From: Xylographa opegraphella
Taxonomy: Eukaryota
Reading direction: 5' to 3'
Assembly (NCBI GenBank): GCA_022813865.1
Contig: JALDZX010000001.1
Coordinates: forward strand, 558,001-622,000
Length of the DNA stretch: 64,000 nucleotides
In this document: positions 1 through 64,000 of the stretch, in pieces
Layout of the letters: the number at the start of each line of letters is the position of its first letter
Numbering within the stretch: position 1 is the stretch's first letter
Translations under genes and position numbers: made by a program
Notes under the pieces: model-generated
Databases searched by the model: none
What the model saw: the letters and a program-made list of their open reading frames with translations, nothing else
What the model was told of the DNA's origin: nothing

Positions 1-5
1 ACGCC

Positions 6-1237
6 ATGGGACCTGAGCAAAGTATATACCCAGCATTGCATACTCACCATTCTGTCTCGATCTGACTGTTGGAGCTAGGATACAATGGAGCTCTTGACTT
101 GTCTGACATGGACGCGCCAACTGCGCGTCTCCTTCTGGAGTTTTACCTTGAAGATCTAGAGTTAATTGAAGCTCGTCAAAAGAGAAAGCAGAAGTTAGGC
201 GAGAAAACGGATTCTGAGCTCGCAGTTGACCTTCTGAAGCAAGACATTGCAAAATTGCAATCTACGCTTTTAGATCGGCGTATTGCTCAGAGCTTCGCCG
301 TAGCTGTCCATCGAGACGCTGAAGCAATCGGCCTGTTGGTTCAAGATGAGGAAACAGCGGCACGAGACCATATACTAGCTTGTGAGCTTGATCAAGAGCA
401 GCAGAATAGGCAGCCTGGAATCAACACTGCCAAGTTCTACAACCCTCAGACAACCATTGCCAGAAAAGCGGCCGAACTTGAGCTCATGATGGAGAATCTG
501 CGTGCATATAACAAGCCGGAAGTCTGTAGGCCTGAACCTTCTTCATCTTCAAACGGCGCTGTCGAACTTGCAAACTTTACTATACAGCAAGAGATATGTA
601 TAATATGCGAGGAAGTGAAGCACTTGTTCGATATTCTACAAGCCCCATGCGGCCACCACTATTGCCGAGAGTGTATAAAAGAGGTCGTACAGGTCTCCAC
701 GGAAGACGAATCATTGTACCCTCCAAAGTGTTGCCAGATAGAAATCCCTATATCTAGAGCTATGGATTTCATCGCAATCGAATTGGTCGAGCGCTTTCGT
801 CATAAGGGCGAGGAGTTTTCTACACTCGATCGAACTTATTGTAGAAACCGCGAATGTTCTACCTTCATTCCTCATAGGAATATCAAGCATGGGGTAGCTT
901 CATGTCCGTTATGCCAAAGAGAAACTTGTGCCATATGCAAAGACGGTGCTCATAAGAATGCCGATTGTCCTTTTGATCCAGATCAGCAGAGCATGGACGC
1001 ACTTGCTACGGAGAAGAGTTGGAAGAAGTGTCCTGTTTGCCAACGGCGTATTGAACTCTTCATGGGTTGTAACCACATTACGTTAGTAGTGAGAACCTCA
1101 TACTTTGTATGTCCGGCTAATATCAATGCAGCTGCCGTTGCCGTGCCGAGTTCTGCTACATCTGCTGTGCCAAATGGCGAACATGCCAGTGCCCCCATTG
1201 GAGCGAGAAGCTTTTGTTGGAAAGCCGTGGTCGATAG
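6..1237 (+). CDS. RBR (RING-IBR-RING, Ariadne-like) E3 ubiquitin ligase
   Basis: RING1 CIIC..PCGHHYCREC..PKCC, IBR TYCRNREC..CPLC..CAICK..H..C, RING2 KKCPVC..GCNHIT|CRCRAEFCYICC..WRTCQC after intron 1082-1131 (gttagt..gctaa..cag); stop TAG 1235-1237. Probable first exon from gccATGg at 6 with intron 22-78; alternative start ATG 108. Confidence 0.85.
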
Positions 1238-1732
1238 CACCGTATAGGCATGGCAGCTCCTGGCCCGGCATCAACACACGAAAGGCAATGCTTGGGATGA
1301 AGTGTGAGGTGGGCTCTTCTAATGAGATGGCTTCAGAGTTCATTCCAGGTGTAGTTGAGGCAGCAGGAAGTTTCCGCAGTCTGTATCCACATTCCCCTAA
1401 AGGTCTGAAAGGTCCGAAGAAGGCTTGGTACAGACGAATATGTAGTTGTTTGGTTTGAGTCTGAAAGAGACAAGACTTCTAGGGAAACCGAGATACACGG
1501 TAGATCAATGACACAACTCTCCCGTGCTTTGGTATCGGATAACAAGCGCAACGAGTTCACTGTGTTGATGAGATGCAGCTGGGATCTATAAAGCCGGAAA
1601 GAGGAATAATGAAGCCATGATACATGTTGAACAAAGTCTCAAAGGCCTTGATACTTGAAAGAGAAAAGGTTCCCCCAACCTGCCAATCCTGAATCATTTA
1701 TGCAATCATCACTTTTCAGTCTTGAAATATTC

Positions 1733-2111
1733 ATGTGCTATCACCGCTTCTATATCTATACTACCTGCGGCCACACATCATGGGGCCCCCTGCAGCATCC
1801 TTGTGCTTTCCTCTCTCCCAGCTCCCATATCTTCCAACCCCAATCCCCAAATCACCTGTCCCAAACGTACAAACCATCCTTTCCACACTATCCGTCTGCA
1901 TAGCCTCTGTCTCCTCTGCATCTGCGAAGAAAAGCACATGCTCCAAGCACGCGAAGAGCGTCGAGAAGCACTAGACCTGAACCCGAGGCGCGACACTAGC
2001 ACGTGGCGATGGCAGGAGCCGAAGGAGCAGCGGTCGCCAAGGTTGGTTGATCTGAATAACGAGCTGAGGGAGAGGATGATGGTAGAGACGGCAAGACAGT
2101 GGGCGCCATGA
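1733..2111 (+). CDS. Small Cys/His-rich fungal protein (MCY..CGH..C..HP..LC..C type), interrupted by a frameshift
   Basis: ATG 1733 gives MCYHRFYIYTTCGH...HPC; the matching half CPKRTNHPFHTIRLHSLCLLC plus a charged tail lies in the 1722..2111 frame; no usable intron between them. Confidence 0.5.
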
Positions 2112-2379
2112 TTGGTGGAGAAGCACTAGTTACGTATTCTAGGACTTAGAGGGCTTGACCGGATTTGGCAATTTTCGAGGTCGAAGCTTGGGCGCCGTTG
2201 ACAGTAATACATCAAAGTGACTCGACAAGGTACATCAGCGAGAGCTGCAGCGTTGCGACTCGGAATTTTTCGGCGTACGGAAGCTTGCCAATATCCATTG
2301 AATCGCTGTCGCCCATCGTGACATCACCCTCGACGTCGCCCGCCTATCATCATCACCACACCTCTACGAGCATTGCACA

Positions 2380-2756
2380 ATGCCTACACCAGAGTCGCCG
2401 CTATTCCTTGCCCGCAAACCAAAAGTCCCTCCGACCTTTGACGGCGTCAACTACGATAACAACGATGAGCTGAAGGCGGCTCAGGACGCGGTGCTGCGCG
2501 AGCAATGGGTCAAGAGCATGATGGCGCGGCTGGTGCGGGAGGAGATGGGGAAGTGCTACGTGCGGGAGGGGGTGAATCATTTGGAGAAGTGTGGGCGGTT
2601 ACGAGGTATAAGCAAATCAGCCTGTGGTGGTTCTGGGGTAAAGCGTATCGTTGACTGATTGGGTGAATGATAGATCGGTACTTGGAGCTGTTGAAGGATT
2701 CGAAGGTTCGGGGATATTTGTTTGAGCAGCAGAACTACATACCGAAAGAATCGTGA
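2380..2756 (+). CDS. NADH-ubiquinone oxidoreductase 12 kDa subunit (NDUFB10/PDSW-like)
   Basis: MPTPES..KPKVPPTFDGVNY..REQWV..RLVREEMGKCYVREGVNHLEKCG; intron 2606-2673; exon 2 DRYLELLKDSKVRGYLFEQQNY; TGA 2754-2756. Confidence 0.92.
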
Positions 2757-3036
2757 CAGATGGTTTCAATTGGAAGAGGTTAGCTGGGGCCGTGGGCATA
2801 GAGTGCATCTGCCCTGAGGACAGGCCTTGCCGTTCACTATACGTGGCACATCAAGCGGAAGGCAGCCATTGTAGGATCAAGCCAAGCACCGCTGGTCAAA
2901 CGAGACGCTCGGCTTAGATGACCGTCCTTTGTATGATAAGGACATAAATTCACGCATATCTGCAAAACTCCTTGAAGAAGACATGACTATCGAACCTGAC
3001 CCCCAATTGACGCCATGGGTATCTTGAGAAATGTTA

Positions 3037-4467
3037 TTACACCACCGAACTCGCGATTGCAGCAGGAAATGCTCCAGGTACTGCCCCGCCATGCGAGGTT
3101 TCATCTTCATTGTCATCACTATCGCCGACCAAGGTTGGCGCCTCATCTCCAGTTTCCGGAGGCGCTCTCATTCTAACTAATGTCTCGGCGTCAAGACTTG
3201 GTGGTATATATGTCTTCGGAGTATGTATCTTTCTTCCTGATGACAATGTGGCCCTCAGGGGATCTGATGGAGGTATCCGCTGCGAGCTGATCAAGTCGTT
3301 CTCCTTATTCCATTTCTTATCAAGCATCTCTAAAACTCTGGCCTCCTCAAACCGACCTGCATCGCTCCCCCAGTCTGCCCCTTTGACAATCTTTCTATCT
3401 TCTTTGCGCTCGGCCCAACTTTTCTTGAACTTTGCGAATACTTGCGTCTTCGAGCCTTCTTCCTCGTTTGATTTGAAACCCAATTCTTTCTTACCCGCGT
3501 CGAGCCAGGCAATAGCCTCGCCAGTCTTTCCACTAAGCTCAGCCTCGATGCCAAAGAATCGACAAGCTTTTGCCCTTGACGTCTTCCGGAGATCATCAAC
3601 GTACTTGGTCAAAGAGTCGTCGACAGCAACGCTCCCTCTGGTGTTTTTCAAACTTGTGAGGTGTGCATGTGCTCTTCCTGCGTCTTCACCGGCAGCAAGG
3701 CTAAACTTCGTAAATAGTCCAACGCGAACCTTTGGAATATCAGGTGCTTTGATCATCCAGTCTCTATCATTTTTGTTTCGGTCTTGCGCTACAAGTGCTG
3801 GGTACAAATCTTCCTTCGTTACGACCAACAGGGTAGCCTCAGACATGGCAAGGGAAGCCAGACCACTTTGCGCAAAGCTGCATATGTCAACAGCCGCTGG
3901 AGGCGGTGTGAACTCATTCGCTTTCGATGCGGTGTACGTATGAAGGGAATTAGCTTCGAGTAGATAGTTTTTGGCATTTGATATCGCGGCTGCTCGCTGT
4001 TCTGAGGTGGGCAGCGTGACCGCATAAAGTGTGAGTAATTGGCCTCTGGCCATCAAAGTATACGCGTAAGCAAGGGTAGTCAAGACGAAACAGATCTCAT
4101 AGTCAAGTCCTCTACCGCGCACTCGTGCCGCTTCTCTCCCTGCCACACACGAGGCCACGCAAGGTCTCCATTCCACCTCGACATCTTTCAGAAGGACGAC
4201 GTCAATTTCTTCATTGCTCACAGATTTGCCCGATAATCCAGCATCTAAAGCGAATAAATATGGTAAATAGTCGAGCAGGGCAGATATCACGACTGTCAGG
4301 TTGAATGCTTGGGAGGGAAGGGGCAGTCGCTTGTGTTTTTTTAAATTGGCACGAAGAATCTCGCGGTGCACAGTGGCTACTGGTATCAAGGAAGGATGAG
4401 AATTACTCTCAAAGCATCCAACGAACGATAGAGCCGAAGTCGTCGGGAGAGGAAATCCGTACGGCAT
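3037..4467 (-). CDS. palC: pH-response signalling protein PalC (BRO1-like domain)
   Basis: N-terminus MPYGFPLPTTSALSF, DRDWMIKAPDIPKVR, RAKACRFFGI, WGSDAGRFEEARVL, C-terminal PGAFP; intronless; ATG at 4467. Confidence 0.9.
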   Translation of the reverse strand: MPYGFPLPTTSALSFVGCFESNSHPSLIPVATVHREILRANLKKHKRLPLPSQAFNLTVVISALLDYLPYLFALDAGLSGKSVSNEEIDVVLLKDVEVEWRPCVASCVAGREAARVRGRGLDYEICFVLTTLAYAYTLMARGQLLTLYAVTLPTSEQRAAAISNAKNYLLEANSLHTYTASKANEFTPPPAAVDICSFAQSGLASLAMSEATLLVVTKEDLYPALVAQDRNKNDRDWMIKAPDIPKVRVGLFTKFSLAAGEDAGRAHAHLTSLKNTRGSVAVDDSLTKYVDDLRKTSRAKACRFFGIEAELSGKTGEAIAWLDAGKKELGFKSNEEEGSKTQVFAKFKKSWAERKEDRKIVKGADWGSDAGRFEEARVLEMLDKKWNKENDLISSQRIPPSDPLRATLSSGRKIHTPKTYIPPSLDAETLVRMRAPPETGDEAPTLVGDSDDNEDETSHGGAVPGAFPAAIASSVV

Positions 4468-4794
4468 GATGTGCGTTTTGCTGCTCGTAAGCCCGATCAC
4501 CCACTCGAGCATAATTCAGCCGGTAGTGTGTGCAAAGGATATCTTACGTACAAATATCCTAGCTGGATCGCCGCACGCCCACAGAATGATGGAGACACTC
4601 ATAGAATTATCCAACTTGATCGACCGAATGATAGCTGCCACACACAATCGGCAACTCAAAAACATCGAGCATTGTCCTTGGGTATATTGCGATGTTAGAT
4701 CTATTATGCAATCACGAAAATCTGACCGTGCGGCCTGAATGTGATTTCAAAGTCGCGAAAATCCTAGCACCGTTTATTTATCGAGGACCGCAAT

Positions 4795-6993
4795 ATGGCA
4801 CAGCAGTCGAAAGAACTCGTCAAATGTCATTGCTCAACATGCGACAACTACCTTTTCACATCTATTAATACCTGGTCGCGCTTGTCTAAGACCTACTTTA
4901 CCTTCTTATCTGAGCAACCAAAGGACTATTTTGGAACCGGTTTATCTACGACATTTCCTAACCGTGCTGGCTCCGCCGAGCTTGAAGGATGTGAGATCCA
5001 ATCGCTCTACTGCAACCAATGCAGTGTTCAGCTTGGGGTCAAGTGTATAACTGCGCCACCACTGATGATACAGCACAAGTATGTTCCATCTCATTTTGTA
5101 TGCTCTTTGTGAACTGTATTATAATCATGTGCCGAGTCTCTCTCCTCAAGACTGTCGCGAGGTGTATACTAGCAAAAAGTGCCAGTCCATGCTAGAATTG
5201 CTCTAATCTATAACCAATTTGTAACTGAGCACTTCCTTCGTGATGCTAATTATAAGTTAAATAGAGGCAGGAGCTTCTTTAGATTTACAAAAGTAACTCT
5301 AAAAAGTCCCACCACAGGAGTATCTGTGAGTATCAATATCGTGGATTCTACTTCCACTCCGCTCTCGTACAGTCTTGGAGCTACGCCGGAGCCGGATCTC
5401 CATGAGCCCAACCATGGAAAATCTGGCGATTCCGAATCACTCCCAGCTCTAGCAAATGGACGTTCGGTGCAAGGAGACGAAGTGAAGAGAATGGAGAAGA
5501 AGCTTGCGCGAGCCATTGGACTCATCAGTAGGCAGAGCGAGGAAATCGAAAACCTACTAAAAGCGGTTACTAGCCTGAAGCAAGGATTGGTGTCTGTACA
5601 GGAGTCAGTCGGGCGCATGGAATCTGATGTTTCCGCGTTACAAAGAGCCCATGACGGCTATGGAAGAAATCAAGAAGCTTCGGATAGACAAATCAATGAA
5701 GCCACAGCGAGGTATCATCACTTATCGACGGAGCCCCAAACCGACATTGTAAATATTCAACCCGAGTCCAGCTCCACGAGAATTCACTTCGACGCCCTTC
5801 AGGGTTCCAACCAAATACCACTTCATCCCGCTCAATCAAGACCGTTGCAAACTGCTAGGATGACAGGCCCACTTGCCAGAAGGCCTCTAGAGAATGCAAG
5901 TAATACTAGATCTCCATCTCATACTGCAACCATACGAGGATCATCCGCTAGCGGTATAAACAAAAGGAAGTCACCGGTAGCTCTCACAATTAGTGAAATA
6001 AGAGACGTGTCTATGAGCGAAGATCCTCCGCCGCCATCTGCGAATCCATTTGAGAACCATCAGTTTCAAATGAACAGCCATAGCAGGAGTCGTGACACAG
6101 AAATGGAATCTTCTGCAGACACTTTCGGGCGAGGCGAAACGATCATTGTCCAGTCACGCGGATCGACTCCAAAACACAATGCGATTGACCGCCTAATGGG
6201 GCCGCCAGCCCAGCCGACGACTAGAGCGGCGCCGGCTGAACCACTTCAACGGGTTAGATCTTCTGTTGAAAACATATCAAAAGCCTCGGGCGATGCAAGT
6301 GAAGCTGACACACAAGAATACCTTCGACGGACCGTCGCAACCGACGACGCAGATGATACAGATTATGAACCGTCCAATCGGTCACAAAGCCCTCAGAGCC
6401 AGTGGCCATCTGAGATTCCCGCGAGTGTCGAAGTGCAGTCAAGCCTCGATAATATTCTGGATCCTGTGACACCGTCCGTACGCAAAGAGCTACATGAATA
6501 TCCCTTCAGCGATTCTCGAGACACAGGTTACTTGGAACGAAGCTGGGCTGATAATAGTCGACAATCGACAGGATGGCATGAATCCGCCTGGGGAGGCTCT
6601 ACCGAGTGGAATCAAGATGGAACGACACCAGGCCGCGTAGGTCTACAGCACGTTCGCGGGTTGACCACCATGCGTCGAGGGGTCAGTCGAGGGTCCGGAC
6701 GAGGGGTGAAGCGGCTTAAGACAGCACGGGAGGGTAAAGTGGATGGAAGGAGCGCCGAAAAGCAGCGGGATGCCGAGGGTTACCTTTTAAGAGCGGATGG
6801 GACACGAGACATGCGATCAGCACGGTACCGAGACAAACAGAGCGCGGACCGTGCAGGCGGCGAACTGGTGGAGGGAGTGGCTGGTCCAATACAGGAGTAT
6901 GATGAAAATCACCAACGGACGATGAAGCTGATGTTTCCTGAAAGGTATTCACGATCTGACACCCCCAGCAGACGCAACGGTGTTACACTATAG
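4795..6993 (+). CDS. Protein with N-terminal Yippee/Mis18-like zinc module, coiled coil and long disordered tail
   Basis: Exon 1 has CHCSTC and ELEGCEIQSLYCNQC; intron 5079-5264 (gtatgt..gctaat..tag) joins in frame to KGRSFFRF of ORF 5179..6993; heptad-rich segment about 5480-5700. Confidence 0.65.
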
Positions 6994-8189
6994 GACGGGT
7001 GGAAGGGAGAATATCTGGAGACTGCGCCTTCTACATGAGGCGCAATATATTTAATGCTAATCACCCTTTCGGTTCTTGTTGGTATTCTATTACTTGGAGA
7101 GACCAGTCCGATGGACTGATTGTAACAATACTTGGCTTGACGAGCGACTTCCGCTCAGTCTAGCAGAACATAATGACCGATGTGAGTTCGGACTTTAAGC
7201 CATGGGGACTAACGGAGGGTTTACCCACTGAGATAAAAGTACAATTGATATCAGAGGTACCCTGAAGTACATGATATGTGTAGAACCCACATGTAAGCCC
7301 CAGTACGTCGGGTTACCTACTAACTTTCGGTACTTACTAAATTGGATGATGAGTCAGACGCCGTGCATACCGTCCAATAACACTGTGGGATCAAGGCCAC
7401 ATAAAACGTTAAGTGGTACTCCGTACTTACCCGAGCACTACTGGACTGTGGTTTGATTAGCGCCAAGGCCGATGACGATTCTATCCCGACTCCTGACCAC
7501 GACTCCTGAGCACCACCTCACCCTTAGCTTCTTGGCGGGCCCCCCACAGGTGACCAGCCACTGACGGTGGAATATATCGCCGACGCCGTGTTCAATCTCG
7601 CTGTTCTGCGTATCTCCACGACTTTTATCATTGTAGTCCTCATGTCAAGGGCCCATTGGGAATTTTTAGAAAGGTCCCACTGACCGTTCCCAGCACCAAC
7701 TGTTCCCCTGTACCTACGGCGATCAAGTCCAGCAGTTGGACCGACAGTGAAATCTAAATCTGTCCAACCCTTGACTATCCTCCTAGACACGACAGGAACG
7801 TTAGAAAGCTCCACACCTGCTCCTTCCTCCAGCTACCATTTGTTTTTCTTTATCGCGTTGGATAACTTCCAAACTGCTTGTACTCACAATCGCCGCGATC
7901 AACCTGCTGACATTTTCCGCTTGTGGCCGAAAGCTCCGTATATCAGCTTGAACATTTTCACCAAGATCCCGATCATTCTGGCACGCTGGCATCCTTTCAC
8001 CCTACCGTTGTCTCCCAGCCCCCAGATACTCAGCGTCGACGTCGGTCGTCAAGCGTCAAAGTACAGACTATACAACAAAACGCGGCGACCCTCATCAACG
8101 TTGGTGCCACGTCCGGGCTTACGGCGCGCAGCTACGTACCGTATCTGCAACCAGTCTCCGGCTCGCCATCCGTCGACGATCAATCTTTT

Positions 8190-9719
8190 ATGTCACTTTC
8201 GCGATCTCCTTCGCCCAGAGCGGGTGGGGGCTGGTCGAGCCCTGGACTTACCAGTCCTTTCGATACTTTGAGTGGGAGATCGTCTCCAAGGAAAGCATAC
8301 GGGGATTTACATATCAGCAATGGGGGCATCATGGGTAATGGAGTCACCTGGGCCTCCGCAAAAGCAAAAAGTGAAGAGGTGAATGGATATCCCTCGTTCT
8401 CAACCCGCAATAACGGCTTTTTTTCGAGAAGTGCGCGAAAGATCTCGAGTAGTTTGCCGAGATTTCACATGAGCGGTCGGCAGAATCATGCAGAGAAAGA
8501 GAAACTTGGCCGTGGAAGGTGGAACCCGAATGGAGGAAGTCGGCTTATTAGACTCAAAACACTACTTGCTTCTGTCACCCGGCGAATGAGGTTACGAATA
8601 CTTATTGTTCTTGGGATTATACTAGCCTTCGTATTATTCTATGTTACTCGTAAGCTCTTGCTTCTTTCAATGCCACTTAACGCTTATCATCAACTAGCCA
8701 TACATCGATTATATCGGCGGAGTTCCTTTCTGGGTGGTGGAAGCAAATTCGTCGTTGTTCTGGCAGCAAATCAGGGAGGAGGTGTAATGGAGTGGAAGGG
8801 TCCGAGGGAGTGGGCAATAGAAAGAGACAGCGTGAAAAACAAAAAGAAGTATGTCGCAAAATGGGGTTATGACTTGGAGATAGTGGATATGAGTACTAAG
8901 AAACGATACGCCCACGAGTGGAGAGAAAGTTGGGAGAAGGTCGATACAATGAGGAACTGCATGCGAAAATACCCGGAAGCTGAATGGTAAGTGGCCCCCT
9001 CTGTGGGAGGTCGAGAATCCTTTTCACTAACTGAGCATTATAGGTTTTGGTGGCTTGATCTCAATACCTTCATAATGGAACCCTCCTACTCTCTCCAAAG
9101 CCACATCTTCAATCAATTACCCAAGAACACCTACCGCGATATAAACGAGTACAACCCTCTTAATATCTCCCATCCCCTGACCGAAGCGTACCTCGATCCA
9201 ATCTCTCGCTCCGCCACTGGGGACAACAACCCCTCATCAATTGACCTTATCGTCCCGCAGGACTGCGGCGGCTTCAACCTAGGATCATTCTTCCTCCGAC
9301 GCTCCGCTTGGACGGATCGACTTCTCGACATCTGGTGGGACCCTGTAGCCTACGAACAAAAACACATGGAATGGGAGCATAAGGAGCAAGATGCACTGGA
9401 GCACCTCTATCTCACCCAGCCCTGGATTCGAAGTCATACCGCTTTTATCCCACAGCGGAAGATCAATAGCTTTCCGACCGGCGCTTGTGGTGAGAACGGC
9501 GAGGACCCACGCATCCACTACAAGGAGCAAGATCGAGACTTTGTCGTCAACATGGCCGGCTGTGAATGGGGCCGCGATTGTTGGGGCGAGATGTACAATT
9601 TCCGAGAGCTCAGCAACAAGCTGAATAGGACGCCGTGGGAGAAATTCAAGGATGGCATTAGCGACAGGTGGAAAGCCATGACCCAGGGTAAGAAGGAAGG
9701 AGATGGGAAACAGGGCTGA
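8190..9719 (+). CDS. mnn10: Alpha-1,6-mannosyltransferase subunit, GT34 (Mnn10-like)
   Basis: MSLSRSPSPRAGGGWSSPGL start, type II TM, KKRYAHEWRESWEK, AEW|FWWLDLNT, QDCGGFNLGSF, WEHKEQDALE, VNMAGCEWGRDCW; introns 8650-8697 and 8987-9043. Confidence 0.9.
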
Positions 9720-10724
9720 AGGTGACGACTGCCAATATCGATATCTATGACGACTGATATAAAGTCACCACTGCCTGATAAACGGCATGTCGACATATTG
9801 AGGATGGAAGACTACCTCACCTATACTCTACCGAGGACTACGGCAACTCTATCTCGCCAATCCAGAGAGTGCTGCTATGTCACTCATCTCCAACTCGGCT
9901 CCAAGCCACACATATTTCAACACAACACATTTATATCGACCGCATATCAGTCCTCGTCTCGAGTCAGGCTCGAGCAAGCACGGAGACATCCCCCTCCCTT
10001 GTCCGCATCTTGTAACATAGCCGCAACGCAACGTTTCTTGGTCATGGGGCGTGGGCCTCGATGTGAGTTTCGGTCTCGTGTCCTCGGTATAGAAGACCGT
10101 TTGGTGGCGGTAATGGAGGCCAAATATACCCTTACTTTAGATGGAATAATGGTACTCATGATCGCGTAACGCGCAGAGTTCTCTGAACATTGAATATTTG
10201 CTTCTATTCGGCTTACTTCACGACGAGTAAATCGCGGTTGTGTGCCTAGCTTTGGAAAGACTTCCACGACAGAGGCTTTATAGATCAAATGTATTTGTGG
10301 GAGAGGATGGATGATTCTACTGTAGGCTATATGAGCGGCAGATTAGAGTTATTTAATGCACCGAAAAGCATAAGGTACCCAACCCACCCGCATCCGCATG
10401 CTGCAGAAACACGCCGAGAAGTCGTTTGACTGAGGATATAAGACGCGACATGAGAACAATAGACAGCAAATGATATTTTGTGAAATCGCAAGATATGGTT
10501 CAGGGCACCGTGCGCTTCGCCCTCGCAATCCCCCACTCGTCTCCAATCCAGCTCATGGAGGAGTTGCTCGATTCGTAGAATCTCTGCTCCAGCCACTCCA
10601 TCCCGTCATAAGCACAATGCTCGCCAGCTTGTCATTCCTCGAAACCTATCAGGCTCGGACATCGCACCCACCGCAAAGCCTTCAAATGACTCCAGACTCC
10701 CGAAGTACGTTGACCACCTGGTAC

Positions 10725-12109
10725 CTAGACTCTTATCACACTCGCGTTTCCCCATCTCAGCCGCCTGAGACTGCCACTGTACCCCTTTGTGACCTCCCTT
10801 GTACATCCACCACCACCATTGCCCGCCATCTCCAACCGTCCCACTTCTTTGCCGTACGCGAATCCGGCTGAGAAGCTGATAGCACTGAATAGTACCACCA
10901 CTCCTGCGCTAACAACCCACGTCATCAGCGTCGGAGAGATGAGCAATTCTTCGGTAGAGGATCCTCGCCGCTTTTTCTTGGTGTAACGCCGATCACGAGA
11001 TAAGGATTTGCGCTTGCCTTTCCCTTGCAGTGAGGGCGCGGTTGAAGAGGCGACCGAAGAGCGCCGAGGTATGGGAAGGGACGTTGGCTCGGGTGAAGTG
11101 GCGAGGAGAGCGGATTCCGGGACCAGTCGTAGGGAGGAAGGCTGAATCCGATTGGAGGAGCTCACAGCTACCGTAGGCTGAGTACGGCTCGACGGCTCAC
11201 GTTTAGCTAAACCACGAGCCGCTGCGGCACAGGAGAGAAGGGTGGAAAGACTGGCCCGAAGAGCTGCGTCATGGTCGGCTTGAAAGGAAGGAGAGATCAT
11301 ATTATATGGTGTGTGAGACCTAGTACGTTGTGAAGGATAGGAATGCCGTTGCGCTGTGCTTCGGGTGCTAGCAGCTTGAGATGGGAAGTATGAACCTGGG
11401 ACAGGTGCCTGTCGTGACGACTGGGAAACAGGTGGGTGGGAGAAGGCATTTGGCTGTGGGGTAAAAGCGGGCTCAACGGTGTTGCTTCCTAGCGCTGTTG
11501 AATTACCATCATCGTCTTCATCTGATGGAGCATTTTCGGAGGCAGAAGATGCGGCCGGCGGTGGACTTTCGTCTTGTGTGAAGCGCGGATGGAGGTCTTC
11601 GTTTGAGCTACTCATGATTGGATCGGATTCGCTCTCGCTTTCTTCGTACTCTTCCTGGCTACTCCCCGTAGCACTTCGAGCCCTTACAGGAAGGTCGGCT
11701 TGTAGATTTAGATTGATGGGTCGATGCAGGCGACGCCGACGCCGAGCACTGACACCGTGTTGCCCCCGATGGCCTATAGACCCACCGTCGTCGGCAGTGG
11801 CGGAGGAAAGTGAGGACGACGAGGGTTGTGAGGAAACCTCGATCCAGGATTCTGTGTAATAGTCGAATGAGTATAAAGTCTCCATGATAAGAAACGCCTC
11901 TGATGCAATGTTGCTGCGGAGAATTGTGTATGGAGTACCATCTCGACGATCAAAGCTTCGTTGTGGATGGAGGGCTTACCATCTGATCTTAATCTCCTGA
12001 CGCCTGATAGCGACCTACTGACCGTTGCTGCCTCCTGTGGCCGCTGCGTAGGAAGTCTGGCATGATGGTCTCTTACATGGCCCAGCAGATCAAGGTCAGA
12101 TGTTTGCAT
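10725..12109 (-). CDS. Uncharacterised Ser-rich single-pass membrane protein with N-terminal WxxV motif
   Basis: 386-aa ORF from ATG 11885; more likely exon 1 from ATG 12109 spliced via intron 11979-11852 (gtaagc..cacag) to give RSD|ESWIEVSSQPSSSSLSS; C-terminal hydrophobic helix LMTWVVSAGVVVLFSAISFSAGFAYG. Confidence 0.75.
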
Positions 12110-12456
12110 GATCTTTAGGGAATTTTCCTTGTTACTGAGAGTGTACACTGCAGAAGACTGGCGACAGTCGTCCTTGTGAACACCGGGCCACGATATCCAA
12201 AGATTGACTCGACGATGGTTGATGTTTCACCACCTCCACTTGCGGGGTAACAATGTAGTCGTGGTGAAGTTCAACAAGAGTCGCACAAGATGCGCAAGCC
12301 GTCTTTTCTGCAGAGCAGCTAGAGTCGCTGAAGGCAAGATCTCATCTCGCCAGGTCCTCGTGAACGCTCAAGTAGGGGTGTCAAGATGGCGCAGCCGATC
12401 ACGACTGGGAGTCTTGGAATGCGTTGGCCGCAGGCGCTAAGCCCGTTTCAAACGCG

Positions 12457-12665
12457 GATAAGCAGCCGATAAGGGCTTCAGCCTGCATCGGAGCATCTGC
12501 TGCCACTTCCGGATGTGTATTGTTGCAGCTTGAGTGGAGTGGTGGTGGAAGTCCGTTGGGAAGGTAGAAGTAACAGGACGATCATCCCCTACGCGTCACG
12601 AGTTCCGCAAATCGAAGAACAGTACACATTCAGCTGACACGGAAGATGAACGGCCTACGGATAAG
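12457..12665. promoter_or_regulatory. Cluster of three GATAAG (GATA-factor-type) sites
   Basis: GATAAG at 12457, 12468 and 12660, upstream of the 10725-12109 gene. Confidence 0.3.
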
Positions 12666-13054
12666 TCACCTGCTGCCCAGCCGAGCTATTCGCTAAGAGT
12701 GTGCCTGCGGGAGTATGTAGGTCAGGTATCGTCAGTGCACGAAGCATCTTTGCTCAATACAGCCACTGGTATTGATTTACGGCACCAATCGAATTCATTA
12801 TTATGTTTGAGCCTTTTCTGGAGCCTTTCATTCTATCAAGCAATAAGCCGTGGTATCTTTGGTACACGTGTCCTGGAGAAAAAGAAAAGGGAAAAACACA
12901 ACTTTTCTGGACAGCCCACCGATACTGATGGGCACAGTAAGCAAATCGGACATGATACAATCGCCGCAAGTAGACTTCCCCATATGCAATCCCGATTGGG
13001 CTGCAAGGGTCACTCATACTTTCAACCTTCCAACGGCTCTCGAAGGTGGAGACC

Positions 13055-14749
13055 TTAAAATGTCATCTTCTTGCCTTTGAAGTCTCCAAAGCCTCCGCGG
13101 TTGGTGGAACCCCCTCGACCGCCTCGCGAACCGCCACGATCACCAAACCCTCCACGGCCGCGACCTCCGCCACGGCCGCCACGATCACCGCCACGACCAC
13201 GCCCACCTCCGAAGCTACCCCCACCACGGCCACCACGAGGCGCATCACCATTGGAAGCACGAGCACGCCCGAAGTCAAGACGGATTGGACGGCCACAGAT
13301 AGCTGCACCCTTCATGTTATCGAAAGCCGCCTGAGCATCTTCAATCGATCCAAATTGGACATAACCGAAGCCTTTGGGATTCCCACTATCTGGATCGGTA
13401 GGTAGACGAACACCTAGTACAGTACCGTGCTTCCCGAATTCTTCGCCGATGATGTCTTCAGTAGCTTCGAATGAGATGTTGCCCACAAACAATGTGTCGC
13501 TTGGCTCGCTGGGTTGATCCCCATAAGCCTTGGCACGGTCGTTGGCCTTGTTCTGGTACCCTCCGGTGCCAGCATCATTCGTTCGAGGTGCAGCAAAGTC
13601 GACGTTGATCTCTCGGTTATCAATCATCTTGCCTTTCATTGCGCTGTGGGCCTTGGCGGCATCGGCTGCATTAACGTATTCGACATAACCAAACCTGTTA
13701 TTTGTGAGTGATGGTTGCAATTGTGTAGACCAGGAACGAGTTACCCTTTAGAGCGACCCGTTGCTTTGTCGGAAATCACTCTAACTCCAGACAGCTCCCC
13801 GAAGCTCTCAAACTCACGGGTCAACCAATCTTCATCGACATTCCAAGAAAGACTGCCAACAAAGAGGTTTTTGACTCCGTCGCTTGCGACCTCGGTCAGT
13901 TCCTCCTTCTTAGCCTTCTTGGCCACAGGAGCAGCCTCAGTCTCCGCCTTCCGCTTCTTTGGGGGCGCTTCATTTTCACTCTCCTCTTCTGATGAAGAGT
14001 CAGAGTCAGCAGAGTCGCCTTCAGGAGCAGAACTCTCGTCGCTACCAGAATCATCGCTCTCGTCAGAGTCATTTTCAGAAGCCTAGAATGCTGTTAGTCA
14101 ATACTGTCTTTGAACATGAAGACTGTCAAACCTCTTTACTAGCTACGTTCATTAGTGCGCCGTTCAGCTCTTTGGCATCTATGGGACCTTTTGGCTTCGC
14201 CACATCTTCCTCATCGGACTCCTCGCTTTCGTCAGTGCCATCAGTGTCGTCAGAGTCATCTGCAGGAGCAGCCTTCTTGGCCGCTACTACGGATGCCGAT
14301 TTGGACGGAGCTGATACTTCTTCATTGTCAGACGAGTCAGAAGAGGCTGAAGAGGAATCGGTCGCAGCTTTAGCTGCGACCTTCGGGGTACCATTGACTT
14401 TGCCATTGACTTTGCCATTGGCACTGCCGTTCACCTTTGGCATAGGCATCTTGGCATCTTCGTCGGACTCGCTACTATCAGAGCTAGCACTCGTTCCCGC
14501 AGCGTCCTCACTGTCGTCACTGCTTGACTCTGGAGTAGGTTCCTTGATGACCTTTTTGGACTTCTTGTCTGCTTTGCTAGATTTATCAGCTTTTACAGCA
14601 GCGTGTTTTGCCACTTCCTGGATCTTCGCCTTCGGAGCCTGCGATTGTTTAGTTATGGTAGTCCGATTGACAGGTGTTGTAACTTTCACCTCTGTGACCT
14701 TACTAGTCTTCTCAACCTTGGAGCTCTTATCGGACTTTGATTTCGCCAT
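13055..14749 (-). CDS. nsr1: Nucleolin-like protein (Nsr1/Gar2): acidic Ser tracts, two RRMs, GAR tail
   Basis: K/A-rich and S/D/E tracts; RNP motifs LFVGSLSW, SKG|FGYVEY, LFVGNISF, KGFGYVQF; RGG tail ending FGDFKGKKMTF; introns 14131-14083 and 13744-13695. Confidence 0.92.
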
Positions 14750-14941
14750 TACGAATTATGATATCCTGAATAGTGGAGATATAAGTCAGTAACTGGATTA
14801 TAAGTTCAATAGAAATAGAGAGCGTCGTGAGAAGGTGGAAATACTATCTGTGTTTCGTCACTGTGCAACACCGCGATCGAATAATCCCCAATTTGAAAAC
14901 TCTGATTTCGAGTTTTCTTAGTGCGACAAGCCTCGATAGTG

Positions 14942-15174
14942 TCAAGAACCCTCAAGTGTCAAAAGCCCACAAGCCCACTGATCAGCCCTCTAGATACCTG
15001 TGTTCACAAGTGCCCAAGTCTTTCAAAGTGAATATGCGATGTGCTCAAGAACCCACAAGTGCCCAATTTGTCAGTAGCAACAATGGATGCAGCCCACAGA
15101 TAAGCCGACTAAGTTATAAGCCCACAGTCAAGACGAAGAGCCCACTGATGAAAGCCCACACCAAACTGGCCCAC
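14942..15174. repeat. Cluster of short degenerate repeats (AGCCCAC x6, CACAAGTGCCCAA x2) in the nsr1/alg6 divergent promoter
   Basis: AGCCCAC at 14964, 14972, 15091, 15119, 15139, 15153; GGCCCAC at 15168. Confidence 0.6.
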
Positions 15175-15445
15175 GTAGATCTGTTAGATGTATTTGATGA
15201 GGTGTTGTTGGATGTAATCCAATGTATTCGAGTACGAGTGTATGGTGGAATCGAATGTGCGGAGCTCGGAAGAAAAACTTCAGCTCATAAGATAGCTTAG
15301 CAGCCGCGCTAACGACTGGGGCCAATGATCCCCCACGCTTGACCCGGACTAACCTAAGCAGTATTTGACTAGATCCGCGCCCTGGGAGCTCATTCGCGAA
15401 TGGATTAGCTATGACTTTCGTGCACCATCCACGCCTGAGTGAACG

Positions 15446-17358
15446 ATGCTCTCTAATCACCGTTCACGTAAGAAGAAGAAGGCGGCGGTTACTACGCAGT
15501 CCACTATTGCTCAGAGTCTTGTCATTATCGATCCTAAAACGACTGAACTGGCTCCTGCTTTCCCTCTCGTCTCGTTTCTTTGGCCAGCGAGGACGTCAAC
15601 TTCGCAATGGATAGTCTTGCCATTGATCTTAATGGTGGTTGGCCTCTTCAGATGGGCGGTTGGTATATGGGGGTACTCTGGTAAGGAAGACGGTATAAAT
15701 CAATAGGATGTATCATTGACGTTGACAAAGGCTACCGAAATCCTCCAATGTATGGTGACTTTGAGGCTCAGAGGCATTGGATGGAAATCACAACTCAACT
15801 ACCGATATCCAAATGGTACTTCTATGACCTACAATACTGGGGTCTAGATTACCCGCCTTTGACTGCATACCATAGCTGGCTTTTCGGAACAATGTAAGAC
15901 TCAACATTTCATTGCTTGTGTGTGTAATACGCAACGACTGACCCCTGTAACAGTGGATTTTGGATAGAACCGAGGTGGTTCACGCTCGGAACATCAAGAG
16001 GGGTAGAAGAGCAGTTGCTCAAGGTCTACATGCGCGCGACGGTCCTTATTTCCGAGTACGTTTCCTACGTCCCAGCGGCCATTCTATTCAATCGAAAAAT
16101 TGCCAAACTACGAGGGGCCAGCGCGTGGGAGTCGGATATTGTCCTTGTGGCGGTCCTCCTGCAGCCAGCGACCATCCTCATAGACCATGCACACTTCCAG
16201 TATAATACGGTGATGCTCGGACTTGTTCTAGCAAGCATGAACAGCATTCTTGCGAATAGATACCTTTGGAGTTGCTTTTTCTTCGTGGGAGCACTTTGTT
16301 TCAAGCAGATGGCACTCTATTTCGCACCCGCAGTGTTTGCATATCTTGTCGGAATCTGTCTAATACCTCGTCCGAACGTCCTTCGATTTGTTACCGTTTC
16401 ACTAGTCACAATTCTATCATTCGCAGTGATCTTTGGACCGTTGCTTCTCGGATCACTATACGAATCAACTAAGGATTCGAAGTTGGTCGATATTCTAGAA
16501 CCACCTCCAACATTGAGGTCTTTGCCACTGCAGATCAACCCAAAGTCGTGGTACTACCCTTTGGTCCTCCAGCTTACACAATCGATCTATCGCATTTTTC
16601 CTTTCGCTCGCGGAATTCTCGAAGACAAGGTCGCCAATTTCTGGGGCTGCGTACATACCATTCACAAACTGAACTTCTATCCGACTCCAATGCTCCAACG
16701 ATTCTCAATGCTGGCAACTTTGATATCAATCCTACCAACATGTATGACGATTTCGTTGTTCCCACGAAAGGAGCTTGTACCCTGGGCCATGGCGAGCTCG
16801 GCGTGGGGGTTTTTCTTGTTCTCGTTTCAGGTTCATGAGAAGAGCGTACTACTGCCGTTGCTCCCAATGACTGTACTGCTTGGTACGGAAGGCGGTCTCG
16901 GCACTGAGATGAGAGCCTGGATCGGCTGGGCAAATACACTAGGAGTCTGGACATTATTCCCTTTGTTGAAACGGGATGAGTTAAGAGTACCTTACGCGGT
17001 GCTGACATTACTGTGGACGTACCTGCTTGGCCTACCACCCGTTTCGTGGAGTCTATACACACCTCGGCAGACTGAACTGGCCGCTCCGACGAAATTACTT
17101 CATCTTACCTTCTATATGGCAATGCTGGTATGGCATGTTCTCGAAGCATTCGTGGCGCCACCGGCTGGAAAACCAGATCTCTGGGTTGTCATCAATACAC
17201 TGATTGGGGCGGCTGGTTTCGGTATCTGTCTCTTGTGGTGCTCGTGGCAATTGATTTTGCGCAGCGGTTTGATGGAAGATTACTTTGGGGTCAGGATCAG
17301 GCTGGAAAAGCTGGGAAAAGTGGACATCAAAGAACAGAAAATTTCGAAGAGCCAATAA
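15446..17358 (+). CDS. alg6: Dolichyl-PP-Man9GlcNAc2 alpha-1,3-glucosyltransferase
   Basis: [77 protein letters not shown]; introns 15681-15730 and 15894-15953. Confidence 0.95.
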
Positions 17359-19365
17359 TGGATACGCCAGTTCTCACAACTGAGCGGATCCATATATTCG
17401 CACATGTAAGATATACGTACCCCATGATACATAGCACTATATAAGAAACCTTCATCAGGATGAACAGATGCTGCCCTTGTTCAATGAAGTCGTCAAGTCA
17501 CTTGAGAAGTACTATCTTCATTCAGTCCTATACTACTATGATGTATGGAAAATGTTCGAGGGTTGGCCGATCTTCGTTGATCATCTTACAGGATGCCAAA
17601 TATACCAGGAAAAATCTTTAACATTGAGATAGTAAGACCCAGAGAAGCGATGTGTTTGGCTGTGCCGGCCTTGTTCCTCGTGAATCCAAACCATCTCCTG
17701 CTTCCCAAGCGTGTGAATCTGCAAGCTTCCATATCGTTAAGCCCCATACGCAATGCTTCACTCATTTACCAAGTCATCGCGCTTTGCGGTCAGTTGCATG
17801 TCAAGCGTCTATGCTAAATCCCACTTGTTTGCATACGACGTTGTTTGCGTATCTGAGTATTGTCAGAGGCGAAGCAGGATACCTTGACTCGAAGTGGGTG
17901 AGACTGACATTCTCCCTGAATCTTTCAAATACATAACGAGTGCTGCAAAATATACCCATAGCCTAAACAAATTCCTGAAGATTGGACAAATACATATGTG
18001 AATTACTTCGACCAGTGCATATATGGCTTCGTGCCGCCTCTCGGCGTCATTGGTGAGGACTTAAATACAGGTCTCTGGTGCCGATCCAGATGGACCGCAT
18101 ACTGACGCTTCGGTTCATTCTCAGGAGTATCGCTGTGTGACTCATTGCAAATTTGAGACTTCCCATTGTAATTACTACTGAAAACCGCTGGTGGAGAGCT
18201 GTCCGAAGAAATATGCTCGCCTGGCTGTCGAGTAAGTAGGGTTTCAGCATCTATCACAGTTCCGGATGCCTCCACTCGAGTGGATATCTTCGCGCTCAAG
18301 ACCAAATGGTGACGTGATCCTTGGAAGGGGTAAGTCAGATCGATATTTTGAGACTCTGCCGTGAGCAAAGATTCTGGATGGTAACTGAAAAATACCCCGA
18401 AGATATGGGGCGTAGTTTACTGTTTCCTAACACTTTAGTCACTTGGTCACTTAAATGTACCCGACAGATAAGGATCCAGTGAGATCAAAGGATTCAGTTT
18501 CATTCCAGCAGCCGTCGAGAGAGAGACTATAACAGGGTAGTGAATGGATATGGATCACAAGCGGTTCGTCGGCGAAAAGAAATGGTTTATCTAACATATG
18601 TTCCAGCCCTGCACAAGTGACCAGGAGTGAGAGTATTGTGGCATTGATAGACTAGTTGAAGCGTTACTTTTGAAGCATCACATCAAGTTCGTTTGGATAA
18701 GCACACAGTCTTTATTCATCTCCGATATAGTTGTGCTAGGATGCGGATATGCCTGGCGGCGGTGATGCGCAACAAGACAACCGAAAGATAACTATCACTA
18801 TCCTGGACCACGGGTTAATCACCTCCTGGCCCTGTAATAAGCTGCATAATCTTCTTCGTAATCGTCTTACAAGACATTGCTATGTACCACAGTACAAGCC
18901 CCACGGCAGTAGTGGAGCGTGCTAAGCCTCTGTCAATATTCGACGCTGTTGATGTATTGGTCGTTTCAAGTTCCTGTTCTCTGCCACAAGGTCTCTTCCG
19001 ATGGTGACACGACAGCAAGAACAATATGCTGTTTCCTTGTGGTTTTCGTTCATGATTTTGGCGGTCCTTCGTGATTGATAGGCGCGGGCTAGAAGTCTTT
19101 ATCTAAAACTTTTTAGAGACTTCCTACCAGTACGAATCATCATGAAGACATGATATCATCGAATAAGGGATTCGAGAAATGACCATGAAAGCTCAAGCTG
19201 TTTCGTTACGCTTCATCACAGAAGTTGTCACGACAATCAGTCTAGACTAGTTACAGTCTACGCCTAAAGCGGTAACTAGGTAGGATACAATAGCGAATCT
19301 CAGATTTCTATAATCTTGACAAATCCACTCTTGACAAACCCACCCTCAATCAAATAGTTCCAGAT

Positions 19366-21624
19366 ATGGGACATAATAGTCATAGAAAGCGCTCACGCGT
19401 ACATTATGAGAAAAATGAGGCGATAGATAGACATTCCCCAAATATTGGTCTTGGTGCAACACTTTCGCAACTACAGGATCCAGACCAAGCAGACGTCCTT
19501 GAAGCAACAAAGTCATCGCTTGGAGATGATACTGATTCGGGCTATCCTCCAGGAGAATGGAAAGTCGTAAGGCGTCATTCAAAAAGGAGGAAATCAGGTC
19601 AATCAACCAAAGTTAGCTCTGACCGAGCTGGGAGTAAGAAAGAAAACAATCGACCATGCTTGACATTTGCAGAACTGCACAAGCTTCATTCAAGTCTGAA
19701 GATTATCGACCTCCAAGGCCTTGTGTTGTATTGCTTGGCGGATGGTGTGAGTCCACAGTGGATTTCCGTTCGGCATCACGCTCAGGTTACAAAAGCTGTT
19801 GTGCTTCTTGTGCCAGGTATAGAACGGGACATGTTTGATGGCACCATCAGGCTTCTCGATCCAATATCTAGTATTAGTGATGATCCTACACTACCAGCTG
19901 TAAGCACCGCCGACGAAACAAATGTACAACAGTGCTCTATGGATGAGATACCAAATGAACCACTCCCAGGTCCTAGAAGATCTCCGGACGACTATCTTCC
20001 ATTTCCTTTGCGACTTGATCGTCTTCCTTCTCCTCTTAAGCCGCTCGCCAAAATATTCAGTCATTTCTTACCTGTGAATGCACCAGGTGATGATAAATAC
20101 TACAAAGTACATTCACCCGTACAAGCCATACTTACATCGCCAATACCCAAATCTCAAGGCGACCGAAACGGAGAGAAACTCATGAAGACCCCAAGGCTAC
20201 CGCGAGAGAATTCCACGTGGAGAAACGAACCAACTCTTATCACATCCTTTATTGCATCCAATGAAGAGCTGCAAGACAACGAATACGCCATCCATCCAGC
20301 CTGTTTCGAGAATGATAAAGAAAGGGAAGAAAACGTGATCAGGAGACGGTATGCCAAACAGCTCAAAGAATTTGGTTGGGTAGATACTGAAGTCAAGGTT
20401 GCCGAAGACGTAGAGATTTCCGATTGGCAAAGGAACAGTGGCGACTTCACTGCTGGCCGTACTGTTCTAGCTTTGGACTGCGAAATGTGCCAAGTCGAAG
20501 GGGACGAATATGCACTCACTCGAATCAGCATCATCAGGTGGAATGGCGAAGTTGTTATGGATGAGCTGGTAATACCTGACAAGCCAATCACAAACTACTT
20601 AACGCAGTAAGTTACTCATTTATTTCTAATCACTATTACTTATTCATTAAGTAGATACTCAGGTATGACAGCCGCAAAGCTTGCATCTGTTACTACCATG
20701 TTACCAGATATTCAGGCTCGGTTACTCGACCTGTTCAACGAAAACACAGTACTGATAGGACATTCTCTCAATGCTGATCTGAATGCTATGAAAATAACCC
20801 ATCCGTTCATCGTTGATACCTCGATAATATATCCTCATCCCCGAGGTCCCCCACTCAAATCGTCACTCAAGTATCTTGCTCAAAAATACCTTGGTCGTGA
20901 GATTCAGCTAAGCCACGGCTCTACGGGCCATGATAGCATCGAGGATGCGACTGCATGTCTAGACCTCGTCAAGCAGAAATGCGAGAAGGGGGTCAAGTGG
21001 GGTACGAGCGAAGCATCTGGCGAGTCTATCTTTACACGACTGTCGAGGATGCACAGGCCGGGCACACCTAACGCAGAGAACATGTACAGATTAGGTGCCC
21101 GTGTAGATTATGGCCGCAAAGACCAGAAGACACGGGGTCCAGAAAAGCATTGGATCCCTTGCTCAAATGACGAAGAGGTTGTTGGTGGCGTAAAAAGAGC
21201 GGTACTGGGCGACGACGACGGTGCTGTCATGCCCGGCGGTGGTGTTGACTTTACGTGGGCTCGCCTGAGAGAGCTCGAAACCCTCCGAGGATGGTCGAAC
21301 GATTTTCGTAACCCGGTATCTTCTGGTACCTCAATCTTAAAAGCGTCGCTGGCGGAACTATCTTCAGCGGTTTCTCAGACGGTGCAAAATATAGTCTCTA
21401 TTCATGCTATTTTACCACCGTGTACTTTATTCATTGTGTACAGCGGAACTGGTGACCCGAAAGATATGGGCCGGCTACAGGAAATGCGACGACGGTTTAA
21501 GCAAGAGTATGCAATCAAGAAATGGGATGAACTTAGCGTGCGATGGACGGACATTGAAGAGCAAGCTCTACGAAGAGCATGCGCAAAGGCCAGGCAAGGA
21601 GCGGGCTTCGTGACGATTACTTAG
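19366..21624 (+). CDS. rex1: DEDDh 3'-5' RNA exonuclease (Rex1/Rnh70/REXO1)
   Basis: ALDCEMC, LTRIS, NYLTQ|YSG (intron 20607-20654), LIGHSLNADL, SLKYLAQKYLGREIQ, GHDSIEDA. Confidence 0.9.
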
Positions 21625-22662
21625 ATTCTTATTCGGTTGAAGAGATCGACCTTCAAACAATCATTAATTCAAGACTGTCTCATGGTCTCCAACCCATAGA
21701 ATCCTACTCAATACTGGGCTCTAAAGCTCGGAGAATAAAACGGCTCCGTCTACTATGCTGTCTTTCCTGCAAGTAATTTCGAGTAGCTTATCTGGAACAA
21801 TTACTTTAACGCTTTGATCATTTCCGGTTCTTGCTGGTCCTTCCTTATCTCCTCTCTAATCACAACGGGAAGAGTTGAGGGCAAGGAAGAAATCTGGCAA
21901 GCCCTGCGTCACTATCATCAAGACTAGACAAGACTGGGAAGAATCATAGAAAGATTTGTCCTGAATGGTAATGTCGGATATGCGATTGCAGTGACATTAA
22001 GAGCAGCCCAATCCACGTTCATCGTTCTGATTACCCTTGCCTTTATACTCCGGGGGTAAGAACTATGACCATTGCTATAATTTTCAATCAGGTTCCAGCC
22101 TTCACGTAGGTACACACCGATAGTTAATTCTTTCGGTGAACGACTTTCTACGAAACAAGGCATTTAGGCCTGATGCTAGTCAAGAAGTCAACACCCCAAC
22201 GCTGACCTGACTTGAGGAGTGGACTGTTTCAGATATATGAACACGATTGTGGAGAAAAAGCACCGAGTATTATCGCCGTTACATGACAAGCTTCTCGATG
22301 CGTAGAGCTTCGACTGTCGCATAGATCATGAGGAAAAGACCACTCAGCAATAGGGTCTATCCTAATATAGACTCACAGCTGCCGAATTCTCAAGTAAAGA
22401 AGTTCTCGAGGCCGGATCTACTGGTGAACTGCAGGCGAAGGTTCGTTTGACACCTAATACCTAGGTACCTTAATAATGTTGGATCTTGATGGTGCTTTTA
22501 TGGTTGACGCTAAGATATCCTAGGACTAGTAAGCGGAAACGACCCTTGGACATGAGCCAAAAAAAATGTCGCGTAGAAACCTGCATCATTAAGGTACTGA
22601 ACGGCTTTCGACTGTAAGAAAGTATCCTCACTCGCCGAAACCAACCTTTATCCATAAAGAAG

Positions 22663-23830
22663 ATGTTCGTGTTCGATACCGTTTGATCTTCTATATATGC
22701 TAATTCTACTCACTCAGGTTCTGTCTCAGAAGGGCCGCTGTACGCGCTCTCACAACTCCCTACACTTCCATCTCCGTTGGACCTCGATCAATTACCACAA
22801 TATCTGCGTCAACGCTTCTGAACAAGTATCCCTCATACACCTGGGCATTCCAAAAGAGATTTGCTAGTGAGGAAGTCACACAGGCTGAACCCGAGGCGGA
22901 CGGGGCTACAGAAGCTCAACATGGCAGGAATTCAATAGCATCTGCAACTACTGGTTCTGAACCACCAATACAACCGACAGAACAAGAAGATCAATCAGCA
23001 ATTGCATATGCACTATCGTCGTCGACCGAGACTGTTTCTAATACAGTTGCAAATGCTGCAGAGACAACTGCTACTTCTACAGAGACGATTCGTGGTTATG
23101 CTGCAGACGCTGCCTCAGCTGCAGGTGTCGGAGCGGCTACAGCACAAGCAATAGCGGGGGGAGGTAGTGGCCAGGAAGCAGCTTCTACCCACACCCTTTA
23201 CGTGGGCAATCTGTTCTTCGATATCACAGAAGACGCTTTGAAACAGGAATTTCAGAGATTTGGTACCGTCAACATGGTTCGAATTATCTATGATGGCCGA
23301 GGACTAAGTAAAGGGTACGCCACACACAACTCCAATGGCCTTTACATGATGAGCTCAGCTAATGCAGCATTAGCTTCGGTTATGTTGAATTTACCGACTC
23401 AAGCTCTGCTGCCCAGGCAATCGAGAACCTCAACCAACAGGTCTTCGAAGGACGCCGTATGACAGTGCAATATTCGATTCGGAGAGATGGACCTCGACCC
23501 AGATTCGGTCCACGCTCCACCAACAACCCCCCTTCGAAGACACTGTTCATTGGTAACATGTCGTTTGAAATGAGCGACAAGGACCTCAATGATCTGTTTA
23601 GAGACATCAAGAATGTAATTGATGTCCGGGTAGCGATCGATCGAAGAACAGGCCAACCGAGAGGCTTTGCCCATGCAGACTTCATTGATCTTGCCAGTGC
23701 AGAGAAGGCGAAACAGCTACTACACGCTAAAGAGATTTATGGTCGACGGTTACGGGTGGATTTTAGTGAATCAAATCCTCAGACGAGAGGGCCAAGAGAA
23801 TCGGCGCCAACACAATCGTCGAATGTTTAG
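22663..23830 (+). CDS. Two-RRM RNA-binding protein with predicted mitochondrial presequence
   Basis: AT|G split by intron 22665-22717 gives MFCLRRAAVRALTT...FQKRFASEE; RRM1 LYVGNLFF..SKG|FGYVEF (intron 23315-23373); RRM2 LFIGNMSF..RGFAHADF. Confidence 0.85.
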
Positions 23831-24162
23831 GTGGAAAGGTTCAAGATCCTGATAACGGGCTATTTCTCGAGGACTCTATATCTTCTAGACCCTGCCCACT
23901 TCCAACCCTGGCTGTTGACTCCGTCTCTGTTTCATAGTAAGCAATTGGCGATGGGTGGTCATATGCTGCTTGTGGTGTGTACATTAGTTTTTATCATTCT
24001 TCGGAGTCAGTACCTGGGTCAATACCTCTCTTCTCTTTGAGAAACCATAACAATATGCGCTTTGGTGGGCCTTGTGAAGTTTCATGGAAAGTAGCAAATC
24101 GGAGTTGCCACGATAAATACTTTTTGACTTGGGAACCCTGTCGTTGTTATCTATCTGTCATG

Positions 24163-24168
24163 CCGAGG
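24163..24168. promoter_or_regulatory. CCGAGG (CCTCGG) FarA/FarB-type core upstream of pex5
   Basis: Exact 6-mer about 165 nt upstream of the pex5 ATG; this core is known from Aspergillus peroxisomal and fatty-acid genes, but a single 6-mer is weak. Confidence 0.35.
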
Positions 24169-24327
24169 TTCATAAATCGACGTCAGGCTGCGCCCAATAG
24201 ATTCACACGCCCTTCAAAAGTTTTCCACCATTAATTCAGAAATCCTTAGACTGCGATATTCTTTGTTTCCGCGATTCTATAGATCAAATAAACCCCTGGT
24301 GACAAATTTGATCTCATTACCATACCG

Positions 24328-26331
24328 ATGGCGTTTCTGGGTGGCGCAGAGTGTAGCACAGCAGGAAATCCATTAACGCATTTTACGAAGCATGTCCAGG
24401 ATGACAAGTCTCTTCAGCGTGATAGACTCGTGGGGCGAGGCCCAGGAAGCCATTTCGAGAGCATCAGGTCTTACGGACCGATGGGTCGAAACGATAAGGT
24501 ATTCCGACTTCGCCAATCAGCACAAGCACGAGACACTGATCAGTTTTGATTCTTCTAGATAATGGATGACTTCCTGCAAAAATCTGGTGGACTACCTCAA
24601 AACCACATGCAACCATTTGCCATGAATCAGATGCGAAGAGAGATTGACAGCTATTCTGTAGGCGTCTCGCATACCGGGTCCTCTGGCTGGTCAGGGGAAT
24701 ATGATCCCGGTGAACATACACGTATGGAAGCTGTCTTTCAGGGTGGAAAGACCGGAGGTTTCGTGCCTCCTGGATTTAGCCCTGCGGAGTTCCAGCGGTT
24801 CCAGCAAATGGAAAGGTATTCATCAGCAAGGTCAAGCACTCCTCTTTCCTCAACGCAAACTGCTATGAACGCCTATCAAAAGCCTATGAGCCTTAGCTAC
24901 GGCATGAACATGGGAGCAAACAGTATGTACAGACAGTCTATGGGCTTTCAGCGAGTTTCGGACACAGCCTCCCATGGCAAGGGAAAGGGACGCCTGGTGG
25001 AGCTGGATGACAACAATTGGGAGCAGCAGTTCGCCGAGATTGACGCCGTTGGACAGCAGGATCTAGACACAGAAGCAAATGCTGCAATGGAGGCAGAGCT
25101 CAACGACATAGACAGGTCAGTGCTCAAAACAGTCCCCGAAATGGGTGACTTCGAGGGCGTGTGGAGAAGCATTCAAGCTGAAAGGACCGCAAATAGGCAA
25201 ATGCTTGATGATACAATTTACGGCGACATGGGTGAGGACGGGGTGAACTTGGGCGATTTTAGCCAATGGGACGGCTTCGACGGTCTTAACACTCATGGAG
25301 GGTTTCGAGACCCTCAGCTTGGCGACTACCTCTTTGAAGAAGAGAATATATTCCGTGCTGTCGTCGATCCCTTTCAAGAAGGTATCAAAATAATGGAAGA
25401 AGCTGGAAATCTCTCTCTCGCGGCTCTTGCTTTTGAAGCTGCCGTGCAAAAAGACCCTGCGCACATTGCCGCCTGGAATATGCTCGGCAGTGCGCAGGCT
25501 CAAAACGAAAAGGAAACTCCCGCGATCCGCGCCCTCGAGCAAGCTCTTAAGCTTGATTCTACCAATCTAGACGCTCTTATGGGCCTTGCCGTGTCCTACA
25601 CAAATGAGGGCTACGAAGCCATTGCTTACCGTACCCTTGAACGCTGGCTCTCCACCAAGTATCCGCAAATCATCGCCCCCACAGATTTGTCACAGGTTGC
25701 GGAAGTTGGCTTCACTGACCGCCAGCAGCTCCACGAAAAGGTTACTGACCTATTCATCCGCGCTGCACAGCTCTCTCCGGATGGCGAGCACATGGACCCC
25801 GATGTACAGGTCGGCCTGGGCGTTCTTTTCTACGGTGATGAGGAGTACGAGAAGGCCGTCGACTGCTTTTCTGCTGCTCTTGCATCTACGGAGTTGGGAA
25901 CTACAAACCAGCAGCAACAGATTCATTTATTATGGAACCGTCTCGGTGCCACGCTTGCAAACAGTGGCCGTAGCGAGGAGGCAATCGACGCATATGAGAA
26001 GGCACTTACGTTAAACCCCAATTTTGTTCGCGCTCGTTACAATCTCGGGGTCTCGTGTATCAACATGGGGTGCTACGAAGCGGCTGCGCAGCATCTATTG
26101 GGCGCGTTGAGTAGGCACCGTGTGGTCGAACGAGAGGGGCGGGACAGAGTACATGAAGTAGTCGGCAGTATGGATGAGGAGAAATTGGACCGCATGATGA
26201 GTATGAATCAGAGCACAAATCTGTATGAGACTTTACGAAGGGTTTTGGAGCAAATGGAACGAAGGGATCTAAGTAAGCTTGTAGGGCCTGGGATGGATAT
26301 TGAGGCATTTAGAGGCGAGTTTGACTTCTAG
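24328..26331 (+). CDS. pex5: Peroxisomal targeting signal 1 receptor
   Basis: MAFLGGAECST (conserved Cys), WxxxF/Y motifs (WSGEY, WEQQF), C-terminal TPRs (LWNRLGATLANSGRSEEAI, RARYNLGVSCIN); intron 24499-24558. Confidence 0.96.
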
Positions 26332-26776
26332 AAAGCTCTGCAGAAAGTGCTCAGGTTGGAGAATGGACAGGAAGGAGCTGAAAATAGTGGCAAATCAATG
26401 CTGTCATCAATAATAAGGGATGTAATAAGCTGGATAAATGTGCTTCAGATGCTTATGATAACGAGCACTAAGAGTACCCTGAAGGGTGTTTGGCAAGACT
26501 TGAGCTTCCTAGTATTTCCTGGAAATGGTGCGTTTTGGAATTGGGTCTCTATCACTTGGGAGAATCGCATTATCAGTACCACAGTAGCTTAGTTCTCCGT
26601 ACTCAGACCATTTTTAACCGGAATCCTGAAGTCACCAAGTATACCTAATTTAGATCGAGACTGTGGCGAGGCGCTTCTCGCTTCTCGCTTATCGCTTGCA
26701 AGTACGTCGTTAAGGTACCTAGTTTCTGTATTATAGTTCCTTGGATTATGTTTATAGGCAGTCCGTTGCCGAGGCT

Positions 26777-28938
26777 ATGGAGGTGGCCTCAAATCCCGAT
26801 TCAGATGACGGAGCCTTAACAAGGGAGCCTTTAGAAAATGATAGAGATGTTTTGAGGGAGAATTTCGAGCGGGCTCAGCTGCTCGAGGATCCCTCTATAC
26901 ACAACAACAACCAGCCTGGCGATAGTCGACGCAGCGAGAAGCGGAAGTCAAGGCGACGGCAGAGAAAGGAAAGGAAGAAGATACGGACCAGAGATGAAGG
27001 AGGTACACTTCTGTACGAGATGGAGGAAGGCGGGAATGGTGTTACGAGTCCAGCTTCGTCAAGGAGCTCAATGGAGCGAGAGACAGTCCCACCACGGAGA
27101 AATGTATGTCTATTCCTGTAAATTACACACGTCTGCTAAGTCGAGACACAGTCGCGGTTTAAGAAAGTACTTCACCTTGTCCTGATCCCAATAGTAATAA
27201 TCGTCGTCCTGTGCCTTCTGGTATTCGGCGCTTATAAAAGGAGCGCAAAACCCATAGCACAAGCCGCCATGGAGTCTCTGTCTATTCTCTCGAATGGGAC
27301 CTCAAAATTTGCGCCCACCACGATACTGATATCACTAGATGGGTTCCGAGCAGACTTTCTTAACAGGGGTTTAACCCCGACACTGAATTCCTTCGTTGCC
27401 GAGGGTGTCTCGCCCAGATACATGCTTCCCAGCTTCCCAAGTGTCACATTCCCAAACCACTACACGCTAGTGACCGGCCTATATCCTGAAAGCCATGGGG
27501 TGGTTGGAAACTCATTCTGGGATACGGAACTGCAGGAAGAATTTTTCTACACGGATCCAGCCCGCAGTATGCAGCCTAAATGGTGGATTGAAGGAGAGCC
27601 CATATGGGTCACAGCAGCAGAACAAAATGTCACGAGTGCCATTCATATGTGGCCCGGGAGTGAGGCACACATACAGATCGAGCCAGCTTTTCTGGACAAG
27701 TACAACGGTACAGAGGTGCTTTCGCGTAAAGTGGATAGGATTCTAGATTTTATCGATATGCCAGGGGAATTTGATCCCGGTGCTGCTTCTGCAAATGAGT
27801 TTCGTCCACGTTTTATAGCTTTCTATGTTCCCAACGTTGACGCACATGGACATCTGAATGGGCCAAACAGCACGGCAATACGAGCAACAATTCATGATGT
27901 CGATTTAATGCTACAAGACCTTTTCGCCGGACTGCAAGAACGGAACCTGACTGATGTAATTAATATCGTCGTTGTGTCTGACCACGGTATGGCGAGCACG
28001 TCCGTCGATCGTCTCATCCAGCTCGAAGATCTTGTGGAAGTGAACATGATCGAGCATATTGATGGTTGGCCGCTCTACGGGTTGCGGCCAAAAGACCCAA
28101 ATGACCTTCCGAGTATTTACGAAAAGCTCTCCGGAAAGGCCGCTAACAATCCAAATATCGAAGTATATCTTCGCGACGAAAACATGCCCGAAAGATATCA
28201 CTTCTCCAAGAACAAACGAATTGCTCCTCTGTGGATTATTCCGAAAACCGGCTGGGCGATTGTCAAGAAGGCCGACTTCGACATAGCAGAGGCAAGAAGG
28301 ACCGGCAGGATCTACCGTCCACAGGGTCTTCATGGCTACGATCATGAGCATCCGTTGATGCGTGCAATTTTTGTTGCAAGGGGGCCCGCATTTCCTCATC
28401 AGCCCAACAGCAGGCTTGAAGTCTTCCGTAAGTGATCATTTCATGTTTCCTTTTCCTAGTTTTCTCTGCAACTGTATTATAGACTTCCTGCTGATGTCAA
28501 ATAGAGAACATCGAGGTCTACAATATCGTCTGCGACTCCCTTGGTATCGAACCGCGGCCCAACAACGGCACGCTCCGGCTGCCTCTCAAACCAGTTGGCC
28601 TGCACTCGGATGAGCTCATGCCGGCTGACGAGCCAGCGATTGATCCGCCAGTATCGGCATTACTCCCTCAGCCATCACTGTCTGCTTCACCATACTCCAG
28701 TCCCGTGGAAGCTATAACACTTGAACCCATTCCTCCACGACCTACGGTCGACGCAGGAAATGATATTGTTGACGAAACTGGCACAGAAGAGCTTGGGGGC
28801 GATGACGATAGGGAAGAAGTGGGGATGAGCGATTGGTGGCACTACTTGGTCGATAAGGTCACCACCTTGAAGGAGTGGACGGCAGAATTGTTCAAGGGAA
28901 CAAAGAGTAAGGACTCTGAGCTTGACGATGAGCGTTGA
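26777..28938 (+). CDS. npp1: Type I phosphodiesterase / nucleotide pyrophosphatase (Npp1-like), type II membrane protein
   Basis: ISLDGFRADF, PSVTFPNHYTLVTGLYPESHG, VVVSDHGM, GLHGYDH; introns 27104-27151 and 28428-28504; TM after the first intron; start codon uncertain. Confidence 0.88.
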
Positions 28939-30240
28939 TGCTGGATTCCAAGCGCTCAGTACTATCTAGAGTGTGGAGCTATTCAAGGCACCCATGCCAA
29001 TGTCTGAGGACAATGAGGATGGATGTGCGTCTTGCGTGAGTGGTGTTTATAGGTGTCGTTGAGGAGCTGTATACCCCAATTAATTGTTGTCGCTGTCGCA
29101 AGCTTTATAACGATTATTAAGCATTCTTGGTGTGTGGACGTTCTTCTTGTACTGCACATTCTATCCAGAGCAAAAGCCGTTCCACCGAACGCCTGACACC
29201 GGACACCCAGTATCGACTTACCACTTCTCGGTCAGATGGACCATGATTTATCTTCATCCCGAACTTCTATTGCTAAGAGAGCTAAATGGATGCAGAAAGA
29301 TACGCATGTGTACGTGTAGGCTATGAATGGGCCCCTCATACATGTATCGATGCGTTCGAACAGCATAGTGCTCGAGCGTTGAGTTGGAACTTTAAGCTTA
29401 CTGATTGCCCTTAGTCTGAAATTATTAATGCTAACCAATAAATCAGAGCTCAAAAATCCCAGCACTATGCAAAGCGGGATGACCAAGCGATGCGGTCCCA
29501 CCAAGTTGATATTATAAGATATCTTTCCTGTTATGAGTAACAGTCACTGCCCAGGTCGACTGTCTTCATCATGTCACTCATTACGGAGCTACATTCAATC
29601 AAGCATAGAAGACTGTACTGAGATTCAAACACTGCAAATCGTGTGGTTCGGCATCTGGTCTATTCTGAAGAGCGCCCAATGGGTCGTCCTCGAGTGGCAT
29701 CGGACTACCAGTACCACCCGTACCTAGAGCGTCCGACGTGTACATCCAACTTTCAGGTTGCTGAAGCTGGCGGACTTTGAGCCCCCTTTGTAGGAGATCG
29801 ACCGCTCAGCTTGATACGGAGTAAATGCTGCCGATATGGAACTGGTCACTTCGAGCTCTCGGATATTTCAAGGATGGATATTTCACGTGGGCGGCAGGCG
29901 GTCGGTGGGTTCGCTTTGATGAGGTTCCGCCAGTCTAAAATGGCCCGTTGTGAGGAGAACCTCTCGGCAGATATACAGCTTGCTGTCATTTTTTATTCTT
30001 CCCGAAGGAGACCCCCTTGGACCTCCCTGGCTTCTGCGAAGGGCTTGATGCAGCGACTGTCAGCGCTTAAAACTAATTGTTGTTTGCCAGGCTCGCATCT
30101 ATTGCACATCGTATCACGGATCTTACCAAGGGCTATCCTAAGGTAGCTAAACTGAAAAAGGAAATAAAGACATCGGAGCAGAACAAGCTGCTCGACTTGG
30201 TCTCCCACGCTCGCTTTTGAGATTTTGTCCCTTCATCACC

Positions 30241-30420
30241 CTAGGTACCTTACCATAAGGTAAGGTAGGCAAAGGTACCTTAGGTATGTACCTTAAGGTA
30301 TTATCTAGAGCGGCAAGCTGCAGTGCTGCCCTTCTGGCAACTGACCTCGGTGCGAGTCTCGAGCCATCCGCGGAACTGAATTCCGTGTCGACCGGACCGG
30401 ACCGGTCCGTACCGTACCGT
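30241..30420. promoter_or_regulatory. Palindrome-rich patch: AGGTACCT repeats, CGGAA-N5-TTCCG inverted repeat, ACCGG/ACCGT pentamer array
   Basis: AGGTACCT at 30243 and 30273; cggaactgaattccg 30371-30385; accggaccggaccggtccgtaccgtaccgt 30391-30420. Confidence 0.45.
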
Positions 30421-31083
30421 GACCTACACAGACCTCGGGAGTATTCCGCGCTGCTTTGGATGATGAAATCTTTTTGCATCTCTCGCGTTGCGCGTGCCTC
30501 ATCAGCTGCAAAGTCCCATTGAGGGATTAAATTGGTTAAAGGGTTCCTAACCCGTCTTTCCGTGGTCGAATTTCCCGTGATACCGCAGCATGGATCCTGT
30601 GCACGTTCAAAGCATCCACACGATTAGAGTAAGTGGATTTGAAGCCTCCGCGGTGAGCCGATGCCCTAACGTTGGTGATCATCCGAGGTAGGTACGAAAA
30701 TATGGTGCAGTCATATTCATTCATTTCCCTCAAGTTGCCAGTCGTCAGGACGTCGATGTCATGCAGCATTACGTCTTGCAGTGAACGCTCATTGGGTGTG
30801 AATGAGGAGTGCATGTGGCGGTCGGAGTACATGCTATATGATACATCCCGGAAGTTCACTTCTTTCTGCTTATACTGCATTGAAGAGCATGCAGAGCGAG
30901 CACCATATGCGTCGTCCTTCCGAGAGAGCCGACGAGCTCCAGTATCGTGACGTTTTAGAAATTTTTGTAACGCAGCATAAATAGTTCAATTTTTCCCCCT
31001 TCATAAGCTTGACAATCCATTGTGATTCTTTGTTTGTACAAAACTTCGACACCGACTGTACTGACAACCCTTTTTCAACTGCT

Positions 31084-34000
31084 ATGTCTCGCAATTCCGA
31101 AAATGCAATTGGGCCGGACTACGGACACAGACTGATACCGACACTTGTGGACGAACTTGCAGAAAACTCGCCAGACTACATCTTTGCTCTGATTCCACGA
31201 TCAGCACAATTTTCTGATGGGATGAGAGGTGTTACCGTCCGTACCTTCGCCCGCGCCGTGAACCGGGCAGCGTCTTGGATTGAATCCATTATTGGAAAAG
31301 GCTCTGCCTTTGAGACAATGCTTACATTGGTCCCAGTCAGTTTTCCGCCAAGTAAAAAGGAAATGTCAATGGATTAACATTTTCTAGCGGATCTGAGGTA
31401 CTATATCATTGCTATCGCTGCTTCCAAACTGGGTTACACGGTTCGTCCAATGTCACAACTACTCGAGCTTAGATCTCCCTAGCTAAGAAAGACGAAAGAC
31501 ATTGTTGCCCTCTCCACGCAATAGTGTGGAGGGTCATCTGTCCCTGTTTGATCACACACAATGCTACACATTGCTCAGCGCAACTGAGACTAAGATTGAG
31601 CATCTTCTGGCTGCGCGGCCAATACGTCACTTTGCTGTTGCGACGCTCGACGAGTTACTTGTTGAAGGCCCGGTTACAAAATATACGTATGAGAAGGAGT
31701 TCGAAAAAGCGGCCTCTGATCCGTTCATTATAATCCATACCTCAGGCTCCACAGGTCTCCCGAAGCCGGTCATCATAAGTCATGGTGGCCTTGCAACCAC
31801 CGATGCACACCATCTGATACCTCCACTAAACGGGTTTGAACCCCAGATCAAGATGTCCGAGGATCTCGTTCGTGTTTTCAGTAGTCTTCCCCCGTTTCAT
31901 GTCGGTAATTGCTATGCCCATGGATTCAGCCCATGTTAATGCAATAGTTTAGGTTGCAGGCATAATCCAGGGGCTTGCACTTCCCTTGTACTACAACGAG
32001 ACAATAATCTGGCCTCCTCCCGGTCGCCCAATTAGCGTTGACATGGTGGACGATCTTCTCGATAATGTCTCCTTGGACGTATGCTTTGTTGCACCTTCAA
32101 TTTTGGAGGAGATGAGCCACTCGCAGTCTTCCTTGGAAAAGCTGAGAAAAGTGAAATATGTCGAAACTGGTGGAGGTTAGACCGATCCGACACATCCCTT
32201 GCAAATCGGTATGCTAACTGGACCAGGCCCACTCTCTAAAGGTGCTGGCGATAAAATCTCAAAATATACCAAAGTTCTGAACATAATTGGCTCCTCAGAG
32301 TCATGTTTGGCACCCATGTTCCACAAAGACCCCGAAGATTGGATATACTTCCACTGCAACCCAGGAATGAAGGGGATAGAGTTCCGGGAAATAGGCGGTG
32401 GATTGTATGAGCAGTTCTATGTGCGCCATCCGTCTACAGACCCTTTTCACTCTCTATGGTACACTTTTCCGGATAAAAACGAGATCTCGACTAACGATCT
32501 TTTTTCGAAACACCCATCGAAGCCTAACTTGTGGCTGTATATGGGGCGATCAGATGACCTACTTGTCCTTTCGAACGGAGAAAAATACAACCCAACAGCT
32601 GTGGAATCGACTCTACGGTTGCACCCGGCTGTCAGAGGAGCAATTGTGGTCGGACACGCAAGGTTCCAGCCGGCAGCACTGATAGAGCTCAAGGGCAGCC
32701 CGCCACAATCAGACCATGAAAAACAAGAACTACTGGACAGCTTCAGACCATACGTAGCAAAGCTCAACGACAGCGCTTCAGGATTCGCAAAATTACGGCG
32801 AGATCATGTTACTTTCACGAAGCCAGACAAGCCAATGATCAGAGCTGACAAAGGTACGATAAAGCGTTCCGCGACAGCAAAGCTGTATGAAAAGGAAATC
32901 GACAAGTTGTATGCCGATGCCGAGGACACCACAGCTTCATTGAGCACTGTCCAAATAGACGCCCATGATCAGATTAAGTTGACAAAAACTCTGCGATTCT
33001 TGATCATCCAGATCGCTGGCTTACAGGATCTTCAAGCTGACGATGACATCTTTGCGGCTGGGATGGATTCACTACAAGTCATGAACCTCGTGCGGCAGCT
33101 CAAAACCTCTTTCATGGGAAAAGATGGAGGTATCCAAGCTCACCTTATATCGCCGCGGATAATATATTCAAACCCTACGGCATCTAAATTAGCCAAAGCT
33201 CTTCACGGCCTTCTCAATCAGGGTGACAAAACCCCCGAGGAACTAGACCGTGATAGAATCAACAGAATGGAAGAGATGCTTTCAAAGTATTCAACCAATG
33301 ATTTCACTGTTGTTCTTACGGGTAGTACCGGCTCTCTTGGATCCTATCTTTTCAACTACCTACTCGAGTCGCCAACAGTTTCAAGGGTCATTTGTCTCAA
33401 CCGAGGACATGGCGAAGAAAAGCAGAAAACAGTAAATGCATCGCGAGGGCTGGTTAGCGAATGGGATGATAAAGTGACCTTCCTGACCACGGACCTAAAC
33501 AAGCCTCGTCTCGGCTTGAACAAGTACGACTACGAGTTACTGGTTACAGAAGCTTCTTTCATAATTCGTAGGTGATAAATTATACCTTATTGGTGAATTC
33601 TATGCTGAATATGAAGGCAGACAACCAATGGCAGGTGGATTTCAATCTCAGCCTCGAGTCATTCGAGCCGCATATCGCTGGAGTTCGGGGCCTGATTGAT
33701 CTTTCGAGCCAATCTTCCAGAAATCCTCCGATCTTGTTTACATCCAGTATCTCAACTTTGGGGCGTTGGCTGGTTAAACATCCTGGGGAGAAAGTCCCCG
33801 AACAACCCTTCAATGACTTCAGTATACCTATGCCAATGGGGTATGGCGAATCGAAATACGTGGCTGAACGGCTACTCGAATTGGCGAACAAGAAACTTGG
33901 GGTTTCTGCGGCGATCTGTCGTGTAGGGCAGCTCGCGGGACCAATAAGGAGAGGAGGTATGTGGAGTAAGCAGGAGTGGCTACCAAGTGTATGTATCCGT

Positions 34001-34539
34001 CCACAAGTTTTCTATAGCCAAGACCAGAGTGAGTTGGAGGTCGCACGCTAACGAAAGCACATATCTAGCTTGTGGCAAGTTCCAAATACCTTGGTAAAAT
34101 ACCGACAACCATCCCGGGCCAAGATACGGTACCATGGGTCCCCGTCGACGCCACAGCCCGGATTATAGTGGAACTCGTCCTTTCCGACGCCGAAGAAACC
34201 TCGTCTTCCGCCTGGACGAGACACTACAATCTAGTCAATCCCCACCGCAGCTCCTGGGAGGCGCTCATCCCAACGATCATTAAGAGCCTTGGCGAGAACA
34301 TCGAACCCGTAAGCTTCAGCGAGTGGTTTGACGCATTGCAAGCTTCGGCCGGGAAGTCGGAAGACGTGGCAAAGAACCCGGCAATCAAGTTGCTGGAATG
34401 GTTCGAGCAGATGAAGGCGGGTGCTGAGGAGCCGGAATTGGAGACGGTGGAGACGGCGAAGAGGAGCGAGACGTTGAGAGCGTTGACCGCGGTGGGTCCG
34501 GAATGGATGGGGATCTGGCTTAAGCAATGGAATTTTTGA
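31084..34539 (+). CDS. NRPS-like carboxylic acid reductase (A-T-R), apparent 1-nt frameshift near 31318
   Basis: A domain IIHTSGSTGLPK and GRSDDLLVLSNGEK; T domain FAAGMDSL; R domain LTGSTGSLG and GYGESK. Introns 31336-31387, 31441-31498, 31901-31952, 32176-32226, 33568-33620, 33989-34068. Confidence 0.9.
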
Positions 34540-34944
34540 GAGGGAAAGTGCGGATGTGCATGGGAGATGAGAGCTGGTGGGGGTGTTTCATGTTTGTGAG
34601 TTTCTTGACGACCTCCTTACTTGTATATCAGTCAATGTTCTGCAATGCCTTGCCTTTGAAACTGTAATGTGCATGTTGTCTGCTACTTTGGCAGAAGAGC
34701 TCTCGTGTCACCATGTATTCGCACGACGTCCCACAAAAGAAGGCCATCCACATGGCCTGCCGAGAAAGTTACGAGGACCGGAAGGCGATCTGTGAAAGAG
34801 CCTCTCAAACTAAAGAGGGATGAAGAGAGCGCCACAAGCATGATCACGTTTCAGCACAAACAGTACATCAACCGTATGCATCAACCATTCCGGGTTCGAG
34901 AGCCTGTATAATTAGGATGATCTACGAATGAGAGACTAAATCCT

Positions 34945-36070
34945 CTAGTCGGCCACACTCTCGCCCACTTTCTCCCCTGCCGCCGCCTCCTGCTCCTGCG
35001 TCTTCGTCCCCGGCAACTCCTCCGCCTTGTCGGTGGCGGCCGTGGCATCCTCCGTCTTGGTCACGTCCGGCCCCGCCACCACTTCCTTCCCTGTATCCTC
35101 CCCCGCCACTCCTTCCTCCTCCGGCTCCTCCGCTATCTTCGAGCTTTCCTCCACAGCCTTGATCTCCTCCGGGCTCGCCATGCTGACATTAGAGCCCCTG
35201 TGCGACGTCATTGGCTCTGGTCTCTCGTCCCGAGCTGCAATGTCCTTCGGCGTCGCTGCTCCCTTGAAAGTAATGCCTGCGCTCTTGCCCTTCGGCTCCA
35301 CCGCTTTTTGCGCTTCGGAGGTTCCTGTGGGCGGTAGCGCTCCGCCTGGCGCGGAGTTGTCTAGCTTGCTGAGCATGTCGGCGTTGCTACCCGAGGCACC
35401 CGGGAGGGTGGTGGAGGGTTGCGCCTCTGATATGGACTTGGAAGGCGCCTGGGATTGAGCTTTGGACTGTTTGGCTTTCGCCGCGGCTTCGAGACTGGCC
35501 TGCCGCATCGCTGTCGCGAGCGGTGCGTCCGCGCTTGTTGCAGCGGGGGCTGAACTGACGAGAGGGGTGGCAATAGACGTAGAGGGCTTGGAGGAGGAAG
35601 CCACCGTCGACGGCGGAGGCTTGGAGGGCGTGTTCGTAGCGGACGGCGTGGGCGTGGAGACTGCCAGGGGGCCGTCGGAGAAGATGAGGTTCTGCTTGAT
35701 CTCGCCGTATTCGTTCCACTCCTCCACTTCCTCGAGGTCCTAGTTTGCTCAAGTCTCAAAATCAGCGCCCTGATTGCCACGCATTCGACGCAAAACATAT
35801 GTTTTGCGTGCGGCGGTATTTATTCACCCCCACGACCATGCCCATCCTCACGAGGCCCGGCAGTTTCCGCTTCCCCGCCCGCCGGCCCCATAGCATGCGC
35901 GCTTTCTCGTCGGTGGCGACGTCGAGGGCTTTGAAGGGCACTTTGTTGGCTTTGAGGATCGTTTCGAGCCGCGAGGTCGCGGTGATGATGTGTGATGAGC
36001 CGGCCGTCAGGGAGGTGTAGAGCCAGAGGGTGGGGTCCGTGTGGTAGGACTTTGGGGTGGAGTCCGCCAT
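34945..36070 (-). CDS. SH3BGR/glutaredoxin-like (thioredoxin-fold) N-terminal domain protein with disordered tail
   Basis: LYTSLTAGSSHIITATSRLETILKANKVPFKALDVATDEKARMLWGRR..LPGLV..VG|DLEEVEEWNEYGE; intron 35827-35740. Confidence 0.8.
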
Positions 36071-36483
36071 GGTTCGTTTGGAAAGAGTTTGGTTTCGCAG
36101 TGCGGTGGACTCGTATTATTGCTGCTGTGGTTGTGCTCGAGCTGATGTTTTGTCGTTCGCCTTGCCGCAATCCGAGGTCCGGATATCAGATTGCACGGAC
36201 CCTGGGCCGATTAGGGTTGGAACACGCTAGCTGTACGGAACAGAAGGCGAAGGCTCGAGGCCATATTCACAAAAGGAAATCATAGAAGGAGGAGTAGCAT
36301 AGGTAGGTACTCAATACCCCTTTCAATGCAAACGAATGGTTCAGTTCTACTTTTGGAAGACGTGATAACTAGACGTAATTGCCATTGAATATTTTTTGGT
36401 GACAAGGTCCTGCGTAGATTCAAGCTGTTGGCGTTTACACGACCTAGATAGCCGTGGGTCTCATTAATCGCGTCCCAGTCATA

Positions 36484-37367
36484 CTACCTTCGCCTGTCCA
36501 CTGCTTCCCTCAATTTACTGATTACATCTGCGGGATCTTTTGCTCCAAACACAGCCGAACCAGCCACAATCACATTGGCGCCAGCGTCGGCTGCTTGATC
36601 TATAGTGCCTTCACTCAAGCCTCCATCAACTTCTATGTTCAGCTCGGGATATCTTTCCCTTAAAGCTTTCACCTTTGGCAATTCCGAGGCCATGAACTTC
36701 TGACCCCCAAATCCGGGGTGCACGGTCATGACGAGAACCATCTAAGGACGCATTAGCACTACATTGACAGCTCAGCGATGCACAACCCCCACATCTGGTC
36801 TTTCCGACTTTGTAGGATTTCTGAGTATGTCCCATAGGACATCCACCTTCGTTTCTGGCTTGATAGCAATACCGGCCAACATGCCGTTTTCATGGATATA
36901 ATGTATAAGCTCTTTCGGGTTTGTTCTTTTCTCCGTCTCGTCTGCAGGGTTCTCGGCGGCTGTCGAATCAATGGCCGCTTCGTAGTGAAAGCAGTATAGA
37001 TCACATCCCGCCTTTTGGAAATCCTTCACCCACTTCTTGGGCTAGTCATGGCGATTAGGTATCAGCGCATGACTCCGTACTCGTGTAGATAGCAGATAGC
37101 AAGGGTAGCGTACGAGGAGCGTACCTCTGCAATCATCATGTGGCAGTCGAACGTGCCTTTACCCATCGAGGTCTTTGGGCGGCCGACATGGGGCCGGATT
37201 TTCGTGACCACGGGTGCTCCAAATGTGATGTTCGGTACGAAATGGCCGTCCATGATGTCGATATGGAGCCAATCGCACCCTTGGCCGATTGTGTCTGAGC
37301 ATGCGGCGCCTAGGGCAGCAAAGTCGGCGGATAGGATGGAAGGGGCAATAATGGCTGGAGGAGCCAT
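36484..37367 (-). CDS. rpe1: Ribulose-phosphate 3-epimerase
   Basis: [59 protein letters not shown]; introns 37124-37042 and 36792-36742. Confidence 0.96.
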
Positions 37368-38379
37368 GGTTCGAACTGCTGTGTGGGAGCGTGGCTCCTC
37401 TGCTTATGGATACACTGTTAACCTTCTTCCCAGGCGAAGCATTGAAGTTCAGATGTGTAGAGAAGGTGAGTGTCTGCCGACGACGTGGACAGCTACCATA
37501 AGCCGACGTTGCAGCGAACGGCTTGGCGCGTGCATGCGAACACTTTGCTTTCTTCACACGTCACAACGAATCGAAGAAGCCGGCAGTAGGCATTCTGGAT
37601 GCTCAAAGTTGCTCAGTGGATCGCTGCCACGTAAAGGAAGCGGGCTCTAGAGATGCATCTCTCGATTGCGACCTCCAGTCTTTACGTGTCCGGCCTTGCA
37701 GAGGCCTTCCACTTCTCCGCCAAATCTACGCACCCATCTCAGCGGAGACCCGTTCGGCTATGCACAGCTCCGCCAGGTAAACGAATCATTGGCCTAGAAT
37801 TTGTTGCCGCACTGTTGAGCAATATGAGCAGTGACGAAAACGGTTGCTGGGGTGTGCGGGCTGCTGGCGGTCTCTACGCGCCCAGCAATGCCCCCAGAAA
37901 TATGGACTCGACCATTTAGGATTGCGGGCGCTTCCCCCACCTCCAATCATTCGAGATCGTCCAATGATCGCGCAACCTCATGCCTCGACAAGTCTTGATG
38001 ATTGTTGGCTCGGAGGCTTCGGTCCCTGCCTACCTAAACAGACTGGTCTTTTGCGATGGCCGCTGGTCAAGGGTGTAGCCATTTTCATGGCCCTGTACCT
38101 GCCGAGTGCTAATTGGAGCACACATCGACCCAAGCGGATCTGAAGTGCAGCGGCTGGCTGCGAACTTGTCTGTGTGCTGTATAAGTCAGGAACGGCCCCG
38201 GCCTACCTCCGTTGTCGCCTCTGATAGCTGCAATCTCGTTGTCCAGTCTCGGTCATTTTCCTTCTTTGTTGTTGCTTTTTTTTCTCTCTTTCGTGCCCTC
38301 GAGTGATCCGTTGATCGGTCACGATTGAAAGTGCTTAACTTAGTTATATATATACATATTCCTTATAGACCGTTTCGAG

Positions 38380-41223
38380 ATGGACTCTTTCCTTTTACCA
38401 GCTACTACATACCAACCGCCACTCCGGCAGGCCCGGACGCGGAAGCTTAATACAATAATGGAGAATGAGCTTGGCGGTCGTGAGGTGGAGGACGACGACG
38501 AATATAACAGAGGGAGAAAGTTAAACCCCACGAATCGCACTGCCGACGGATCGTGTTCACCGGTACCTTCTCTGACTTCGTCAATATCTTCCTATTACAG
38601 GACGCGTCCACGCTCACGGGAATTTGATCCACTATATGATGTATCAGATAATGAATCAGATCAGGAGCAAACTCCGAACTATTCGAAGGCAAACATCCGA
38701 CCGATCAGTACACGCGACTCGTGGAGCTCTACAGGTAGTCGAAACCGGTATCCTTCGCTTGTCATACCAAGTCCAACAGAATGGCCCACGATTCAAGACT
38801 TCAAGAACAAGTCTATGGTTCCTCCAACCCCGCCCCCCAAGATTCCAATCTCGCCAGCGGTACTATCGCTTTTAACGCCTCATGCCCCTAGGGCTAGTGC
38901 TCCTCCCTCGTTGGATGGTAGTCTCTCATCGGATCAAATCGCTAATTCTACTGCACCTCCTACTCCTGACTTGCATTGCGCTCCGGTGCAATCTACATGG
39001 GGACAATTTCATGTCATTTCGGAATACTCTGACTACAACGAGGATTTATCATTACCCAATGACGGACCAACGATCGAGATTCAGTCTGACGATGGTACAC
39101 AGTGGGAACACACTCTCTCAGAAGTTGAATCTGTTGATGATACCAGTGCTCCAGGATCGGTCGTGGAGCGCCCCGAGAGCCCTGTTCTGGGAGATGACAC
39201 ATACGTTGATGAAGAAGATGCTGGTGTCAGACTACCTGCTGGTGCACTCGATACTCTCAAGCACCTTTCCTTGGAGCTGGCGTCGGAGCCGTCGTCAGCT
39301 GTGGTACGGAGTGGGTCCATGGAGATGCAAGAGATTGCGCCAAAGTGGACACGGTCCGTGGTAGACGAGACCCCAATGTCCGAGACATCTGCATACAGTT
39401 TTTCAGAACTCAGCATACCATCGCCCGGTGGTTTCTTTTCTTCTCTGGGAGCCAACGCAAGACATACCTGGTGCGCATTCAACTCTGAACCTTCATCGGC
39501 AATACCACCTTCATCTACTACCGCAGAACATTTTTATAACGCCCCCTGGAACACCGACCCGAAACAAACCGTCGAGCAGATTGTTGAAGTGGACGATAAT
39601 ATGACTGATGGCCCACCGACGGCGTTCAAGAGACCGCTTAGCGGAAGTTCCCAAAAGGACTACTTTGGGATACCGAGAGCAAGTCTCGACGCAGGAAATG
39701 CAGTTCAGGAAATTGAGAAGAACAAACCCGTTAAGGAATTTGATGAAGACTACGAGAAGGAAATATGGCAATCAGCAGAAACAACCTTCGATCGTACCAG
39801 CGTGTGGCTAGCCGAGCAGACTTCGTACATGGCTGCTCTCCGAGAGACTAATCCTACCAACAGGATTGACAACAACAACTCAAAGCCAACTTTGCAACAC
39901 GCCGGTCAGCACATCCGCAACGATTCCCTTGACTCTCCTCTCAAAAAGGCCGTCAAGTTTCTCGACACCGAGGTCGCAAAACTTGCTGACTCCAGGACCA
40001 CAGACTCTTCAAAGTCGGACCCGATATTTTATCAAGCATTCCAGGTTATGTCGAATGCATCATCTCCTACTGATTCCTTCATTCATCGGCAAACTCGTTA
40101 CGATGCGATTCAAGCCGGTCGGGCCAGTTTACCCAAAGAACACGTCAACCAACTGCTGGGAAACTTTTACACAAGCACTGCGAGCCGTCCGGCCCCACAA
40201 CGTCCTATCTCTATGATGCCAGGGAAAGAAGACGCCGATGAAGAAACCGCCGAACAACGAGCGATCGCTCAGCTGGAGCGAGAGCGCCAAGCTCTGGAAC
40301 AAGTGACAACCTCTATGTGGATTGTCGAAGCAGCCAAGTACCTCTGCGGAGGCCAACTCCTCAACAGCCCCGCTGCCGGCGTCCTTTCCCAAGCGCCTAT
40401 CTCATCCACCACCTCCGAGCACATCCGTGTCCTCGATCTCGGCGGACAACCCAAATGCGACTGGGCCTGGCACTGCGCCCGCGAATACCCAAACGTCAAA
40501 ACCTACACCGCAACCTCCGACCTACAGGCTGCATCACACAACCTACGCGGTCCTAGCAATCACCGTCTTGTCACCGTGCCCCGCCTGTGGCAGCTTCCCT
40601 TCCCAGATAATCACTTCGACGCCATCTCTGCGCGCTCCCTGTTCGTCTTCCTCCGCAACGAGAAGCCTCTCGGCGAAACGGTCGACGAGTACGACATGTG
40701 CCTCCGCGAATGTCTTCGCTGCCTCAAGCCCGGTGGCTACCTCGAGTTCTTCGTCCTGGATGCCGAAATCGTCCACCCCGGCCCCTGCGGCACCGCCCTC
40801 TCCGTTGAGTTCGGCTTCAACCTCAAGGCGCGCGGCTACGATGCCGCACCCACGAAAGGCTGGCTCGGCCGCGTGCGCAGAGCGGGCTTGACGGACATCA
40901 AGCGCGCGTGGATGTTCCTGCCCATGGGCGCCGTGACGCAGAAGGAGCAGACCACGCCCGAGACGCCGGCGCCGCACGTCAGCATATACGAGGAGCAGAT
41001 CCTGCAGGCGGAGGCGGTGCACGGGCCCGTGGGCAGCAAGGCCGACGCGGCTCATATCAGCGGCTTGGTAGGCGGCTGGGCGTGGGAGCGGTGGTTGCTC
41101 AAACTGCAGGTTGAGATGGGCAAGGAGCGGGTGTTGGAGGGCGTGGCAGCTGCGTTTGAGGAGGGCAAGAGCACTGGGGCGGGATGGAGGTGTTTGAGCG
41201 GGTGGGCGAAGAAGCCGTGTTAG
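38380..41223 (+). CDS. Large disordered protein with C-terminal class I SAM-methyltransferase-like domain
   Basis: Intronless 947 aa; RVLDLGG, LPFPDNHFDAISAR, CLRECLRCLKPGGYLE. Confidence 0.85.
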   Translation: MDSFLLPATTYQPPLRQARTRKLNTIMENELGGREVEDDDEYNRGRKLNPTNRTADGSCSPVPSLTSSISSYYRTRPRSREFDPLYDVSDNESDQEQTPNYSKANIRPISTRDSWSSTGSRNRYPSLVIPSPTEWPTIQDFKNKSMVPPTPPPKIPISPAVLSLLTPHAPRASAPPSLDGSLSSDQIANSTAPPTPDLHCAPVQSTWGQFHVISEYSDYNEDLSLPNDGPTIEIQSDDGTQWEHTLSEVESVDDTSAPGSVVERPESPVLGDDTYVDEEDAGVRLPAGALDTLKHLSLELASEPSSAVVRSGSMEMQEIAPKWTRSVVDETPMSETSAYSFSELSIPSPGGFFSSLGANARHTWCAFNSEPSSAIPPSSTTAEHFYNAPWNTDPKQTVEQIVEVDDNMTDGPPTAFKRPLSGSSQKDYFGIPRASLDAGNAVQEIEKNKPVKEFDEDYEKEIWQSAETTFDRTSVWLAEQTSYMAALRETNPTNRIDNNNSKPTLQHAGQHIRNDSLDSPLKKAVKFLDTEVAKLADSRTTDSSKSDPIFYQAFQVMSNASSPTDSFIHRQTRYDAIQAGRASLPKEHVNQLLGNFYTSTASRPAPQRPISMMPGKEDADEETAEQRAIAQLERERQALEQVTTSMWIVEAAKYLCGGQLLNSPAAGVLSQAPISSTTSEHIRVLDLGGQPKCDWAWHCAREYPNVKTYTATSDLQAASHNLRGPSNHRLVTVPRLWQLPFPDNHFDAISARSLFVFLRNEKPLGETVDEYDMCLRECLRCLKPGGYLEFFVLDAEIVHPGPCGTALSVEFGFNLKARGYDAAPTKGWLGRVRRAGLTDIKRAWMFLPMGAVTQKEQTTPETPAPHVSIYEEQILQAEAVHGPVGSKADAAHISGLVGGWAWERWLLKLQVEMGKERVLEGVAAAFEEGKSTGAGWRCLSGWAKKPC

Positions 41224-41461
41224 GTAGGGGGGGCTTCTGGGTTTGACTAGAGGATGAGGGGAATATGCAATGGGTTTGTCAGATATGTCAGGGCGGAGGA
41301 TTTTCTTACGTTGTAATACCGACGGGCTGTTTTATAGTGTGGCTGATAGAAAGGAATGCACATATCCCGGTATAGCAAGTCGTGCAGTGACTGGCTTCGT
41401 TTATGGGTCTGGGCTTCCCACGTTTTATCTCTAACTTATATCTTCAACTATATTTAATTAT

Positions 41462-42688
41462 TTATTCATCCATCCTTACGACCACCTCCCCCCCAGCATC
41501 TATCCACATCGCGTCCATTCCTCTAATCCTTCGATGCGATCCCATGAATAAAAAGATATAAATGTAGCCGACGACCTCTCCCCAACAGTAGACCCTGACG
41601 ATCTCGTCTTCGGCATTCCGAGGCTCACCCTCTAGCAGCGGTTGTCCATGCATTACCCGTCGCGTGCTCTTGAGCTTCTCCGCCCAGACGCCCCATCCGG
41701 CCCGCCCCTCGGCGATGAACTGCTCCAGGAATTGCCAGAACTTCTCGCGTTCGTCGATTGGGACCTGGTGGTCGAGTGACAGCTGCCAGTATCCACGCTC
41801 GAGGGCCCGGAGTTCCCGAGTCTTGATCGGAGGCTTGAATAATTTGTTTAAGGGCAGCCTTTCTTCGATCATGGCTAGCGATGGCGTCACGTGCGTCGTG
41901 AAGGATGCCAGAGACGTCTTGGGCGGTGGTGCGTGAACCTCGACCCGAAAGTTCGCTGAGCTGCCAGGAGAGGCTGGCGAAGGTGTCGCCCACGTGGGAG
42001 AAGAATCGGTCACGAGACTTGATCCCGCGCCTACGATGTCCTCGGCGCTCCCGGCGCTGCTTTGCGTGCACTCCAGTTGCGGTTCAATCGCCGGATATGA
42101 TCTCTGGCGTTTCGCAGAAGGCGAAGACAGACCCGCGCTCGACGAGAAGGATACCGGCGCGGGGAAGCTACGCTTCAGCTGGGAGTTGTCCGGCTGGGAA
42201 TCCGGAACCACGCTCGGAGGCGTCTGCCAGGAGTCGGACTGGGAACGTCGATGGGTCATGCCCTGGAGAGAAGGCGATGCCGGCACAGGGGCGGTTTGTG
42301 GTCGCGCGACCGCCGGGGTACGATCGACGACTACCCTCGGCGTGGTGTACATCGTCGCCGGTACGCGTGATCGGTGGTACGTTGTCGCAGGAACGCTGCC
42401 GGACCATGGTGCTTCGTCATAAAAAGTAGATTCCACGAGGGCGTCCTTCGAGGTCTGCTCGCCACCCTTGTCTTTACCGTGTCGGGCCAGACTTGCATGT
42501 CTTCCTAGGCTTTGCAGGTATGGTGTAACCGGTACAAGCTGCACCGGTGTTTCTTTCGCGGGCTCCGTATCGGACCCAGGGAGAGCTTCGAAGTTCAAAA
42601 ATGCCAGTGCCTGTTTTCTGTACTTCCCATCATCGACCACGCGGCTCGGTGCAGATATATGTACAAGAATCTCGAGCTCGGCCGTCAT
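41462..42688 (-). CDS. Uncharacterised fungal protein (ordered N- and C-terminal blocks, disordered middle)
   Basis: 408-aa ATG-initiated ORF with coding-like GC3; Trp/Gly-rich C-terminal domain ERGYW..FWQFL..GRAGWGVW..VYCWGE..WIDAGGEVV. Confidence 0.75.
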   Translation of the reverse strand: MTAELEILVHISAPSRVVDDGKYRKQALAFLNFEALPGSDTEPAKETPVQLVPVTPYLQSLGRHASLARHGKDKGGEQTSKDALVESTFYDEAPWSGSVPATTYHRSRVPATMYTTPRVVVDRTPAVARPQTAPVPASPSLQGMTHRRSQSDSWQTPPSVVPDSQPDNSQLKRSFPAPVSFSSSAGLSSPSAKRQRSYPAIEPQLECTQSSAGSAEDIVGAGSSLVTDSSPTWATPSPASPGSSANFRVEVHAPPPKTSLASFTTHVTPSLAMIEERLPLNKLFKPPIKTRELRALERGYWQLSLDHQVPIDEREKFWQFLEQFIAEGRAGWGVWAEKLKSTRRVMHGQPLLEGEPRNAEDEIVRVYCWGEVVGYIYIFLFMGSHRRIRGMDAMWIDAGGEVVVRMDE

Positions 42689-43513
42689 TTTTTCGGTTCA
42701 TTATGGCAGGAGGAACTGCCGAGTCTGCTATTATAACCATGACACGAATGAAGATGCTAGAGTAGGAAGCCAAAAAGAAACAGCAAGTGAGTGTGATTCC
42801 ACAAGGCCCAGCAACGTCAAGCCGTGGGTGGCGAACCTCACAATGATGTGGTCGTTGCTGAGGGTACGAAATCGCTTGTTACTGGCTGGACTAAGTTAGC
42901 ACGTGGATACCGATTAAGACAAGCGTGTATCTTGCTAGGACTAGTGGCACTGCCTACTAGCGAATCATGGTTGGGCAACAACTCTACCTACTTCGTTCAA
43001 TCTCACTCACTGAATCGCCAGCTCAATCAACAATGAATTGGAAGAGACCGCAGACAGTCCAGCTTCTGATCCGGGACCTTGGTATTATCTGAGCCTAATA
43101 TTAGCAGCGCCGGGCTGATATGCTTCAGCTGCAATATCCGAGGGCGTATGAAGACTGCCCCTTCCTGCTGTCCTTGATACTGTGAGATGTCACCACCACT
43201 GCATTTATGTAATTTGTAGCATAAAAAGGGTGGGACAAGGTCTGCAGGTTATTGAGATGTGTTTACATAGATTAGATATGATAATAGAACCCCACGCAAA
43301 CATGTTACTCCTGGTAGATTTGGGAAACTGCTAACAGCATACGGAAAGAACCACTCAGACAGCGGATTGTTGACATTGAAAATGATCGCGTCTGTATTAT
43401 CCCCACCCGAGTCCAAAAAGTCGATCCTTAGCCAGAGGTCACAAGAGCAAAAAGCTCAGATACCTGTTGGGGTATCTTACGAAAATCTCCGTACTATAAA
43501 AGATTTTACTTCG

Positions 43514-43595
43514 AGGTCTGCACCGAGATTCGAACCCAAGACCAGTCGTCGAGGTGCTCTAAAGCATCCACGCTTGACCCCTAGACCATAAGTCC
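43514..43595 (-). tRNA. Degenerate tRNA-like element (probable pseudogene, isotype undetermined)
   Basis: Minus strand GGACTTA-TGGTCTAGGGGTCAAG..TTGGG-TTCGAAT-CTCGG-TGCAGACC: A box, B box, partial acceptor stem, T4 tract about 13 nt downstream; anticodon arm malformed. Confidence 0.5.
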
Positions 43596-44550
43596 CGGAG
43601 CCGATGGAGGGACATGCTCTTATTCCTTCAATAAAGGTACTTTCCAGTCTGAAATGTTTCTGTGCAACGCCCTTTTCTACTGGTACCGTAGTGCTGCTCC
43701 ATTTTCCAATGCAACGAAACTGTGAACCTCAACATCCAGCCATCAAGTCGCGACAGCTCCTGAACGATAGATCTCACACCAGATTTCCTGCAACGTGGAT
43801 AGCTCAGTCTTCATCCACTCATTCTTTGCTGCAGGTATTGTAGCGCTATCCTTGTGCATTCAGGCTGATGATATTTGAAGCTGCTTCGAATCTCCTCTCC
43901 TATACCCGTAACGCCACCGGCACTCCGCCACAAGCTCTTTGGCGTCGCGTTACATGCTATCAAGAGTCAACAACATTCTCTTCGTTCTATTGCAAAGTAT
44001 AACAACGCGTGTGCAGCAAGCGATACCATCGGTATAGATCTTTGCTCCCCTCGACTCTCGTTGGGATGACGGGAGCCATCCTTCTAGTCGCTTGGAAAGG
44101 ATGAATCGAGGCGGCCTTTTGTCTCGAGACGACGTTGATCTTGATGAGCCTTCGTCACACGCACTTTATCTGTTCATAGAGTATGGGTCCAGGCGAGTGG
44201 CATCCTTACTGGTTGCGCTGAGATATGGGTTTCCGCTGCCCTGGCATCTAATCGCTCCTAAAGACAATTCTTGTTACTCTTAACGATCTGTCGAGATCTG
44301 TATTCCGGATCCTTTTCGATCCGCCTGCCTCTATCTTAGACTTCCTAAGTACTGTGACGATGAGGACAAGCTCATCCTTTATGACATGAGTCCCAGTTAG
44401 ATCGTTTCGAAACTTCTCGCTCTCCTGGGTCATCAGCTTGAATACCAAAGATCCCTGCTTTTCAAGAGCAGTGTACAGTAACAGCCACCATTATCTGTTC
44501 GCAACCAGCCACCTATTCCAGCCATCTTCAGTGTTCACAAATGCGCCCAC

Positions 44551-44746
44551 CCTGGTCCATTACTCCTGGTCCATTACTCCTGGTCCATTACTCCTGGTCC
44601 ATTACTCCTGGTCCATTACTCCTGGTCCATTACTCCTGGTCCATTACTCCTGGTCCATTACTCCTGGTCCATTACTCCTGGTCCATTACTCCTGGTCCAT
44701 TACTCCTGGTCCATTACTCCTGGTCCATTACTCCTGGTCCATTACT
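44551..44746. repeat. Perfect minisatellite, 14 copies of CCTGGTCCATTACT
   Basis: 196 nt = 14 x 14 with no mismatches seen. Confidence 0.98.
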
Positions 44747-44807
44747 TCGATCTTTCATCTTCATCAAGAAGTTCACCCATAAGCCACAACAGCTATTGGT
44801 GCAGAAG

Positions 44808-45060
44808 ATGAGCCTGGGTGGGGTTATGCCATCTCAATGCTAGGTTCTCCCGTGACTTCGTAGCGGATCATGAGAGCACAGAATCTGCCGTTCGGGCCTC
44901 TGAATACGCACCCAAGGTCGATTATGTGAAGCTCGGGAGGCATGCTCGACGACGGTCCACGTCACAGATGAACTCTGGCGATATGCACCCATACCGATTG
45001 TCTAAGAGAGCTTGTTCCTCCAGATGTTCCGCACATGGAGACGAGAGGAGCGGGAAGTGA
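44808..45060 (+). CDS. Possible small spliced orphan ORF
   Basis: aagATG 44808, candidate intron 44818-44863 (gtgggg..gtgac..tag) joins in frame to ORF 44818..45060; weak splice signals, no recognisable domain. Confidence 0.2.
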
Positions 45061-45404
45061 GTTTTCTTAATTTTACCGAGTCTCTGTCATTGCTAAGAGA
45101 ATGATACTGAAGGAAAAGTGTAACATGTGAGAAGCCGAGGAAAAGGATAGAAAACCATGATTGGAATATTAGGTTGTATAATCGATGTCGATTCCGCATG
45201 GTTTTGACAGCATCTGACAGTTCAGATGTGGATAGTCTTGTTGATCAATGAGATTCTCAGGGGCAGTTTCGATACCGCCAGGACGCTTTCCATACAATTG
45301 ACAACAGAAATAAGAAATAAGAATGATTCGTAAAGATCTTTCCAATCATTAAGAATAGCTATTAATGCATGCTAAAGGATAAACCCGCTTGAACGATCTC
45401 ATAA

Positions 45405-46391
45405 TTACCATGCTCGACCGGCAAGCAATCCTTGTCTCAGTTGTTCCAGTCGCTCTCCCTTCTCGATCCATCTGTCCTCCAACCACCGTTTCAGACCTTC
45501 TTCAGTCTCGGGTAGTATTTTCAGGGGATACCTCTCAACATGGACATGGAACTTCCATCTCGCGCTGAGCCCAGGCTCAGAGAGACTTTGCCACATATCA
45601 GGCGCTGCGAGAAAAGCCCACTTCCCATTGGATGACGGGCGCTTCTCCGCATAAGCTATAGTGAGGTCGTAAACGGCCTTGACATGAGGTGTTCCTCGGA
45701 GTTGCTGCACAGTAGTGATAAATCCTCTAGTACGTGGATATAGAGTATGCTGCGGGAAGGGTCGACCGTGCGTCTTGCACCATGCCAGAGTTTCTGCATA
45801 TTTCTCAGGTGTGTATCTAGTGGCTTCGCTGTATGAAATGAGCCCTACATTACCATTGTCAGCGGCCCGTATAAGCCGAACCTTCGCATTGCAACCAAAA
45901 GACCTACACGTTGGCCAATTGTACTTTCTGATGCCTCGAAAGACCCTGTCCATCTCCTGCGAGTCATGCGTCCAATCCCTTGTTACGAGTGGCATTCCCA
46001 TAGCCCACAAGCCCCACCCTAGAAACGGTACTGTCTTCAGCTGGCTTTTCGCAAACCAGCGACAGCGCCCCAGCATGCCCGCTTTGATCGCAAGAGCCTG
46101 GATCATATAGAAATCTGTCCATGAGACATGATTCGCAACGACGATTGCCGACTCGTGGGCGGGAAGCGGGATGCCAGAGAAGGTTATATTCGCTGCGTTG
46201 GACCGAGTGAAAATAGATTGGATGTGCAGCCAGACAGCAGCCGCAACATTGGACGAAAGGTCATACACTCCCGTCGGGAAGAAGTACGAAAACGGTAGCA
46301 AGAAGGACAGCACGGCGTCCGCCAGGAACAAGCGGATCACGAAGGGAAGGAGCAGCAGGATTCCTCGGATGTTGCCAGCAAGCTTGTACAT
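45405..46391 (-). CDS. Lysophospholipid acyltransferase (LPLAT; AGPAT/LCLAT1/Cst26-like)
   Basis: NHVSWTD (NHx4D), FAKSQLKTVPFLGWG, WLISYSEATR after removing in-frame intron 45907-45845, LYPRTRGF, VYDLTIAY. Confidence 0.9.
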   Translation of the reverse strand: MYKLAGNIRGILLLLPFVIRLFLADAVLSFLLPFSYFFPTGVYDLSSNVAAAVWLHIQSIFTRSNAANITFSGIPLPAHESAIVVANHVSWTDFYMIQALAIKAGMLGRCRWFAKSQLKTVPFLGWGLWAMGMPLVTRDWTHDSQEMDRVFRGIRKYNWPTCRSFGCNAKVRLIRAADNGNVGLISYSEATRYTPEKYAETLAWCKTHGRPFPQHTLYPRTRGFITTVQQLRGTPHVKAVYDLTIAYAEKRPSSNGKWAFLAAPDMWQSLSEPGLSARWKFHVHVERYPLKILPETEEGLKRWLEDRWIEKGERLEQLRQGLLAGRAW

Positions 46392-47592
46392 GGCTGCGAC
46401 AACGTCAACGTGGCAGCTTGAGGGTGATACTAGATGGACCTCGTGAAGTCCGCGAAGAGATCGTCACCGCACCACCATGATGGCGGTCGCGGCGCAAATA
46501 TTAATAATTTTTTTCGCAGTCATACGGGCTTTCCTTATGGCCAAACGGGTGCCGGGATCGAGCTGGCTTGGGCTAAGGTTATGCCCTAACGGCGGAAAGT
46601 CCGGGGTCCTGGGCGCTGAATAAGCACTTAGGCACTCGATCAACCGGAATACTAGTCTTGTTTTGGTAAGTTGTACGGTTCCTCGCTCAAGACTGACCGA
46701 GGAACCGCGCTTCATGGTGTAGTTGTGCATGCGAGATATGTTGCTGCTGTTGGGATCACGGCATTGACCAAACTGTATAGCACTGAAATGAGAACCGCTT
46801 TTGAGATTTGACTCTGCAAGATATTGAATCCACTGTTGCTAGCATTCTTCTGTGAAGCCTCGACCCGATGTGTTCGGTTGTTTTTGCATAGTATTGTTAA
46901 GCCGCGCCTATCCTCTGGTGCTCGACTTTTCCTTACTCTCACGTATGTACTTGTACTTCATCTGCTGTGACTGGATTTCAGATTCTCCTCTGTCTATTTG
47001 TGGTGTAAGCACACGACCGAGTGAGGAGTCCGCCTTTGGATCATGTGGTATCTGTACATCTGAAGATGCAAAGCTTGGACCGCTAGTTCTTCCAGATGAG
47101 CATGAACTCACTTGGTCTAGTCTTTACGAACCTGTCCTATCAATTTCCGTTACTGGTGCCCGTCTTTCAAATCCGCCAAACACTGACTGCGAGATGCATG
47201 TTTTGTCCTTTCTTTAACCAAGTCAACAAGCGTCCATGCCACCACTACGGAGGGGACTTTCTCTGAAAAAGTTAGGTTAGAGGCTATCTGGGCCTCTTTT
47301 CACGGTCATCTACATGTGTACTTCAAGCGCCTTGAGATACTTTGGACTCATCTGTTCGGCGTCATCATCCAAGGCTCAGTCATCGAACCTTCGTGGACTC
47401 TATCTTGGCTCTGCCAAAACGAGCGTCATCTCCCTGTATGTGATTCACCACCTACTTCAAGAAAATTTTATTTCTACTAGTTTCACGCAACGTACTCTTC
47501 GATATACGGAACGGCTTATAAGCTACTATATGCCACTAATTTATATACGATGCCTTTTCTTCTTTTCAACCACTCCTCTTACAATCAATCTC

Positions 47593-47703
47593 TGCTATCT
47601 ACTCTGCACGTAATATCATACCAAAAAGGAATTATCAGCAATACCAAATTTATTTCAATCTTGCGAGCACATCAGGTGCAATGGTCGTGTAAAATCTATG
47701 TGA
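47593..47703 (+). pseudogene. Decayed zinc-ribbon motif copy
   Basis: Reads C-T-*-Y...QSCEHIRCNGR in one frame; TAA and TAT stand where Q and C are expected. Confidence 0.35.
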
Positions 47704-48329
47704 ACGCCTACAGTCACCGTATGTGAATGTGCAGGAACATATTGATGGCGGGGAGTTGAACCGATGACCGACTACTCGAAGTATCTCGTCCTCACATACG
47801 TGGAAATCTTAAAGACGCTGGAATTATTGCGTGCATGTATATTGGATTATTAGCTTTTCACATGCTAAAACTGTATTCGAGACGAGCTGTGTGTGTCTTT
47901 AAACCCAATACATGTTGCTTTTCCACATTTTTAATAGGAAGGAAAGCCGACACTATCACTTATCAACAAAGGAATAAAATAACATTTCATGTGATGAAAA
48001 CAACGCTCTCGACTCCCATCAGTAAACTCTAAGTATCGAGTCGAGTACGATTCCAGTACTATTCGCGTTGAACACTCTTGAGGCGACAGGTATGACCCAA
48101 ACACATACTTTTCCTGTTCAGCTCTGTTTGGAATCATCATTAATAGACTCAGACTCTGAGAATCACGATTGGTAGCCTCAGAGGGTGATTCAGTCCACTT
48201 CACTCAATACGCCATTCCTCATCATTAACCTACAACTTCACACATCGCACCCAGCATTTCAGAGTACTTGTTTTACCGAACAAATCACTGGTCTCATCAT
48301 CCGTCACATCGACATTTAATATCTCAATC

Positions 48330-48707
48330 ATGGATCAACAACAGTCCACCGACCATAAAAGCACCGTTCCTGTCATTAGTGCTAGACCCGCTGAGCTTCC
48401 GCCATCACCCGTGTGGAACGCATATAATCAACAGTCCACGTCAGCAAAGTCGGAACCCAAGAGCCACGGGGGATTTGGAATCTGCTGCCAGTGCTGCAGT
48501 GACGTTAAAGTCCATGCTGTACTCGATCAGTACTACTGCAGTAACTGGCACTGTCAACATACTCGATGTAAGGCTTGTAGATTGCCTGATCAACGTCAGC
48601 ATAGTAGTGCCACTCATGATGGACTGGGCACTTCATCAAGTAGCAAGACTGGACTGATGTATCATAAGCTTATCAAGATGCAAGTTTGTGCTGACAAGCC
48701 GAGATAG
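48330..48707 (+). CDS. Small protein with CCxC..C-x4-C-x-H-x-R-C-x2-C zinc-ribbon motif
   Basis: atcATG start; GICCQCC..YYCSNWHCQHTRCKAC. Confidence 0.6.
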   Translation: MDQQQSTDHKSTVPVISARPAELPPSPVWNAYNQQSTSAKSEPKSHGGFGICCQCCSDVKVHAVLDQYYCSNWHCQHTRCKACRLPDQRQHSSATHDGLGTSSSSKTGLMYHKLIKMQVCADKPR

Positions 48708-49081
48708 TTATCCTTCTTCGTGGTGCTACTTATACCTCGAGAGGTAATATATGTGCTAATGGAACTTGCTTGTTTGGGTGACTCAAAGAGTAGTATCGTT
48801 TGGCTTGTTGTATTTACTTAATGAGCATATCATATCCAATACTTGTAGGAAAGACAAATTGCATGAAGACTCCGATCCAAACGAATCTAGTCATCAATTA
48901 CAATCTTTCCTTATCCCAACAACACCTTAGACGTACGCCATCTTTACTTCGAAGACCTATCCACACCTAACGCCCTTCATGACAGCTGCAAGTATCTTAA
49001 AAAGGACCGTTCTCTCTGTCGCCGTTACCTCGACATCGACGGGTCGGCTGAACCCTCCGATGACAAATGGCAAGGTTCTAG

Positions 49082-49273
49082 TTGTGGAGAACGCTTTCTT
49101 GCTCTAAATGCGACAGCGGCAGTCGATCGGTTCGTTCTGGGTGTGCTTCGGCGCCGTGCCAAGGGCAAAGAGCTATGGTGACAACGTGGGAACAATGGGA
49201 TAGTTGGTATAGCATCATAGGCATGGTGGCTTGTAATTACTCTAGACATAGACGCTGCAGGTACGGTACATAG
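49082..49273 (+). pseudogene. Decayed zinc-ribbon motif copy
   Basis: CSKC ... VACNYSRHRRCRYG, with TCT and GGT at Cys positions; no ATG upstream of the motif. Confidence 0.3.
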
Positions 49274-50143
49274 CCTACCTTTTATCAAAGAAAGTTGGTG
49301 CGATTTGATAATTGAGTAAGCGGAATACAATACTGCGGATTCTAGTGCATATTTTCACATCACAGTAAATTATATGGAACTTCACGAATGGAGTGCTCTC
49401 GATGTGTCGCATTATGCATTGAACATGCCCATCGTCAAGGAACCAAGGTTCTTGATCACACCTCTGATATATGAGGCGTGTGGTGTGCTAGTATGCTCTG
49501 AGTATGGGATTCGGAATACTGAGTTCTGTATTATGGTTGGATTTCCAGTCTCAGAATAATGGTCTAATGTTCAAACATGAATTTATTGTTCAAACTCCCA
49601 TCAGCTCAGCCCCTGTCCGATATGTCAAGAAAACAACCACGCACGTATGCATGCATCACATTCGGTCTGTATTATTCTTCAAGTTGGAAATCAGCTTCTA
49701 GCAAACGGCTAATCATCCAAATTGACATTATCTCTTATGCGCGAACATTCTCGATGTTGTAACTCTCCCACCTCAGGTACGCCCAGGGGTCAAAGGTAAC
49801 TCAGTGGTACTGCACGCTTGAATGTGACCTTGAGAATTTGGCGGGTGGGGCTGTCACAACTGCTGAGGGTATAAGAGGTTATACCAGCTCCAGGGTCGCA
49901 GCCTGTTCATCGGGCTTTTCGGGGGTGGATGGACGCGAAGGACGCGTTTCGGGGAGCATGCTTGTGAGAAGTACGAGTGGATGGAGTGGTGCGTATGAGT
50001 GGAGCAGGTTATCTTTCAAAAAGATGGGGTAGAGAATTAAGGGATTGATTATACAGTCTGGGGGTTGTGGTGGTGGATCAAGTTAATGCCAAATTAGAGT
50101 ATGGAAGCAGATGATAGAGATCTCATTTTGACTAAATTTCTCG

Positions 50144-50270
50144 CGATATATTATGAGGCTGTCAGATTAGGGAATCATGTTCTAGAAACATTACAAGCAA
50201 GACCCCTCGATGTATTATGAGGCTGTCAGATTAAAGAAGTCATGTCGTAGAAACATGAGAAACAAGCAGA
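50144..50270. repeat. Imperfect tandem duplication with a 64-bp period
   Basis: TATTATGAGGCTGTCAGATTA at 50149 and 50213, each followed by ..TCATGT..TAGAAACAT..ACAAGCA. Confidence 0.85.
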
Positions 50271-50346
50271 ATAATATGTTCAACATGCAACAGGAAAGAC
50301 TCACCTAGACTGACTTACTATGTCTGACTCAGCCAGCCTGTTTCAT

Positions 50347-50763
50347 TCAGACTCGCCTCAGTTTCCCCTTTCCCAGCCGGGCAGCGGCAGCGGCCTTCGC
50401 CTGGGCTGCCTGACCACGTTCTGACGCATTCTTATGATCTTGGGCTTCGGCTTTGCGTTTCTTCTCCAGCGATTTTTCGTGATCGGCTGCGAGTCGCTTG
50501 GCCGCTATAGCCTTCCGATCCTGTTATCAAGCGCGCTTGACGCGTTCTTCGGTCATCGCCAGATCGGGCTTTGCTTCCCACTTGCGTGCTCGTTCTTCTT
50601 CGATTCGGCTGGGGTTGTCTTCGCGTGCACGGGCTCGAGCTTCCTTTGCGCTGAAGTGGAGTTGCTTCCTGGTCGGCGACACGAGGGTAAACTCTGCTTC
50701 TTCCGCCGCGGCGGTCGAAGTGAAGGTCGTGCAGGGCACGACTGTTGAAGGAGGGTCTATCAT
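50347..50763 (-). pseudogene. Ala/Arg/Lys/Glu-rich helical orphan protein with two adjacent internal stops
   Basis: ATG 50763; ..EERVKRA-TGA-TAA-QDRKAIAAKRLAADHEKSLEKKRKAE..LRRV-TGA; same composition on both sides of the stops (50529-50524). Confidence 0.55.
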
Positions 50764-51666
50764 GTCGGTTGTGAAAAGAAAGTTCTAAATCGAGGGTTCT
50801 GGTGTGCAAATTCTGATAGAGGATTTGTTGATTGTTTGTACTGAGCTGCTAGATCGAGTGCTGTGGAAGAGTGTTTGGTTGGATCTTGATATGCAAGAGG
50901 ACGCAAAGATCTGAGGAAATATATATACCTCTGGAATAGGTCCGGCCTATACAACAACAAGCATTGTCCAGCATAGGAGCAATACACAAGGACATTGTTG
51001 GCAAGAACAACAATTGCAGGATGATCTTTGTCTAAGAACAAATGATGTAGGATATGGCGAGACTTGTGAACGTCGAGCAATAGATTTCTTTACGAGCCGA
51101 GTGGGGTACGGAATTCGTAAGTACAATGGCCATAAGTTTGTTGAAAGAACATCGGAGGATCTAGACAAGAGCTCTTTGTGCTTGCGCAATCTTTCAATGA
51201 AAACAAGGAATCGGTACAGAACACTCCCAGACACGCAGAATACGATAGGCGAAATTAGTGGTAGAATACACTCCAGACAAATTAAAACCATTATTAGCAA
51301 TATAGTAACACGGCCAAGGCAGAGACTGCAAATAAGATTTTGGTCTATGAATTCAAAGCAAAAAGAGGAAGCTGGCAGATTTAGCCTTGAGTATCTTCTG
51401 CAAGTAGTGTCTAACATACCTCTTAACTGCGATTTGGATGTTGCATCGGCATCCAAAGCAACCGAAGTAGCCATTCGTAATCAAGCAACTTCAAGCATTG
51501 ATCGGAACACGTAAAGGCAAACACGAAGCGTCTGTCAGCAAGTTACTGAGTAACTCGAGGACAAATTGCCCACACATATAGGTGAAAGGATCAGCTTTAA
51601 CTTAATGCTAGATAAAAGTGCAACGCCGCCACCACCATCCCTCGCTGTTTCCCAATGCATGACCCT

Positions 51667-53802
51667 CTAGTATGTTCTCTTGAAAGGAGCCACTGGCTTG
51701 CACTCATTTTCATCCAGAGTGGTTCCAACAACTGCCCGATAACCAATCTCCACCTTGTCCTGTGGCTTTCTTTGAAAGGTTAACGAGTGCTTCATCCATT
51801 CCTTGTCGTCTCGCTCAGGAAAGTCCTCACGGGCATGGGCTCCTCGGCTTTCCTTCCGGTTTGCAGCTGCTTCCGCGGTCTGTACCGCGCAAGTGAGTAG
51901 GTTCCTTAACTCAAGTGTTTCTACCAAATCGCTGTTCCATATCATGCTCCTGTCCTTTGTTCCAACATCTGCGAAAGACTGGTCAACGTCTTTGATCTTG
52001 CGAACACCTTCATCGAGAGATTCTTGCGTGCGGAAGACGGAGACATCGGTTTGCATGACCTTCTGCATAGCACTTCGGATTTCGTTCGTGGGCTTCGAAC
52101 CCGAGGCTCTTCGGACTTGGTCAAGGACACTGATAGTATCTGCACCAGCATCGGCACTGATCGCTTCATGGGGTTTTCCAGGCGTGTGATTGTCACGTAT
52201 TGTGTGAGAAACAGCACGACCGAAAACGATTAGATCAAGAAGAGAATTTGCTCCAAGGCGATTGGCGCCATGGACAGACACGCAAGCAGCCTCTCCACAT
52301 GCAAAGAGACCTGGCACAACCTTGTCATTGCCAGCATCATCAACAGTGAGGACTTCACCAGTGTACTTTGTAGGTATACCACCCATATTGTAGTGGACCG
52401 TGGGCAGTACCGGAATAGGTTGCTTCCGAACATCCACACCGGAGAAAATGGACGCTGTTTCGGAGATACCCGGAAGACGCTCGTGTAGAACCTCAGGCGG
52501 TAAATGACTGAGCTGAAGGTAAATGTGGTCCTTATCAGGGCCCACACCACGACCCTCGCGAATCTCCATGGTCATCGACCGAGACACGACATCTCGACTT
52601 GCGAGATCCTTGGCTGTAGGTGCGTATCGCTCCATAAATCTTTCACCTTCCGAGTTGAGGAGGTATCCACCCTCACCACGCGAACCCTCGGTAATGAGGC
52701 AACCAGCGCCATAGATACCGGTAGGGTGAAATTGGACGAATTCCATATCCTGGTTGGGTAATCCAGCTCGAGCAACCATCGCCATTCCATCACCTGTACA
52801 AGTATGTGCTGATGTACAACTGAAGTATGCTCGACCATATCCCCCAGTAGCCAGGACAGTATTATGTGAGCGGAATCGATGTAAAGTGCCGTCTTCCTGG
52901 TTGTATGCGATAACGCCTTTACATTCGCCATCTTCCATAATCAGGTCGAGTGCGAAATACTCGATGAAATAGTTAGTGTTGTGCCGAAGTGATTGTCCAT
53001 AGAGTGTATGTAAAAGGGCGTGGCCTGTACGATCTGCTGCTGCACAGCATCGGTATGCTTGGCCACCTTTGCCATATTTCTGGGACTGTCCTCCGAATGC
53101 TCGCTGATAGCTAGGAAAATATTAGAAGCGACTGGTTGTGACCGATGAGGAGATACTGACATTTTACCATCCTCAGTTCTTGAAAATGGGCAACCATAGT
53201 TTTCGAGTTCAATGACACTTTGGGGTGCCTCCCTTGTCATGTAATGGATCGCATCTTGGTCGCCTAGCCAGTCAGACCCTTTTACTGTATCGTACATGTG
53301 CCATCTCCAGTCATCCTCATGCATACTAGGAAACATTAGCAAGAGGAATGCCCTACGTTTGCTAAAGTACTTACTTTCCAAGAGCAGCATTGATTCCTCC
53401 TTGAGCAGCTACCGTATGACTTCTTGTAGGAAAGAGTTTTGATATACACGCTGTATTAAAGCCAGCCTCAGCAAGGCCAAAGGCTGCTCGCAGACCTGAT
53501 CCGCCAGCGCCAACGACGAGGGCATCATACTCGTGGTCCTAACACAATCAGTGGTGGTTTCAAGTAGAGGGGCCTTCAGGTACGTACTATGACCGGGTAG
53601 TCATGAGAGACAAATGGGGACGCCTCCTTTGCTCGTAGTGGCTGGTTTGCTATTATTCGAGACGCTGATCTTGTGGACGAGAACAGTCTTCGGGAAGACC
53701 TTGAGAGCTATTGTATACTATATCAGTCTACTGACTTCATCGCTGCAGGAACAGCCTTACCTTGGAAGCGGAAGCAAAGTTGCGCATGCCCAAGACACTC
53801 AT
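51667..53802 (-). CDS. sdh1: Succinate dehydrogenase flavoprotein subunit
   Basis: Presequence [37 protein letters not shown] (FAD-His), [29 protein letters not shown]; four introns in the 5' part. Confidence 0.97.
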
Positions 53803-53916
53803 GATTGTGTGAATTGGAGAGAGACAATGGTAGTGTGGGGTTGAAGGAGAAAGAGGCGTGCAAAGGCGAAAGGTGTTTGTAGTCCAACCCAAATGGTGAG
53901 ATAATCGGGTCTAGTG

Positions 53917-53947
53917 CCGAGGCTGTTTCGGCCAATCAGATGCGGGG
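53917..53947. promoter_or_regulatory. sdh1 promoter: CCGAGG, CCAAT box and SYGGRG (CreA-type) site
   Basis: CCGAGG 53917, CCAAT 53932, GCGGGG 53942, 115-145 nt upstream of the ATG; short motifs only. Confidence 0.35.
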
Positions 53948-54450
53948 TGCCCAGAAACACCGGCAGTCATCCGTGAGAGACTTTGCCTAACCTCCGTACA
54001 GATCTCACTCTAAGTAGGTACCTTAGGTAAGTAGGAAAGTGGTCAGGAAAACCATGGCTGCCATTCACAACAACAAATTCTGCTAAAAGCGGATCACGTT
54101 TGCGCCGTCCTCATCTTGCCCTTTTGGTGCAGCGATCAATGGTTGTCGCATGTAAAACCACAATAAAGGGCTTGATGATAATGTTTATTTAAGCTGGACA
54201 TTCAACCGTCCGACATCTGATGTATGACAAAGTCGTTCAGCACAACAAGCTACCTATGCATGCCGACTGAAATCTCCATCCATCGACAGATACACTCTTG
54301 AAGCCAGGCGACCACATGATCCAGGTCATCCTGCCTCCTTGGATTGGTACAGTTCCGCGACGCCCGCCATATGCAACTCTATGCTGATTGACGCCATATG
54401 ATAGTACAATACCAAAGACGCACCCTAACCACATGCTGCGAATGATCTCT

Positions 54451-55947
54451 TCAATTGTACTGCATATATGTCGCTGTAGAGTTGAATTTCAAGTTGCCCT
54501 TTATCACCTTGTCGACGGCGGCCAAGAAGTCTTTCTCTGTCGCAACCTTTCTTCTCGCCCGGATAGCAAACATTCCTGCTTCCGTAGCGACGCTTCTTAA
54601 TTCCGCTCCAGTTGAGTTAGGACACAACCTTGAGATCAGCTCCCACCGGATGTCGCGTTCAACAGACATGCTCTTGGCGTGGATTCGTAATATGTTCGCT
54701 CGCCCTTCCAAGTCGGGTAATGAGAATTCGATCTTGCGGTCGATTCGGCCTGGACGCATGAGTGCTGGATCTAAAGTTGACGGCCTATTTGTAGCAAACA
54801 TGACTTTAATATTGCCTCGTGAGTCAAAGCCGTCGAGTTGCGTGATGAGCTCCAGCATTGTTCGTTGTACCTCGTTGTCACCACCTGCTCCATCATCAAA
54901 TCTTGCTCCACCGATGGCATCAATCTCATCGAAAAAGATGATGCATGCTTTCTTGGTCCGTGCCATTTCAAACAACTCTCGCACCATTCGTGCACCCTCT
55001 CCTACATACTTCTGCACTAACTCACTTCCGATCACACGAATAAAGGTCGCATCAGTTCGATTGGCGACCGCACGAGCGCAGAGTGTCTTTCCCGTTCCAG
55101 GAGGACCGTAAAGAAGTGCTCCCTTAGGAGGATCTATACCAAGGCTAACAAAGCGTTCTGGTGATAGTAAAGGCATCTCGACGACTTCACGCAGTTTCTC
55201 TATCTGGTCCTTGCAGCCACCAACATCTCCATACGTAACGTCTGGCTTGTCTTCCACTGTCATCATGGTAACACTGGGATCGATCTTAGGAGGTAGTGGA
55301 AGCAATATCTCGTATTTGTTTCGGTCAACACTTCAAACCTGTGAGCCCATACTGCTTTCTCTAAAAGTTCTTGTGGCAGCAAAGTGAACATACCCAACAC
55401 GCATGCCTTCCTCGATATCCGTCGGACTGACTCTCTCACCAAGCTTGACAACGAACTTTGCTATTTGTTTGACATTGATGACATACTTGCTTTTGTCCGG
55501 ATCCTCCTCATCTTGAATGATCTTTGTGCATCTGGCGACCTGGAGGGGATGATCCTCAGACATGCGTTGCCTGTCAGCGGCGATATCCCACAGATGCGGA
55601 GGAGCGAGACCAGTATCTGATTCCTGTAATCGTATGAGTAGCTGAAACTAGGTGAGATCATAGTTACAATGGGTGTACCTTGACGCCTGTTGCAAGTTAG
55701 TACTTTTACATCTTCTGAGGGTCAGAAGAGTAGTATAGGACTTACCAATCTTTTCATTAACGCTGGTCTGCTTCTCTTTGATCTGCTTTTCGAGCCGTTT
55801 AAGTCCGGCAGCGTACGGGGCAGCACCATATGTCTTCAGTACTTGAATATCCTCATCCGTTAAAGGTGTTATCTTTTTCTCTGGCTCCTCGTCATCGGCG
55901 AATTCCTTCTTGTACTTCTCCCAGTTCTGACCAGTAGCACTGGGCAT
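54451..55947 (-). CDS. rpt1: 26S proteasome regulatory AAA-ATPase subunit 7
   Basis: [52 protein letters not shown]; 8-nt microexon 55686-55679; intron 55393-55331. Confidence 0.97.
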
Positions 55948-56289
55948 CGTTCAGGTTGACGGTATGGGAATCGAAGGAAGAAGAGTATAAGAGACAAGTA
56001 GTAGCTGCTGATGGACTGAGGTGAATCTGATGCAGCTAAAACGTGGTGTTCGAGGTCGATGCTGGTCGCAAGGTTGTTATGGGGTTGACTGGAACCGGGA
56101 TGAAGGAAGCTCGGACCAAGTGAGCCTAGCGGCGGTTCGCGACTCTAGATTTTGGAGCTTGAACGCGACTCAAAAATTTGGCTGGTAGTTAGCGAAGTTA
56201 CGATTTTGATGAATGACGTTCGTGGAAGCCTACTTTGAATCTGAAGCTCCATATCCTCCTAGTATATTGTTCAAGATTCCTCCACCATC

Positions 56290-58312
56290 ATGGCCACAGC
56301 CTTGACTGCCAGCAATTCGGGTAACAATGCCTTCAAGGTACAGATCTAACATCAAGTTACTGCAATGCACTGACCACGGAACCAGGACAAGGAGAAGCCT
56401 ATGGCTGTTCGAAACGCCAATATTATGGCAGCTCGAGGTACAAGCTTCCTAAAACCACCCCCGACTTTGAAAAAGCTAACTTCCTTAGCTGTTGCGGATG
56501 CTATACGGACTGTAGGATGAATATCGCTTTATGTGGCTCTATACGCTCTATCACTAACATACCGGATTGCAGTCTTTAGGACCTCGAGGAATGGATAAAA
56601 TGGTATGCTAGTGGTCTAAGTAATTTACGTCCGATATCTGACGGTCGATCCAAAGATCCAAACGGGGAAAGGACAAACAATTATAGTGGGTGTCGTCTGA
56701 GATAGTAGAAACGGTACCCAGGCTGACATAACGCAGACTAATGATGGAAACACAATGCTGAAGGACATGAGTGTTATGCACCCTGCGGCAAAGATGCTTG
56801 TGGACCTTAGTGCTGCGCAGGACGTTGAAGCTGGAGATGGAACTACATCAGTGGTAGTAATTTGTGGAAGCCTTCTTGGAGCAGCCGATAGACTTCTTTC
56901 GAAAGGTTTTGTCTCCAAAGTGATGTATCTGCTTCCGCAGCTTATATTTGGCAGGCATACATCCTACAGTCATATCTGAGTCCTTTCAGAGAGCCGCCGC
57001 AGCTGCTGTCACGGTCCTCGAGGACATGTCGATCCCTATATCCCTATCTGACCGATCGACTCTGCTCCAAGCTGCGTCGACATCGCTTTCATCTAAAATT
57101 GTATCTCAACATTCAAATCTCCTAGGCCCTATGGCTGTAGATGCCGTGCTCAAGACCATAGATCAGAAAACTGCTGATAATGTAGACCTCAAGAACATAA
57201 GGATCATCAAAAAGGTTGGCGGAACAATAGAGGACAGTGAGATGGTCGATGGCTTGGTTCTAAATCAGCAGGTTCTCAAAAGCGGTGGCGGACCTGCTAG
57301 GATGGAGAAGGCACGAATAGGACTGATTCAATTTCAACTCAGTCCTCCAAAACCAGATGCATGTGGAACCCTAAGCAAGCATTTATGACCCAGATCATGC
57401 TGACTGTGCATAGATGGAAAACCAAATTGTGGTGAATGACTATCGTCAAATGGACAAGATCTTGAAAGAAGAGCGGAAATACCTTCTGGATATCGTCAAG
57501 AAAATCAAGAAAGCGAAATGCAACGTTTTGCTAATCCAGAAGTCTATCTTAAGAGACGCCGTGAACGATTTGAGTCTTCATTTTCTCGCGAAACTGAATA
57601 TACTTGCTGTGAAGGACATCGAGCGAGACGAGGTTGAATTTATATGCAAGGTATGACCCTGCTATCGTGTGTGTATTGCTCAACCCACTTATTTTCCTAG
57701 TCTACTGGTTGTAAGCCAATAGCAGATATAGATTCCTTCACAGAGGATAAGCTCGGTTCTGCAGAGCTCATTGAAGAAGCTCAGAGTTCGGGCTCAAGAA
57801 TAGTGAAAGTTACAGGGGTGACTCACAAGTCGGCAGGACAAACAGTATCAATTGTCTGCCGTGGAGCTAATCACTTAATCCTGGACGAAGCGGAAAGAAG
57901 TCTGCACGACGCACTCTGTGTGATAAGGTGCTTGGTGAAGAAAAAAGCCCTTATCGCAGGCGGTGGGGCACCTGAAATCGCTATAGCCCAAGCACTGAGT
58001 CACAAGTCGCAAAGCTTACCTGGAATGGAAGCTATATGTTGGAAAGCATTTGCTGACGCCATGGAAGTCATTCCCACTACGCTCGCAGAGAATGCTGGCC
58101 TAAACAGCATCAGAGTGGTCACAGATCTACGGCATAGGCATGAGTTTGGAGAAAAGAACGCTGGTGTCAGTATACGAAGTGGAGGTGTGAAGAATAACAT
58201 TGCCGATGAGAACGTACTGCAACCATTATTAGTGAGCACGAGCGCTGTTGAGCTGGCAGCAGAAACGGTAAAGATGATCCTTCGGATCGATGATATAGCG
58301 CTATCAAGGTAG
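56290..58312 (+). CDS. cct4: T-complex protein 1 subunit delta (CCT/TRiC)
   Basis: [57 protein letters not shown]; eight introns including GC-AG intron 57359-57413. Confidence 0.96.
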
Positions 58313-59030
58313 ACAGGAAATCTAACCAAGTATTTCCGATGCCATGACTTTGCCACCACTCTGTCGTAGCCATCCGCTGGTTTGCAACCAGTGATTCATC
58401 AACTGAAACTGAACGAAACAAGATCGGATCCCCCCCTGCACCATCCAAAGAGTACATTCTGCTTCACTGCCATATGACGGAGCTCGCATCCGGCCATTTC
58501 ATGCTTAGTCCACTTGGTGTTCCATGAATCGTCCTGTTTCCTGCACCTATCGTGAAGAGTTCTGTATTGTATGTATCCACTTGGGGTCACGTCTTCAGGC
58601 GTTGCAGACAGACAATGTCTGAAACCGAATGTACTTTTGTTGTTCAATAGTCAGCCATGTTATTTTGCAACGCCGACTGGGATCCAATCACGGCTTTCCC
58701 AAGCCAACACAATAAGAGAGTTAGATCACCGGCGTTGTTTACAAAATATCAGGTATCCATCAGAGCCTCCTAAGCCTTGTTGTACAATTTACCACGCGAT
58801 CAACGGCCGGGTGGGTGACTGGCCCCTGTGCCGATAGTGCGACCTTAAGGTACCTTAGTCATTTTAGCGGCCCGCGTCGCATCGCATTATTATTTGACAC
58901 GGGCCACCTTGCCACTTCGATTGTCTATTCAGCCTTAGGGGATTCGTGTCGCCCAAAGCTGTCATGATTCCTTTGTAGTATTTCGGCTTGCCCCTTCATC
59001 CGTGTATCTGCTATACTTCACTTCGAAAAT

Positions 59031-62000
59031 ATGTTTCTCCACCGACCACCGGCTTCTATGATACTATGGCTGCCTCTCGTTGTTCTGTTCTCGGTCTGGT
59101 GCGCTCACGCAAAGAACGACGGCGGTCCAAGGATAGTCGGCCAGAAGTTTGACACACCGCCCACGAATTTGCTTTGGTTCGACGATACAGACATTGTACT
59201 GGTTCAAGAACGGGAAGTGGGTATCGTATGGAGGTCGCCCGATGCCGGTGTCACTTGGAACAAAGTGGAGGACATTGCTGAAGGCGAGGCAAATGAGGTC
59301 GTACTGAACCCCTATGATAACAAGGTGGCATACGCCCTCAGTCGAGGTTCGACACACTGGGTCACGAAGGATCAAGGGAAGACCTGGAGTTCTTTCGATA
59401 CCGGGGAAGCATCTCCAAGCGACTTCCGGGAATCCCTGAGATTCCATGCTGGCGACAGCGACAAGGTTATACTGAACGTTCAGGTATGCCAAGGCTGGAT
59501 GTGCGAAGAGTCGGCATACTATACCACGAGTGGTTTTGAGGACGACCTTTTCCTTCTACGGAAAGACACGCGAGGCTGCCATTTCGCCCACTCTACACCA
59601 CTTTTCAAGACAAGCCAAGACGACGCATTGGATGACCGAGTTCTTTGCGTTGTAAGGGGGCGATACTCCCCTTGGCCAAAAGATTATCGTCTGCTCGTCT
59701 CAGACACCTGGTTTGAAGATGAGTTCGAACCTCTGTTGGAAGGAGATCGCACTGTTCAAGGAATCATTAGTATGGCTGTCGTCAAGGGTTTCCTGGTGAC
59801 GGCTGCTAAAGCGGAAGGCACATCAGAATTGGCTCTGTATATTACAGATGATGCCAAAGAGTGGCATAGGGCCGAGTTCCCCCATGATTCTAAGCTGGAA
59901 GAAGAGGCGTATACAATTCTTGAATCAACGAATTACAGCATACAAGTCGATGTTATGACTACAAGGCCCAGCAGCGCGATGGGTGTTCTCTTCAGCAGTA
60001 ACTCTAATGGTACATATTTCACAGAGAACATCAAGCATACCAATCGAGACTTCCGTGGTACTGTTGACTTCGAAAAGATCCAAAATATACAGGGCATCGT
60101 GCTGGTAAACGTTGTCGATAACTGGGAGGAGGTGGAAAGGACAAGCACGACAGAAAAGAAAATTGTGAGCCGAATCAGTTTTGACGATGGCAGAACATTT
60201 GAGCCTCTTACGGCAGATGGAAAGGACCTTCATTTGCATTCGGTCACAGAAATGTCGAACAGCGGACGTATCTTTTCTAGCTCTGCTCCAGGACTTGTCA
60301 TGGGAGTAGGAAACACTGGCAGTTCGCTCAGGGCGTATTCCGAGGGCGACCTTTATGTTTCCGACGATGCTGGACTGACCTGGAGGTTTGGACTTGAATC
60401 TGCACACAAGTACGAGTTTGGTGATCAAGGATCTGTTCTTGTTGCTGTCTACGATGAAGGACCAGCAGATAAGATATCTTACTCGATCGATCACGGCAAG
60501 ACTTGGGCTAGCAAAAACCTTGATGACGATGTCAACGCCAAGATCCTGACAACGACACCAGACTCTACCAGCCTGAAGTTTCTCCTTCTAGGGACTGTTG
60601 GGAAAGGTGCGAAAACGAAATACTACATCTACGCAATAGACTTTGATGGTCTTCATGAACGTGAATGCAAGAAGGGGGATTTTGAAGACTGGGTAGCACG
60701 GGTCGACGAAGACGGGAGACCATCATGCCTTATGGGACACACGCAAACATACAAACGTCGCAAGCCTGATGCGGATTGCTTTGTTAACAAGGAATTCAAA
60801 GATCCACAACCACAGTTCGAGCCTTGCAAGTGTACTGCGAAGGACTTTGAGTGTGACTACAATTTCATACGAGGGGGTAGCGACAACGCGGACTGTGTGC
60901 CAGCAACAACACTTCCAAAACCGAAGGATGCATGCAAGAGTGGCGACGAGAAGTATATGGGCAGTTCAGGATTTCGACTAATTCCCGGCAATGAGTGCAT
61001 CCGGAAAGGTGGAAAAGAACTGGACCTCGAGATAGAGAGACCTTGTGAGGACACCATCAAGACGCCAGTCAGCGGTAAAATATCGAAGACGATCACACCA
61101 TTTAAGGCCAACAGCTTCAGGGAATACTACTATCTTGAGCGAACATCTACTAGTACAGGGACAGACGAGACTATTATTATGCGTACTGACATGAACGAAG
61201 TCTTCATTAGCCGAGATCACGGGAAGAGTTGGAATATAATACCTGAACTTGAAGATGAAGATATTGTGGCCATTGTGCCTCATCAATACTTCAAAGACAT
61301 TGTCTACTTCTTGACAGGTTATAGTACGGTGTACTATACCGTTAACCGTGGTCAGAGCTTTGGAAGTTTCTATGCGGACCATCCTCCTAACGAGGAAAGT
61401 CTACCGGTCCTTTCCTTCCACCCCGATAACAAGGATTGGCTCATCTGGACTGGGGCTGTTGAATGTGGTACATATTCTGAAGGAGAATGCCACTCTGAAT
61501 CGCAAATCTCTCAAGACCGAGGAGATCATTGGGAAACGTTGCTTCGCTATGTCCAAAAGTGCGAATTCATCAAGAAGGAAGGGCGTGGCGATGCTGAGAA
61601 GTTGGTATATTGCGAACAATTCAAAGATGAAAAGCTTGGCAACGAACTTCAATTGTTGTCGAGCGACGATTGGTTCAAGACTTCTCAGACCCATTTCGAT
61701 AATATTCTTACCTTTGCGACAATGTCAGAATTTATCATTGTTGCACAGAGAGACGAAATACAAAATCTCAAGGTTGATGCAAGTATTGATGGTAAAACAT
61801 TCGCCGCTGCCGAATTTCCAAAGAACTTCAATGTTCCGGTACAAAGCGCGTATACTGTGCTTGACAGTTCCACTCATGCAGTATTTCTCCACGTTACTGT
61901 GGGTAGCCATGAGGACTTTGAGTATGGAAAATTGATGAAAAGTAACAGCAATGGAACCTCATATGTTCTCAGTATCGGAGGTGTAAACCGGAATGGTGCA

Positions 62001-63542
62001 GGGTATGTAGATTTCGAAAAAATGCAAGGGCTTGAGGGTGTTGCTATAATCAATGTCGTCGACAACCTCGACGACGAGGAACAGCGTAAGTCAAAGGTAC
62101 TCAAAACTATGATTACACATAACGATGGCGCACAATGGGCACCGCTGAAGGCACCAAAGAAGGATTCAAACGGTGAAGATTACGATTGTAACGTCGAAAA
62201 TATGGACGAGTGCTCTCTCAACCTCCACGGGTACACGGAACGTAAGGATCCACGGGACACATTCTCTTCCGCTTCCGCTGTTGGACTCATGATGGGCGTC
62301 GGAAATGTTGGCTCCAAGTTGACGAGAAAGGCTGAGGCAAACACATTCATTACAAGTGATGGTGGTGTCGTCTGGCGCGAGGTCATGAAGGGAAACTTTA
62401 TGTGGGAATATGGTGATCAAGGCGGGATCATTGTGATTGTGGAAGACAACGTCGCTACGAATGTCGTCTATTACTCATTAGACGAAGGGTATCACTGGAC
62501 AAAGTATCAATTTTCTGATGAGAAAATGATCATTGATGATCTTACAACACTACCATCAGACAACTCGCGGAATTTCCTTCTATGGCGAAGGGACACCGGA
62601 AGTGGTGGTAAGATTACGACTGTCAACATAGACTTCTCTGGTCTTCGGGATAGGAAATGTATTCTCAACGAGGATAATCCAAGTGATCCTGACAGTGATT
62701 ACTATCTCTGGGAACCCAAGCATCCTCTCCAGGATACCAATTGTCTCTTTGGCCACGTCTCGCAATATCATCGCAAGAAACTCGAGGCAGAATGTTGGAA
62801 TGATTATAAAATCCATCAACTGCACAATATTGCCCAGAACTGCACTTGTACGAGGCAAGATTTCGAGTGGTAAGTAATTATTGCCTCCCCATTCATCGCT
62901 GCCAATGAAGACTCTGCTGACTTGGGTTTTCTCTTCCGTAGTGACTATAACTTCGAGATTCAAACCGACAAATCATGTTTACTCGTGCCCGGCCTCCAGC
63001 CTTTCGACCATGCTCAGTTCTGTACCGAAGATCCCAATCGAATCTCTTACTACGAACCTACAGGTTATCGGCGCATACCCATCAGTACTTGCCAAGGCGG
63101 CAACGAATACGACGTTTCGACAGAACATCCTTGTCCTGGACATGAAGAAGATTATGAAGAGGTGCACAGGGGACTTAGCGGACTTGGATTGTTCCTTGTG
63201 GCTGTCGTGCTACCGGTCCTCGCAGCTAGCGGGATTGGCTATTGGGTCTGGCGGAACTGGGATGGTAAATTCGGACGCATCCGCCTCGGAGAGACAGGAA
63301 ACGCATTCGACGCCAACCAGCCATGGATACAATATCCCGTGGCGGCCATCTCGGCACTCGTTGCTGTCGTTGCAGCCATTCCTCTGGTACTTGCTTCGGC
63401 ATGGAGGGGTATTAGCAGCATGTTCGGTGGCGGGCGACGGTACACAACGCGCCAAAGTTTTGCGCGAGGCAGACAAGATTATGCTGTGGTCGATCCCGAC
63501 GAGGATGAGCTGCTCGGTGACGACGACGAGGAAGACGTATAG
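59031..63542 (+). CDS. vps10: Vacuolar protein sorting receptor Vps10 (two sortilin domains)
   Basis: Signal peptide, BNR/Asp-box repeats (SxDxGxTW), duplicated SNSNGT..VDFEK blocks, Cys-rich 10CC modules, TM, acidic dileucine tail DEDELL; intron 62870-62941. Confidence 0.96.
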
Positions 63543-63913
63543 GGATTTGTAGATGGAGTTCTCGGAGGGCTTTGATTGCATCCTTCTGCAACTTGTATCA
63601 CCATGGGGATAAGATGGATGGTAGACTGGACAGCATGCTTGGGAACTTCGTGGCCTTTGTAAGATGAGCGGGGCGTGAGTTCTTACATATGTGCCCTATT
63701 CAGCATTTTTGGCATAACGAAAAGCTTCACCATTCTTGATGCACCGCTTTCTTGTGCCTAAGTAGTTTTCTTATATAATAAGAAATATATCAACATCTAT
63801 TGGACCCTCACTCTAGTTTTTAGTTTTGTTCAGTGCGAAAACTCCCTATAATTCCCGCTCCTCCCTCACCACAAACTTCCCCAAACTCTACCCACATTCG
63901 AAACAGCCAAACA

Positions 63914-63983
63914 ATGGCAGAGACAGCAGAACCTCCTGCAGTCTCTACAGAACCCCAAGCCCGACATGTCATATACTGCGGCG
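63914..63983 (+). CDS. tma22: Translation machinery-associated protein 22 / DENR, first exon (truncated by window end)
   Basis: acaATG then MAETAEPPAVSTEPQARHVIYCG followed by donor gtacgc; VxYCG matches the DENR/Tma22 N-terminal zinc motif start. Confidence 0.7.
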
Positions 63984-64000
63984 GTACGCCACCTCGACCC

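Follow-up and report, generated by a model that had tools for sequence, protein, structure and literature searches.

By the order of its motifs (Atg8 motif, Atg11 motif, membrane anchor), the protein family described here would lie closest to Atg32 among known selective-autophagy receptors. In Atg32, and by prediction in this family, a cytosolic N-terminal arm presents an Atg8 motif or a sequence resembling one, then an Atg11-binding or Atg11-binding-like motif in a CK2-type Ser/acidic context, and one membrane helix near the C-terminus is followed by a short segment past the membrane (for Atg32, PMC5792711 and PMC4195827). The Atg11-binding consensus is given as (D/S)ILSSS, common to Atg32, Atg36, PpAtg30 and Atg19, in PMC4195827, and as (I/V)LS in PMC5792711, which also reports that CK2 phosphorylates Atg32 and that BNIP3 is regulated at Ser17/Ser24. 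The fission-yeast mitophagy receptor is Atg43, SPAC14C4.01c of the DUF1770 family (PMC7609059). Two reviews state that orthologues of Atg32, Atg30 and Atg36 are absent from filamentous ascomycetes (PMC7711908, PMC8226480), which leaves an empty slot in the pathway. The literature searched, with subscription journals outside its coverage, describes no Pezizomycotina autophagy receptor with a transmembrane domain.

The window analysed here, 64,000 nucleotides from the lichen fungus Xylographa opegraphella, encodes on its minus strand a mostly disordered, membrane-anchored protein that we suggest may fill this slot. The reading we favor, at a probability of about one half, is that it would be an Atg32-type selective-autophagy receptor, disordered and C-terminally anchored in an organelle membrane. 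The sequence features listed for this gene in a preliminary description were all found at their coordinates on the minus strand. The gene is organized as follows.

11980..12109, minus strand: exon 1 (long isoform), with 43 codons and the opening base of a split D/E codon
11852..11979, minus strand: intron 1, 128 nt, phase 1; donor G/GTAAGC at 11979, acceptor CACAG/ ending at 11852
11883..11885, minus strand: in-frame ATG within the intron, start of the database model and possible start of a short isoform
11872-11867, minus strand: branch-point-like sequence ACTCAT of intron 1
10728..11851, minus strand: coding part of exon 2, the two remaining bases of the split codon and a further 374 codons; stop at 10725-10727

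Translation begins at an ATG at 12109 and ends at the stop codon 10727-10725, so that the spliced coding sequence specifies 418 residues and the junction reads RLRSD-E-SWIEVSSQPSSS. Exon 1 has a conserved start, M-Q-x-S-x-L-D-L-L-G, and a conserved end, R-R-L-R-S-D. The spliced model with intron 11979-11852, as originally proposed, is upheld by comparative DNA from orthologous loci. These came from 80 metagenome loci and the window itself, 81 sources in all, 74 of which have the SW motif and at least 75 nt upstream of it, and these 74 collapse to 55 unique orthologous stretches. A YAG ends exactly 2 nt ahead of the Ser codon, in the same phase, in 53 of the 55. One exception has AAG at this position (L078), while the other (L068) is intronless, having lost the intron so that the spliced junction is read directly as ...RRINDESWIEI. 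For 39 unique introns, 48-157 nt in length, an upstream ATG-started reading frame ends in R-x-[SN]-[DE] just before a G/GT donor, and most of the 39 carry a CTRAC-like branch point in their last 45 nt. Among 416 database proteins retrieved, the spliced junction is present in 69, whereas 71 continue across the intron without splicing and 151 start inside it; the remainder comprises 79 other or long models and 46 without the N-terminal motif. An intron-free gene model was also considered, as database models start METLYSF and the string YSFDYYTE seemed conserved, but it was overturned by the comparative loci. The conserved YS[FL] of the database models corresponds to the branch point tACTCAy rather than to conserved coding sequence.

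The database model P0003, 386 residues in length and 100% identical, starts at the intronic ATG (11885-11883) with METLYSF. Every one of the 30 unique long introns (at least 90 nt) contains an in-frame ATG that is open through the acceptor, while the two control frames of the same introns have an open ATG in only 2 and 6 of the 30. This pattern in the DNA suggests that the intronic ATG may mark a genuine second, short isoform, possibly expressed from an internal promoter. Two N-terminal forms of the protein thus appear to exist, differing just before the Atg8-like motif: the spliced form would place the basic, phosphorylatable R-R-L-R-S-D ahead of it, and the intron-started form an aromatic and acidic peptide.

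A profile search of 1.84 billion representatives identified 274 clusters belonging to this family at E<=1e-3; the best 150 of these were listed, leaving out the 124 weakest. Among the matches listed, all named members are from Pezizomycotina, and include Lecanoromycetes, Eurotiomycetes, Dothideomycetes, Sordariomycetes, Leotiomycetes, Geoglossomycetes and others. The family is undescribed, without a name, and never studied; the initial impression that it had no described function is borne out by source names, which are hypothetical or spurious throughout. Searches of Pfam-A with hmmscan returned no family match, all hits (PNRC, Herpes_pp38 and others) being noise below threshold, a search of PDB with the family profile returned no chain at E<=10, the ESM Atlas yielded unnamed Ascomycota clusters and no named one, and a full-text literature search on the motif letters returned no fungal paper. 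Conservation was assessed in an alignment of 91 diverse members, less than 60% identical to each other, with residues numbered by the 386-residue form. Mean column identity in this alignment is just 21%. At least ten separate linear motifs are conserved. The principal features, all on the minus strand, are these.

11802..11849, minus strand: Atg8-interacting-motif-like stretch S-W-I-E-V-S-S-Q-P-S-S-S-S-L-S-S, residues 13-28; W codon at 11846-11844
11598..11663, minus strand: acidic CK2-type Ser tract S-S-Q-E-E-Y-E-E-S-E-S-E-S-D-P-I-M-S-S-S-N-E, residues 75-96, ending in an Atg11-binding-like motif
11430..11465, minus strand: conserved linear motif F-T-P-Q-P-N-A-F-S-H-P-P, residues 141-152, from the 91-member alignment
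11202..11282, minus strand: conserved helix Q-A-D-H-D-A-A-L-R-A-S-L-S-T-L-L-S-C-A-A-A-A-R-G-L-A-K, residues 202-228, from the alignment and AlphaFold2
11112..11132, minus strand: conserved motif L-R-L-V-P-E-S, residues 252-258, from the 91-member alignment
10965..11021, minus strand: juxtamembrane basic patch K-G-K-R-K ... K-K-K-R-R, residues 289-307, from the 91-member alignment
10833..10934, minus strand: single predicted transmembrane helix, residues 318-351, from AlphaFold2 and hydropathy
10839-10877, minus strand: S/G-xxx-G-xxx-G-xxx-G zipper, residues 337-349, from the 91-member alignment
10752..10775, minus strand: G-S-L-R-R-L-R-W, residues 371-378, a basic motif conserved within the post-membrane tail of about 40 residues

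WxxV-type motifs, taken singly, are common. The N-terminal motif of this family nevertheless exceeds chance, since W14 is invariant (91 of 91 members) despite the low mean column identity. The SWIEV of the X. opegraphella protein, for which conservation among Pezizomycotina orthologues had been the suggested check, proves to be part of a strongly kept [DE]SW[IV]E[IV]SS: S13 is found in 90 of 91 members, position 12 is acidic in 89 (D in 45, E in 44), position 15 is I in 54 and V in 37, position 16 is E in 79 and D in 10, and position 17 is I in 46, V in 38 and L in 7. The pattern [DE]SW[IV][ED][IVL] is present in 86 of the 91 members, and the strict form of the motif in 110 of the 150 family representatives. 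One point against the receptor reading is that the RRLRSD flank of the spliced isoform is basic, as strong Atg8 motifs rarely have it. The hydrophobic-hydrophobic-acidic-hydrophobic pattern followed by a Ser run also resembles phosphorylated SUMO-interacting motifs, and the protein could instead be a SUMO-dependent membrane adaptor whose N-terminus binds SUMO under phospho-regulation or serves as a different kind of beta-strand-addition motif. An invariant Trp in first position, however, is a hallmark of Atg8 motifs and unusual in SUMO-interacting motifs. Moreover, the D-S-W-V-E-I core found in many family members is identical to that of the optineurin F178W variant LIR peptide, which binds LC3B in vitro with a Kd of 19.1 uM and gains a further sevenfold in affinity when the preceding Ser is phosphorylated, according to PMC12368060; we consider the SUMO explanation very improbable. 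In optineurin as in this family, a Ser directly precedes the aromatic residue and, in optineurin, is the regulatory phosphosite (PMC12368060), but optineurin is a soluble animal ubiquitin-binding adaptor, and its likeness to the family is limited to the motif.

The preliminary description overlooked the end of the acidic Ser tract, D-x-[IV]-[ML]-[ST]-S-S, which resembles, at the level of sequence, the Atg11-binding consensus (D/S)ILSSS. D88 is kept in 88 of 91 members, the tract contains six S-x-x-[DE] sites, and [IVL][LM][ST]SS follows D88 within the tract in 67 members, with the exact form [IV]LSSS in 14. The motif departs from the consensus by one additional residue between D and the hydrophobic pair, by the prevalence of Met (51 of 91) over Leu (34 of 91), and by Thr being commoner than Ser at position 92 (48 of 91). 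With such a motif present, the closer functional analogue of the family would be Atg32, not BNIP3. The same tract invites another interpretation, in which the protein is a membrane-anchored scaffold or tether unrelated to autophagy, for example a contact-site protein, with E-E-Y-E-E-S-E bound by ER VAP as an FFAT-like motif and other motifs recruiting kinases or phosphatases. Y80 is kept within the tract in 84 of 91 members, although E is suboptimal at FFAT positions 3 and 4.

The number of conserved linear motifs would suit a multi-partner hub of that kind. In the motif at 141-152, P143 is invariant (91/91), F141 and F148 are each found in 89 members, and N146 in 88. The motif L-R-L-V-P-E-S (R253 in 79 of 91, V255 in 71, P256 in 79, E257 in 80) would fit the PP2A-B56 docking pattern, LxxIxE, again in keeping with a scaffold. 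A scaffold or tether, however, leaves unexplained the invariant N-terminal [DE]-S-W-[IV]-E-[IV] and the presence of a (D/S)ILSSS-like motif alongside it, and we regard this reading as improbable, though far from negligible. An AlphaFold2 model from the 91 sequences has a mean pLDDT of 54 and predicts helices at 202-222, 257-260 and 318-351 only, two of them long. The helix at 202-222 is modeled with pLDDT block means of 74-78 and that at 318-351 with block means of 79-85. Within the conserved helix region 202-228, R210 is invariant, and L209, S212, L213, L216 and L217 each occur in 90 of 91 members. The combination of a predicted disordered arm with an anchor is a receptor-like layout.

The central helix and the transmembrane zipper, whose conservation was likewise a suggested check, are strongly conserved across Pezizomycotina in the 91-member alignment, and so is the basic patch. 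In the basic patch, K291 is found in 82 of 91 members, R292 in 87, K303 in 79 and R306 in 78. The hydrophobic segment is moderately hydrophobic (Kyte-Doolittle GRAVY 1.7-2.0) with basic flanks; G341 and G345 are invariant in it (91/91), and the zipper [SGT]xxxGxxxGxxxG occurs in 85 of 91 members. Complex prediction for two copies of residues 300-386, which include the zipper, scored 0.05, the mark being 0.32, in a run without controls, a result neutral on dimerization. In the tail beyond the helix, the net charge counted on the translation is about +4 to +5, and the basic motif at 371-378 is conserved at L373 (77 of 91), R374 (70), R375 (75) and W378 (67).

These basic elements are compatible with more than one target membrane. 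The receptor could act on peroxisomes, or on the ER or nuclear envelope, rather than on mitochondria: the tail charge and the K-x-K-R-K ... K-K-x-R patch that adjoins the helix are reminiscent of signals for peroxisomal membrane targeting and of a bipartite nuclear localization signal. The helix, however, being moderately hydrophobic and flanked by basic residues, suits the outer membrane of mitochondria equally. Filamentous fungi have no known orthologue of Atg30 or Atg36, a point in favor of a non-mitochondrial receptor, but NBR1 already serves as pexophagy receptor in Sordaria (both from PMC7711908). We regard a non-mitochondrial receptor as unlikely, though a serious contender; as a guess, mitochondria come first as the target organelle, then peroxisomes, then the ER or nuclear envelope.

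The preliminary description had called the protein a BNIP3/NIX-like receptor. An organelle-anchored Atg8 receptor is still the best reading, while membership in the BNIP3 family is not supported. The likeness consists of an N-terminal S-W-hydrophobic-E-hydrophobic motif flanked by phosphorylatable Ser and a C-terminal helix with a ladder of small residues at every fourth position, the rest being disordered. Convergence can yield short motifs and glycine zippers, however, and the protein is about twice as long as BNIP3. It also has, besides numerous additional conserved motifs, an Atg11-like motif of the type that characterizes fungal receptors. Pfam-A presumably includes a BNIP3 model, and this model matched none of 31 members at E<=1, nor one member (P0001) at E<=10; together with the absence of any PDB chain at E<=10, this makes a true, highly diverged BNIP3/NIX homologue extremely unlikely. 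The DUF1770 model likewise matched neither the 31 members at E<=1 nor P0001 at E<=10, and by these sequence comparisons the family is neither a BNIP3 nor an Atg43 (DUF1770) family.

Differences from Atg32 are also evident. The Pfam-A and PDB searches brought up no sequence link to it. Atg32 has a pseudo-receiver domain, whereas no folded domain of this kind is predicted in the cytosolic arm of the AlphaFold2 model. The Atg11-like motif has its extra residue and is mostly of the Met/Thr type, about 74 residues separate the two motifs of the family, and its membrane helix is a glycine-zipper helix. The family also occurs in Pezizomycotina, from which Atg32 is reported absent in the reviews cited above. 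Atg43 has an N-terminal Atg8 motif (Y28-E-L-I31), a C-terminal membrane segment and a conserved C-terminal region, all with counterparts here, but does not efficiently co-precipitate Atg11 (PMC7609059), in contrast to a family carrying an Atg11-like motif. A motif-based proposal of an Atg32-like receptor for euascomycetes, SMAC_04227 of Sordaria, was made by Kueck and Stein in 2021; its phosphosites reach S732, so that it is longer than 732 residues (PMC8226480), while members of the present family are 439 residues in Sordaria brevicollis and 443 in Neurospora. We infer, from length only, that SMAC_04227 is a different protein. MoAti1 of Magnaporthe is, similarly, a fungal-specific Atg8-binding protein on mitochondria and a mitophagy factor, but has no predicted transmembrane domain (PMC10938464), whereas this family has one.

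For the favored reading, an Atg32-type receptor, the cytosolic part of the protein would be a string of short docking motifs. The N-terminal [DE]-S-W-[IV]-E-[IV]-S-S would bind Atg8, and the acidic Ser tract, after phosphorylation by a kinase of the CK2 or CK1 type, would offer D-x-[IV]-[ML]-[ST]-S-S to Atg11, whose recruitment would let phagophore formation begin on that organelle. The glycine-zipper helix and basic tail would act as the anchor, possibly oligomerizing the protein, and the remaining conserved motifs (the helix at 202-228, FTPQPNAFSHPP and LRLVPES) probably bind regulators. We infer all of these binding events, as well as the topology and the organelle. The most specific form of the proposal, that filamentous ascomycetes have in this family their long-missing mitophagy receptor of the Atg32 type, binding Atg8 through the N-terminal motif and Atg11 through the phosphorylated Ser tract and tuned by two isoforms that swap flanks, is tentative, and we hold it to be unlikely but well worth weighing.

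Among the filamentous ascomycetes, reported to lack Atg32-type orthologues, are important pathogens of plants and of humans as well as industrial moulds and lichen fungi, and the substitutes proposed so far, Atg24, MoAti1 and NBR1, are soluble or peripheral proteins. A membrane protein found across Pezizomycotina, with Atg8-like and Atg11-like motifs, is a concrete receptor candidate, and may be the receptor that filamentous fungi were believed to lack. Two conserved N-terminal forms flanking the Atg8-like motif, if real, would represent an unusual form of receptor regulation. If the proposal is true, receptors of the same pathway would again have been built independently, with the same short motifs placed on unrelated anchors.

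On the minus strand of the window, from 12109 to 10725, is a gene of two exons whose spliced product has 418 amino acids and the junction RLRSD-E-SWIEV. Its parts are the following.

12109-11980, minus strand: exon 1, 43 codons plus one base
11979-11852, minus strand: intron 1, 128 nt, phase 1, donor G/GTAAGC (exon/intron) at 11979, acceptor CAG ending at 11852
11872-11867, minus strand: ACTCAT, branch-point-like, inside intron 1
11851-10728, minus strand: exon 2, with the stop codon directly after

A 100% identical database model, P0003, has 386 amino acids and starts at an ATG at 11885, within intron 1; close relatives are annotated likewise, and an alignment of 31 Lecanoromycetes gave the appearance that YSFDYYTE, preceding SW, is conserved. 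A reading in which the intron is wrong and YSFDYYTE is coding was nonetheless rejected, on the N-termini of 91 diverse family members and on the DNA of orthologous loci. The apparent conservation of Y-S-F/L arises because the branch point, tACTCAy, is read as codons. Many models from other classes fuse an exon-1-like N-terminus, M-Q-P-x-N/H-x-D/E-L-L-G ... R-x-R-S/N-D/E, directly to [DE]SW, and other models among the 91 translate through intron 1 (...R-S-D-G-K...). Eighty orthologous loci were taken from metagenome contigs; with the window they make 81 sources, 74 of which contain the SW motif and sufficient upstream sequence, yielding 55 unique stretches. The splice proposed in the preliminary description is supported because YAG ends exactly two bases 5' of the Ser codon in 53 of these 55; because one of the two exceptions, metagenome locus L068 (match near 412), has lost the intron precisely and reads ...RRINDESWIEI, exactly the spliced junction; and because 39 unique introns, 48-157 nt long, are preceded by an ATG-started ORF followed by G/GT, most of them with a CTRAC-type branch point within the last 45 nt. 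Among 416 database models, 151 begin inside intron 1 (P0003, P0004, P0007 and 148 others), 71 translate through it and only 69 have the spliced junction, so public annotations are inconsistent.

Exon 1 (11980-12109, minus strand) opens with M-Q-P-x-[NH]-x-[DE]-L-L-G, conserved across classes. In some lineages this start reads [YF]-[DE]-L-L, resembling a second Atg8-type motif; the aromatic residue is not conserved. Around 11980-11995 (minus strand), V-R-R-L-R-S-D-E-S-W presumably matches the Snf1/AMPK pattern, in which positions -5 and +4 are hydrophobic and -3 or -4 is basic; we offer this as an idea only.

Annotation error alone does not account for the intronic start. An in-frame ATG, its frame open through the acceptor, occurs in 30 of 30 unique long introns (at least 90 nt), with 2/30 and 6/30 in the two control frames; because the metagenome loci are related by descent and in part redundant, such counts are not independent events. 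The distance of this ATG varies from 24 to 120 nt, with a dozen or more sequence groups represented. The canonical branch points ACTAAC and ACTGAC would introduce stops into that very frame; the introns carry the variant ACTCAY in their place. Six of nine short introns (under 90 nt) are multiples of three in length, so that retention would preserve the reading frame. The loci concerned in intron loss or short introns are L068; L061, L073, L074, L077, L079 and L080. The pattern points to a conserved additional start of translation within intron 1, and the family may be read as having two N-terminal isoforms.

AlphaFold2, run with 91 sequences, gave a mean pLDDT of 54, with helices solely at 202-222, 257-260 and 318-351; the remainder is predicted to behave as disordered. 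That remainder nevertheless contains about a dozen short motifs with strong conservation. Residue numbers below are those of the 386-residue form; the spliced form adds 32.

12-28: candidate Atg8-type motif, [DE]-S-W-[IV]-E-[IV]-S-S-Q-P-S-S-S-S-L-S-S
48-52: R-R-R-R-R
75-96: acidic Ser tract, S-S-Q-E-E-Y-E-E-S-E-S-E-S-D-x-[VI]-[ML]-[TS]-S-S-N-E
124-133: acidic run, then T-A-L-G
141-152: F-T-P-Q-P-N-A-F-S-H-P-P
202-228: helix, D-H-D-A-A-L-R-A-S-L-S-T-L-L-S-C-A-A-A-A-R-G-L-P-K
252-258: L-R-L-V-P-E-S (window 11112-11132, minus strand)
289-307: basic patch
318-351: membrane helix with an [SGT]xxxGxxxGxxxG ladder
371-378: G-L-R-R-L-R-W, within a tail of about 40 residues

All motifs quoted in the preliminary description are present in the window sequence, and its SW motif and transmembrane zipper proved to be conserved: W14 occurs in 91/91 members, neither G341 nor G345 varies, and 85/91 have the ladder. 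L-R-L-V-P-E-S we take, as an idea only, to match the PP2A-B56 docking pattern LxxIxE. The membrane helix is moderately hydrophobic (GRAVY 1.7-2.0) and its flanks are basic; under the rules for tail-anchored proteins, this combination is compatible with peroxisomes or with the outer membrane of mitochondria.

In a single-protein search that scored 8000 candidates, 1882 proteins reached E<=0.001. A 31-sequence profile run against 1.84 billion representatives found 274 clusters at E<=1e-3, of which 250 also passed E<=1e-10 and 191 passed E<=1e-30. Statements on family range cover the best 150 of the 274. Thirty of these clusters were looked up, and all 13 with an organism name are Pezizomycotina: Phaeomoniella, Arthroderma, Elasticomyces, Salinomyces, Neophaeotheca, Thermochaetoides thermophila (CTHT_0060170), Neurospora, Sordaria, Sarea, Cirrosporium, Sclerophora, Glutinoglossum and Podosphaera. 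Placement was checked against taxonomy for Xylographa and Glutinoglossum only. Two further searches found many Sordariomycetes among the members. The nearest named relatives of the window belong to Xylographa, with identities of 90% and 87%, and the window is accordingly from a lichen-forming fungus. Source names are all "hypothetical" or "uncharacterized" except for seemingly spurious labels on P0283, P0304, P0344 and P0352 ("REJ domain-containing protein", "Glucan 1,4-alpha-glucosidase"), which Pfam scans of the family do not support and which probably come from Ser-rich low-complexity stretches. The family had no match in the Pfam scans, no PDB sequence match and no named ESM Atlas cluster, and literature searches, with most subscription journals outside their coverage, found no paper describing it.

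The neighbouring genes are an ordinary fungal context and give no hint of function.

7911-9719, plus strand: GT34 (Mnn10/Gma12-type) glycosyltransferase
13058-13747, minus strand: RRM protein
15928-17358, plus strand: ALG6/ALG8 glycosyltransferase

A stop at 8988-8990 divides the GT34 domain between two ORFs of one frame (profile positions 4-78, then 79-238), with about 18 residues after the stop lacking a match to the profile; a short intron is the simplest explanation.

The preliminary description had called the protein a BNIP3/NIX-like mitophagy receptor. The likeness holds for the N-terminal motif and the zipper; membership does not, and the family is not filed under BNIP3/NIX because its sequences and profile match neither Pfam BNIP3 nor any PDB entry. 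Nor is it Atg43 (SPAC14C4.01c), a DUF1770 protein (PMC7609059), since Pfam scans found no DUF1770 match in the family. Identity with SMAC_04227, which Kueck and Stein put forward as a candidate on its motifs, was rejected on length: that protein must exceed 732 residues according to PMC8226480, versus 439-443 for Sordaria and Neurospora members. MoAti1 is described in PMC10938464 as without a transmembrane domain, unlike this family with its predicted membrane helix.

By logic, the closest known receptor would be Atg32. A candidate Atg11 motif follows the Atg8-type motif and is embedded in a tract that has six S-x-x-[DE] sites of CK2 type; PMC5792711 names CK2 as the Atg32-activating kinase. 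The Atg11-binding consensus is given as (D/S)ILSSS in PMC4195827 and as (I/V)LS in PMC5792711; a loose match, D-x-[IVL][LM][ST]SS, occurs in 67/91 members and the exact [IV]LSSS in 14/91. The Atg8-type core D-S-W-V-E-I, seen in many members, equals the optineurin F178W peptide, which, according to PMC12368060, binds LC3B at 19.1 uM and more strongly once the preceding Ser is phosphorylated.

Filamentous fungi are reported in passages of PMC7711908 and PMC8226480 to be without an orthologue of Atg32, Atg30 or Atg36, and the accessible portions of reviews of 2022 and 2026 name for these fungi no factors other than MoAti1 and those of the Atg24 type, the SUN family or a prohibitin-linked kind. 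On the strength of conservation and motif grammar, we propose that the family consists of Atg32-like receptors: the zipper helix would anchor the protein in an organelle membrane, the N-terminal motif would bind Atg8, the acidic tract would bind Atg11 after phosphorylation, and the other motifs may be docking sites for regulators.
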